Assembly (NCBI GenBank): GCA_965113315.1
Contig: OZ220374.1
DNA length: 64,000 bases
Reading direction: 5' to 3' (one strand)
From: Podarcis vaucheri
Lineage: Eukaryota
Below are positions 1 to 64,000 of this stretch, piece by piece. Each line of letters opens with the position of its first letter. Within the stretch, counting starts at the first letter, position 1. A program made the translations under genes and the position numbers. The notes beneath the pieces were generated by a model. It saw nothing but the letters and a program-made list of their open reading frames with translations, was not told where the DNA came from and searched no databases.

Positions 1-168
1 TTAGGTAACTTCCAGGATGGACTAGTGAAATGTGCCTCATGTAGGTCTCTCCTTGAAATTACTCAGAAGTTACAATAGGTGCGGAATGCTGCAAGCCCAG
101 TGCTGGTGTAAGTACTGGGATCAAACAGCTGCATTGGTTTCCAGCTGTTTCCCAGGCCCAATTAATAA

Positions 169-213
<45 letters not shown>

Positions 214-620
214 ACCCCACCCATCTGCCTTGGATGCACCAGCTACTCTGCATGGCTTCCAACACATAAAAAACATCTCCTGGTTGTCCATAAGTTGAAT
301 GAGGGATGTAATGTGAGGAAAGGTCTTTTGGGTGGTGACTCTGCGTCTGTGAAATGGCCACCCAACTGAGGTGGTGCTCCTTACCACCATTTTATGCTTA
401 CATTTTTGTCAGGCCTTCAGATAAAATCAATTCTGAGTTCCGACACCATTAAGTATGTTTTCAAAAGTATTTATCTTAATTCGTATTTATTTGCTTGTAT
501 GTATTCTGAATTGTCTCATTCTGATATAAACTGCCCTGGGGCCATTTTCATGAAGGCAATAAAGAAATATATTAATAAATTACTATTTGATTGCATAGGA
601 AAATAAATAAAGAAATAAAT
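1..620. mobile_element. Degenerate L2-type LINE fragments with a (TTA)n tail at 169-211
   Basis: 212-270 resembles the L2 3'-end copies at 28766 and 46785. A-rich tail near 600. Confidence 0.5.
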
Positions 621-766
621 TCTAAGTTAAATGATGGCTGTTAACTGCCAGGTATTCTGTTGTATCAGAAAAGTTTGAAATGCAATCTAAAAAGGATTGG
701 GATTGGGAGTAATGAAATTTAGCATTGAAAATGAATTCAATTAAAGTTGACTTCTTCTTGGATGGA

Positions 767-1219
767 TGTCAGGGAACTGACATCAGAGGAAAGGGAGGTG
801 GTAGGGCTCCCAGAGACTGGGAGAGAGTCAGCAGCTAAAGCAGGGACAAGGAGGGGGAGCGAGGGGTCTCTGGAGGAGGATCTCAGTAATGCTGAGAGAG
901 ACGCAGCAGCCCAGGCAGGAAACAGCAGGGGAGAGAAAGGGGTGAGAGACACTTCCAGCGAAAATAGCGGGGAGGTGTCAGAAGCAACTGCAGGGAGACC
1001 CATGCTTCGCCGGAAGCTGCCACGTCGTGAGTCCAGGAGACGCGTTTCCGTTAAGGAACTTCTTTGCTGGAAGCGCTTCCGCAGGCAGCCACTGTCAGAC
1101 TCTACTAGTGACTAGAGCAGACATGTCTGAGGAGCTCTGTCACACACAGAGGTTTGTGGGGCCGCACAAACTCTGAAGGGGCACAATTTTAAGCACAAGC
1201 AGCTAATCATCCCCTGACA
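767..1219 (+). repeat. 5' LTR
   Basis: TG...CA with 8-bp terminal inverted repeat. Matches 5617-6069 except G1085/A5935 by eye. Confidence 0.97.
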
Positions 1220-1221
1220 GC

Positions 1222-1232
1222 AGTCTGACAGT
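1222..1232 (+). promoter_or_regulatory. Self-priming primer-binding site (Tf1-type)
   Basis: AGTCTGACAGT, 2 nt after the 5' LTR, is the exact reverse complement of LTR 1091-1101 (ACTGTCAGACT). No TGG tRNA-type PBS is present. Confidence 0.8.
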
Positions 1233-1264
1233 CTCTGTACGCTGCCTGTGCAGGAGAAAGCATC

Positions 1265-2021
1265 ATGAGCAACCCAGCCGGAACCGGAGGGGCAGGGGTT
1301 GGAGCTGGTCCAAGCTTGGAAGAAAGGTATCAAGCTCTGGAGGTCCAACTTGCGCTGCAGACGGCGAGGCTCGAGGAGAGAAGGGCTCAGGATGCTGACA
1401 AAAAGGGGAGAACCACTCAGTTCCCCAGAAAGGTACCAGGATTGGTGCAGAAGTTTGGGGGGGGCCCCAAGGATTACCATGCCTTTAGGACTGAGATGCA
1501 ATATGCCCTGAATGTGCAGTTTGATGAGTTCCCTGATGAGGAATCGCGAGTTGCTTTCGTAATTGGGCATCTTGAGAAGGGGGCGCGGGACTGGGTTCGA
1601 CCCCTGATGGCAACGCACAACGATATCCTAAAGGACACTATGAAATTCTTTCGTGCAATGGATATCATGTTTTCCAGCGATATTGAGGAAGGGGTGGTGC
1701 GCAGACAGCTAATGGCTTGCAAGCAGGGAAGCAGATCTGTCCGTGAGTACTGGACTGAATTTACCATGCTGATTCACAGATTGGGGTGGGATTTATCGGC
1801 AGCACCCATTCAGATGCTATTTGAAGAAGGAGGGAAAGGGAGCCCGGAAATGCTATCTCTGCCAACAGCCAGGCCACTTTGCCAGAGTCTGCCCCCAGAG
1901 GAAGGAATGGCAAGGGATGGTGGGAGCAGTTGAGGGGGAAGAGCAGGGAGAAACGGAGCAGGTAAAAGCCAACGCCTGGTTGCCAACGTCAGGGCACTGC
2001 AGCCAGGCCAAAGAGCAGTGA
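1265..2021 (+). pseudogene. gag: gag (PEG10/sushi-like capsid plus CCHC knuckle), broken near 1830
   Basis: Capsid-like ORF from ATG 1265 (KFGGGPKDYHAF...RVAFVIGHLEKGARDW...QGSRSVREY). The knuckle CYLCQQPGHFARVC is in a different frame (ORF 1821-2021) directly after FEEG. Confidence 0.9.
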
Positions 2022-2029
2022 AAGTGCCC
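1961..2029 (+). promoter_or_regulatory. Putative -1 ribosomal frameshift signal (slippery heptamer plus pseudoknot)
   Basis: G GTA AAA at 1961-1967. Stem 1: 1974-1983 / 1999-2008. Stem 2: 1992-1998 / 2023-2029. pol is in the -1 frame and open from 1961. Confidence 0.75.
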
Positions 2030-5000
2030 GTGCCAGAAGCTCCTCGACCTGCTCTAGTGATTGAAGTGTCGCTAGAGCTGCAAAATGGACACCCCCTAAA
2101 AATAAAGGCGCTGTTGGACTCAGGCAGCTCCTGCAATTTTATGAGCAAGGAGTTTGCTGCTGAACATCAGATACAGACTATCCCTTTAAGCAACCCCCTG
2201 CAGGTGACCACGATCGATGGCAGGGAACTGTTGGGAGGAGGAGTTAGCTTGCAGACCGTCCCAATGATAATGAGGGTGGCAAGGCACACAGAACTGATAG
2301 CGTTTAATGTGGCCACCTTGGGAGGCGCTCCCATTATTTTGGGAATGAGCTGGCTAGCCTTACATGATCCGCTGGTGGGCTGGCATCAAAGAGTGGTTTC
2401 CTTCGGTTCAGCACATTGCTTAGAACACTGCAGGGGGGAAAAGGGGTCAGCAGGGGCCCAAGCCACCCTAGCAGGGACTGAAGTAATGGGGAAGGGGAAG
2501 GTGCCACCACAGTATGCTGATCTCAGCGACGTGTTCAGCGAGAAGGAAGCTGACCAACTACCCCCGCATAGGCCCTTTGATTGCCAGATCAATTTACTCC
2601 CTGGAGCACAGCTTCCTGTAGGCAAGTTGTATGCCATGTCAGACAGGGAAATGCAGGAGTTGCGAGCGTTCATTGACAAGAACCTGAAGAGAGGCTTCAT
2701 CAGAGAGTCCAAGGCAGCGGGGGGTAGCCCAGTGTTTTTTGTGGATAAAAAAAACACGGACAAGCCGAGGCTGGTATGTGACTTTCGGCGCCTAAATGCA
2801 GTGACAGAGCCGGCGGCTTTTCCTATGCCCAGGATTGATGATATTTTGACCAGGGTGCGAAAAGGAAAGATTTTTACAAAGCTGGACCTAAGGGGGGCGT
2901 ACAACCTGATACGTATAAGGAAAGGGGATGAATGGAAGACCACCATGTTCACCCCTTTGGGGGCATTTGAATACCTCGTTATGCCTTTTGGATTACAAAC
3001 AGGCTCCGCGTGTTTTCAAGCCTTCATGAACCACGTACTGGGGCCTTTGCTCTACAAGAATTGCGTGGCCTTCTTAGATGACGTGTTGGTGTATTCGGAG
3101 AATGAGGAGCAACATGTGAGAGACGTCAGAGAAGTGTTGAGCAGGCTGCAAGCCAACAGACTGTGGGTGAAACTGGAGAAGTGTCAGTTTCATACCAAGG
3201 AGGTGGAATTCCTGGGGTACCGCTTGTCAGACAAGGGGTTGGCCATGGACCCCGGCAAGGTTCAAGCGGTGCTGGAATGGAAAACACCCAAGACCAAGAA
3301 GGATGTGCAGAGGTTCCTAGGGTTTGGAAACTTTTATCGTAAGTTCATCCGAAACTTCGCCCACCTGACGGCGCCCATCACGGACTGTCTCAGCAGTAAA
3401 AAGAAGTTTGTTTGGACGGGGGAGGCGGAGCGAGCGTTTGAGGAACTGAAAAGGGCCTTCGCCTCTGATGAACAACTTCTACATGTGGATTTACAAAAAA
3501 AGCTGAGGGTCGAAACAGACGCTTCTGACAGAGCCATAGGGGCGGTGCTTCTTCTGCAGCCGGGGAAGGAGGGGTCAGAGTGGCGACCGTGTGCCTTCTT
3601 TTCGCGAAAGCTGAACAAATCTGAGAGGAACTACACGGTGTACGACCGGGAACTTCTTGCGATTCATGAGGCCTTCCGGAGATGGAGGCACCTGCTAATT
3701 GGTGCACAACAGAAGGTGCAAGTGTGCACGGACCATAAGAATCTAGAGTATTGGAGAACTGCGCGAGTGCTCAACCAACGGCAGTTGAGATGGGCCCAGG
3801 AGTTCTCCAAATTTAACTTTGAGATTTGTTACGTACCAGGCCCGGAGAACGTTAGGGCGGACGCTCTCTCACGCAAACCTGAATATTTGGAGGGAGAGGG
3901 TGCACCCGAAGAGACCCATGTCATTCCCGAGGACCGCTGGGTGTGTGGGGCGGCATTGGTGGGGCAAAGGGAACTGGTAGAGGGAACGGTGCAGGATGAA
4001 TACGCCCAGGACAAACTCAGGGGTCTCAGGAGGGAGGGAGACAAACCCGGGGGTTTTGAGGAGAGAGATGGGGCGTTGTACTACAAGGGAGCGTTATACA
4101 TACCTGAAGGGGAATTGAGGGAAAAGGTACTCAAGCAACTGCACGATAGCCCCACAGCAGGGCATTTTGGGCAACACAAAACCATGTGGCTGGTTACCAG
4201 GGAATTCTGGTGGCCCAAGGTCAGGGAAGATGTGCGGGAATATGTGAGAGGGTGTGACCGATGCCAACGAGCCAAGGGGGAGAGGCGGGCACCGGCAGGT
4301 TTATTAGAACCACTACCCACGCCGGAAAGGCCATGGGAGGCAGTGGCAATAGATTTCATGACTGATCTGCCCAGGTCCAAAGGGAAAACAGCCATCATGG
4401 TTGTGGTAGACCTGTTAACCAAGATGGCCCACTTTATAGCCTGCTCACATGCGGTCACAGCGGAAGAAACCGCTAAATTGTTTGTGGAAAATGTGTTTAG
4501 GCTGCATGGCGCCCCCTTGAGGGTGGTTTCTGACCGAGGGAAACAATTTACTTCCAGGTTCTGGAGGAAGCTCATGAGCTTATTGCATGTAGAGGTGAAT
4601 TTCTCTACTGCCCGTCATCCAGAAACCAACGGGCAGGCGGAAAGAGCTAATGGTGTCCTCCAGCAATATTTGAGGTGTTATGTGAATGACAGAGAGAATG
4701 ATTGGGTGGAGAAGCTGGCGTTGGCAGAATTTGCCTACAACAATGCAGAGAACGTGTCCACGGGGATGAGCCCTTTTTTGGCTAATCACGGGTGTCATCC
4801 CCGAGCCTTCCCAGGGGGGGAAGGGGAGAACTGGAGCGTTCCAGCCGCAGAACAGTTCGTTGAAGAAATGGAAGCGATCCATCGCCAGCTCTAACTTAAT
4901 TTAAACAGGGCGAAGGAGGAATATAAGAGGCAGGCAGACAAAACCAGAAGGGAAGGGGAAAGCATTAGGGTGGGGGACCAGGTGTGGCTGTCCACCCAAG

Positions 5001-5602
5001 GGTTACCATTTAAAGGAGGTTGTAAGAAGTTAAGACCCAAAAGACTGGGCCCATTTGAAGTCACGCAACAGGTCAACCCAGTGGCTTTCAGACTCCGGTT
5101 ACCGAACCACATGAAGTTGCACCCAGTGTTCCACAGGTCGTTGCTGTCACCGTATATAGGGGACAGAGAGGGGAGGGTCAATAGGGGACCAGCTATGGAG
5201 GAAAAAGAACACAGCTACCATGTAGCGGAGATTCTCGATTCCAGGTGGAAGGGAGAGCAAGTAGAGTATTTGGTAATGTGGGAAGGGGAGCCGGAGTCGG
5301 AAAACACCTGGGTCAGGGCAGAGGATGTAGATGACGAGGTTTTGATTGAAACTTTTCATCAGAGATTCCCTCGTAAACCCCAGCCAGTGGCGAGGTTCCG
5401 GAGGGAATACTTCGCCACCACCGACGAAGAAGAAGAGTTGGAGGGGTTCTCTGATTCCGAGGTGGAGGAGGATTCAGCGAGTCGGAACGAAGACCGATGG
5501 AGGGAAATGTTCGAGACGTCTGAAGATGAAGAGGATTCTTTTCGGGGTTTCAGCTCCTCACCGCCCAGAGGAGAGAGTAGGAGCGGGGGAGAAGGGGGCC
5601 CT

Positions 5603-5616
5603 GGAGGGGAGGTGGA
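5603..5616 (+). promoter_or_regulatory. Polypurine tract
   Basis: GGAGGGGAGGTGGA abuts the TG of the 3' LTR. Confidence 0.85.
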
Positions 5617-6069
5617 TGTCAGGGAACTGACATCAGAGGAAAGGGAGGTGGTAGGGCTCCCAGAGACTGGGAGAGAGTCAGCAGCTAAAGCAGGGACAAG
5701 GAGGGGGAGCGAGGGGTCTCTGGAGGAGGATCTCAGTAATGCTGAGAGAGACGCAGCAGCCCAGGCAGGAAACAGCAGGGGAGAGAAAGGGGTGAGAGAC
5801 ACTTCCAGCGAAAATAGCGGGGAGGTGTCAGAAGCAACTGCAGGGAGACCCATGCTTCGCCGGAAGCTGCCACGTCGTGAGTCCAGGAGACGCGTTTCCG
5901 TTAAGGAACTTCTTTGCTGGAAGCGCTTCCGCAGACAGCCACTGTCAGACTCTACTAGTGACTAGAGCAGACATGTCTGAGGAGCTCTGTCACACACAGA
6001 GGTTTGTGGGGCCGCACAAACTCTGAAGGGGCACAATTTTAAGCACAAGCAGCTAATCATCCCCTGACA
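5617..6069 (+). repeat. 3' LTR
   Basis: Direct repeat of 767-1219, immediately preceded by a purine tract. Confidence 0.97.
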
Positions 6070-6131
6070 ATAGAGAACCATTGTGTTTGTCTAAAGGCTT
6101 TCAGTGTGTATTTCTGAAAGAGTTCTTCCCT

Positions 6132-6716
6132 GTGGTGGACTTGTAAAAGGGCAAAAGAATATTGAAAAATGATATATAATGAATGGGGGGGGGGTTAAGT
6201 ACCTTTCCAAAAAAACCAGAGTCCTTTTTGTTGGGGATAATTCAGAGGGAAATTTCTAGGTGTCAAAAAAGACTATTTATGTATGCTATTACAGCGGCCT
6301 GTCTTTTGTCAGCCCCAAAATGGAAAATGAGTGAGGTCCCAACCAAAGAAGAATGGCAACTTAAACTGGTGGAATACGCGCAGCTTGAAGATTTAACATA
6401 TAGAATAAGAGAACAGGAGGAATGTATGTTTAAAGAAGACTGGAAAATGTTTACGGAATATATGGGTGAAAATTCTGTTTATTTAAAAACGCTGGTAGCA
6501 TTAAGACAAATTCAACAGTGTAAATAAGTTTTGATGGCTGTAACAATGGATTACTGAGTGGTTTAGTTCATGTAAAATACGCAGGGATGTGTGGTATGCA
6601 AAATGAACCACAGAAGAAAAAGAAGGGAAGTCACTGATTTAGGGTTGTTTAAATTGATCTTTTGAAATGTAAATTAGAATATTTAATAAAAATTATATGT
6701 AAAAATAAATAAATAG
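6132..6716 (+). mobile_element. 5'-truncated L1/Tx1-type LINE (ORF2 C-terminus plus 3' UTR)
   Basis: Peptide KKPESFLLGI...LFMYAITAA...PTKEEW is paralogous to ORF 19246-20589. 14-bp TSD AAGAGTTCTTCCCT (6118-6131 / 6717-6730). Confidence 0.88.
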
Positions 6717-8649
6717 AAGAGTTCTTCCCTTCCACCATCTCTTCGCCATCCTATTTGTGAGGTCTATGGATGGAGCAAAAGTTGGGTTCAGACCTATTTC
6801 ACCAGCTATTTTCCCATGCTTCACCCAAGTTTTATTTCCGTTTGCTTTTATTACCATTGCAACCCACCATCGGCACAGGTAAGGTGAAATAAACCAAATC
6901 TCCCGTGCTTCCTATGATTTATTGTTTATTTCTTTGTGCAGAAGAGCCGACTTTGAAGATTGAGCCTAATCCTGAGCACAGTGAAGTCAAAAGTAGCCAT
7001 GCCGGAGTGTGTCCCTTGGAGAAACTACAGAGATAAAACAGAAGGCACACAGCTTTAAAATGCAACCATTAAGAAATAGTTTTGTTTCTTTGGATGAGTT
7101 TTCTATGTAAACAGTTACTGAGGGTCTCATGGTGATATTATGTGAGCAAGCATAGGTGATGAGGAGGCCTACATGATCTCACATAAATAGGAAGCCGGTT
7201 TATGACACAACAGCTCTATAAAGAAACTCTTGATCTGAACTTTGGGATGCTATAAGAATGTACCAAAATAGAAACACTAACGTGATGCAGAGGCAGACAA
7301 AATACAGGGCAACTGATAGCACACAATATGATATCCTAACATGAGGCTAAACAGGGAGGAAATAAGATCTGGACAACATAACAAGCAATGACTAGAGAGC
7401 ATACTGTGCAGACTCCTTCAGAGTTTGTTTACCGTCACTGCAAATAGATACCTGGGAGAATTCACATTGAGCATCAGTGCTACATACTATCTGTGCTATA
7501 ATGGCCAAATGTCATATTTCAGATCCGTGGAATGGCTGTGCTCAACATATCTGACCTTTTGGCACAAGGCTGGGGCAGTGCTGCTTCAGACTCAGAAATA
7601 AATACCTTTTGTTTTTAATGGATTTGATATCTGCTCTCCCTGTGCTCTACCAAATGGCCATCAGCTCTCTAATTCCACTGAAGAAATTGCCTATCTCCAG
7701 ATGTTGTTCCCAGCCCAAGGTCCACTCCACAATGTCTCGTGGAGGTCATGCAGAGATGTTGCTGCAAAAGCCACATGGTTCAGCAGGAGTGTATCCTATG
7801 GGCCATGAACCAATGCAACTTCCTAGCAAGATAATGCAGCTTGGATCACAATGGAGGGATGTGGCTGGTGTGTTAGAGTACCCTATGCTGATTTGTGCCA
7901 GGAATAGATCTGCCCCATGGCAGATGTTAGGCTTAGAGGTGCTACAGTTTATGCAAGTAAACAGATGTCTGGATGGCGGCAGCAGAGGCATCAGGAGGCA
8001 CTAAGAGGAGCAGCAGAAGTATGCACCCCAAAGTTCCTTGGTATCCATGACTATCCTTCATCCGGGAATCTTTCCTCTGTATAACTGCCTATCATTTTTG
8101 AGACAAAAGATCTGTGTCCTTAGACTGGTGGCAACTTGTTCCACAGGCAGGAGAAGGGTCCCTGGGAACTGTGGGATGAAATTACAGCACTGAAACAATG
8201 CAGATGTGTATCTGTTCTAAAAATCTCCACATCGTTTCTGTCAGCACTTCATTCTGGTAATAGGTCAGCCCAATCTATAGCTTTTGCAATGATGTGCAAT
8301 GAAAAAGGTAATTTTTTCAACGGCTTCTCGCTCCTCTTTTCTGATTTTACCAGCAGCAGCTGCCTTTCTTGGCAATGGAATTTTTATTAGAAGCATTTCA
8401 GAATTCCACAACTATATACAAATAAATAAGGATGTTCCAGACTTCCGTGGACTTGTTTTCACTAAGAAATGTGAGATATCCTCCCATCATATAATTGGTG
8501 CTTTAAGATTGCAAGCTACGTTAATAGTGACTGTTAAATCAATTTTTGTTAGAAAATATTTGTTAAATCAAATATTGAAATATAATACTGTGTCATTGGA
8601 TAATATTTGACTTACAGCTGCTAAAGTATAAGGGAAGGACAGAGAAGAA

Positions 8650-9160
8650 TGTAACAAGAGTTCTACTGGACCTTTACTGAGGGTCTAGCTATTTTAGCAT
8701 CCTTTCTCTTGCAGTTGCTGGCCAGAAGCTTCTGGAAAGCCCAGTCTGGGGGGAAAGGCAAGAGAACTCCACTGTTCCATCTTCTAGCAGCTGGAAATTC
8801 AGGTTATACTTTCTCCGGATATAGATGTTCCAGTTAACTGTCATGGCTAAAATCCATTGAATGTCCTCTCCTTTTTGAATTTGTTGAATCCCCTTTTAAA
8901 ACCATCAACACTATTGTTCATCATAATCACATTTTGTAATAGCACATTCTAAAAGTGATTTATGTGTCAAGTGAAGAAATGCTGTCCTGAATTTACTGCC
9001 AGTCATTGGGTAACCATGAGGTTTATGAGAGAGGGACAAAAATAGTTATGTTTATGTTGAACATAGAGCATAAGAGCCCTGCAGGATCCGACCCTTCCTG
9101 TCCACCATCCTGTTTTCACAGTGGCCAGCCAGATGCCTAAGTCTGCTAGCAGGACATGAG
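8650..9160 (-). mobile_element. Degenerate CR1-type LINE 3' fragments
   Basis: CR1-tail-like motifs (cataagagccctg...cacagtggccagccagatgcc), recognised by eye only. Confidence 0.4.
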
Positions 9161-11047
9161 AATCCCACCTTTTAGAATGTGGACATTTCAGAATCCTGAT
9201 CTTCTTGAGTTCTAAAACACGCCAGGCTCCTCTTCTTGGAGTTGCTTGATCCAAAGTCAGTGACACTAAAAGGCCTCCACCCGCATATTGTGGATCTGGG
9301 GCTATCAAAACCCAAGGAGGAAATTAATCGCAACTCCGGGCTCCTGAGACAGGTCAGGACTGTCTGATTTGGCTGCTTCACAGCCCATAAAGTTCACAGA
9401 TCAGCAATTTGTGGAGCCATGTTGCTAACCAGTACTATTTATGCAAATCCTTCTGTTAATAAGTTGTGGTCCATTTAAATCAGACACTTTGCATGTCTTG
9501 TTCCTTTGCTCCTTATCCATGCACAACATGCCTTTCCAAAACACATATTGGAAAGTGTGCCATATAAGATTTGTCATTGCAGAATGGCAGCATCATTTTG
9601 GTAAGCCCAGTATCTCAAGCCAAGCCTAATGCAGTCCACAATCTGAGGCTGCAAATTGCACAGACCTTTAAAAATGTTGCCATTCTGCATTCTGTAATGA
9701 GGAAGCCTCTTGGCTTATTAAAAAGCCATTGTTTTATATGACACAATTTCTGAGATGTATTTATTGTGTGTGGTTTGTGATCTTGTTTTCAGTTAATGTC
9801 TTATTTAGAGTCTTACGTTTTTGCTTTATTTCTCTAAGGTTTTCTTCTAAAAACAACAAGAATGTTTTTTGGGGTGTGTTTTTTTTTTTTTAGTTTTCCC
9901 ACTTCCTGGTTAATTTTGGAGTTTAGCTGGTTTGAAGTTCTGTTTTTATTGTTTGTTTGTGTTGTTGGTTGAGGTGTAGATGGTTGTCTTTTTTTATTGG
10001 ATCATTTAATATGTGGTTCCCATGGCAACTTTTAAGTACATTTTTTCCCTGAGGTTTGAATGATGCTTTGGGGCTTTTCCACTGTGGTCTGGTAATCTTC
10101 ATCAGACTACAACAACATTTCTTTGTGCTTTTTATTTTCCAGGTTTGACTGTCTTTAGTTTCTTAACCCTTATGGTGCTTCCATAAACCTGGCATATGGT
10201 TACACTATTTCTCCTCCTTCTTTCAGATCCAGTAATCCAAAAGCTATAAGTTATCACAACAAAGGGTGCATTAGAAACCATCTGATGTGGCAACATGGAG
10301 TAATATGAAGACTTTGCATTTATAACATGGGTTTTTTTTGCCAGTTTGGGGGGGGGGGTTGTTTTGTAAACCAAGAACCAAAGAGCTAGTTTAGGGATGT
10401 CTAAGAGATTAGTCACACTCACTGTGGCAATCAGGTTCTACATGCTAAAACGGAATATTTGTAGAACATTTATAGAACAACAGAGGACATTTCCCTTACT
10501 AGTTTCAGTATAAATGAAGAATTACGCTCTCCTCATCCCCCGGACTGAAAGGGGTTGCAGTCATTCAGGCTAACCAATTCTCTTGACAGCTACATCCTCC
10601 TCTGTCTGTGGATTCAGAGGATGTCTGAAGGGGCTCTATGTGCGGGTATATCTATGTGCGGGTATGTGCAAAATCCTCTTCTGATGTGCTCCGAAGGCAT
10701 GGGTTGTGGTGGAGCATGGCTGCACACCCGTCAGGAGCAGGGGACAGGGTTAACTCTTTGTGGCCTCCTCACATCTTATTTCCTGACTGGAAAGAGGCAA
10801 ACCCAGGGCAGTGAACTATGCCAAAATGTAGCAGACTATGAGTGGGCACGTGGGGCTGAAAAGATCCTTTGGGTTATTGCCCAGAGCAGCATATGCTAGC
10901 ATTGTATCCTACAGCATACAGTGCAGGATTTAATATTCTGCTAGGCCAGCCTTTGTTTTATGGGGGAAGGATCATTAGCTCAAAGGTAAGCATATGCTAG
11001 CATTGTAGCACACCTTGTAGCATTAGCTCAAAGGTAAGCCATATGTC

Positions 11048-11407
11048 AGGGACGCGGGTGACGCTGTGGGTAAAAGCCTCAGCGCCTAGGGCTTGCCGAT
11101 CGAAAGGTCGGCGGTTCGAATCCCCGCGGCGGGGTGCGCTCCCGCTGCTCGGTCCCAGCGCCTGCCAACCTAGCAGTTTGAAAGCACCCCCGGGTGCAAG
11201 TAGATAAATAGGGACCGCTTACCAGCGGGAAGGTAAACGGCGTTCCGTGTGCTGCGCTGGCTCGCCAGATGCAGCGTTGTCACGCTGGCCACATGACCCG
11301 GAAGTGTCTCCGGACAGCGCTGGCCCCCGGCCTATAGAGTGAGATGGGCGCACAAACCCCAGAGTCTGTCAAGACTGGCCCGTTCGGGCAGGGGTACCTT
11401 TACCTTT
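11048..11407 (+). mobile_element. Sauria SINE, full length, young
   Basis: GGGACGCGGGTG head, B box GGTTCGAATCC, (ACCTTT)n tail, TSD TAAGCCATATGTC (11035-11047 / 11408-11420). Confidence 0.93.
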
Positions 11408-11701
11408 TAAGCCATATGTCTTGCTTGCAGGAGGTACCTGGACTTCATGCGAGTTGTAACTGTTGCTGGCAAAGATTGAGAACAGCCAGTCCTTGGCATC
11501 TTCAGTTAAAAGGGTCAGGTAGCAGTTGGTGGGAACGACTCCTGCCTGAGACCCTGAAGAATGACTGCCAGTCAGCAGGTAGATGGACAAATAGCCTCAC
11601 CTGGGAAAGGGCAGATTCCCAACCTTTCGCCATTGCACTAGGGAAGAAATTGTGAGCACCAGCACCAGCCCATTGGAATACACGAGACAACATTTTGATT
11701 T

Positions 11702-11702
<1 letters not shown>

Positions 11703-11744
<42 letters not shown>
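11703..11744. repeat. (GA)n microsatellite
   Basis: Seen directly. Confidence 0.95.
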
Positions 11745-11748
<4 letters not shown>

Positions 11749-13251
11749 ACACTGGATTCAAGAGTTTTACCCATGATTTGTTGCTAGATCTGTTTCCTGC
11801 CTAGCTCAATAGCTTTTATGAATAGGGTTTTCTGAATCTGAACAATTTAGTACTTGTCTAGCAATAAGAAAGCTAAATAAGCTGCATGAGGAGAGCATAA
11901 CTATTTGTTTAACAAGCACCCTTTGACCCCCAAATGCCATTTCTAGCTCCTGTCAGCCCAGATGTAATAATATTTATCAAGCTCTGGTAATGTTACCACA
12001 AGCAGCTAGGTGGCTGACTTTTGAGTGGTGGAAAGGAAGAAGACAAACAAAGTTGGCAAAAGCAGCAAGTCTGAAGCATGGGTAGTCCATGGGCGAACAC
12101 ACAGGTGCCGGCTACACTCAGGTGCCAGTTCTTCTAATAATACTTTGCTTCCTGACTGAGTCAGATGCCTGTTTGGCGACATGTGCATCTGTATTTGACC
12201 ATAGCTAAGCTGCATCTTCACAAGGAAATAATAATAATAATAATATTGGAAAGTCTGTCACTTTTGGCACAAAAAACTGGATTTTCTGTGTAATCCTGGT
12301 ATAAACCCCTGCAACAGATGGCCTTTCCACTCAACGCCCAATCTAGCTCACAAGACCTCTTCCAAAAAAATAAAAATAAAAAAGTAGCAAGGAGGAAAGC
12401 GATATTCAATTTGCCCGGCATTCTACCACATCTGCATTGCTTACCATTCCCATCTGACACTCACAAAACCAGAGAGCTTCAGCTTCTTTATAAAGCAGTC
12501 GTGCCTCTTGGGATATTGGGAGCAATGCTGCCAGCAAGCCCCACTTGGGCAGGGATTGGCTGCACATAGTGCACCTGATTGCTGACTAACTCCAATGGAG
12601 AAAAAAGTTCCATATATGATTGCATGGTTTATGTGCCTTGATCACACTAGGTCAGCCGTAGCCAATGTGACCCCCAGATGTTGTTCAGCTACAACTCCCA
12701 TCAAGCAGGTCAGCATGGCCAGTGGTCAGGAATTATGGGAACTGCAGTCCAAGAACATCTGGATGGCACATCCTTGGCTACCCCTGCAATAGAGGGGGGG
12801 ACTGGCTTTTTAGATATGATTATATTTTTCTAGAGAAAGAGGTGCTGGAACGTGCCATGAACACCTCCCTTGTTCTCTTATAATGGCAACGGCACCCACC
12901 TGAGAGGTGCCGGAACAGAGTTCTGGTGAACTCTGGCTGAAAAAAGGCCTGTTTATAGTACAGGAGTGCTACTTCAAACTACCTGCCTTCTAAGTGTTCC
13001 AGAAAAAAATGGGACATCCTGTTTTTTCACACAAGATCTCAACAGCCATTTTGGGTGCTGTACTTTTGGGGAGCTGTGATCTCACATAGTGCCTACAATT
13101 GCACATTTTGGGGCAACATGCCTTGCTCTCACCCTGAAAAGGTGCTTTTGAAAGGTGCTTACCTGGGACACGTCCCTGTTTGGGGTCAGAAAAAGTTGGA
13201 TGGCATGCAAACTGCCCCAGATCTTTTAATGTTAACTTGAAATTAGCATTG

Positions 13252-13936
13252 TGTCCTGAACCCTGGAGTACTCTGAGGTTAAGTCAGAAAGTCCAATTAT
13301 CGAATACAGGTTCGGGCCCAATGCAATGAGAAAAGTCCAAAGTCAAACTTTAAGGCCAGGTTTCCATCTCTGAAGAAGATCCAGGATTGGAATCCTAGGG
13401 GCAGTTCCAAAATCGCAGTCCGTTGGAGCTCACAAAACAGTCAAGCCATGGTTCATCAATGGTGAAAGCTGAACAGACACAGAGTCTCTGCCTTGCTTCT
13501 CTTTTTATTCCTCCCAATCTTATTTGACACACCTGAGCTTGCACCAGCTATGTTTGTTCCCTTAACAAAGCCTGTGATTGTCACCTGTCTTAAGCTTAAT
13601 CCAGCTGAGTGACCACAAACCTCCTCCCAGACCTAACAAATCCCATGTCCTTCACCTGATCAACTCGTACGTTGGGCTCTGTTCTCTCGCCTGCCTCAGT
13701 CTCTTCAGTTGTACACCTCAGAGCCTGTCATATTCACAGAGAAGGGGGGCACCTCTGGTTCTGGTGATGTGTCCACTTCCCCTGGCTCTCGTGAACTGTT
13801 GGCTGCCCCTTCAACATCCTCTGATGTCCCAAACCTCCCCTTTCCCATATTCAGCTTGTCCCAGTGTGGCCGGTTATGGGTAATCCCTCGCAGGGATCCT
13901 CTTTTTTCTTCCTCGGTGTCCTACCAGTTCATGACA
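13252..13936 (-). mobile_element. Solo Gypsy-type LTR
   Basis: TGTCCTGA...TCATGACA termini and perfect 5-bp TSD CATTG. Its minus-strand start TGTCATGAACTGG is shared with the LTR at 47434. Confidence 0.85.
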
Positions 13937-15924
13937 CATTGTTGAAATGCAGACAAGAGACGACATAGCTCAGTGGCAGAGAACATGATAAAACTCAAAG
14001 ATAAAACTCCAGGAGCAAAGGTCACGTGTCCCTATCTCAAACTGATCAAAAGACCTTGAAACTCAATTATTCCTTCAGAGTCCCTACATACACCACCTTC
14101 TTGGATGGGTTGTGTAGACATGTACAACATGTACATGTTCAACTGGGTCAACATGTATTTCAAACTCCCAACATTCTCACAAAATAAGTTGGAATATGTG
14201 AAAAACTCTCAGGATCAGGCTCAATGCTGGCTTCCAAGGAAGAGTGTATGAAATGTCAACACACGTTGATTTCAGTGCTTAATACAGAAAATGATGAAGA
14301 ACCAGCCTTAAGGGGTAGGGTGGATAAATACAGTGAGAGGAGTCAGAGCTCATTAGATGCTACACACCTTCTGACTCAGAAGCTCTGCTTTTAATGGCGC
14401 TAGCAGTAGTTGGGAGGAAAGGAAACCAGAGGTATGCTCTTCTCCACTTGGCCTTCAGGTAGAAAGTTCCAAAATATCTTCAAAGTATAAGGAATTGTAT
14501 TCCACCGGAGGGAAACAACTGTATGATTGCATAGGAAGACCATGCCTGCTTTTCTGTATACAAATACTGTACAAATGCAGCTATTTGGTATGAAATGCAG
14601 ACTCTAGTTTCACCATTCTCTCTCTCACATCCTTGACAGTGGCAACAGAGGACCTATCATAGAAAGGGCAAAAAGCTGCTGTCCAGATGGTGATCTAAAC
14701 ACATAACAAAGCCAAGCTTAAAACTGTGACCACACACAATCTCACTTTCCTCCCATGGCCTTTCTGCTTCTTTTGATTTTGTCTGCCCATTTTTGGGGTG
14801 TTCAGGAAATACATACCAAAGACACAAAAAATAAACTTCATGGCATGTACACCAGGATATTCATAAGCATATTTTGCTCTCCAGTGCCATTACATTTCCC
14901 GCCTTTTTATTCCAAACAGACTTATCATAAGCTTACTCGCATATATTTTTACCACTGTATGAAAAAAAATAGCCATGTGAAGGCTGAAATTGTGCCCCTT
15001 GGTATCTGGATAGCAGCACCACGAATCCTCACCCCCTGAGCTTAGTGTAAATGTATAGACATCCCCCTTCCCACTTATGTGCATTGTACTCATGTGTGAT
15101 TGCACATGTGTGCGATGCCAAGAATAAATAGAATCATACCAGAAAATGGTGGGAGAGAGCTGGAGAGACCCTCTCTGGAACCTGAAGAGGACATCAGTGA
15201 GGGCAGAGGAAGTGCCAAAACAACCTGAGGCGCAGTGGGGCTTCGTGGAAGCTGCTCAGCCTCCCCACCTAACATCCGACACACAGGGTAGCGCAGCAGC
15301 AGCCACTTTCCCGCTCATCCTCCAGCCAGCCCTAGAGCTTCAACTCTAGCTGAAGAGAGACTTGTGTGGAGAGGGGGGCATTTAGAGGCTTTTTAAAAGG
15401 CACTCCCCACTTTACAAAATTTCACTAATGCCCATAAGGTTCCAAGAACGTAACCCCTGCCTAGGGGGGGGGGGGCTATAGTTGGCTAGCTCTGCAAGAA
15501 GCTGCCGAATGAGATGCAGTCTGGAAATGATTCATTTTATTTTTTATTTTATTTTATTTACACCATATTTTGCTTAGGTCTTTGAATTCCATTGTAATTA
15601 GCTGCATATATATAAATAGAGTGGAGAGAATTTGTGGCTTCCCAGATGGCCTTTTATACAAGGTGCTCATGTCTTCAAACAAAGCATTTGGTCTGCAACT
15701 CAGGATAAAAGCTAAGAGTAGATGGCAGCTTTTAGTAAACTCAAGTATAGCAGTGTTGGCATTCTGATTCCTCAAACTATAGTAGTGTTTTCTAAGTCAC
15801 ATATCAACTTTGCTGCTTTTAATCACTGAATATGACACTTAAGTAATGTGGTCAGCCCTTCATAAGACAGTGATGCCTGATGCAGTTTACCAGGAACGTA
15901 AGCAATTATTATCTAGCCACTATT

Positions 15925-15988
15925 CTTCCTTCCTTCCTTCCTTCCTTCCTTCCTTCCTTCCTTCCTTCCTTCCTTCCTTCCTTCCTTC
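15925..15988. repeat. (TTCC)n microsatellite
   Basis: Seen directly. Confidence 0.95.
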
Positions 15989-16129
15989 TCCAGCACTTGC
16001 ATGCTGTCCCATGACATAAATTCCTCTGCGTAGCTTACAAAAAACCAAAACCTATCTAAAGGGAAATTATAGGATTAGGTTGGTCTGGACAACTTCTCAG
16101 AAAGCGTGTTCTCCTTCATGGAGAGCATG

Positions 16130-16910
16130 TGTTGCGGTGGGGGCCGCCAGGACACTCCAAAGTTGGGGGCGGGCTAATTGATTGTTGGCCACTGATGCGA
16201 TTGGGGCTTCCCTTGTTGTTGGGAAGAAGTTAATGTTGCCATTTATTGATTGACAGCCAGAAATAGTAAAACTCCTGGCACGAGGCTAGGGCTTCCTCTT
16301 TTCGCACGTGCATCGGATTGCCCGTCCCTCCCTCCCTAGAATAGGGTTGTTCGCTTTGACCTTGCTATGCTTGTCATGGGGTCATCTGCTCTTGGGGCAG
16401 GGGCCTGGTAGGAATTTTGTCCATCTGGCTGATTGGCTGGGGCCATTTGGTTTTTGCCTACTGCGTAGCAAATTGTCACAACTTGTAAGGTTCGCGGTTA
16501 GGCATTGGTTTATGGTTTGGTTGGTTGAGGGGCATGGATTGGCTGTGCCTGCCCCTCTAATGCTGCTGCTGCAAGAAATTCAGTTAAAGGAATTGGGAGC
16601 TAACTATTGCTTGTCCACTCTGTCAAGGGGGCTCGGGCCATAGCAATGAGCTCCTGGTTGCATTTGGGGTGAGGGCAGGTTCCCTGCTCCGCGTAACCCC
16701 CAAGTGTATTCCCCCATTCTGACTTTCGCATCGTGCGGAATGTCAGACTGTCCCCCACGGTGGGGGCAGCTAGTCGCAACCAATGCCTACGCAACCACTC
16801 ACAAATTTGTATTTTAATAAAGTTGTGGCCAAAATTATGCCAAAAATCTTAAACAAAAATTTCTGTGTGATGTGTGAGTTATTGGGGTGGACCTGGGGAC
16901 CTCGACACGC
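16130..16910 (+). mobile_element. Non-coding LTR-like or DIRS/Ngaro-like terminal-repeat element
   Basis: GC/CpG-richer block ending in AATAAAGTTGTGGCC, a motif recurring at about 37650, 51595 and (degenerate) 28340. Family assignment is inference. Confidence 0.5.
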
Positions 16911-17989
16911 AAATAATCAGACCTCCAGTAGGGGAGGAGTCCAGTGGGGAAATAGGTATAACTTACTGGGTTTTTAGAAAGAGTCCAAGTCTCCACACTA
17001 GGCCTTACTGCTGTAGGGTAGTGAGACAACAATATGATAACCATGACTGGCATGCAATAGCCACTCTTAGAATATTTCCAGACTAGAATTGGCAACATTT
17101 GCCCATCTTTACTTAACATTCACTCATAATTCGTCTGGACATATTTACCAAGCTGATGTAACAGTAAATTGAACTGGAGCCTTTGCAATAAACTCAGTCT
17201 GAAGACCGAGTTCCAATCTAAGCCTCCAGTTAATTGCAATCTTCTGTTTCATATCTGGAATTGCAACACCACCTAACTGTGTGAAGAAGCGATAGGTTGA
17301 AGCAGGAGGAAGTCTCTGATTGGCTAGGGCCAGAACACGATCCCCTCACAGTGGAAAGCAGAGAACTCTGCATGAACTGCTGGTGAAGAAAAGGAGCGGC
17401 TGCTCGTGAAGGAAGTTAGTGACAAACAAGCATGACTAAGGATTTCACAATCTGGCCATTAATGTTTTCAGCATGTTACGTAAAAGGCAAAACAATAAAG
17501 TTTACCAAACACACAGAATGTACTTCAGTTGCTTTTGGACAATTATAACTTGTAAAATATGGCAGATGCTGCCAAAATGGCAGAAAACATGATAAGCAGC
17601 TGTCATCAAGAGTTTGAAGGAAATGCCACTCAAACACACACAAACTGAGACCATTAAGGTCCATTTCCTTCACAAACAACTCATTACTCTCTCATCTCCC
17701 ATTAGGCCTATCTTCTAGACCAGGGGTTCCCAGGGAGTCCATGGCACCATTCACACAGCAAAAGCTACCATAGAGATATCAACATCTCCAAAATTAGGGG
17801 GTCCATGGCTTGGCTTTTGAAAAACAGGGGTCTGAAGTTCTTAGCTAACTGGCTAATAGTTCTAGATCATTCACACACCTTGGGCTTCTGGCCTTCATTT
17901 CTCTCCCATTATTACCTCTCCTGCTTTCAAAATTTAGATAGAAAGCTCCTCAGGAAACAGCAGGAAGTTTACTGTTTTACTTAATATTT

Positions 17990-18215
17990 TATTTTTAATT
18001 AAGTAATGACATTTATTTCTCACCTTACATCCAAGGAGCTCAAGGTGACACACCTGGTTCACCCCATATTACCCTCACAACAACTATATGAAGTAGGTTA
18101 GGCTGAAAGATGGTGACCGGTCTGTTATCATCCACTGAGCTTCATAGCAGAGCGGGGATTTTAACTCTGGTCTTCCAAATCCTAGTCCAACATTCTAACC
18201 ACTATCACACACTAA
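17990..18215 (-). mobile_element. MIR/Squam3-like SINE
   Basis: CORE-like cctcacaacaac...gtaggttaggctga and a tRNA-like end ctaaccactatcacac. Confidence 0.6.
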
Positions 18216-18789
18216 CTCTTATGCTATCCTGTAAAACACCATATATATTAACCACTCAGATGTTTTCTTCTACAACAGTATATAAATTTTATTAAATAAG
18301 TAAATATTGAAAATGCCATTTTCATGTGTATCAATGAAAAACAGTAATAACATAACTAATAACAATCACAATTTTAGGTCACCAGATGTTGTTGGACTGC
18401 AACTCCCATTATCCCTGACCATTGCCCATGCTGACTGCGGATGTTGGGAATGTGTTTATGGGATAGCCTCCACTTATACCGAGGACTCAGCTATACAGCT
18501 GCAAATAAAACGTTTTAAATGTGTTGTTGGAAGTCACAATTATCTTTGTTAACACATTAGGACTCACATTTCTGCACTCTGGCACTGATGGCATGAAGAA
18601 CAGTCTCACGTAAGAATTGAGCTATATGAACCTTGGGTCTTGGATTTAGAATGAAATTCATCTCCTTTCAGAAGCCAGTAGGCCAAATAAAATTGTAGTC
18701 TTTCTCTGAATATGGTGCAGCAGGATAAAGATCAAGTCTTGTCCATTCAAGTGAACATTGCAAGGGTAGGTATGATAGTGGCAAGTTTA

Positions 18790-20966
18790 AGGTTTTGAGA
18801 ATGGTATGGGTGCAATATATGCAGAACAAAAGGCTAAATTAATTGTAAATAATGTGATAACGGAAGAATTTAAAATAGAAAAAGGGACATGACAGGGATG
18901 CCCAATTTCCCCATTACTTTTTATATCAGTCCTGGAGGTTTTGCTAAATATGATTAGAAGGGACCAGCTGGTTAAAGGGGTACAGGTCGGAGCTAAACAG
19001 TACAAATTGAGGGCATTTGCAGATGACCTGGTACTTGCTTTACAAGAGCCAGACACTAGTACGAAAAGGGTTTTAGAATTAATTCAAGAATTTGGTCAAG
19101 TTGCAGGATTTAAGTTGAACAAACAAAAAACCAAGGTATTGGAGAAAAACTTAACAGTTACTGAAAGGGAGAGGTTCCAGAATGAAACAGGATTAACTGT
19201 GGTTAAGAAGGTGAAATACTTGGGGATTAATATGACATCAAAAATGTGAATTTATTTAAAGACAATTATGAGAAATGTTGGACAGAGGTAAAAAAAGATC
19301 TAGAAATATGGTCAAATTTGAAGCTTTCCTTGTTAGGCCGAATAGCTGTTATTAAGATTAATGTATTGCCGAGAATGTTGTTCCTATTCCAAACATTGCA
19401 AATTGTGGACAAGATGGATTGCTTCAAGAGGTGGCAGAAAGATGTCTCGAAGTTTGTCTGGCAGGGCAAAAAACCCAGAATAAAATTTAAAATTTTAACT
19501 GATGCAAAGGAAATTGGGGGGTTTGCCCTGCCGGACTTAAAACTGTACTATGAATCAGCAGCTTTCTGCTGGATGAAAGACTGGCTACTTCTTGAGAATA
19601 CTGATATCTTGGATTTGGAAGGTTTTAATAATGTATTCGGATGGCATGCATATATATGGTATGACAAGGTTAAAGCTCATAAAGCTTTTAAAAACCATAT
19701 TGTTAGGAAAGCACTATATAATGTTTGGATTAGATATAAAGACTTGTTGGAAAATAAAACCCCAAGGTGGTTGTCGCCAATGGAGGCTAAAGCTGTGAAA
19801 AAGCTCAATATGGAGGCCAAATGGCCAAAATATTGGGAAATTTTGGAACAGGAGGGAGATAAACTGAAATTACAGAGTTATGAGGAATTGAACATCAAGG
19901 TACGAGATTGGCTCCATTATTACCAAATAATGGAGGTTTATAAACAGGATAGGAAAATTGGCTTCCAGGTGGAGAAATCAAAATTAGAAACAGAACTGTT
20001 AGAACCCAATACTAAGAATTTGTCAAGAATGTATAACTTGTTGCTGAAATGGAATACGCAAGATGAAACTGTTAAATCAGCTATGATTAAGTGGGCACAA
20101 GACATTGGTCATAACATCATGTTTGCTGACTGGGAACAGTTGTGGACCACCAGTATAAAGTTTACGGCATGTAATGCCTTAAGAGAGAATATTATGAAAA
20201 TGATTTACAGGTGGTACATGACCCCAGACAAGCTTGCAAAGATCTACCATTTGCCCGATAATAAATGTTGGAAATGCAAAGAAACTGAAGGTACTTTTTT
20301 TCACCTTTGGTGGACGTGCCCGAAGATTAAGGCCTTCTGGGAAATGATATATAATGAAATGAAAAAGGTACTTAAATGTACTTTCCCTAAGAAACCAGAG
20401 GCCTCCCTCTTGGGCATTGTCGGCCAATTGGTGCCAAAGAAGGACAGAACATTCTTTATGTATGCTACAACAGCAGCAAGAATACTCATAGCAAAGTATT
20501 GGAAGACACAAGATCTACCCACCTTGGAAGAGTGGCAGATAAAGGTGATCGATTACATGGGACTGGCTGAAATGACTGACAGAATCTGAGACCAGGGGAA
20601 GGTGACGGCGGAAGAAGATTGGAAGAAATTTAAAATCTTAAGAAACACTGTAAAATTAATGAATGTTAAAATGTTGTGGTTTTACAAAGTAAGGGATTAC
20701 AGCTGGTAAAGATTAAGTAAAAGAAAAGAAAAGGAAAAATTGGATTAAAATAAGGGGAAGGATTTGCTGAAATAAATTTGGGTATTGGAATGCAGAAAGG
20801 GGAGGTATGGGGAAGTCGATGAAGTAAGTTTAAGGGGGGGGAAAGGAGTTGAAATTATATGTGTTTGTTTGTTTTTGTATGTATCTATGTGTAATGTGTT
20901 TTGTGTGTACTGTATGTGTTTTTATAATTTGTGAAAATTTAATAAATATTTATATTTTAAAAAAAA
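18790..20966 (+). mobile_element. 5'-truncated L1-type LINE (RT C-half, CCHC, 3' UTR, polyA)
   Basis: G*QGCPISP, AFADDL, KYLGI, CWKC...HLWWTC. Frameshift near 19245. AATAAA plus A tail. 16-bp TSD GATAGTGGCAAGTTTA (18774-18789 / 20967-20982). Confidence 0.94.
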
Positions 20967-23577
20967 GATAGTGGCAAGTTTAGATTCTCTCCCTTGGTCA
21001 CTGAAGAGGATTTTGAACCAAATGGCCTTGTGGCTGCCAGTCCTAAGTCACCAGCACTTTAACCAGGTACTTCCAAGACCACAAGACTTAGTGAGGCAGC
21101 CCACCATGTTGTGACCACTGAGACTTCTGGAAGGTGCTGGATCGTCTCCCAAACCACTGGTTTGGAGAAAGGAATGCCTCTAACTGCTGGTCCCTGGGTC
21201 TTCTCAGAACAAAATGCTGTGGTTGGGGGTGAGGTGGGCAGGGGAGAGCAGAAAGCGGTTGGGCTCCAGTGAAAAAATCGAAAAGAACCTGGTTACTATG
21301 CAGGACCTATTTCTTTTAAAAAGAAAATTCCAGCCCACTTGAATCAGGACCACCTTCATCCTAAACTGTTCTCCACCAACAGCTACTTTACTTTTTAGAA
21401 TGAGTGGCATACGACCAGCTGTCCAGAAGGGGATGCACAAAGAAGAAACTTCCTGTGGGAAGTAGTTCCCTACACAACTCAGATCACTGCTCAGTACTAA
21501 TTATATAAGAAAACTGAGGCTCTTTCTTCTATCTGTTTCAGCTAGCTGTACTAAATATACTGGGAAAATGTCTGGTGCTTGAATAAATTCCACCTTAATC
21601 TCTGAGGAAAAATGAGCATGATAAAGATGACTGGAGAGCTCTGTAGTTTCGCTTTGCCCTACAGATGCGTCAAGCAGAGGAATATTTTTCTAAAACAGAA
21701 TGATTGCCTTGGAGGCATCCAAATCCATAGCTTAGAGAAACAAGCTTCCCTCCAGCCTTGTGAAAATAGAGGGCTAAAAGTCTCAAATTTAAAATGGTAT
21801 CATATTGCTGCCAATCTTACCCAAGTTAATAAGTTATGAATTCCTAATTCCGGCCCTAATGCCCTGGGTACAACTGGAAAGGCCAAGCATGGAATGCTGC
21901 GTATCAGACAACATTTATATCCTATAAATTGTAATTGACAACTGACAAATTTATATCTTGCAAATTATAATTGACAACTGGGGAAAAATCTTTGTGAAAT
22001 TATGAACTTGGAGCGCAGCAGTGGTTCTTAATCTATGGCCCAGGGAACACGAGTGGCTTCTAGCGCTCTTTGAAATGGTGGATGAGATCACAGCTTCTGA
22101 AGAGGCAATCTCTTAAAAAAAATTAATAAATTGAAAAGCAACTTGCCTCTTCAGCAGTGTGAATGCCAGAGAAGCTCCTGATTGCATGGGTTCTCCCACA
22201 GGCACGCATATTGACCCAATGGTTTTCAGGTGCAGGAACAGAAAACATGTACATCAGTTGAGTTTGATTTGATTTTAAGCATTCCTCCATCGGGTGGCCA
22301 TGAAGTAAGAACATAACTGCAAAAACAAATGGCACAGCAGTCTACAGTATGACTAAGTTTAATAATCACTGCACAGCTTACCTGCCAACATGAGCACACA
22401 ACTCAGAAATAGGTGGTCCTAATTTAGACTCATTGAAAGCAACAGAACCAAAGTTGGTCACCATAACTAACTTTTGCTGGACTGTGTCTTATATACCCAA
22501 AGGCATCACTAGATATTATTTTAATAAGCCTCACCTGTTGTCATTTGTGACCCCAGTCTGTCTAACTTTGCATGCACACAGCAGCCAGCACAGTTCTTGT
22601 GGCAGCCTGCGGCCACATAATCATGCCCATCATCTGTCAAGCGAAGGAGAGTGATAAGGACTCAACCCAGTCCCTTCCAACCAGCTGATTGTCACAAATG
22701 CAGTTTATTTGGCAAGGCTCTATGCATGCAGCTCATAGGGGCACCAAGGAACTTACCCAATCAGGATGGGGAATCATTTGTGCCCATGGCCTCCCAGCCA
22801 AGGTATCTGTGCCTTTTAAGATGCAAGCATTGTGTGCCTTTCTCACGCAAGCCGCTCATAAAAGTCACTGGCATCTTCAGTGCCAAGCTTTCTACCGCAG
22901 GCAGGACCACTTGCTTTTTCCAACCCAATTTTGACTTGCAAACCAGCTTTTGATGCTGTGACAATGCACTAACAAAATAATTAGCTAATGTTAAAATATT
23001 TTGTGTGAAAATGCTATTTCTACATAGTGATTAAAGGGCAATGGGTCTCTTCAGGTGGGATGAGTACACTAACTCTGTCACCATCTGAAGTGGAAAGTCT
23101 GCTATCTTCATAGATCCATTTCAATCTGGATTTAGACTGGGTTTTAATATGGAAAGTTTGTAAATTGTTTTGTGTTGCTCTGGGCAATATTTATTTATTT
23201 ATTTATTTATTATTATTATTATTATATAAATATGTTAAAATTGTTTCCTTACAAACTCCAAAGGTCAGATTCATGTGCTTTTCCATACAGTTTCTAAATT
23301 ATTGGTACGGTATATGAACACAACAGAGGCTTGTGAGAGTCACACTGCTGAACTAGAGCAACTAGCTCAAACCTCTTCACACGCTGGGTATCTCAGGTAG
23401 ACCAGGAAGATCAAAAGCTTGATTACCTAGTTCTTCCCAAGGTGAGTGGAAGTGGACACAGCTAGAGCTTGGCAGGACAGCTTAATCTGTGGTCTTAATC
23501 CCTTCGTTAACTAATTAGACTTAAATATGTTGGTTATATGAGGCTAGTTATCCTACACCTATATATATTGTTCAAAG

Positions 23578-23950
23578 GGGATGTGGGTGGCGCTGTGGTC
23601 TAAACTCTGAGCCTCTTTGGCTTGCTGATCAGAAGGTTGGCGGTTTGAATCCACACAATGGGGTGAGCTCCTGTTGCTCTGTTCCAGCTCCTGCCAACCT
23701 AGCAGTTCAAAAGCATGACAGTGCAAGTAAATAAATTCCTGTGGCGGGAAGGTAAATGGCGTTTCCATGCACTCTTGCTTCCGTCACGGTGTTCTGTTGT
23801 GCCAGAAGCAGTTTAGTCCTGCTGACCACATGACCCAGAAAGCTGTCTGTGGACAAATGGTGGCTCCCTCGGCCTGAAAGCGAGATGAGCGCTGCAACCC
23901 CATAGTCACCTGTGACTGGACTTAACCGCCCAGGGGTCCTTTAACTTTAC
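23578..23950 (+). mobile_element. Sauria SINE, older CpG-decayed copy
   Basis: Homologous to 11048-11407, with flanking ATATTGTTCAAA duplication. Confidence 0.88.
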
Positions 23951-25868
23951 ATATTGTTCAAAAGGATTTATTAATAAGGTTTTAGTTTAGCATTTAATTT
24001 TTTCCTTGCTTTTGTCCCTGTCACATCATGGCAGCTGTGATGGAGGTAAATGCAGAAGTACACCAGAGAAGCAATTATAACAATATGATAAAAAAAACCC
24101 TCTATGAGCTAGTGCTTGAATGATGTGGGTAATATGAAGGATGTGGCACTTCCTTTGGCCTTGCACTGCTAATAGTGTCAAAAAGATTTCGTTAGATAGG
24201 AGAATAATTATGTTGGGGAAAGGAGCAAGTCATATATACTTGTAATGCAATTAACAATAATGCCTCTTGCATTACTCCAAGGTAATATTTCATATGATAT
24301 GCATATATAAGACTCTTTATTTTATGAAACAGAAGAAGCTGACAGAAATCACCCAGGTTAATTAGGAATACAGTCCTCCACAGTTTTACAGAGTATCATG
24401 TTGCAGCTCTATGACACTTAAATACATGATTATGAGATTCTATCAGCCTTCCTTTCATGTGGCACTGACCTCATCTGGTTTTTAATCCGCAGGGTATTTG
24501 CCATACAGCATGTCACAGTGGCTCAGAAAGAAAAACATTCCCAAAGCAATGTTTTTTTCCTTTTCTTTTTAGAGAACAATACGAGTTTGTAAAATTAATG
24601 TTGGCCTTGGGATTACGGGAAATTCAACCGTATTCTTACGTCTCTGGGGCAGTGGGGCAACATTGTTAAGCGTTTGCCGGAAACCAATGCATGGAGCAGT
24701 GAATGGGAAAATGTCTTCATTAGGTGGCTGTTGCCTTTGTGGTCATTCCTTTGGAATGGTTCCGGATTACTATCTTATTTTTATTGGCTCTAATTTAAAG
24801 ACACCACCTTCCTTTGGCTGCAAATAAGTCTGCTTCTTTAGTTCTAAGCAGAACAACGTACGGCGGGAATGCTCCAAGGGACAGGGGGGGTGGGGGGACC
24901 CAGGCTTTTGTGTAATGATGTCATATGCCAACTGTGCCAGGCAAATGTGTAGTAATAGCTGAGGTATTCTATAATTAAAACAAGTCTTCTTGTTAAGAGA
25001 GACTGAAAGTGATCAAAGCTCTTTTGTCTGCTCTGTCACTTGGTAGATGAGAAAGCGCTTCGGTTAACAGGGGAGATGGCCTTGTGGTTTCTCTGTGTCT
25101 CTGTCTTAAGTCGCTCTGGTCTTATTACCCTGAGCTACAAAGGGAACCATAAAAAGTAATGCTGGAAAAAATGTTTTTAATTGGAAGAAGGTGATATGCA
25201 AAAATTTGGCATAGTTTGATTGGTTCCAGGCAAGTATCTATATGAAGTACGTATATAAAACTGCATAGCTCAGTCAAGTCGAAGTGAGTTTAGTCCAGCA
25301 GTAAGAGTTACAGCCAGGCCAGATTAACTGTACTTAGGTCCTATTGAAAGCAAACTACATGTGACAATAAGACCAAACTACATGTCACAGCAGTCACATG
25401 TTGAAACAAGCACAGTTAGCTTGGGTACTTTTATTTTGGAGGGGGGAACCCAGTCCTGTGGCCCTGATCTGGAATGTGCTTTTAATTCAAATTAGAATCC
25501 TACACTGGTTTTCCCAATTCAAATTGGGACCTCTTCCTGGCTGCTATTTATGCCAAATGTGTTTTTTACAATAGATAGCACTTTCAGGAGAAAAAACGCC
25601 ACGAGTGGAAAGCTATTTGCAGCACAAAACTAGAGCGGGGCCCCAACTGAGACTGGCTTCGGATTGGGGTTCTGTGACTACTTTTTCTCTAAAATAAAAA
25701 CAACCAGGTTTATCCTCATGTTAAAATAATTTGGCTAATGTCACACATGATTTGCTCCTAAGTCTAAGTTAGTGTAAATCTAGCCCAATGTTTCCAATAC
25801 ATTCTCACTGGGCTTTCAGCTACTCTGTCTATGAAGGAATACATACCTCTTATTTTGAGCACAAAGAG

Positions 25869-26123
25869 CATGGGTAGGCAAACTAAGGCCCGGGGGCCAG
25901 ATGAGGTCCAATTGCCTTCTAAATCTGGCCTGCAGACGGTCCGGGAATCAGTGTGCTTTTTCATGAGTAGAATGTTTATGTAATAAAATGCATAAAATGC
26001 ATCTCTGGCTTATTTGTGGGGCATAGGAATTGGTTCATTATTTTTTCCAAAATATAGTCCGGCCCCCCACAAGGTCTGAGGGACAGTGGACCGGCCCCTG
26101 CTGAAAACGTTTGCTGACCCCTG
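25869..26123. mobile_element. hAT (Charlie-like) MITE
   Basis: CATGGGTAGGCAA...TTGCTGACCCCTG termini. 8-bp TSD ACAAAGAG / CCAAAGAG. Confidence 0.75.
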
Positions 26124-26190
26124 CCAAAGAGGGTGAATCTGGCATGGGGGAGGATATATCAAAGTAAGATATCCACTGCAAAAGGCAATA

Positions 26191-26525
26191 CAGTGGTGCC
26201 CCGCAAGACGAATGCCTAGCAAGACGGAAAACTCGCTAGACGAAAGAGTTTTCCGTTTTGGAGGTGCTTCGCAAAACGAATCTCCTATGGGCTTGCTTCG
26301 CAAGACGACAATGTCTTGCGAGTTCCTGCTGGGGTTTTTTCCTTCCCCCCCTTTTTCTAAGCCGCTAAGCTGCTTATCAGCTGATCCGATCAGCAGATAA
26401 GCCGCTAAAAGCCGCTAATAGCGCTAATCCGCTAATCCGTCAATGGGCTTGCTTCGCAAGATGAAAAAACCGCTAGACGAAGAGAATCACAGAACGGATT
26501 CTTTTCGTCTTGTGAGGCACCACTG
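26191..26525. mobile_element. Tc1/mariner (Tigger/pogo-like) MITE
   Basis: TIR CAGTGGTGCCCCGCAAGACGAA / TTCGTCTTGTGAGGCACCACTG with TA TSD. Confidence 0.88.
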
Positions 26526-28612
26526 TATGGGGTCTAGCCAAGTCAAAAGAAAGCAGTTTGAGGACTCTGGTATAAAATTTGCATGATATTGGAAAAACCC
26601 AACAGGATTTGGAGTTTTCTTCTGAATAAAGCTGTCTGTCCTCATTGTTATATCAGAGCTGGTTTGAAATCCCCAGGAAATATTGATTTCTTAATTCTAC
26701 TCACTTGGGCTAAGTGAAGAGTCAAGCCCAGTTTTTTCCTCAGTGTTACTTAAAAATTACATGTGGCTGATGGAAGTCATTTTGCATGTGTGTAAAATTG
26801 CATTCCAACTAGGTACTTATAGCACTTAAAGTTATGGTTTTCCCCTACCTAGCTCGTTGGATTCTCAAATTATTCTTTATGGCATTTGCATAGCTCTGTC
26901 TGAGTTGCCATTGAAGTCCTTGACTTGGGCAGTAAAATGATCGATTAATATGATATGTAGTGATATGCAAACACTACAAGCCAATTTAGAACAATTGCTT
27001 AAAATGCTTCTGCATTCTCTGGTGATGCTCATAATTGCCAACTGAATTCTGAAGCAAGCTATGGGGAGTTTGCCCCACCACTGCGGTTTAACTTGCAAAA
27101 TGCTTTACACTGTCTATATTACTCATTCACAGGTTTCTGTTATTCCTATTTAACAGATGGGGATTGAAAGCTTGATCCAATTGAGATATGTGACAAATGT
27201 ATGAATGCACAAAGTAAATGTGAACACTGCAAGGAGAGACAGGGTGAAAACCTACTCAAAGGTACTGGCTTGCTCTGGCCAGGTTTAGCTCTCAGTAATA
27301 CAGGTGTTCACATTCCAGGTGACCTTTTAACTGAATGGTAACCCTTTGCCCTAAGAGAAAATTAGAGTCGAACTCCTTTAGATTGCATCTTGTATCAGAT
27401 AAACAGTTTCAATAATGATCCACAAAATCCACAAACAAGTAAAATTGGCAGTCTGAATGTCATTCAGAAGTAAGGCCCACCGATTTAAATGCTTCTTTCT
27501 TCTTACAAGATATGCCAAGGAAAATAGCTTAAATTTTATAAGACAACATTTCTTTTTTTAAAAAAGAATCAAATAAATCCTTACATATGGTAAACAAAGT
27601 GTTACAAAAAGCTTATATACACAGATTAAACACTTAGCTCAATATTTTGCATTTACTCAGAAGTAAATCCTGTTGTATTGAACAGAGCTTATTAGAATTT
27701 TGAAGTTAAATATGTTCAATGTAGGTTTGTTAAATATTATCATACCTTTTTTGCCAGACCGATACATTATTTGTGTAATTATAGGGCAAATGTACTTATT
27801 AGCAAACATTTGCGTGCTAAACTATGATCTAATAATATGTACACTATAAACAGCAGATCTGCATTTTGCATAAGTCTGCATCTTCCATAGCTTTGTAGTA
27901 TACAGGACTAATGATGGGTTTTGCTTTGGCAATTTAATAAAATAGCTATATATGTGCTTAGCTTTGCATATGCTACTGTATAGCTTGTAAGCATCACCTG
28001 TACTTGAATAAAGAATACTCACTTTAAGGCTTATTGCATATAAATGTTAGAATAGAGATCATGGCAAGGGCTAATGTTGAACTGGAAGAATCTGTTCCAG
28101 CCAGCTTATTCACTGTGTAATGTATACACAGAAGCAGTCTCCTTAAAATGTCTTATAATTCTGCTGGCTAAAGGGTGTTCCTCAGTATGAGGAACCGAAC
28201 CAAGAAGACAGTGCTATTTCAGTTTTCTGCCATAGTTCCCAGTCAAACAACGAGGAAGCAGTTGTTGCCCAGGGAGGCACATTATATGAGCCATGAGAGC
28301 AGCAGATAACCAGACTGTACAACAATGATGGGATAAAATCAGGCCAAATATTTATTGACAGCAGAGTAAGTGTTGGCCTGGCATAGAAGCCAGGATTAGT
28401 TCATCATTCCACAACCCCACATTATGGAATTGCCCCAATCCCATTCCATGGGAGTCAGCCAGTGTTGAACATTGCCGTGGTACAGATTCCAACCAGCTGT
28501 GGTCATTCCTCCCCTCAGGTCCCTCATGCCTTCCGCTATTCTATGCTGATCCTGCCCAATGCCATTTCCACCCTCATTCAAACAATGTTCTTTTGCCAAA
28601 CAAAGGAATGCC

Positions 28613-28765
28613 NNNNNNNNNNNNNNNNNNNNNNNNNNNNNNNNNNNNNNNNNNNNNNNNNNNNNNNNNNNNNNNNNNNNNNNNNNNNNNNNNNNNNNNN
28701 NNNNNNNNNNNNNNNNNNNNNNNNNNNNNNNNNNNNNNNNNNNNNNNNNNNNNNNNNNNNNNNNN
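28613..28765. other. Assembly gap (153 N)
   Basis: Run of n. Confidence 1.
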
Positions 28766-29065
28766 CTGGGTTTCCCCAGCCACTCTGGGTGGCTTCCAAC
28801 AGAATATTAAAATACAATAATCTATTAAACAATAAAACTTCCCTAAACAGGGCTGCCTTCAGATGTCTTCTAAAAGTCTGGTAGTTGTTTTTCTCTTTGA
28901 CATCTGGTGGGAGGGCGTTCCACAGGGCAGGTGCCACTACCGAGAAGGCCCTCTGCCTGGTTTCCTGTAACTTGTCTTCTCGCAGTGAGGGAACAGCCAG
29001 AAGGCCCTCAGAGCCAGACCTCAGTGTCCGGGCAGAACGATGGGGGTGGAGACGCTCCTTCAGGT
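28766..29065 (-). mobile_element. L2 LINE 3' fragment
   Basis: Minus-strand APALWNALP...FRRHLKAALF, typical of the L2 ORF2 C-terminus. Same tail as 46785-46900. Confidence 0.85.
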
Positions 29066-30300
29066 AATTAATCCTTCAAGGCACACAAACAAAAAAAACC
29101 AAGTACCAATGCAGTTGAGGGGAAAAAATCCTTTCTGGCTCCATCAACCAGCGACTCAAAAATGCTGAGTGAAGGCTCTAACCTGCAGATTGGTGGGCAG
29201 GAAGCTCTCAAGGCAAAATGGCCCTGAGCTCCAGGAGAAAATGGCCCTGAGCTCCCCGTTGCAATTGCTCACAGGACAGCTCTTTTCTGTGAGGCCATCA
29301 CACGGACAAGATGCTGGGGAAAACCTTATGCCACATATCAAACCCTTACGCCACATACCAAAAAACAGAAGAAGTCAGGAATGATTGCCCGTAGGCCCAG
29401 CCCTGCTACGAGGTAGAGAGAGGCGGCTGCTTCAGGCAGTTGGTCTTGCATGTCACAAAAGCCAGAAAGTTAATACTTATTTAATTTATTATAATTGTAT
29501 TTTTAGAACCCGTGAAGGAGAGGGATGCATGTGGAATTGTCTGCCTCAGGTGCCAAAAATAACTTGGCTGGCTTTGACAGGTGATAGTAGGGTGCCATTG
29601 GGGGAGGGGTTTCATTTGCACCTCCATCTCAGGCCGCAGAATGTCCTGGCTTGCTCCTGTGCCTTCTGCCAACTGACCCTTCATTGTGGAGGGCAGCAAG
29701 AGCCAGAAAATTCTCTGGTTGCTGGTGCTGGAATAGATAGATGGATTCCCTATTCCCCCCCCCCAATCATTTTATTTTATTTTACTTGAGACTTTAAAAA
29801 AACACCTAGGACTGAAGGTTATTGTGCATGAACAACTTCACGACTTCAAACAACAAAAGCAAAAATGAAGATTTTGGAACTCAAAATACAGAATACACAA
29901 CGTGGCATTACTCAGAGCCTGGCAACCCACAGAAATCAGATACAGTTGGCTTTTTTTTTTTTAATCATTGCAAGTGACACAACACAGGTCCAAATTTTGG
30001 AAATGCACATGAATCAATCTGGAACATTTTTATTCGTGATCTATAACTAGAGCTCTTGATAACATTCCAGGCACCGTGATTTGCAGTGAATGTTGGTGGA
30101 GGCTGGCGACCTGGTGTCCTCAGGAATACACAAATAAGACAAGCACTCCATGAATATATATATATATATATATTTGGGGAAGAATGAGGGGGTCTTGTTT
30201 ATATTTCAGCTAGTCACTGTTGAATCTGATGGTAACTGTTGTGTTCTTTTTGGCATTACAGGAGAGCCAGTGCAGTGTGGAGAATAGGAGAGTTGGCCTT

Positions 30301-30419
30301 AAGAAAAAAAGGATTTGAATTTATACGTGTTTGTTTGTCTTTTGTGTATGTTTGTATGGTGTATTGTGTGTGTTTTATAATTTGTGAAAATTTAATAAAT
30401 ATTAATAATAATAATAAAA
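30301..30419 (+). mobile_element. Very short L1 3'-UTR insertion
   Basis: Similar to 20845-20966. 20-bp TSD AGAATAGGAGAGTTGGCCTT (30281-30300 / 30420-30439). Confidence 0.88.
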
Positions 30420-33400
30420 AGAATAGGAGAGTTGGCCTTTGACCAATGAGAACTGGGTTAAAAATTTCTGCTCAGCCATGGAAATCACTGTACCCTTTGA
30501 CCAATCACTATCTCTCAGTCTACCTTGCTAGGCCGCTGTGTGGGATAATATGGCCTAAGCTTGATGTATGCTGTCCTGAGGACCATGAGGGGAGACCTCC
30601 TCGTCTTGCAGCAATTAAGCTGCTCCCACATTTGCAAAGCTCTAGTACATTTCAAATTGGATGGGGGACTGTGTGTTGAGATCACTGCATTGCAGGGGGT
30701 TGGACTAGATGACCCTTGTGGAGCCCTCCAACTCGATGATTCTACAAACGTTCAGCTCTTTGCTGAAAAATAGAAGGAACACCACAGCCCCAGCAGAAAG
30801 ACTACATGTCACTTCAGTAAGTTTTTACATGCTTTGTTAAGCCATTCTCAGTCAGAATTATCGGAGTGCACCCTTGCTTCACTATGATTATTTTTATTAT
30901 TTAAGTAACAGGGGGCTGAGAAAATATATTGTGACCCTGCAGGGTTGTTTGGTGGCATCCTGAGTTGTGGGGATCCCAACCCTCTGCCCCAAAGTGCATG
31001 GCTAGCAGTGTCCCTGTATGTGGGGAGGAGGCCTGTTGATCTCAAGAGTACATTGCTTCAAGCTCAAAACTCTACCAGCTTCAATGCGCAGCCTTTACTA
31101 TGATGATCCTTCACAAGGCAAGATAAATATTTGAGCCTTTCCAAATGCAATGATTAAGGTAAAATTCAAAACCACAGAACTAAATGGAAAGCACCCTGAA
31201 AGCAGAAAGGGCAGCAGAAGCACATTTTAATTCTACAAAAGAGGGGTGAATTGCCTGGATTGCCTTGTATTGACTCATCATCAGTTAATGCAAGTGGTGG
31301 GCTAATCTATTAATCCAATGTTTAAGAAGAGGCTGTTGCTCAGTAATATAGCACATGCCTTCAATGCAAAAGTCAAAGGTCCATGATCAATCGTAGCAAA
31401 TGTTAATCCATGGAAAACCCAACTGATTGTTTGCTCCGATTCAGCTGTAAAGAGTGGGTTTTCCTGAGTGGAAATGGCAGGAGAAGTGGAAGTGTGGATG
31501 AGTCCTCAGTGAACACAATACTAAGCTAGTGGTCTTCCCAGGCTGACTCGGTCTGAGGCAGCTTCCTATCTTTATAGATGTACAAAGGGACAACCTTACT
31601 TTGTTCTGCAAGTGGAAAGTGGGGCAAAGTGGAGATTACGCAAGCAAAAATGTCTTCCAAGGTTGCAAAGAGGCCTTCAGCAGAGCAAGAAAACTACACA
31701 TTTCCAAATTCCCTGGTCCAGACTTGTGATCAAGTCCTTATCTTTGGGCCATTCCACGTATTATATGACATCAATCCTGGTAGCCACAGCCAATCCCAGC
31801 TCTCTGATTGTTTTCAAACACTTGTTTGTCACACTTATAAGCAAATGGTAGCAAGTTAGAGTAGCTTAAAGCTGCAATCCAATACACACATGGGAATAAA
31901 TCCCACTGGACTCTGTAGGACTTACTTCAGAGAAGACATGCATAGGACTGAAACACTATATGAATATATTTGCCCTGTTATATTTGGAACTGGAAGTTCT
32001 ATATATGGATCACACTCTTTCCCTCACTAATACTATGCAAAAAAGCAAAAAAATAATTAAATTCAATTGACTTCCCTAAGATCCAGGACAAAGTGCCACT
32101 TTTTGGAAATTCCCCCTGGTAATGTCCGGGAAAATCCAGACGTATGGCAGCCCTACGTTCTTCAAAAACATTGATCTTATTGAAACCCACTTTAGACCCC
32201 AGCAATATAGTGCTTAAAAATAGTTTCCACCAGGGAAATCTGTGCAGCTAAATTTTCTAAAACACGGCAAGATTATAAAATAAACTACGTTGCACATATG
32301 CTGGAAAACACTGCCCTTTCCATCCAGTTGAAGTGCACAGTAGATCTCCAACATCTTTTGGGGGCATGGGCCAGGGAGGCACAAAGTAGTGTTAAATGTA
32401 TTCCCCAACCACCTTTAAATAATTTTGTTAAAATAAGGCAACAGCTGGTTTTGATTCAATGTGGAAGTGGCTCTAAATGAGAGTCTTCCCAGGTACTTTT
32501 CTCCAGTGAGGACCCAGAACGTTTTTCAGCAATAAAACAGTTTCTTACCAGTTTGTGGGAATTGGTCAAGGATACGGAGGTGTGAAGAGAAGAGTGAAAC
32601 ATGTTTCTTCGTTGTTTCTTATTCATTTAGCTTCATCAGATAAACACTTCTAATTATAAGGTGATCGGAGCTTTGAAGCTCAGCACAATCTGACATCAGG
32701 CCAACATCAGATGATGGACAGCTAGGCAGCCCCACCCACCTGTCAAATTTGGGGTGGCAAGATAAGGATCTGCCCTGCTGATCAGAAAAGGTTCCCCAAC
32801 CCTGGAGTGGAGGCTCAATGGCAGGGAAACTAGGAGATAAATTGGCGCCTGACCCACACACAATGAGATCATTGTGCATGTGACAGAACAGGGTTCAAAC
32901 TGAATTTGGGAGTAACCAAACTATTTTCAGAGTTCCACTATGTTGGGTCCAGTTGTGAGCTTTCCAAAGGGAGATTTCCCCATCTCTACTTAGAGGTGAA
33001 TTCCAATAAAATTAGCTGAACTTCCTTCCAGGTGAAGGCATTCAGAACTAGGATGCCAGAATATTGTGGTCTGTGCAAACAGAAGCAGAAACTGTGGCCA
33101 GGCATATGAAAACTACATAGACATGTAACATCAGCTTCTGGCTCACCTTGAGGAAAATAGCAGATGATGCTGAGAGCCAGCTTTCTGGAGCCTGGAGAGC
33201 AATCCTGGGTTTAGAGAGTGGTCCCACATGGGATTTGGGTTTCCATGGCACAGAGAGAGGGGAAAACCCCTTACAGTCTGCCAAGAGGGAATGGCAAATC
33301 AAGCATTAAAATTGATTTCTAGATAGTTTGGCTCATGTTCTTCCATTCAAATTCTAAGACTGGAGCCAAACCACACTGAAATCACCAGGGCCATCATAAA

Positions 33401-34025
33401 AAAATTGCATTTACTCTTTAAGATTTTTCCATGAAATGTAGCTCAGAACTTTCTAAATCAAGCCTATTGTAGCTAGGGTGGACTTTCTTCTTTTCAGCTG
33501 AAAGAGTGTATTCTTTGCAACTGGAAAAAAGAAGCAGGATGTTATTCAGCACGTAGGACTCATTTCATCTGAACAGCCAGTTTCTCTTATAGAGAAATCA
33601 GAAAATGAACAGAAATAATTTGTAACATTAAGCATATAATATGTGGTTAAACCCAGAATGTACGTAACAAATTACTCCGTAAAATTAGTTAACTGATGAA
33701 GAATGGTAACCCTTAAGAGATTCACATCTTTTGAGAAACTTATTGACCTCAAATGTCAAATGTGGTAAATTGACCTTTAGACAGCCACTAGGTCTATAAA
33801 TTCTAATCTCATCTTTCACTATGGTGGGCTCCATATTGCAGAAACAGGCCCCAGGAACAAACTGTAGAGGACCATTACTTTCAGTCTTTGCATTTGGTTA
33901 TGGGCCAAATAACTGGCCAGTATGTTGGAGGAGATGGGCGCTTGGGCTGGAGGACATCCCTGGTTTGAATCTTGCCTCTGCTATCAACTCGTCATTTTAG
34001 GCAAGTCACAATGTCTGAGCTACCT

Positions 34026-34057
<32 letters not shown>

Positions 34058-34059
34058 AT

Positions 34060-34424
34060 AGGGGGGTGGCACTGTGGGTAAAACCTCAGTGCCTAGGACT
34101 TGCCGATCGCATGGTCGGCGGTTCGAATCCCCACGGTGGGGTGAGCTCCCGTCGTTCGGTCCCAGCTCCTGCCCACCTAGCAGTTCGAAAGCACCCCTAA
34201 GTGCAAGTAGATAAATAGGTACCGCTTTATAGCGGGAAGGTAAACAGCGTTTCCGTGTGCTGCGCTGGTGCTGGCTCACCAGAGCAGCTTCGTCACGCTG
34301 GCCATGTGACCCGGAAGTGTCTCCGGACAGCGCTGGCCCCCGGCCTCTTAAGTGAGATGGGCGCACAACCCTGGAGTCGGACACGACTGGCCTGTACAGG
34401 CAGGGGTACCTTTATCTTTACCTT
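34060..34424 (+). mobile_element. Sauria SINE
   Basis: Homologous to 11048-11407; preceded by (CA)n at 34027-34052. Confidence 0.9.
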
Positions 34425-35686
34425 AATATCAACCTACCTACAAATTTGTTGTAAACATTTCCCAATTTAATGGATATGCAAACACTCTAAATATGCTGTA
34501 TAAATGCGAAGAATTATATTACAAGCTAATTAGAAAATAAAGCTCCTCTGCATAATTACTGTCTTTGGAGTCAATAGACATGGGACAATTTATTAAATAA
34601 GGGAAAGAGATATTGCTAAATATATTACTTTAATGCTTTCCCTCAGTGTTTCCAAAAAGAAAAGAAAAAAGGGATTCCATATTAGATGACAGAAACAGAC
34701 ATAGATTTCTCCGGGGAGGAAGGACCTGACAGAAAGAAATTATGATCACCACAGAACAGGTGATCAAGAAATTACAACGTCTCAAATTAGAGCTGACAGG
34801 ACTCGAGGGTCCTACGCAAATCGCTTTCTGAATTCAGAAGGCAGACAGCAAGAAAGATTGGAGAACCTTTAGCCAGGATGTTCACTTAAGGCTTCCTTTC
34901 AAACACGGGCAATATTGATGATCTTGGAGAAGGTGAACAGAGCTTCCAGAATAGTTACTTAGGATGTTAGTAAGATGTAAAAATTCATAGATCACGAGCA
35001 GGCAATCACTCTCTCACTATACTCAAGAGTGCTATAGGGGAGTATGGTATTTCTTGTAGACAAGCTAATTACTGGAAAATATTAAAAATGAAAGGATGAT
35101 CAGATTTAGGAAACAGCTGTCCTTGATTTTCATTGGGCACATCAAGTCTGTGTATGGAATTCATACAAAATCCTACAGGGAGGTACAGCAAACTACCAAG
35201 AAAAAAATAGGTTTTTTTTAAACCCAAAAAATGAGGAAGGATTAAGAAGGTAACTTATGAAAAACTGGGCTGCTGAGAAAATCCATGGGCCTCAGAGCAA
35301 ACAGGAGACGGTTCACATTGCCACATCTTTCCAACCTAACATGTTTTGAAAAATATAGGCCACATGAACAACTTTTTCTCCCACCCCTCCAATGCGTTAA
35401 AAAGAGATCATAACACTTCGGTAGGAAGAGAAATTTGAAGGCAGAAACAGCTTCTAGAAGCAGGAAGTGGTGTTTGTGAAAGAATTACTATGAGGTTTTC
35501 TTTGAGTTTCATTGTGCATTTGAAGTGGGGAAGGTAGGGTTTGTCATGGAAAACCCCACCAGTTAGGAAGCTAGACAATATCTGTATTACCTGTCTTAAA
35601 CAAGAACAGAATAGCACCAGCAAAAAGAGACAAGTAAGACCATTGCCACCTAATGACTAAACTATATCATGGCACTACCCACAAAG

Positions 35687-36179
35687 TGTTGTTGTTGTTG
35701 TTTAGTCGTGTCCGACTCTTCGTGACCCCATGGACCAGAGCACGCCAGGCACTCCTGTCTTCCACTGCCTCCCGCAGTTTGGTCAAGCTCATGCTGGTAG
35801 CTTCGAGAACACTGTCCAACCATCTCGTCCTCTGTCGTCCCCTTCTCCTTGTGCCCTCCATCTTTCCCAACATCTTTTCCAGGGAGTCTTCTCTTCTCAT
35901 GAGGTGGCCAAAGTATTGGAACTTCAGCTTCAGGATCTGTCCTTCCAGTGAGCATTCAGGGCTGATTTCCTTCAGAATGGATTGGTTTGATCTTCTTGCA
36001 GTCCATGGGACTCTCAAGAGTCTCCTCCAGCACCATAGTTCAAAAGCATCAATTCTTCGGCGATCAGCCTTCTTTATGGTCCAGCTCTCACTTCCATACA
36101 TCACTACTGGGAAAACCATAGCTTTAACTATACGGACCTTTGTCGGCAAGGTGATGTCTCTGCTTTTTAAGATGCTGTC
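35687..36179 (-). mobile_element. BovB (RTE) LINE 3' fragment
   Basis: DSILKSRDITLPTKVRIVKAMVFPVVMYGSESWTIKKA...RRRGRQRTRWLD, with a (CAA)n tail. Confidence 0.95.
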
Positions 36180-37567
36180 CACGCAGTAAAATGTTTCTTT
36201 TAGCCTCCTCTCTCAGCAACCCTGATGAAAAAATGAAGCAAGTCTACACAGACAACTTTAGAGGCTAAAACTTAAAACCATGTGGAGAATTTTTGAATCT
36301 TTGGAATATGGCAGGATTACAGTTTAAATAAACAGATAAATGGATTGCTTTGCTTATTCTGCCTGTACCCTACCCTCAACTTTTGTATCTGTTTCTTTCA
36401 GCTCACTTCATCTGCTCCTTAAAAATAAGAGAATTTGCAATGCTACCTAGCACCTAGGTCAGTATTCAAAATGCTGTGTTTTGAAACAGCAACAGATTGA
36501 GCTATGGATTTGAGCCCCTTCAAGAGATGTTCCTAAATTAGGTGTCCAACCTTTGACATTATAATATTGCATCTTTAATATCCATGTTAATGTCTAGCAC
36601 ATTTTGAAAGACACTGAGCTCTTGGCTTTAGTCACTACAATGATTCCCATATGCTAACTCTGTACTGGGTGAAAGCGTTGCCTTTCTACCAGTAAAATGT
36701 CCTGAGAAGTTCTAATTATTTTCATCGATGTGGATTACTTTTGCATTTGCAAACAAATAACTACACTTTCATCATGTTGCCCACACACATACATCTAACG
36801 TGCTTATTTCATTCTGAAAACCAATCTTCTCCAGCTTGGAGTAAATTATTGTCACTCGGCTTCTCACACCCTGAGCCAGTTCTGATGTCATCTCTTGCCT
36901 TTCCCCAAGGAGACTAAAGTGTCACTGATGCCCCAGAATCAGACACAGTAAAGATCAACTGGAAGGGGGGGGAGTGCAAATGAGAAATTCACATCCAGCA
37001 GCATTTGCAATGCTAGTGACAAAATCCAAAGATTTATCTATGGTGCAAAAAATGGAAAAAACAGATCAGAAACACAGCCCTGCTGAGAATTCTAAGAGAA
37101 TGCTTTCCAACTAGCAATCGTCTCAAAACTAGTGCAATTCAAAAGGTTGTTTGCTCTGTAATCTTCATTGCAGCAACCAATGAGGAAGCCCTTTATCTTT
37201 CACACACAGTTTTCTTCCTTGTTCCGGAAACATTAAGGCTTCCTTTCTTTTTCTTCAAAAGAAAAACGAAGCATTGCCAGCCAAAAGGTTTGTGTTCATT
37301 GCCCATTAATTATACTTAGGGAGGCCCAGATAATCATTTCCTTGATTCGGGAGTTCTGCACACAAACACACCCAAATCACAAAATTACAGCCAAAGAATT
37401 ATTCATGGGGAAAGCTACAATGACCTGGACCTACATACTTTAGAGGATTTTCATGTGTGGAGATATGTGTTGCAAGTGAAACACGCAACAAAAGGTTGCA
37501 ATGTGAAGTGCTCCCATTCAGGTTTCCATCCACTGAATTCTTCTGTATTTTCCCAAAAGTGTTACAT

Positions 37568-38700
37568 TGCATGGACAGGCGGAGTCCCCCAAACCCTGGG
37601 CAGCCCCCGTGTGGAATAACGACTCAAGACAACGTGCTATGGGATTAAAATTGGCCACAACTTTATTATGTTTCAGATGTGGGTAGACCTTGGCTCAGGC
37701 ATTGGGCATTTATCCCTCCCAGTCTCCCGCCGGGGATCTGGGGAACATCAGGGTTATCCAGGGGGGGGGGGGCTGGCTCTGGAGAACATATGTTCAAGCA
37801 GAGAGAGCCCACCCTTGTTATGTCACCGTCGCAGGGGAGAGCAATGACAACTTCTTGGTGTATGGCCAAAGCCTCCCCTCAAAGAACCCCTTTAACGGGG
37901 AACCCTGGTATCGCCACTGCAAAGAAGAAGAAGAAGAAGAAGAAGAAGAAGAAGAAGAAGAAGAAGAAGAGTTTGGATTTGATATCCCGCCTTTCACTCC
38001 CCTTCAGGAGTCTCAAAGCGGCTAACAATCTCCTTTCCCTTCCTCCCCCACAACAAACACTCTGTGAGGTGAGTGGGGCTGAGAGACTTCACAGAAGTGT
38101 GACTGGCCCAAGGTCACCCAGCAGCTGCATGTGGAGGAGCGGAGACGCGAACCCGGTTCCCCAGATTACGTGACGACCGCTCTTAACCACTACACCACAC
38201 TGGCTCTGCAAAGAGGAGGGGGTGCATGCCCCCCCTATTCAGGGAAGATAGACTAAAGGATTCCGCCCAAGGCCGCCAAGGTTGTGACATTTTGCTACAG
38301 GAAAGGCAAGCCTGCCAATGCAGGAGAATTCCTTTCCGGCCCTTCAGCAGCGACCTTGACGTAGCAGCGCCCGTGTACTGTGGAGAAAAGGTTAACCTGC
38401 AAAATAAGTCTTAACTGAGGGTGGGTAGGGTGGGAGAAGCTCTGGAGCCAACTGACGATTCCCAGGTAAGATCCTCCCCCTATTGTGTGGGCAGGTAGTC
38501 CCTCCCCCTACCTGGCTCGATCACCTTGGCAACGCCTCCCCAGGCGGGATTGGGCAACTGACTGAGGTAGGCGGAGACCTCCAGGTATCCCACCTGGGGG
38601 AGGCGAAGCGAAGCCTGTGCTAATGGTGCCGCAGAGGGTCCAGGGGGCTGCGTGCAACCACGCAAGAGGCTCCCCCCATTTAATATGGGGAGTGGTCATT
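37568..38700 (-). mobile_element. LTR-like or DIRS/Ngaro-like terminal-repeat element interrupted by a SINE
   Basis: GC-rich block with GGCCACAACTTTATT (reverse complement of AATAAAGTTGTGGCC) near 37652. Boundaries approximate. Confidence 0.5.
37926..38205 (-). mobile_element. Squam1/POM-type tRNA-derived SINE with (CTT)n tail
   Basis: Minus-strand head AGCCAGTGTGGTGTAGTGGTTAAGAGC, (GAA)n at 37922-37970, TSD CTGCAAAGA. Confidence 0.88.
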
Positions 38701-39309
38701 CCGTAGACACTGAGCAAGCTCAGTGGTCATTGGGCTGTTTGGGGGTTCCTCTCTCCCTTAGAGTCCCCCCAAAAGCTTCTTTTGCACTTCTGCTAATCTC
38801 AGAGCTCCCCAAACCTGCTGATACCTCCTCCTTGTGCTAGGGTTATGTTTGGCTGTAGAAGCAAGGACTCCAGCCTGAACATTGGAAATAGAAGGAATGA
38901 CAAGATGGACCTACCAAAAATGTTATGGTGTGAAGGCCTTCTGCTCAAGGTTCAGCAGAACCCTTTCCCAGGATACTCTATTACATTTCCTTCTCGTTGT
39001 TCCCTACCTTAAATGAAAGACAGCATTTCATGGCCGATGAGCATGGTCAGTCTTCACTGCGCTGTTTTAAGAGCTCATCCCCCATTAAGGTTTTTTCCCT
39101 ATAATTTGATTTTTCTTTTTTTCTTTTGTGAAGCTTGGGAATCCCAAAGTATGTAGGGTACAAAGGGATTGGCATTCAGAGTACGTGTTTACTATTTATG
39201 ATTAATACTATAAAAAGCACCTTTTACTAGAGTCAAAACCATTAACTGATCTAGCCGGGTACTGTTTGCTCTGGCTGGCAGTAGATCCACCCCCCTCTCC
39301 ACCTGATCA

Positions 39310-39470
39310 TTGTTGTTGTTTAGTCGTCTTAGTCGTGTTTGACTCTCTGTGACCCCATGAACCAGAGCATGCCTTGGAAACTCTTGCTTTCTTCTCAAAG
39401 CTTCTCCTTTTTTATGTCCATGGAGTTTTCTTGGCAAAATATTGGAGTGGATTGCCAGTTCCTTCTCCAC
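39310..39470 (-). mobile_element. BovB-tail-derived short element, followed by (GAT)n(AAT)n and an L2 tail stub
   Basis: gtttagtcgt...gaccccatgaaccagagca matches the BovB 3' end at 35700-35745. Confidence 0.7.
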
Positions 39471-39474
39471 CACC

Positions 39475-39511
<37 letters not shown>

Positions 39512-42116
39512 AGTAATAGTAATAATAATAATAATTTATACCCCACCCATCTGGCTGGGTTTTGAGGTGGCAGGAGGAGCAGAGGCTTTACTGACATTGC
39601 TCCAAGGCTCTAAAACGAGTTTCTGGAGGAGGTATGACACTCTACCTCCTTACTGAAATTTTGGAAGCTATGCAAAGCCCATTTGGTTAAAGAGGTGTTT
39701 GGTGAATAAAAATTGGGCTGACACCTTTTTTATGACTTTCTTTGTCATCTGCTGGTTTTATAGTTTGAGTAAAGATGAATTAAGTTGTTGCACGGCTGCT
39801 GTTAAAAGGAAACTAAAATCACAACCAATTTGAAATGTTTTTTAATGGTTTACTTGTTAATTTTAAATATGATGTTAGTGGCTTCCAATTGTGGGATAAA
39901 TGTTTTAAATAACTGCTTTACATTTTGTGGCAGTATAAAATGAAGGGAATAAAAAGAGTAAATGTCATGTGCTAAACTCGCGGGGATTAAATGTGATTTC
40001 TCTACACTGAAGCAAAATTTTAAAATCAATCAGGATATTTAATATCTTAGGTTATACTGAAGTAGATACAACCCATTTGGGGTTCAATAGGAAGAAAAAA
40101 GAACAGTGATTCCTGTTCCTCTGCTACTACAATAAATGACTGAGACGCTGGAGTACCCTAACAATTTCCAAATCATGAAATTTAGTGGTACAGGTTAGGG
40201 ATCTATTGTTTTCCTGGAAACTGGTAAGGTTTTGATCGTTTCTTTTAGAACTTGGTACCAACCCAATAAAAAAGCTGCAGTCTTAAAAGAAATCCAATAA
40301 AAAAACAAGTGTGGGGGGGAGCAACCAACTCGTAACCAAATACAAAGAATGAAAGATACTGTTAAGGCGTTTCAGAGAAGTAATTGCAAGCCTGAATGGG
40401 AAACACTAAATTTCCTCTCATCACTTCAGTGTGTGAACAGTGAGTAATAAAGATGGCAAGATGTTGGATAAATTAATAGCATTTTAAAGAAGTATTTTGG
40501 GCCCAAAACTGGCAGGTGACAGAAATGTTAATAGAAAAGGATGTCCAGAAAGCATATGCCGTCTGCCTGTGCCACCACCCTTCCCAAAGATCTCTTAATT
40601 ATTGTGAAGCTACATGAAACGAAGAAGGCAATTGTAATTATTTGAATAATGAAGAGTTCTTATTCTTCTCATAAAGGAAGCTAGACTATCTTAATAAAGT
40701 CACAAGAGTAGAGGAATACTTTGTAAAACTAATGCATGCCTCTAATTAGTCATCTGGAACAACCTTCAGATCAGACTAAACCTCTGACTGAGGCAGATAT
40801 CCCGTAATATCTGCTCTTCAAGGTCTGTTTTTACTGTGCTTAATTGTCCCTTCTCCCACGGAATGGAATTGAAATATTTCCAGAAGTCTGAAAGCAACAG
40901 AAGTGGTTACTTGATAATTGCACTGTTCTTTCTGAACTTTACAGCCAATTTGTTATGATGCTCAATATTTTTATTTGCTTTAAAGTTTGCTTTTGTTGCA
41001 TCTGTTTTGCTAACAGTTTCCAACTCCTCTTTGCTTTCAAGAGGAACACCAACCAAAATTAAAGGAAGACATTATGCCAAACCGCTTTTGTTGTTATATA
41101 GAGCGCAATAACTCAAATGGGTCCAAATTGTCGGAGACAAATGAAAGCCGATCCCTGCCCAAGGCCCGTAAACCTATGATGAATTCAACACACTCATCCA
41201 TTGCCCTATTTCAAATCAGGACAAAGAACTTTCAAAGAATACAATTTTGTTTCCTTTTAATAAGATTTTTTTTTTACAGTCAGCCAGTTAATTAAGTCCA
41301 TGGCTATGGCTGTTTTGACTTTTATTTTCATCTGTTGGTTTGTAGGATCTGCATATCCTTGAACAAATGTCAAAGGAAGAAGAATTGGTTTAGTCAAACC
41401 ACTTGCATGTAGATTCTCTAAAATGCCCCATGGAAACCTTTTATTAAGTAAGATTAAACTTGCTTATTATCCTAAAATAACTTCAGCACAAGTGACATTA
41501 CAGTAATCATTCAGACATTTTTGGAATTCAGAAGGCAAAGATTGTTATTTGTACAAATGGGGAAAAAACCAAAAGTCATATTATTTGTATCAATGAACAC
41601 ACCGAAAAATTAATCCTGGGGCCTCTTCACACTCCTGCCTAATGCTCAACAGATCATGGGGTTGTTCAGAGTTTGATGCATCAACAAGACTGTTGCTTAT
41701 CAAGATGAATGTTTCAAGTATATAAAGGGAAAGCCCCCTGCATAGTGTTCCCTCTTCCCATAATCATAAATAGGAAGCCCGTTCCAATGTGAGCATTGTG
41801 CCCGATATTATTGCTGTTGTTATTTTTATCTAATTTATCACCCACCACGCACCCTAAGGTCCCAGGGTAGGTTACAACATTAAAACACAACATTACAGCA
41901 CACTATTAAAAACAGTTTAAAAAAACTTAAAATTACAGAAATAAGGTGGGTCCTAAAATATACACCCCAAGTGTCAAAAGCTGGGGCAAAAAGGTGCATC
42001 TTCAACATTCATTGGAAACTGTATAATGACTTCCTCGAGTCTTTTTTATTTAAGTGTTTATTTAAGTATTAATTAGAAGGATTAAGTTTTTTAATGCACG
42101 TAAATCTGCTTTTTCT

Positions 42117-42156
<40 letters not shown>

Positions 42157-42393
42157 TTCCTTTTCTTTTTTCTTGTTTTTTTCTTTAATTTTCTTTTTGT
42201 AGTATGAGATTGTAAATGCTTTGTAAATTCTTTGTATATGTGTGTAATTCAAATTAATAAAGATTATTTATTTATTTATTTATTTAAAAGGAAACTGTAT
42301 GATGATGATGCGGAGGAAGGGGCTGCTTAGGGGCTGCTACAGAGAATGCCTTCTCCTGGGATGTCACCCCCCACCCCACCCCAAGCCTCTGAG

Positions 42394-42590
42394 GTGTAGT
42401 GCTCCTCCACATGCAGCTGCTGGGTGACTTTGGGTTTCTCTGAAGTCTCTCAGCCTCACTCAGAGTGTTTGTTGTGGGGGAGGAAGGGAAAGGAGATTGT
42501 TAGCCAATTTGCGACTTCTTAAGGGGGGTGAAAGGCGGGATATCAAGTCCAAACTACTCCTCCTCCTCCTCTTCTTCTTCTTCTTCTTCT
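42394..42590 (+). mobile_element. Squam1/POM-type SINE, internally deleted
   Basis: Reverse-complement homology to 37926-38205, with a (CCT/CTT)n tail. Confidence 0.8.
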
Positions 42591-42595
42591 TAACA

Positions 42596-43200
42596 CAGGG
42601 GTTATAGGAAATTTAAATGGAACCCTTACCAGTAAGCTGACTGCTGCATTTTTGACCATTTGATTTTTCCAAGTTGTCTTCAAGGGTAGCCCCATGTAGA
42701 GCAGCCTGCAATAATCCAGTCTGGAAGTTACTAGAGTATGGAATACAGTGGCCAAGTCATCTCTATCCAACAGGGGTTGTAGCTGGTGAACCAGCCAGAA
42801 CTGAAGAAGGCACTTCCAGCCACAGAGACCACATGAGCCTCTAGTGATAGGGTTGAAAACTGGAGTACCCCTAAACCGCTAAGATGCTCCTTCCAGGGCA
42901 GGCTGCCACTCCACCTCCTGGATATGAGAACTTGGGGCACATAACACCTCTGTCTTTTCAGGATTCAGCTTCAGTTTATCAGTTCACATCTAGCCCATCA
43001 CCGCCTCCAAGCCCTGGTCTTGCACCACAACTGCATCTCAAGCTGCTATAATCTAAACTGATCCAGTGCAGATGCGGCAGACAGTGCTCTCAACAACTCT
43101 ATGGGACTTCCTCTAAGTGTGGCATCCAAGTCTGTCTGAGTGATTTTGTCTCTAAAGCGTCTTGCAAAGTTGTTACAGCAGCCCTCCGAGGGTGTCAGGG
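42596..43200 (-). mobile_element. L2 LINE RT fragment
   Basis: DLATVFHTLVTSRLDYC..LYMGLPLKT...KNAA motif. A probable 3' part lies at 41820-42030. Confidence 0.82.
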
Positions 43201-43744
43201 CAGTACTCTCTTGGCCAGATGACAAAAGCTCTGCTGGACAGCTACTTGTGGATGCAATGGTGGCAGAGAAGTTGCCTTTCTTTGTTCACGCCACCAAGTG
43301 CCAGGAACAATGGTGCAGCCTCAGCCGTGTTCAGTCAGGTGCAGACCGAGTTCTCTGCCACCTCTGTGCCACCATCCCTCCTGTTTCATGGCAAGCAGGC
43401 TGCTGGGATACCAAGGTGATCTCCATGCTCCATAGTGACTGTGAAGGCAGAAGGGAGGGATAATGTCAGTGGCTCTACACATCTCACCATTCCACAGTGA
43501 GAGAAGAATTTCGACAGGGGCAGCACTCATGTCGGCCGGAAATTCCCCTGTAGCATTCAAGAATCCATCAGATTCCATCAATCTCCAAAAGCAGACCAAC
43601 TCAATGGGTCTCCCACCTCTGCAAAGGAGAATAGCAGCATGCAGCCCAAAATATTCTTTAGTACAGCTTTCTGGACCCAGCATACAGTAAACTTAAAAGC
43701 CTTTTAAGGATAAGAATCTTTTCATGCTAAGAGAAACCCAGTTA

Positions 43745-43973
43745 CAGTGGTACCTTGGGTTAAGAACTTAATTTGTTCCGGAGGTCCATTCTTAACCTGA
43801 AACTGTTCTTAACCTTAGGTACCACTTTAGCTAATGGGACCTCCTGCTGCTGCCGCCGCGCCACCAGCGCATGATTTCTGTTCTCATCCTGAAGCAAAGT
43901 TCTTAACCCGAGGTAATATTTCTGGGTTAGCGGAGTCTGTAACCTGAAGCATCTGTAACCTGAGGTACCACTG
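43745..43973. mobile_element. Tigger-like MITE
   Basis: CAGTGGTACCT...AGGTACCACTG TIR with TA TSD. Paralog at 59974-60215. Confidence 0.9.
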
Positions 43974-46199
43974 TATCAGAATTTGCACAGGTTTGAAAAA
44001 AATAATAATCTCACAGCGTAATCACATGCATGTATACTCAGAAGCAGGGCTTTTTCAGCCGGAACTCCCTGGAACTCAATTCTGGCACCTCTGCAGGGAT
44101 GTATTTATGCACAGGAGCGTAGGAAGGGGGTGCAGTCCACCCCGAGTGTCATCCCTGAGGGGGTGACAAAATGGCACACTGCGGGGGGCAGCACTTACTA
44201 CAGGACCTCACTTGCAGCGTCCCTAAGATACATGTCTCTCCTGGGAGTGACATGGTTGCTTGAGGCCCCATGCTGCCCGAAATGGCAGCGTGGGGCTTGC
44301 ATCCACTAGGCGGACTCCGTGGGCAGCTCGCCACGCTGCCCCAGTGCGTGGATCGCCCTGCCCCTGCTGCTCTGGGTGCTAGGTATGCCCCTGTTTATGC
44401 AGAGGAAAATTCAAAGCCAAAATCCAGCATCTGTATCCCTCTCCTACATGTGCAAACTAGGCTGTGAAGAGAGGGTTGGGGCACCGAAGGAGGGCTGCAC
44501 AACTTTCTCTTTCACCATGTGGCCATGTGCATGCAACAGTCCTGGGGGAGTGAAGAGTTAAAATGTGTAGGCAGAGCCGCCTGTCTTTCAGAGGCAGCCT
44601 GGGAAGAAGAACCTCTGATTGTTGTTTGTCATGTTGGTCAGTTGGCTGACTGTTGTGGGAAGCTCTGGGTCTCAATTGTTTCATATTAAAATAAAGTTTA
44701 GTGCCTTTCGTAAGTAGTAGTGTCTGGTCTTATTGGAAGCCTGAGCAACACACATAGGCTGCGCATTATGATTCAAAGCCCATTGAGTTTGGCAGTGACC
44801 CACATATATTGTATGCCAATTTATCTTTGCATACATAGACCATGATAGCAATAAGGGCCCTTGTCTGCCATCATTCATGTGCGATTTTCTTTCTGGACTA
44901 GCATATTCTTAGGAGCATTTTTAACCACGTCTCGATGCGTGCATCTGTAACAGTTTTAGGTCCAATTAAGTTAGCTCTCTGATGATCATTCAAAAGTTAA
45001 TTGCTGAAAAAATGGGAATCTCATTGGGCCAGACTCAGAAAGTAGATAATAATGTAGGGGGAAATGTTTTCAGTTTTCAGTTTTCAAAAGAATAATTAAT
45101 TACGGTAACTAGTCATTGAAAACAGTCACTCATTACAGCACTGTAGGACTCTCAACATTTTCTAAGTGAAAATAGCACAACTTAGACAGCTAAAAGTTCA
45201 AACCCTCTTTGAATACATTAAATACAAACACTGAAAATGTTCCACACTTTCAGGACTTTAGTCTTCCGGCTGTTTGTGATGTTTATTGGAAATCTTCCCT
45301 GCCTAAAAACCTCATGTCTGTACTTGGTGACTGCATAAAAGGGCCTCAGAACGGCTGTGCAGTTGCAGTTTCCATGTATCTCAACTGAACACTTAAGACC
45401 AGAAGCCAGAATTGGTCTTCCCTAGTCCAAGAAACCTTTTAACAGCAAACTTCTCCATTTTCATGTCCCTTATACATCTCTGTGCCTGGCTCACATCTGC
45501 ACCTAAAGCCCACCTATGTGATACTTCTTTGGGTCAACGGATCTGATGGTTGAGTCACATGTAGGTCAGCTTAAGACTTCACATAAATTCTTCTGTCCTT
45601 TAAAGGAGTTGCCATCCTAATGGCACCACACAATTCAAAGGGTGGAGCACACAAAACCAGAGTTCCTCAAACTTTTTACTCCTAGGGGCCACTTGAGACA
45701 GCCGAAACCACTGAGGCCCACCAGTCACAAAACAGGAGGAGATGCATGGTCAGCTGGCTAATACTGGCATTACTTTTTGCATGAATAATCCATTTTTGGA
45801 CACTGCTGCTTTGCCACAGTGTGGCAAGGAGCCCCACAGCTCAGTTTTCCTCAGGCTAAGCAAAGACATTTATTCTTGCGATAATGTGACTCAGTATCCC
45901 CTTTTAGAGACTGGATCAAAATCAACCTAAATGGAGAAAGTTTTTTTCTTTCATATTTCCCCCTTCCCACTTCCACATGCCTCTTGAAGTATTTTTTTGC
46001 CTCTCTCAGGTGAATTCTTTCCTTTCCAAGTCCACTTGCCTTAAACGGTCAGGCTGGTCAGCGATCCAGCAGCCGGCTAGAGAGGACTGCAGCCCTGCCT
46101 GGAGATTGGCCGAGGGCTGAAGATTCCCAGAGGGCACACCCAGCCGGCCAAAGGGCCTCACTTGGGTCTGCCCCCTGGGGAATAAATTGAGCCCAGCCT

Positions 46200-46750
46200 C
46201 AGTTTTTCTTTGCTCATTCATTAAGATTGCTCATGCCTTCCCAGACATCAGTTTACCAAGGTGCTGCGCAAGGCAGCTGAGGCATATGGCCTGCAGGCAG
46301 CATCTTTAGAATAGGTGCAGCTACCATCACAGCTCCTTGGGACCTGCCCAGGGACAGGATAAAAGCCATTGGACGTTGGAGATCTAATGCTTACAGAAAG
46401 TATGTTTGCCACAGCCCACAGGAACTTACCCCGTCTTGTTATTCCTTGGTTTCAGGTATGCTGGTGAGAAAGATCTGGATCTGAAGGCACAGTATTGTCC
46501 AGTGAGCCCAGACACATGCTCTAGCCAGCAGAAGAGGCAGCAGTACTGACTTCCTGGTAGATGTCCAGGTTATAGCAGAAGGGCATGAAATGGCAAGAAC
46601 TCTTCACCACCATAACAACTAGTATCATAATCATTATCATCATTGGCCCTCCTCACACTATTGTCATCCAATTGGGTGAGAACAACCTAGGCTTAGATAA
46701 AGGCATTGACCTGACCTGGGCCATCATAGAGGACTTTGACAGGCTCCTTG
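46200..46750 (+). pseudogene. Decayed Ngaro/DIRS retroelement: tyrosine recombinase C-terminus plus SGNH hydrolase
   Basis: 46302-46412 reads IFRIGAAT...IKAIGRWRSNAYRKYV. Downstream: KIWI*RHSIV, GMKW and PHTIVIQLGENNLG. Confidence 0.8.
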
Positions 46751-46784
46751 CTTTATATATTGTTGTTGTTTTGTTTGTTTGTTT

Positions 46785-46900
46785 ATACCCTGCCCATCTG
46801 GCTGGGTTTCCCCAGCCACTCTGGGCGGCTTCCAACAAAATATTAAAAAAACAAAACATCAGACATTAAAAACTTTCCTAATCAGGGCTGCCTTCAGATG
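46785..46900 (-). mobile_element. L2 3'-end stub
   Basis: Near-identical to 28766-28870. Confidence 0.8.
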
Positions 46901-47433
46901 CTTTATACTAGGACTTGGCCATGATTTGGTCAGAACTGCGTGAAAGGGGCTGCACGTGTGACAGTCCAGACCCAGCAGGCAGTAACTGGGCCAGAAAGAA
47001 AGGCAACTGTGTTGTGGGGCACAAGGTGAGTGTGCATGGGGGAAGTGAAGCCGGAGTCTGATTTGGGAGAGGGGGGCAGTGATTTGTGGGGAACTGTACC
47101 AGCCAGGAGGCAAGAGTCGGAGGCAAAGGAAGCTTCAGAGCTGGAGGATGGAGCACAGGATGGGTGGGAAGAAGAGAAGGAAGAGGCAGGTCAGGCAAGT
47201 GAAGGTCCAGGCACTTCCCCACCCTCGCCTGCACCACTGTCTCCCAGAACCAGAAAGGGATTGCAAAGGGATGGGCAGAGGAAGCTGCCATGCAGGCACA
47301 GTCTCCGGCTACATGTGCACAGCCCATCAGGGGAAGGTACATAAACTGTTGGAGGGAGAGTGGCCTCCGGTTGTTGCAACTGTTCCATACAGTGCAGACC
47401 TAGGAATAGCTGCGTAGATGCTAGGAGCATAGA

Positions 47434-48420
47434 TGTCATGAACTGGCAGGACAATGGGGAGGAGGAAGAGGCAGTGGCATAGCGTGGGGGTGCCAGGGGT
47501 GCCATCCGCACTGGGCGCAACATTTGGGGGGGCGCGTTTGGCCGGCCCTCCTCGAGGAAGCACGAACCCCACTGTCCTCGGACCTCCTCCGAAGCCTGGC
47601 GGTGGGGCGGAGAGACCTTCTCCCCGCGCCAGCCTTCGGAAGGATGCTCCGAAGCCTGGCGGTGGGGCGGAGAGACCTTCTCCCCGCGCCAGCCTTCGGA
47701 AGGATGCTCCGAAGCCTGGCGGTGGGGCGGAGAGACCTTCTCCCCGCACCAGCCTTCGGATGGCTGTCCTGAAGACTTGTGGTGGGAGCAGTGACGTAGC
47801 GTGGGGGGCGCAGGGGGGCCTGCTGCACCTGGCGCAACATCTGGGAGGGCGCGGAAGAGCCTCGAGTGCTAAAATCCACGGGTTAGGGGGCGCAAATTAC
47901 TTGCCTTGCCCCGGGTGCTGAGAACCCACGCTACGCCACTGGGAAGAGGAAGAGGAAGAGGAAGAATAGGATCTCGACAAGAGCTGAGGCAGGCTTGGTA
48001 TGGGGAAGGAGAGGCTGGTATAGGAAGTACTCATGAGGTGGTGGAAGATGATGAGGGGGTGGAGGCCAGTGCATGGGAACCAGAGCAGCGGGACCCATCC
48101 CCAGAGCCAGAGGTACCCCTGTCTCCATGAACATGGTGGACTCTGAGGCATAGGGAGCAGTGGCCAGGGCGCTCCAGGAGCCGGAGGCAGGCAAGGACCC
48201 ACAGCCCAGCTCCCTAGCTGACTTGGATGCTCCTGGACCACCACAGGACTGTGCTTTGAGGTTGACTCTGGGCTGTTTTCTGACCGCTGGACTTCAGGCG
48301 TGGCTACTTTGCTTGACCCTGAACCTCGTTTCCTGACCTTTGGACTTTGCTTGTGTGGACTGACCCTCAGACTTAGAACTTGGACTTGGCACACTGACTT
48401 GCTGCCCGGGGTGCTGGACA
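47434..48420 (+). mobile_element. Solo Gypsy-type LTR interrupted by a hAT MITE
   Basis: TGTCATGAACTGG...CTGGACA, related to 13252-13936. TSD is poor (ATAGA / GTAGG). Confidence 0.7.
47472..47941. mobile_element. hAT MITE containing three 60-bp tandem repeats
   Basis: TIR CAGTGGCATAGCGTGGG / CCCACGCTACGCCACTG, perfect 8-bp TSD GGAAGAGG, repeat at 47587-47760. Confidence 0.9.
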
Positions 48421-51400
48421 GTAGGTATCCAGAGCTGTAGAAGTGACCGTTATTTTTGACAGTACAGTAGTTAATGATCTGTTGTGTGCATTCCTTTGGC
48501 CAGAAAGTGCCCTTGACACTAACGATGTCTCTGGTAGAAGAGACAGGGGGGTGTATTTTCCTTGAGGGGAACCTTGATAGCTATGGATGCATAATGGGCC
48601 AAGAGACTCGCTTTATTGAAGAGACATCAAACTTTCAAAACTTGGATAGGAAAGCAATTTAGGTTTCAGCTTGCAATTGTACACTGTAATCACATGTTAA
48701 TAATTTTGAGGTTTAAACAGTCCCAGTGTATTTTGAGCATACAGACCATGGTGGGGAACCCCGCCCTACACACACCACTTGGGATGCCACCACCATGTCA
48801 GTCACTTGATGTCAGCTGACTTAACTTCAAAGGGAGGAATTGGGAGTGCTCTCCTAATTAATTTCTTCCTTTGCAGGTGATTTGGATTTAGGCTATATCT
48901 GCAAAGCAATATTTTTCCTTTGCAGATGTGGCTTGCTTGAATTAAGCTGTGTCTGAAAAGGAAGCAGGGTTTGTGGCAGAGATCAGTTCCACTTAAGAAC
49001 TCCAACCCAAGTGGAGCTATTCCCAGTGGGCTTGTGGGAAGGGTCCTAGCAGGCTTGCATTTGGCGCCAAATTGAAAAGGTGCCCTGTTTGCATAGGAAC
49101 AATCAGAAGTGCCTTCTAGCACTCAACTGTTCCTCTGCAGCTGAGGCTTTGCCTGCCCCACACCTGATGGGTGGCATAGCTAAGGGCGGAAATGACCAAC
49201 TTTGGCTTGCAGACAGGTAGGAACTGGGTGTAAAAAGAGTTTCCTAGTTTGCTTCCTCTGTACTTAAGTCACTGCAAGTCTCATGCATAAATCCATTAGA
49301 CACTGGCATATTTATACATTACAGTAAGGTTCCTGTGCATTTTGTGAGCTTTCAGAGCAGAGACCACCACTGTGCAGCTGAATTGATCCTAGGACTGTTT
49401 ACTATTGAATTGTAAAAGTAAGGTAAGGAAACATGCCAGTAAGTGATTTAGAATAAAACTCTCTACAGTTTCATGGGAGTAAATTCCTTTGAATACAGTA
49501 GGAAATCCTTTTCAGAAGCAGCCCTTCCCTCAACGGCTAAGCTACAAAAAAGGAGGAATGGTCAGATCAGAGGCTGCAGGGCCAGCCCTACCATTAGACA
49601 GAGTGAAGTTGTTGCCTCAGCAGCAGATGTGTGAAGGCAGTCACAGGCCTCCCAACCATTCCTCTCGAGCTCACCACCCTTCTTCCAGCCTCTTGTCAAC
49701 ATCTCTTGGCCGCAAGGCTTGTTCATTGTTCGCCTCAGAGACTGCCATGTGCCCTCTAGGTTTGGCTGCTCCTTTCAGGTACAGGGGAGGACAGTGTTGA
49801 ATTAAGATTCACCTGTTGGTCTGGTCAGATTTTATGCAGTATGTGGAATGGGGGAGGCCTGGGTGAGTGTTAGACACACACACACACCGCAAAATCAATT
49901 AAAAATTAAAATCTCTGAGGACCCCAGGCCATCAGCTGGCTATCCCTATTATATAAGTCCCTGGTTGTCATGCTGCCCCACCAGTGAGTTAGGCTAAAGC
50001 AGCTGACTTAGGCAGCAAAATTCCATGGAGCAGCTGCTCCACCCGTCCCGGCCACCACTGGGGTCATGTGGTGATAGCATCTGGCAACATCTCACTAGAT
50101 CTCGTAGGAAGCTGGTGACGCAGCCACCACAGCCACATAACCCTGGTATACAAGGCTTTGGGGGGGGGGGAGGAATACCTTGCCGTTTAGCCTAAGGCGG
50201 CAAATCAGGATGAGCGACCCCTGCTATTTGGCCTGTAGGAGAAAAGTGTGGAGGAGGTATAGGTATCATTTTTAAGCAGAGCTGGATAACTAGTATTTGA
50301 AGCCCAAAGACAAGAATGTGATCACCTACATCTTGGTGCAAAGCAAGAAACCCACAAAGCATCAGCTAAACCCAGTTCTTCCTTTAGCAGCTATCCGTAA
50401 TGCAAGGTTAATGCATTTCCAGCTGTCTGTTCCTCCCATAGATGTCTGATCATCTCCTTTCCCCACATATTAGTCATAAAGTAGGAGGTGTGTCTCCCCC
50501 ACTGTGGGAGGAATGCGATTGGAAGAGTGGCTCTCCAGTTGCTACAGCCACTTTGGTTGTTCCCCAACCAAATTTTGCTGTTTCAGATTATGATGTTTAC
50601 ATGTCAGACTCTATAACCACTGTTCTTTTGTTCTCTAAGTCAGATGCAGTGGCTTTGCAGTGGTTTAAAGAATGGGGATGAGAGCTGAAATTTGACTAAA
50701 CATGGTAAATTTCCTTATAACTCCAGCTGGCCATTTTATCCTATACTGTGATTTCCCTTACTCTGAAGTGCTGGAGTCAAGGGAGTTTCCTTACTTAGAA
50801 CAAGGAAATGGCATGGATACAATGGGCTTGATTTTGGCTCGGTGGTGAGCATTAATTTTACATTTTGCAAGGACTGTCTTCAAAACCCAGCATAACAATA
50901 ATTTATCTCCCTGAATCCCTTCGCAGCAGGCTGCTCAAACTGCACGTGTTCTTACTAACTAGTATTGCTAGGAGTAGGAATAAGCGGGGTTTCAAAACAA
51001 CATGTTTTATTTTAATTTTAAAAATACAATTGAGAAAAGATTCTAGTTCATTTTATTCACACTATTGGACTGGAAATCCTAGTAGTTGATTTGCTTCTCT
51101 GAATATTTGATTACAGGCGTACCAGTTCACAAATGTCACATGACAATGAAGGTTTATTGCTTAACCATTGAATTATGACATTATTTAATAAAGTGTAGGT
51201 TGTTGCTGGCAGAAATATGTTGAGCATTCAGAAGTAGGTGAATTTTTGCATTGGACAACCCCAGTGTTTACTGCTAAGACAGTCCCATGAGCCAAAGTTA
51301 TTTTAGAACACTGTGTGCTAAGAATAGAAAAGTCTATTTCTTATCCCTGTCAGTTTCACATGTGTTCATTATTAAGTCACTTCTCTCCAGTTTCTGTATT

Positions 51401-54222
51401 AAAATGATTTTTTAATTTAAAATCTGCATAAAATACATCTTGGCATCTCACAAAATGGGCTGGGGTATTTCATTCAGTGCTTTTTGATGTTTTGCTTGCA
51501 GCCCCTGTTGCAGTGACTCTCCTCTCTGCTCTTATTCTATGGTGAAGTGAGAGTACACAGACACAGGCGGACAATGATCTAGAATGAAGAACGGCCACAA
51601 CTTTATTGATTACAGGTGTAGGTAGAACTTTGGCTCAGATGTTGGGTGTATATCCATTCTGGCTTCCTGTTGGAGGGCTGGAACCGCATCAAGGTCATGC
51701 CAAGGACTGTGGCCTCTCCAAGTGCATCAGTCTACTGAGGTGGCTGTCCTGTAGCTGCTGCTGGAAGCCCCATGGGGAACAAGGCTGGAACGGGAGGGAC
51801 TGCAAATGTCACCCCCCCCCCAGGAAGGCGATGAGCAGCCATTATTATTTATGACTATTTTTGTCATGTTTGTAGTTATAAAAAAAATATGTATGTTGCA
51901 AGCCACCTTGAGCATGGTGTTAGCTTTGGAAAGAACACATGCAAATAAAATGATTGAGTTTGTATTGTAATTCACAAAGAATGAATTCCTCTGGCATCCC
52001 TATCGCATACACAGAGTTATGGGGAAGCAGGCTACCTAGTTTAGTCCAGTGATAGGAAATGTCATGTATGAATAATGGAACCAAACTCAGCACTTTCTTT
52101 CAGTAAAGCAAGCAGAATGCTGCTCTCCCAATTCTCACTCTTCTTAGAAGATATCTATAGGAAATTTGACATATAAACTAAAATTTAACTTGTGCTTTTA
52201 TAAGCATTTGTAAATAATAATACATTTAAAAATAGGAGATCATTCCTGGCCTGAAGAAGTTAGATAGTTCTCCTTAGCGTGAGCTGCTAAACAAGGTACA
52301 CATGTATACCAACAACTTTAGAGTTAGAGATTTGGTGTGGTTGATCAATTGGTACAATTCATCAGCTCAAGCTAAAACTTGTCCTTGATTAACAACAGAG
52401 CCTATAACAAGCACAAATTATGGGTCTCTTGAAGGGCATGCTTGATTCTTTCCAGGAAGGAAATTTTGGTTGCGGAATGCCTGCTGAATCATAGCAATTT
52501 AGAAAAACAAAATAAAATGGTCAATTTGTGTGCAACTCACAAAAACATGCCTAATATTCCATGTTGTAAGATTATTTGTAACACACACAAAAAGAGGAAA
52601 CTTTAAAATTCTGTTTGTGGTTTTGGGCTAATTGATGCAAACTTAATTCATAGGCAGTTAATTGCTTCAACCCGATTACTAGCTGAAAAAAATCTTTATT
52701 TGGCTAACAGTCCTAATATCTAGTAGTATATATAGGCCCATACACACAAAATGTGTTTCTGTGAGTTGACAAAGAGCTAGGCAGATCTTTTGATGTCTGT
52801 TCAGGGTAGTAAGTCCTTGAGCTCCCTAATAGATGTAGGATCAGGTCCTGTAATACTGAAGGCTTTTGTAAAACATTACTATGAATAAATCCATCTGACT
52901 GTACTATATGAACTATATTAGGTTTTCCATCTCTTAACAGAGTTCAGCTCCAGGCTATGCCTTAACCTCTCATCATTTATACGGGATATCATTCGAACTC
53001 AAAGCCAACACAAACGTTTCTATAATTTAAAACATATTTGCACTATCATCTATTTTCTTATGTCTGTCTGTATCAGATATGCAAGATATTAATAAAGGAA
53101 GCTCTTGTATAGCAACAGTAATTTGTTTTTAGCTGACACACACATTATTTGAGCACAAAACATCCAAAACTCAGTTATAAAACAGGAGCAGTCAACATTA
53201 TCCCTAAAGTCGTCATTATGCCAGGTTGCCACAACTGACCTATACATTTCCAAAAGTCAGATAATTCAGTAGAAATCCTGCCTTATAGCTATACTCTGTT
53301 CTGCAAGTACTGACAGGCTCACAGCTCTGTATCATTCATCAAAGTTACCATCAGAAATGCCGGAAAATATGGCCTGTTCAGCTAGATATAAAAGAAAAGC
53401 TAAGCTACTGATGGTCTCTGGTCCCATCCTTTGATTATGAGAACATAAGATGCCCCATCTAGCCCAGCATCCTGGTATTTGGCAGCATTGCTTCCTCCAG
53501 CTGTGGGGGTGGAGCAGAGCCATCACTATAACTTCTAGTTGTGTGTTGCATGTATTGTATACACCCCAACTGTCCCTGTTTATCAGGGAGAACCTTAATT
53601 TTCTGGTGTCTGCACCTATTTTTGCCTTTTGAGGAAGCAGGACCCAAAACAAAATGATAGACTATCTGTTGATTCAAGAAAACAAAATAGGTATAAAAGG
53701 CGAATTTCTCAATACCAAGATCCAAGTTTGGGGCAAGGACTCTTTGGAGAGAGAACACCAGCAGAAATTTAAAATTACAAAACATGCAACCAAGTAAAGC
53801 GAGGAGATATAGACCTTTAAAATATGCCCTTCCAAGTTTCTTCCCAAGTTTCCTTCTTGTCCTAGCATAGAAAAAGACCACACATTTGGAAAGTTAAAAA
53901 TGGTTTCCTTACTAACTCTCTAAAGGTCAGATTCACATGCTTTTCCATACAGCATTCAGAAAAAGTTGTGCAGGTAGCAAAACCTAGCTAACAAAGTGGT
54001 GAAAGTTCCTAAACTATTGGTATACAAACTCAAGAGAGGATTGTTCGAGCCACGTGGCTGGAGGCAGCTGGTCAGAGCTTTTCACAGAGTTCACATATAG
54101 ACTGGGGAGGGAACAGAGGTTAGATTACCTTGTTTCTCCCTATGGCCTAGGCTAAGCCTGGCAGGACAGCTTACTCTGTGGTATTAACCTCTTCATGCAT
54201 TAATTAGCCTTTATTCACTCCT

Positions 54223-54472
54223 AAAAACCCAACCCAAGTGTTCCCAATAGCTGCTAGGAGCCACAAACTGTTAATGCATTAACAGTACTGTTCCTGTTCT
54301 AGGGTCTAGCCAGCTCACCATCTGCTCCTCCCTAAAAATATAGGGCTGGGCAGGACCCAATCACCTAACGATGCTTCCCCCATTTTACCCCATTTTTCCA
54401 TGTTCTTTTCCAGCTGACACTTAACAGTTTGTGGCTCCTAGCAGCTATTGGGAACACTTGGGTTGGGTTTTT
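54223..54472. repeat. Perfect 52-bp inverted repeat with a 146-bp spacer
   Basis: 54223-54274 is the exact reverse complement of 54421-54472. Confidence 0.93.
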
Positions 54473-56102
54473 TGGGGGGTGGGGGGAAGTGTAGAAACGC
54501 CTCCCATATTCAGGCAAGACCCTTTAATGGAAGGAGACCAGTTCTGGGCTGGGTCTACACTGACCTGTTTAACGTTATTAGATATGTCATTAAATAAAAT
54601 TTAGGAATATTGTTTGCAGCACAAACAATCTATGTACCGGGTATACTTACATAGAAGTATGCTAATTTGTAAGGGTATTTACTAATTACCTAGTTACTTC
54701 CACTTACCTGGGAGTCAGCCTTATTGAGTGGATATGATTAGGATTGTGCTGCAAACTTTGAGGTTTCTGTTTTGTAAATGCCAAGGGAACAGTGCTTGTG
54801 GAGTACATCGCCATGTCTCTCAGCCTTAGCTAACCCTAACCCTAAACATGAAAGTTTAAAATAATTTATGCCATTTGGAAAATATTTCACTTTTTGTTAT
54901 AATTTCTAATTATTGCAATGAAAACAGCAGCACAGCAATGATTCTCAGTTTTAAAGCAAAGTAAACAGAAAGGAAAATGCAGAGAATGAAGAGGTGAGAC
55001 TATGTGCCAAAGGCAAACAGATCTGTTTTAAAGTTAAGTTGCAACAGGAAGGAAGCCTTGATTTCAAACAGTGCTTTAAAGTTAAAGATCTATTCCAAAT
55101 GCTCTTACCAAGCAGGTCCTATTGTGATGGTAATGACATGTTGCGTGGGAAGTCGTGGTTTCTCTTGGACAGAGGGAGAACAAACTTTGCCATGATTGAA
55201 GTACCATATGAAGGTCAAACCACAAAATCACTAATTCACTCCTTGTCCAACTCAACAGAATTGGCTTACCTAGTCTTGAATTTCACATTTTTTTGTATGT
55301 GTGCTTCTAGAAGCTGTTGTGGTATGAATGTCACAAATCAAAGAAATATTTCATCAGGAACCACTGCTAGCATTTGATTTTTCTTTTAATAGTGTCAGAT
55401 ACCCTTGACTAGAAGCCAACATTCAACATAAGCAGCATCACAGGAATTCTGATATCCAAGAGTGACAACCACCAAGGAAATACTTGAGGGCCTCCAGCAG
55501 TTTCTCATTTTAAATTTTTATATTGCTGTTTTATAAAACAGTCATTTTAAAAATGTTGTAAACACACTTGCTAGAAAGATTAAGCCTTGTTGAACACAGT
55601 GGAATTTACTTCCAAGTAAAGATACACAGGATTGCTTTTTTAGATGGTTCCAAAGATGTATGTAACAAATCAAAGAAATCTCATTTCAAATTCAGAAATC
55701 ACAGTTTCAGACACCTAAAATGGAGGTTCTAAACTCAAATGTGTTCATGCTCAAACATCCCAACAAAAAGGTGCCTAAGGGCCCAACTCAGATATTTGCA
55801 TGGAAAAACCACCTATTTTGATAGGGGAGAAACACAGTTGTTAGCTTTTTAAAAACTGGACACCATCTAATCCCAGGATGCTACATTCCATATCTTACAC
55901 ACCAAAATATCTTCTTGGCTACATTATGCATTGCCCCAATCTGAAGGAAGAAACCAAGCTTCTGAGCATGTGCAGATCACTACATTAAGCATGAGCATTT
56001 TTCCATCAATGCTGAATGAAACAAAATCACTTGGACTGAGTAATTTCTTTAGCTGTTGTCCAGCCTTTAATGTGATCAATTGTCTCTGTGTATATCAGTA
56101 GC

Positions 56103-56817
56103 CACTGGGCCCATCACCTCCTGGCAAATAGAAGGGGAAGAAAAGGAGGCAGTGAGAGATTTTACTTTCTTGGGCTCCATGATCACTGCAGATGGTGACA
56201 GCAGCCACAAAATTAAAAGACACCTGCTTCTTGGGAGAAAAACAATGATGAACCTAGACAGCATCTAAAAAAACAGAGCCATCACCTTGCCAACAAAGGT
56301 CCGTATAGTTAAAGCCATGCTTTTCCCAGTAATGATGTATGGAAGTGAGAGCTGGACCATAAAGAAGGCTAATTGCCGAAGAATTGATGCTTTTGAATTA
56401 TGGTGCTGGAGGAGACTCTTGAGAGTCCCATGGACTGCAAGAAGATCAAACCAATCCATTCTGAAGGAAATCAGCCCTGAGTGCTCACTGGAAGGACAGA
56501 TCCTGAAGCTGAGGCTCCAATGCTTTGACCACCTCATGAGAAGAGAAGACTCCCTGGAAAAGACCCTGATGTTGGGAAAGATGGAGGGCACAAGGAGAAG
56601 GGGACGACAGAGGACGAGATGGTTGGACAGTGTTCTTGAAGATACCAGCATGAGTTTGACCAAGCTGCGGGAGGCAGTGGAAGACAGGAGTGCCTGGCGT
56701 GCTCTGGTCCATGGGGTCACAAAGAGTCAGACACGACTAAACAATGCAACTCTGACAGCAAATCCAGTGTGGTGCAGACGATGCCAAGGCTGCAGGTTCC
56801 ATAACTAAACAACAACA
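56103..56817 (+). mobile_element. BovB (RTE) LINE 3' fragment
   Basis: FLGSMITADGD...PTKVRIVKAM...RRRGRQRTRWLD. TSD ATATCAGTAGC (56092-56102 / 56818-56828). Confidence 0.95.
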
Positions 56818-57904
56818 ATATCAGTAGCTGTCCTGTTCACTTTCCCCATGTTTCAAAGAAGATGTGCTGCGGCAACCAGTTGCGGTCATATTATTGTTAG
56901 CAAGTCATTCCATTCACACTTGGTAATGAAGTATTCTCTTTTACATCTGTGGATATTCTTTCCAAATGGAGTATTACATATACATTATCAAATTCTGGAA
57001 ATGCCCTTTGCCCCAAGATGTTCAACAGCGGGGTTTGTTTGTTTGTTGTCAGCATACCAGATTTTAAATCTCATCTGTTTAAACCATTGTAAATTCTTGT
57101 GTAGCTCTCGTCTGTGAGCAAAAGTTCTCCTAATATGCCAGCACCAGAAATCTCATAAAGCCACACCAACTCCATGAAACACTGTTTGCCAAAGGAAGAG
57201 GAATCAGGCCCCTGTCCATCCTTAACTAATAACTGCACAAGAGTTATTTTCTCGGTGGGGATAAATGGTTCATTGGTTTCTAACAGTTGGTTCTCTGCCA
57301 CTGTAGAATTGAATTAATTCAGACCCAGGTCACAAATAATTGAGTTAGACAGTGTTTACTCTCATTGATTGTTAATGGACAGTAGACAAGAGAAAACGAA
57401 ACTTCTATACTAGTCACTACTGGCAATTTTGACATTGCACAGAGACTAGATTGGTGAGAATGGGCAACTGTTTTTTTCTCTTTCCAACCCCCAACTCCTG
57501 CTATGGATCCCAAAGCTGACATGGACCACACTTTTTAAAAGAGTCACGCAGATTGAAGCAATTTGTCACAAGACTGGAACTGGGAACCTTCAGATCTGTC
57601 TTTAATTTCCCTATGAGGTTGACACGTGGCTGTGATATTCTCCTCGATTCCAGAGTGACTCCATCAACCACTTGGCTTCCCATATAAAAGCTTCCAGGTC
57701 AGAGTTCAGCTTTGTCTGGGCAACAGCCAACCCTGCCTGCTGCCACTACAGCACCTGAAGGCTTGCTCCATTCATGGTTTACCCAGCTCTAAGAACTTGT
57801 GTCTCCTTCTTCCCACCCTCCCAGCATTCCGTCCTGCCTAGAACTTAGGAACTTACTTTCATCTCCAGTTTCATTGTTAATGGATTTAATTTGCATAATT
57901 TCAT

Positions 57905-58274
57905 TCCCAGGAGCCTTCTTGGTGGTGGCTGCTCCCAGACATTGGAACTTCCTCCCTAAAGTAGTTAGAATGGCTCCCTCGTTGTCCTTCTGCTGGCAGA
58001 TGAAGACCTTCTTATTCCAACAGGCTTTGGGGAATGACTACTTTTAACAAAAGGGCTGGTGCTCTGCTGTTTTTATTGTAATTATCTGTATGTTTCTAAT
58101 AGATCATATATATATAAATATTTAACAAATGATACTGTGTTAATTCTATAAATGTTTAATTATTGTTTTTCCCACCCTAGGTTTTTAGCCATTCCTATTT
58201 TATCTGTAAGCTGCCTTGAGTCTCTGTCAGGGAAAAAGGTGGGGTATAAATACATTATAGAATAATGAGAGAAA

Positions 58275-58324
<50 letters not shown>
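57905..58324 (+). mobile_element. L2 3' fragment followed by (GTT)n at 58275-58324
   Basis: AFLVVAAPRHWNFLP...KTFLFQQAL. Confidence 0.7.
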
Positions 58325-58325
<1 letters not shown>

Positions 58326-58619
58326 CACTGCCTTACCAAAGTGTAAGAGCTCTGGAGAGAGCTGCTGAATTCTGAGGAAGGTTTCAAGCTCTGTGCCATC
58401 TACAGATACTGCCAGAACCTTGTGAGCCAGAATGCACGGCAAAACAGAGTTAAGATATGCTGCTTACTTCCATCCACTACAAATTCATCCACCAAGTGTC
58501 ATTTGTTATGACATGCCTGGGTTGGAAAATGCTAGGTGTGCAGCTCAGAGATGGCACACTCAAGTTACCAGTTCGTCAGTGGAATAATGGAAATCATCCT
58601 TTATTGGCCAGTGGCAGTC

Positions 58620-58765
58620 ATGGAATCATAGAATTGTAGAGCTGGAAGGAACCACAAGGGTCATCTAGTCCAACCCCTCGCAATGCTGGAATCTTTTTGT
58701 GCAACGTGGGGCTCAAACCCAAATCCCTGACATTTAAAGTCTCATGCTCTACTGACTGAGCAGTA
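58620..58765 (-). mobile_element. tRNA-derived SINE with a CR1-like tail
   Basis: Minus-strand GCTCAGTCAGTAGAGCATGAGACT head, then ggggttggactagatgaccctt tail. A tail copy also lies at 30680-30745. Confidence 0.7.
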
Positions 58766-59973
58766 GCAGCAACATTATTAATAATATTTAATGATTGCAT
58801 TTCAGGTGTTCTAAGCACTTCAGATACATTATCTCAGTAACAGGTTAGTACTGAAGGTATGCCTTGAGTAATTTTTCCTTCTCCCAAAACCAGAACTTCT
58901 TGCTCTCTTAAAAAAAGCACCCCAAACAAAATAACTCAATTATTCTCTTCTGTGGGTCTGAATCAAAGTCCAAGGAAATCAATGCCATCAATAGGTTCCG
59001 GAACCAACTCCTTTTTCCGCTTAATTTGGTACTGATGCTTACCACCCAACAATAATTTTGCTTTTTAACCATATGCTTGTGGCTAATATTAAAAGTCAGT
59101 ACTTTAAAGCAATTCCTTTCAAACCCACCCTCCCATTTTTTTAAAGTCTCTTAACCTCTAATAACCTGTGTAAAAGTCAGGAAAAAACAGCAGCGTCAGA
59201 AGAAGAGTTAATAGCTTGAACTAGTTATAGAGTGAATAACAGAATGTAAAACAAATGGCTGCTGGCAGCTAACAGAGAAAGTCATTTTCTCTCATTTCAA
59301 GTGGAAAAAGAAGAGAAACACTGTAGAAACAAAACAAGAATAGTTGGGCACAGACGGGCCTGACTCAGTGTCTCTATGTCACCTTTTTTGTCAGGATCTT
59401 TTGGGTGTTCTACAGAGACCTAGCAACCACTCTGAATCAGCCAGTTTTCAACAGGGTGGTGATCTTTTTTTTTGGGGGGGGGGGAATTAACCCTCAGCTT
59501 CAGAGTTGGTTAAACTGGGGAAATGACCACACATGGTCTGGGGCAAGGTGCCATTTAAAGGGAAATTGGGAGTGATGCACTCTCTCTTGTTTCCTCTCTC
59601 CAGGATGAAGAACTCAACGGCACATTTCAGAAATACAATTGGCTCCATTTCTGCTAATGGAAGAACAACATGTGTTTGAAGACATCTCACTTGTCTCCAC
59701 CTGTACCTGTCTGTGAACTAAAACCTTGGTCAGAGATCTTTCTGTGGGTTCCTCCACCATCTGTGATGTAGTGGGTCTTGGTGGCCAGTGAAAGGGCTTC
59801 AATAATGGCACCCCAACTGTGAAATGCTATCTGCAAGGAGGTCTTCCTGGCACCTGAACTGATCTCATTGTGGCACTGGCAATACCTCTTGCTGTCCTGC
59901 CCCTCATTGCTTTATTGCTGTTCTTACATTGCTCTTTTACAATTTTGGGTATGGCTTTAGAAGATGTTTCATA

Positions 59974-60215
59974 CAGTGGTACCTCTGGTTAAGAACTTAA
60001 TTTGTTCAGGAGGTCCGTTCTTAACCTGAAACTGTTCTTAACCTGAGGTACCACTTTAGCTAATGGGGCCTCCCACTGCTGCCGCACCGTCGGAGCACAA
60101 TTTCTGTTCTCTTCCTGAAGCAAAGTTCTTAACCTGGCATACTATTTCTGGGTTAGTGGAGTCTGTAACCTGAAGCGCCTGTAACCTGAAGCATCTGTAA
60201 CTTGAGGTACCACTA
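59974..60215. mobile_element. Tigger-like MITE
   Basis: Paralog of 43745-43973 with TA TSD. Confidence 0.9.
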
Positions 60216-60484
60216 TATTGTATTGTTGGGGTGGTGTAAACAACCCTAGGATTCTCTTTGAAGGGAGGTTAATTCCTAAAATTAATAAATGTGCAAACAA
60301 TGTAGTGTAGTTTGACCCACAGCTAAATAGCTCCTTAGCAATTCTACTATGTGAACAGTGTCCTCTTCTGTAAGAAGTCAGGGTTCACTGGGAAAGGCCA
60401 GCAGTGCCCTGTCAAGTGACTGAGTCAGGAATTCAAAGACAGGACCTTGGAGAGCAGCTATAAAAGCTGTTGACTCAACAAGTA

Positions 60485-60847
60485 AGGTAAAGGTAAAGGT
60501 ACCCCTGCCCGAACGGGCCAGTCTTGACAGACTCTGGGGTTTGTGCGCCCATCTCACATCTATTGGCCGGGGGCCAGCGCTGTCCGAAGACACTTCCGGG
60601 TCACGTGGCCAGCGTGACAACGCTGCTCTGGCGAGCCAGAGCCGCACACGGAACGCCGTTTACCTTCCCGCTGGTAAGCGGTACCTATTTATCTACTTGC
60701 CCCCGGGGGTGCTTTCGAACTGCTAGGTGGGCAGGCGCTGGGACCGAGCAGCGGGAGCGCACCCCGCCGCGGGGATTCGAACCGCCGACCTTTCGATCGG
60801 CAAGCCCTAGGCGCTGAGGCTTTAGCCCACAGCGCCACCCGCGTCCC
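60485..60847 (-). mobile_element. Sauria SINE, full length, young
   Basis: Reverse complement of the 11048-11407 type. TSD GACTCAACAAGTA (60472-60484 / 60848-60860). Confidence 0.93.
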
Positions 60848-61962
60848 GACTCAACAAGTACCCAGATCCAATTGAAGCTTTATCTATGTTGACTGGGCCT
60901 GTGCTATTGCAAGCTCCACCTCCCCAAAGGACCTGGAGGACTGTTGGAGGACCCTCTCCTTATTTTACAGTATTTGACTCCTGCAAAACTTGAGGAGTCA
61001 AGGGTGCTTTGAGAGACTCTTCCTCTGAATCTGAGGGTGATGGCAGGTCAGTGTCCTCTGGCCTGAGGAAAGGCATGACAGTCCTTCCCCCCATGAGCAA
61101 AGTCAGAGACTTGTCATCATTACACAAGTCCTCTGTCACATGTCACTTGAAGAGCTACTTTATGATTAAACTTCTCCCTCTGAAATCAACAGAACATAAA
61201 ACCCCTTAACCTTGTATCAGGTCTATCAAATTGGCAGCACTGCATACATGTTTTGCTAAAGCCAATATGTTAAACTTGGAGATTAACATGGGTGAAATGT
61301 TTCTTTCTGGGAAACATTTTTTCAGTGCTCTGTACTTGTCTGCTCCTGCCCACTATCACCACTGCCTGGTAAGCTTGAGATTTTAGCTCCATGGATATTA
61401 AGGATGAACGCACTAACCATAATTACACAAGCTGCTGAATGTTAAACTGCCTACTGTAGGCTGCGTTGACTTGCCAGCTCTCTAGTCAGCTCGTGCTTGC
61501 TTCCCCATTACTGAGGGAGGTGATGGTCCTCCTTGTAGACTTCTGAATCATTAACATTTTCATGGCATCTTCATATATTATGCTTCAGTGAAAACAGACC
61601 TTCCAACTCAGTTTATTTGATGTTGGAAAATAACAGGTGTAGCTCTCAGCAAGGATCAGTGAAAGAGATGGAAGTCACTGGTCTTTTACTGATATCCACT
61701 TATGTTCAACTAAAATCCAATGCTGCAGTGGTGGTCTTCACAACATTCTACCATAATCTACACTGTTCTCATTGACTACTATGTTACGCAACCCCTGCAC
61801 ATTGCAAAAACATGTTTTAGGGCACCCACTACAAGTTCTATGATTCCACTCAGTACACATGTGGAACGGGCTAATGCTGTTGCATTTCACGTATGTCTCA
61901 CATGTGCCAAGAGTTTACCCTAGGAAACACTTGACCCATCCTGTAGTTGCACATTATGGAGA

Positions 61963-62023
<61 letters not shown>

Positions 62024-62480
62024 TCTTTATTGTCATTGCCCCCTTTGGGGACAATGAAATTACTTGACTGCTCCATAAAAACACTAATTAAACAATACAG
62101 TATAATACAGCAAGGGAGATTAGATGACTTTCAAAGTCCGGGCTTCCCATTCAGGGCCGAGATCGCTCTGGAGAAGAAGCTGTTCTTAAGACGGCTCGTT
62201 CTTGTCTTCATCGTCCTGTATCTCCGTCCCAACGGCAAGAGCTCGAAGAAACAGTGACCAGGATGCGATGGATCTTTAACTATGTCCAGTGCCTTCCTAT
62301 GGCACCTTGTGGCATAAATCTGCTCTAAGGTGGAGAGTGGGCAGCCAACAATGCTCACTGCTGCCTTAACAACCCTTCACAACCCCATCCTGTCCTGGGC
62401 AGTACAGCTTCTGTACCACACACATAAGCCATAAGTAAGCACGCTCTCAATGGCACAGTGATAGAAGGCAAGCAGCAGTG
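61963..62480 (-). mobile_element. Rex1/Babar LINE 3' fragment with (TTA)n tail
   Basis: IVKDPSHPGHCFFELLPLGRRYRTMKTRTSRLKNSFF is the characteristic Rex1/Babar C-terminus. Confidence 0.85.
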
Positions 62481-64000
62481 GTAGTGGTGGCCATCATGTG
62501 TTCTTGAGGAATCCCCAATGAGTCATGGATCCCCAGAATGCAGTTTGAACGCAGTGTCTGTGTTGCTTAAAGGCAAACCTTACATGAGCCCAGGACAAAT
62601 CACATCTGACGCCTATTATATGTTTCAGGTATTAACCATAGTCCTGTAATTCACTGTATCAGGAAGAAATGAGAAGAGAACGCTGTAGTCTTAAGATTAC
62701 AAACCTCAATTCATTGGAATTCATTGGAAAAGATCACCTTCTTAAGCTTACACATGCTCTAAACCTCCTATGAGCCTGAGACCAGAGGCCCCCATTAGCA
62801 TTCACTCCTCTCTGACACCTCGCAAAGCAGTTGCAGATCACGTTCCCCCTTAGGCTGTTAAAAATATTTCTGAGAAGGAAACAGGAAAATTGCATTTGGA
62901 CCCTCTCCGAGTCTATCTTCAAGGTTCTTAACGTCAAAGCTGAAGGGAAATGTTTTTAAAGATAGCCTTCTTTGAAGAGGTATGAGCCAAAGTTTAAACA
63001 GTGCTCCATTGATCCCAGCTTGATTCTTCTGTTTTGGAACATTGATTTTTACATTTCCCGGACCCATATGATCAGGGGTCCAAGACTGCGGTTTACTCAC
63101 TTGAATTGTACATGACCCTTCTTTGTGGAACCGGGAACTGTGGTTGCTGACTAAGCTATTCATTGTTTTTCATCGGCTGTTGTCAAGGAAAGTTCAGTTC
63201 CATAGCTTAGTCTGCCATGGATGGCAATAGCAGTAGCGGAGAGGTCCTTTGTTAAAGCCCCTGCTGGAATGCACACTGAGCAGACAAATAGCAGCTCTTT
63301 CACCAAAGTATGATAGAAATAGAGTGGAGTCCAGAAGGATGTCATGCTTTGCGTAGTTTCTCTCAAGCCAACTGCCTGTTCCTCTATAACATGTAGAGAA
63401 GGGTCAGGTCTTTTAATTAGAGGGGAAAGTGGATGGCGCTGTCCTTTGTAGACCCTGTGTGCCGAGTAAACTGCAGGCACAAGCAACTTTGGATTCCCGC
63501 AATATTTGCTTGGTATTTTTCAACGTTGAACTGGATGAAGCCCCTTCCTCGCAACCTCGTGGTTCCCCACCATTCCCTCATTGCAGCTTCACTGACAATA
63601 CATGCCTGTTAAGAGCTCTTCAGGAACCAAGCCAAAATGTGAGCATGGTGATGTCATTCACATGGCATCAGTTCAGAAAATGGGACGGTGACAAATGCTA
63701 CGCATGGGGTGCAACTAGACACGATGATCCAAATGGGTCTTTTCTGAATATGTATAAAAGCAAGGGTGTGGAATAACATTTAAAGGGAAGCGTGAGTGGG
63801 CAGTCGAGCTGGGCACAAGGCCAAATTCTGACTGGTCCTGGTTCCACTCATTACTGGAGTAAAGCTCGCCCTGTTCCATTGCTGTGCAGTCTTTATAAAA
63901 AATATATGCAGAAATCCTTTTAAACATGCACATTTTGTTTAAAGGGGTTTTTAATAAATAAGAAAAACCTTAGGAGGTGGTCTGAGGGCTGCCTTCATTA

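Follow-up and report, generated by a model that had tools for sequence, protein, structure and literature searches.

Covariation between LTR and primer-binding site points to Tf1-type self-priming in a chromovirus family of the lizard Podarcis vaucheri

The element and its family

The window considered here, by which is meant the whole stretch of 64,000 nucleotides that was analysed, carries near its 5' end an LTR retrotransposon that is classed as a Ty3/gypsy chromovirus on the basis of its Pfam domains (gag, protease, RT, RNase H, integrase, SH3_Tf2-1 at E 1.6e-19, and a chromodomain, PF00385, at E 1.7e-12, over the cut-off). The gene order is gag, then PR-RT-RH-IN, the LTRs are of the form TG...CA, and the chromodomain lies at the integrase's C-terminus. 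The proteins nearest to those of the element come from Podarcis muralis (98% and 91%), while in a PDB search the nearest structure was the RT of Ty3 and no chromovirus reference was among the matches. The features to which the following discussion refers are these:

762-766, plus strand: left target-site duplication (TSD), ATGGA; the right copy, ATAGA at 6070-6074, matches at 4 of 5 positions
767-1219, plus strand: 5' LTR, 453 nt, TG...CA
1060-1066, plus strand: AT-rich 7-mer TTCTTTG, weak here, at -31 to -25 from the predicted start
1082-1089, plus strand: arm of a second helix proposed earlier; complements 1241-1248 only in this subfamily and is unconserved, with the predicted start downstream of it
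1088-1093, plus strand: initiator-like GCCA(+1)CT, with the predicted transcription start at A1091
1091-1101, plus strand: predicted 11-nt self-primer, from complementarity and covariation
1102-1103, plus strand: CU, which could pair with AG at 1219-1220 over a bulged C1221; adjoins the predicted cut and is invariant in 20/20 aligned rows
1193-1203, plus strand: U5-side LTR arm of the conserved second helix, with its partner at 1241-1251
1222-1232, plus strand: primer-binding site (PBS), 2 nt past the LTR end, complementary to 1091-1101
1241-1251, plus strand: leader arm of the second helix, pairing at 10 of 11 positions with 1193-1203
1265-1933, plus strand: what is left of gag, short of 257 nt near 1830 in comparison with siblings
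1934-4894, plus strand: pol, comprising protease, RT and RNase H together with the integrase core, with an in-frame TAA at 4892-4894
4895-5965, plus strand: remainder of the pol frame, with SH3_Tf2-1, the chromodomain (about 5216-5365) and lastly a tail crossing the PPT and the 3' LTR as far as TAG at 5963-5965
5603-5616, plus strand: purine-rich tract (PPT region) before the 3' LTR
5617-6069, plus strand: 3' LTR, with the primer copy at 5941-5951 in frame as part of the last pol codons

This particular copy is broken and not coding-competent, as it combines the gag deletion (a shortfall of 257 nt relative to 26 of 29 siblings, the other three being without the anchor) with the stop in the integrase. 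A reading made earlier from the letters alone (hereafter the sequence-only reading) had taken the element to be recently active, and while any implied activity of this very copy finds no support, given these two lesions, recent activity of the family is borne out. When 20 stretches containing group-A siblings were fetched, 17 could be resolved (three could not), and among these 17 a perfect 5-bp TSD was present in all, identical LTRs in nine, and both long frames open in nine; the family is thus young and recently active. A pattern for the primer region gave 2272 exact matches in the genome. The related groups there, ranked by Pol identity, are A (100%), A' (97%), E (92-94%), C (76-79%), D (59%) and B (47-49%), and the groups other than A were fetched through protein or Pfam similarity rather than through their PBS.

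The two LTRs of the window copy are identical at 452 of 453 positions, and an age estimate from this single difference was dropped as the letter in the 3' LTR is simply the A' subfamily state. More generally, the two LTRs of one insertion may differ in known subfamily letters, including those within the primer (as in the elements L185 and L163, and in the 3' LTR of the window at the position corresponding to 1085), and in all four of the elements whose LTRs differ within the primer it is the 5' LTR with which the PBS agrees. Such mixed-letter pairs suggest conversion or intermolecular strand transfer, in which case LTR divergence would be no clean clock in this family.

Some further observations may be recorded for completeness. 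The two copies of the TSD differ (ATGGA and ATAGA) despite the 99.8% identity of the LTRs, and the TGGA end of the left copy resembles the PPT side of the 3' LTR. There is likely to be an empty insertion site, as flank contigs in three DNA runs (X7, X10 and X11) match the window over 450-763 and have other letters after 763, a fourth run (X8) giving no coverage of that place; no variant at the primer or the PBS was found among the rows listed from the DNA runs. Many chromovirus copies cluster on one contig, C41 (for instance L102, L103, L107 and L108). Elsewhere in the window, a 452-aa frame at 19231-20589 with a C-terminal Cys/His motif has no Pfam match and in our reading resembles the closing part of a LINE ORF2, and at 47587-47786 there is a GC-rich tandem repeat whose 60-nt unit is present in 3.3 copies with 94% matches.

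Primer and binding site across six groups

When recomputed, the central observation of the sequence-only reading, namely that an 11-nt PBS is the exact complement of a stretch of the element's own LTR, was confirmed: 1091-1101 (ACTGTCAGACT), when reverse-complemented, is identical to 1222-1232 (AGTCTGACAGT), and this 11-mer is the longest perfect complement to be found between the LTR and the 60 nt that follow it. The same reading had proposed aligning family copies as a check, and the complementarity proves to be conserved in all six groups, with compensatory changes. In every resolved element of these groups the complement starts 2 nt past the LTR, and its length is 11 nt, or 10 in group B and in one D copy. 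Some elements enter twice into the total of 172 junction rows, of which 148 match at 10 or 11 of the 11 positions; the remaining 24 match at nine or fewer, and 17 of those derive from eight group-C loci, situated on the contig C41, that apparently have neither the LTR end nor the PBS. Counting only the fully paired cases, there are 11 distinct primer:PBS sequences, and for each PBS that was tested (8/8) the best match is the element's own LTR.

An alignment of 20 rows, chosen from distinct A, A', E and C rows having at least nine matches, shows primer and PBS paired in 99.1% of cells, with changes on both sides at 4 of the 11 pairs, and on a tree built without those columns at least eight joint changes of primer and PBS are required. 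At the level of the whole genome, the 982 junctions of groups A and A' comprise, at primer nucleotide 7 with its partner, 233 G-C, one A.C, one G.T and, by subtraction, 747 A-T; in other words the letters at this two-allele site match in 980 of 982 cases. Shared descent of the two subfamilies accounts for much of this figure. At two sites lying in between, 1160 and 1162, both alleles are present among the 100 rows listed, suggesting, so far as these rows go, that sites closer to the primer follow it less tightly than the PBS does.

That the 11-mer helix is prolonged directly on either side was considered and rejected; the two positions 5' of nucleotide 1 are paired in 0/20 rows. The immediate surroundings of the duplex are regular: in 13/13 elements listed, spanning the six groups, the LTR is followed by G and the primer by C, and a single unpaired pyrimidine separates that G from the PBS. 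This arrangement is a candidate mark for the cut site.

Predicted start, RNA helices and competing readings

If the primer is to be the 5' end of the RNA, transcription would have to begin at A1091, and it is exactly there that the pairing stops. The initiator consensus is BBCABW, and nucleotide 1 lies within an initiator of this type in groups A, A', C and D (the motif occupies 0.7-2% of the positions in the LTR); the two E copies checked both have ACCACT, and group B has only a pyrimidine-purine (T|G) step. At -31 there is a 7-mer that is TATA-like in B (GATAAAA or CAATAAA), D (TATTAAG) and E (TTTTATG in 3/4 copies, seen also in two C copies), ranking in the top 0.5-1.5% of U3 7-mers; the corresponding box in group A, TTCTTTG, is weak (top 5.4%). 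Because A, A', E and C are close relatives, the support from initiator and box amounts to about three independent lineages, and it should also be borne in mind that the initiator letters double as codons. Downstream of the start, an AATAAA occurs at +74 in D, no AATAAA was found in the other groups, and group A has neither AATAAA nor ATTAAA. The promoter geometry is suggestive, favouring the predicted start at A1091.

Beyond the primer duplex, the sequence-only reading had proposed that a second helix between 1082-1089 and 1241-1248 could extend it. In its 5' LTR form 1082-1089 is indeed an exact complement to 1241-1248 (the 3' LTR has A in the place matching G1085), but over the alignment they are paired in 59.4% of cells as against a shuffled mean of 59.7%, and this helix is therefore rejected as a conserved feature; since the pairing is only at shuffle level, chance may account for it. 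Being upstream of the proposed start, it would in any case be incompatible with a primer at the 5' end of the RNA. A different partner for the same part of the leader fares better, in that 89.2% of cells in the A/A'/E/C alignment show 1192-1204 paired with 1240-1252, and compensation is seen at 2 of 13 pairs. The computed energies for this copy give the upstream arm a binding energy to the leader of -20.1 kcal/mol versus -18.4 kcal/mol for the U5 arm, the U5:leader helix has a probability of 0.11 in a single-sequence fold, and, before the cut, it would cross the helix of the primer. Groups B and D yielded no clear equivalent. As for a third duplex, the only candidate is the CU:AG pairing across the bulge, and the computed duplex energy for 1102-1121 with 1205-1221 is -2.9 kcal/mol. 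It is likely, judging from the alignment, that 1193-1203 and 1241-1251 frame the primer duplex in the way seen in the Tf1 pretzel.

Of the competing explanations, the one that survives best, though we consider it improbable, accepts the duplex between R and PBS as real and places the start further upstream, so that the primer would be freed by internal cuts, or else the duplex would be structural (for packaging or dimerisation) and priming would be due to something else. It draws some support from the fact that, when upstream sequence is included in the fold, both the 1082-1089:1241-1248 helix and the 11-mer helix form, and from group A being without a clear TATA box. However, that upstream helix is unconserved, the pairing breaks off precisely at a position that resembles an initiator and has, in distant families, an AT-rich box at -31, and in all six groups the duplex occupies the very place, 2 nt from the LTR end, from which minus-strand synthesis has to set out.

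A second explanation would have a host tRNA or tRNA fragment as the primer, with the match to the LTR being secondary. Mature tRNAs end in CCA, so that a site for a tRNA 3' end would begin with TGG, and the claim of the sequence-only reading that no such site follows the 5' LTR holds good, the first TGG being at +81. The comparison with host tRNAs that it had called for was also run, over a partial set of 45 distinct sequences representing 19 anticodon types; within that set the longest complement to the PBS is 7 nt and the best match to a 3' end is 9/18. The partial nature of the set leaves this explanation some room, as does the half-tRNA priming known for some Ty1/copia lineages (mentioned in an excerpt of PMC6317226). 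What makes it very unlikely is that 11 different PBS sequences each follow their own LTR, which one conserved tRNA cannot explain.

The weakest alternative, that the complement arose by chance or as a local inverted duplication inherited without function, can appeal to the dinucleotide shuffling of the LTR, which in 72 of 20000 trials (0.36%) yielded an 11-nt complement starting in the first 6 nt past the LTR, and to the hexamer CTGACA common to the PBS and the LTR end, but is scarcely credible in view of the compensated pairs and joint changes described above, the identical offset kept by B and D although their letters are unrelated, and discordance at only two of 982 junctions. Because the family comparison reveals a conserved and covarying pairing, the 11-mer is, on the sequence evidence, not a product of chance.

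Coding overlap, proposed mechanism and known systems

The pol frame runs on across the PPT and U3, and in groups A, A', E, C and D its stop lies 18-22 nt past the primer start (in group B it lies 45 nt before it). In the 3' LTR the copied primer letters consequently serve as codons of the integrase tail as well. This tail, counted from the DSRW motif of the chromodomain (window 5366-5965), is about 240 aa long, or about 415 in D, and over its last 24 codons five comparisons within A, A', E and C gave pS of 0.18-0.78 versus pN of 0.00-0.24, while one D pair had no excess of pS (0.06 versus 0.07). In the A/A'/E/C comparisons, then, the part of pol that passes through the 3' LTR is under purifying selection.

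No Pfam family matched the LTR-encoded tail at any E value up to 10. In group B (L061, L063 and L065) and in P0012 and P0013 the tail ends near an RRSARL or RRSARI motif, which we take to resemble the nucleosome-binding core of HMGN proteins, and the group A tail has an Arg-rich stretch followed by LLCW; a role in chromatin tethering is possible for this candidate. In siblings gag and pol occupy different frames, and a scan of one sibling for slippery heptamers gave no convincing site.

In all of the sequence tests that were possible the element appears to behave like Tf1, and we consider it highly probable that it is a self-primer of that type. Its RNA would start at A1091; the first 11 nt would fold back to pair with 1222-1232, with the helix between 1193-1203 and 1241-1251 framing this duplex; and the element's own RNase H, a domain for which there is a Pfam match, would cut after nucleotide 11 and so free the primer, from which DNA synthesis would start 2 nt outside the LTR. 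Plus-strand synthesis would presumably then copy the primer into the PBS and so produce matched changes in one step, although selection alone could also give matched changes. Rather more speculative, and in our estimation somewhat less than an even bet, is the fuller proposal that in this squamate clade one 11-nt stretch serves as transcription start, as primer for RT and as selected codons of the integrase tail, while the PBS is rewritten from the attached primer in each cycle. Such rewriting would explain why 980 of 982 junctions match while sites in between are reshuffled. With promoter, primer and integrase-tail codons overlapping, the primer would be evolving under three constraints. Self-priming of the Tf1 type as such already predicts precisely where the lizard RNA should start and where it should be cut, and if the fuller proposal is true, about a thousand young copies let self-priming by an amniote element be read as a natural experiment.

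To our knowledge, self-priming has been proven only in fission yeast, and has elsewhere been inferred from single sequences; here a vertebrate genome offers population-scale support for it, in the form of six groups, of 11 variants that pair and of 982 junctions that can be counted. The source for self-primers in vertebrates is reportedly the work of Butler et al. in 2001. Their earlier description in the Tf1/Sushi group of yeast and vertebrates is noted in the part of PMC6317226 that was available, and excerpts of PMC10085805 and PMC4600332 make the same statement for Tf1/sushi elements (the “self-priming” of PMC4340606 is an RT-PCR artefact); self-priming is reported, in an excerpt of PMC7175516 also, as a trait shared across that group. 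Self-primers are thus already described among Tf1/sushi chromoviruses of vertebrates, the lizard element being a vertebrate chromovirus too, and it is in its novelty that the claim of the sequence-only reading, tRNA-independent self-priming by a lizard chromovirus, was overstated; the chromovirus domains, the Podarcis-like proteins and the covarying PBS all support the rest of it. Within the literature searched, which left most subscription journals and the repeat databases outside, no squamate case of self-priming was found.

The closest parallel is with Tf1 and Tf2 of Schizosaccharomyces pombe (and also Tj1, Tosmo1-3 and Tcry1), which are likewise chromodomain Ty3/gypsy elements with their first 11 nt complementary to the PBS. 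For Tf1 the start, cut and priming are experimental, the RNase H cut falling between nucleotides 11 and 12 according to an excerpt of PMC7175516, whereas in the lizard element we infer all of these, and the RNA folding, from the DNA. The Tf1 pretzel consists of three duplexes, sequences adjacent to the PBS being paired with LTR sequence downstream of the primer (PMC10085805, in the part available), and of these three two are well supported in the lizard element. The lizard element differs from Tf1/Tf2 in that gag and pol are in different frames in the siblings, and in that its pol frame extends over U3 and over the copy of the primer that lies within the 3' LTR.

A coding frame that enters the 3' LTR is itself known from plant CRM group A elements, as the accessible portion of PMC3059260 describes, this being the only paper on the feature found in the literature searched. 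According to that same portion, CRM uses tRNA-Met, and the part of its frame within the LTR encodes the CR motif; in the lizard element, on the other hand, the chromodomain precedes the LTR, and the tail that enters the LTR has no Pfam match and overlaps the self-primer.

With regard to wider relationships, the nearest proteins belong to squamate, tuatara, amphibian and fish elements, and in a tree of RT-RNase H (26 rows, with no named reference and no true outgroup among them) A, A', E, C and D form a single clade (100/100) that falls among squamate elements. The family probably belongs to the Tf1/sushi group. The class of mechanism is already known, and the lizard family is a new member of it.

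Follow-up and report, generated by a model that had tools for sequence, protein, structure and literature searches.

The stretch of DNA analyzed here (the window, 64,000 nucleotides) carries a single Ty3/Gypsy element at positions 767 to 6069 on the plus strand. The two LTRs (767-1219 and 5617-6069; TG...CA, 453 nt) differ by 1 mismatch in 453 nt, and a 5-bp target duplication, itself with one mismatch, borders the element at 762-766 and 6070-6074. Pfam domains were found for gag, CCHC, PR, RT, RNase H, integrase, SH3/GPF, and a chromodomain; with the order PR-RT-RH-IN and a C-terminal chromodomain, both of which define chromoviruses, the element is a young chromovirus of the Tf1/sushi type. 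The gag region (1229-2021) has a deletion of approximately 257 bp near position 1830 compared with sibling copies, after which the CCHC knuckle now lies in a different frame. The PR-RT-RH-IN core of pol, identified from its open reading frame and Pfam matches (1934-4894), is ended by an in-frame stop at 4892-4894 that divides the integrase core from the tail. The window copy is dead, owing to this stop and the gag deletion. Downstream lie the integrase SH3/GPF domain (4973-5155; PF24626, E = 3e-19) and the chromodomain (5216-5365; PF00385), which keeps only the first two of the three aromatic cage residues (Y, W, Y) that characterize group I (PMC3605345) and lacks the third (WEGE). The element resembles vertebrate Tf1/sushi (V-clade) chromoviruses of the Metaviridae in its gag-CCHC, PR-RT-RH-IN, GPF/SH3, and chromodomain arrangement, its self-priming primer-binding site (PBS), its TG...CA LTRs, its 5-bp target duplication, and its lack of env, but differs from them in the incomplete cage and in a 210-residue post-chromodomain tail that runs over the polypurine tract (PPT) and U3. 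Pfam searches with the 100 longest of the 147 other frames in the window returned no host exon and only a LINE RT. The latter belongs to a LINE-like remnant at 18893-20586 (+), in which the RT match (18893-19246) is followed by a 452-codon open frame with no Pfam match. The window is also GC rich at 46900-48600, with a 60-bp tandem repeat in about three copies at 47587-47786; several long frames that lack Pfam matches are open there on both strands.

Beyond the stop, the plus-strand frame 4895-5965 stays open for 356 codons, from the SH3/GPF domain to the basic cluster, and terminates at 5963-5965. The first-pass annotation had described this frame as continuing past the chromodomain and across the PPT (5603-5616, translated GGEVD), with 115 codons inside the 3' LTR; the open reading frame and the LTR pair confirmed this description. 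As had also been stated, the 5' LTR carries this frame open as well; measured here from stop to stop, it runs over 735-1115. The further claim that pol reads through into U3 applies to the family but not to the window copy. The same terminal stop was reached in 24 of 29 siblings and frameshifts were present in 5, while the stop at 4892-4894 that interrupts the window copy was found in none of the 29. These siblings came from a DNA search that returned 2,390 candidate places; 40 of these were scored and 30 retrieved, and the set is biased to young copies. Six of the 10 full-length siblings had an uninterrupted pol frame of 1,343 codons, and all 10 had the same tail end, exact 5-bp target duplications, and LTR pairs differing by 0 to 3 nt. 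The closest named proteins were from Podarcis muralis, with 89% identity across the tail, which points to a lacertid lizard as the host. In a sister family found with P0003 as the query, the equivalent stop ended the frame in 24 of 30 copies. One copy (L117) had a frameshift at the PPT/LTR junction and regained the family frame about 15 codons later, which suggests compensating frameshifts.

The 5' LTR contains a segment (1091-1101) that pairs with 1222-1232 (fold z score of -2.26), giving a self-priming PBS complementary to the LTR; this arrangement is described as a trait of the Tf1/sushi group (PMC6317226). Of the 28 sister copies for which an LTR pair was available, 23 had such a site, and in 16 of these it began 22 nt before the stop; the other 7 had early stops, frameshifts, or shifted projections. 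Because the self-priming site sets the predicted start of R, and with it the RNA 5' end, we infer that the U3 of the 3' LTR spans 5617-5940, that all of its 108 codons are coding, and that the pol stop falls 22 nt into the predicted R-U5 (5941-6069). Such a U3 can be translated because the genomic RNA includes its 3' copy; the predicted start is downstream of the 5' copy, and the frame in the 5' LTR is a passive duplicate. A separate protein from the 5' LTR was considered and rejected, since the only in-frame ATGs are at 762, in flanking host DNA, and at 1002, which is not conserved. None of 13 poly(A) hexamers searched for occurred past 5941 in the predicted R-U5, and no TATA box was obvious by eye before the predicted start, a difference from the LTR model of fish Sushi in the part of PMC3601003 that we drew on. 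Contigs from four runs, which we guess to be of RNA, covered related families; neither ends nor strand can be read from them.

The selection on the tail was examined with the Nei-Gojobori dN/dS on 19 natural open-frame copies in a protein-guided alignment. Between families A and B, the values were 0.05 for the chromodomain, 0.03 and 0.06 for two motifs (motif 1 and motif 2) that follow it, 0.67 for the stretch from the motifs to the PPT, and 0.31 for the whole U3, within which the spacer had 0.46 and the terminal basic motif with its CW dipeptide (the basic-CW motif) had 0.13. Families C and D gave 0.17 for the chromodomain, saturation for motif 1, 0.33 for motif 2, 0.83 for the motif-to-PPT stretch, 0.35 for the whole U3, 0.47 for the U3 spacer, and 0.14 for the basic-CW motif. 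Among families A to D the whole-U3 value was 0.27 to 0.40, with many other pairs saturated at synonymous sites. The spacer ranged from 0.46 to 0.59, where the protein-guided alignment may depress dN, and its changes were nearly even over the three codon positions (150, 145, and 172). The basic-CW motif showed synonymous turnover (TGC/TGT and Arg, Lys, and Leu codons). Length changes gave the same picture: the distance from the LTR start to the CW, measured with DNA anchors only, had the same phase in 110 of 116 copies (an LTR start was found in 121 copies, and 9 duplicates were dropped), and all eight U3 length classes with at least two copies (184 to 298 nt) shared one phase. When copies were chosen by the upstream SH3 domain alone (30 fetched, 4 skipped, and 2 without the anchor), the CW anchor was in phase in 22 of 24. 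Pairwise DNA gap lengths were noisy between distant pairs, and a length control on R-U5 was ill-defined (end pattern in 38 copies) and was not relied on. Judged from the kept phase and the dN/dS values, U3 is protein coding, as the first-pass annotation had proposed, with a strongly constrained last third and a spacer constrained mostly at the level of the frame. A stop after the chromodomain, random frame breaks, and a dN/dS near 1 were looked for as signs against coding, and none was found across the copies and families, where the frame was kept. A vertebrate LTR promoter is thereby shown to evolve under protein-coding constraint.

This layout has a precedent in plants. In the parts of the sources that we drew on, pol of the CRM group A chromoviruses enters the 3' LTR and encodes a targeting motif there (PMC3059260), and the open reading frame also extends into the LTR in sugar-beet Bingo1-4 and 7 (PMC3605345). 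CRM and some Bingo elements are closer to the window element than the retroviral nef and sag, which had been named as precedents, and the U3 read-through is a vertebrate variant of an already described plant layout. The window element likewise extends its frame into the 3' LTR, but the CR motif of CRM replaces the chromodomain and the PBS is of the tRNA-Met type, whereas here the chromodomain is kept upstream and priming is by the element itself; also unlike CRM are the TIM-like motifs before the PPT and the basic-CW motif encoded in the LTR. We found no report of U3 read-through in vertebrate chromoviruses in the literature searched, which consisted mostly of open papers with Repbase and GyDB outside its scope.

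The sequence between the chromodomain and the PPT had been described as an acidic tract in a promoter-encoded tail. It is not a generic tract but consists of two tandem repeats of a candidate helix, an acidic linker, and (F/L)xGF, which lie before the PPT and outside the LTR and resemble TIM/IBM motifs. Motif 1 (5393-5449) has F, an 8-residue acidic linker, and LEGF, which is LxGF in the window's family and FxGF in most relatives; motif 2 (5498-5551) has a predicted helix, F, a 9-residue acidic linker with a CK2-type site, and FRGF. The linkers contain 5 to 6 acidic residues and S/T-x-x-D/E, and the F-to-F spacing is 8 to 9, compared with 8 in JPO2 M1 and PogZ. As described in a review, a TIM has an obligate helix and an acidic linker of 8 to 16 residues, frequently a substrate of CK2, to which an FxGF may be added; the FxGF is uniquely tied to recognition by LEDGF and HRP2 (PMC9987994). 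Reference ligands were taken from solved LEDGF-ligand fusion constructs (JPO2 M1, JPO2 M2, PogZ, and MLL1), to which a search with a host LEDGF exon had led, and a motif pattern was built on these four after the tail had been viewed and then loosened so that L could stand in place of the first F. The pattern matched twice in the tail and nowhere else in the 1,275-residue relative P0001; in shuffled tails it matched once in 68 of 20,000 and twice in 0 of 20,000. With the relaxed pattern, both motifs were present in 93 of the 101 copies open to the LTR and at least one in 99, and at least one strict FxGF was present in 100 of the 101. The F, G, and F columns were invariant in an alignment of 11 sequences with 40 to 55% identity to the window. 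Among 149 profile hits the pattern occurred in 6; seven hits were looked up, and the five with names were all from Podarcis muralis, so that the reach shown for the motifs is the lacertids. A fold model gave a confident chromodomain and a mostly disordered tail, in line with the disorder proposed earlier; helices were predicted with low confidence ahead of motif 2 and across the CW motif, and none at motif 1 (pLDDT under 50). The host genome encodes two LEDGF-domain genes.

On this evidence the two motifs are likely mimics of LEDGF/HRP2 ligands, with binding predicted from their sequence. They share with the motifs of JPO2 (CDCA7L), PogZ, MLL1, and IWS1 the order of F, an acidic S/T linker of 8 to 10 residues, and FxGF, the helix before the F being predicted here for motif 2 with low confidence, and JPO2 has the same layout of two motifs per protein, but the motifs described here differ in being encoded by a mobile element, in their putative binding, and in the LxGF of motif 1 in the window's family. 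The motif region, used as a query against PDB sequences, had a single match, put down to chance (E = 1.7), and an Atlas search with the tail of a relative gave no usable match. FFAT, LxCxE, PIP, and Ku-binding motifs fitted poorly by eye. No report of TIM or FxGF motifs in a retrotransposon integrase was found in the literature searched, which consisted mostly of the main texts of open papers.

The U3-encoded part of the tail ends in the basic-CW motif (5843-5935, with the CW at 5915-5920). A classical bipartite nuclear localization signal (NLS) has two basic residues, a linker of 10 to 12 residues, and a segment with three of five residues basic. The earlier description of an NLS-like basic cluster was borne out as far as the pattern is concerned, while import itself is only predicted: among 88 copies whose frame extends 200 nt or more into the LTR, 83 had the CW, and in 79 of the 88 it lay inside the linker of a bipartite-NLS pattern. 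The linker carries a conserved helix of the form hydrophobic-x-x-hydrophobic-hydrophobic-C-W, predicted with low confidence. In the integrase of Ty1, the AC40-binding domain sits within the linker of a bipartite NLS (PMC7459421). The window tail is similar in having a C-terminal bipartite-NLS pattern with a conserved linker, and by this analogy a second host contact in the CW linker is plausible; the two sequences are unrelated, and the window motif is encoded in U3.

The related lineages differed in both the cage and the tail. Most relatives of the window element lacked the first and third cage residues. Profile hits led to two further lineages in this genome, named here, like the others, by their RT identity. 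The RT 65% lineage (L183 and L184) had a single textbook TIM-like motif directly after the chromodomain and continued about 105 codons past the PPT; it yielded no LTR pair, so that its LTR start was placed solely by the PPT and the terminal motif. Of the 150 matches to P0140, from this lineage, the majority span only residues 81 to 140, apparently a separate high-copy repeat. In the RT 68-69% lineage (L198-L211 and L213), F is followed by an 8-residue linker that is S/T rich, not acidic, and by FRGF, and pol ran 658 nt into the 790-nt LTR in all three copies with LTR pairs; its chromodomain lacks even the central cage W, and its tail ends in a basic cluster and LLxWC. The RT 53-55% lineage (L154-L177 and L179-L182) is young and has an intact Y-W-Y chromodomain and no FxGF. 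In four of five fetched copies of this lineage, pol covered the first 330 to 350 nt of the 3' LTR (about 110 codons), ending in RRSARL, which is the acidic-patch motif of HMGN proteins (PMC12487698, part consulted). The coding of U3 is therefore independent of the FxGF mechanism. A tail-less lineage (L061 and L148-L153) had the stop directly after an intact chromodomain in four of six copies, the other two being broken earlier, and represents a natural control in the same genome. All FxGF lineages lacked the full Y-W-Y cage as defined in PMC3605345, and the two lineages without FxGF kept it. In an unrooted IN+SH3 tree of 18 copies, the FxGF and non-FxGF lineages were separated with a support of 100; because this is one split, cage loss and FxGF gain count as one event and not as repeated support.

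LEDGF is the chromatin tether used by HIV. We consider it fairly probable, from the motifs and their conservation, that the integrase tail docks LEDGF/HRP2 through its FxGF motifs and, together with import by the U3-encoded NLS, biases insertion to H3K36-methylated transcription units. The tail would stay attached to integrase, and the bipartite NLS would import the integration complex into the nucleus. Through the IBD/TND of LEDGF/p75 or HRP2, to which the FxGF motifs would then attach, the complex would become anchored on transcribed chromatin carrying H3K36 methylation. Phosphorylation of the linkers by CK2 may tune motif binding, the CW linker may serve as a second host-binding site, as in Ty1, and LEDGF tethering would replace targeting by the chromodomain. 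The proposed host factor and the proposed outcome, integration into transcribed genes, are those of lentiviral integrases with LEDGF/p75. HIV-1 integrase engages LEDGF by a structurally prearranged site and not by an unstructured IBM (PMC10854676, in part), whereas the window tail would act by linear-motif mimicry, and the 2023 TND review, in the portion used, names no hijackers of the LEDGF TND other than lentiviral integrases (PMC9987994). If the proposal is true, a retrotransposon with a cellular FxGF would have converged on LEDGF by another route. The likely mimicry of LEDGF motifs is the main point, with the U3 read-through alone of moderate note. A candidate host factor and a 20-residue motif can now be named for the insertion-site choice of vertebrate Ty3/Gypsy elements.

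A related possibility is that the motifs are true TIMs with a role other than site selection, in which LEDGF/HRP2 or another TND protein (TFIIS, IWS1, PNUTS, MED26, or elongin A) stabilizes integrase, retains it on chromatin, or licenses transcription of the new insert. Many TNDs bind TIMs (PMC9987994, in part), and the 40 best young copies of the 2,390 candidates came from 16 contigs and formed no obvious cluster. We regard this role as unlikely, since FxGF is tied specifically to LEDGF and HRP2 and the motifs are at the C terminus of integrase, as are the CR motifs of plants and the targeting domain of Ty1 (PMC3059260 and PMC7459421, parts consulted). The tail could also be a module for nuclear import and spacing only, an NLS or an anchor to the nucleosome acidic patch, with the FxGF look-alikes as a structural internal repeat that packs against the chromodomain or marks a protease site. 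The frequency of the bipartite-NLS pattern and the RRSARL-bearing, FxGF-free U3 tail of the RT 53-55% lineage fit such a module, which nevertheless leaves unexplained two exact TIM-spaced motifs with a dN/dS under 0.1 in a disordered region; we consider it quite unlikely. It is very improbable that the frame is open only as a consequence of the purine-rich composition of the promoter, with conservation at the DNA level: in dinucleotide shuffles of one copy the 115 LTR codons stayed open by chance in 100 of 5,000 (2%), an antisense frame is also open, and the spacer evolves as described above, but the synonymous turnover and low dN/dS of the basic-CW motif and the single phase of the length classes argue against it, so that it is largely refuted for the basic-CW motif and possible for the spacer sequence, not for the spacer frame. 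In the same shuffles all 211 post-chromodomain codons stayed open in 6 of 5,000, and the remaining two plus-strand frames over the tail contain 3 and 8 stops. The antisense frame (5359-5961, minus strand, 200 codons) overlaps the tail and probably mirrors the sense frame, which is purine rich.

A broader reading can also be put forward, at slightly less than even odds. The lizard clade may have dropped methyl-lysine reading by the chromodomain, gained copies of host LEDGF/HRP2 motifs, and come to target transcribed gene bodies by the tether of HIV, though through true motif mimicry, while a sister lineage would use the U3-encoded, HMGN-like RRSARL; the LTR-encoded integrase tail could then be an exchangeable targeting cassette of vertebrate chromoviruses. 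Motif-bearing and motif-free families coexist in one genome, both young and at high copy number, and their insertion bias would be directly comparable given an annotation. Separately, in every family searched a large part of the older chromovirus copies lay on one 41-Mb contig, as would be expected of a repeat-rich W-type chromosome.
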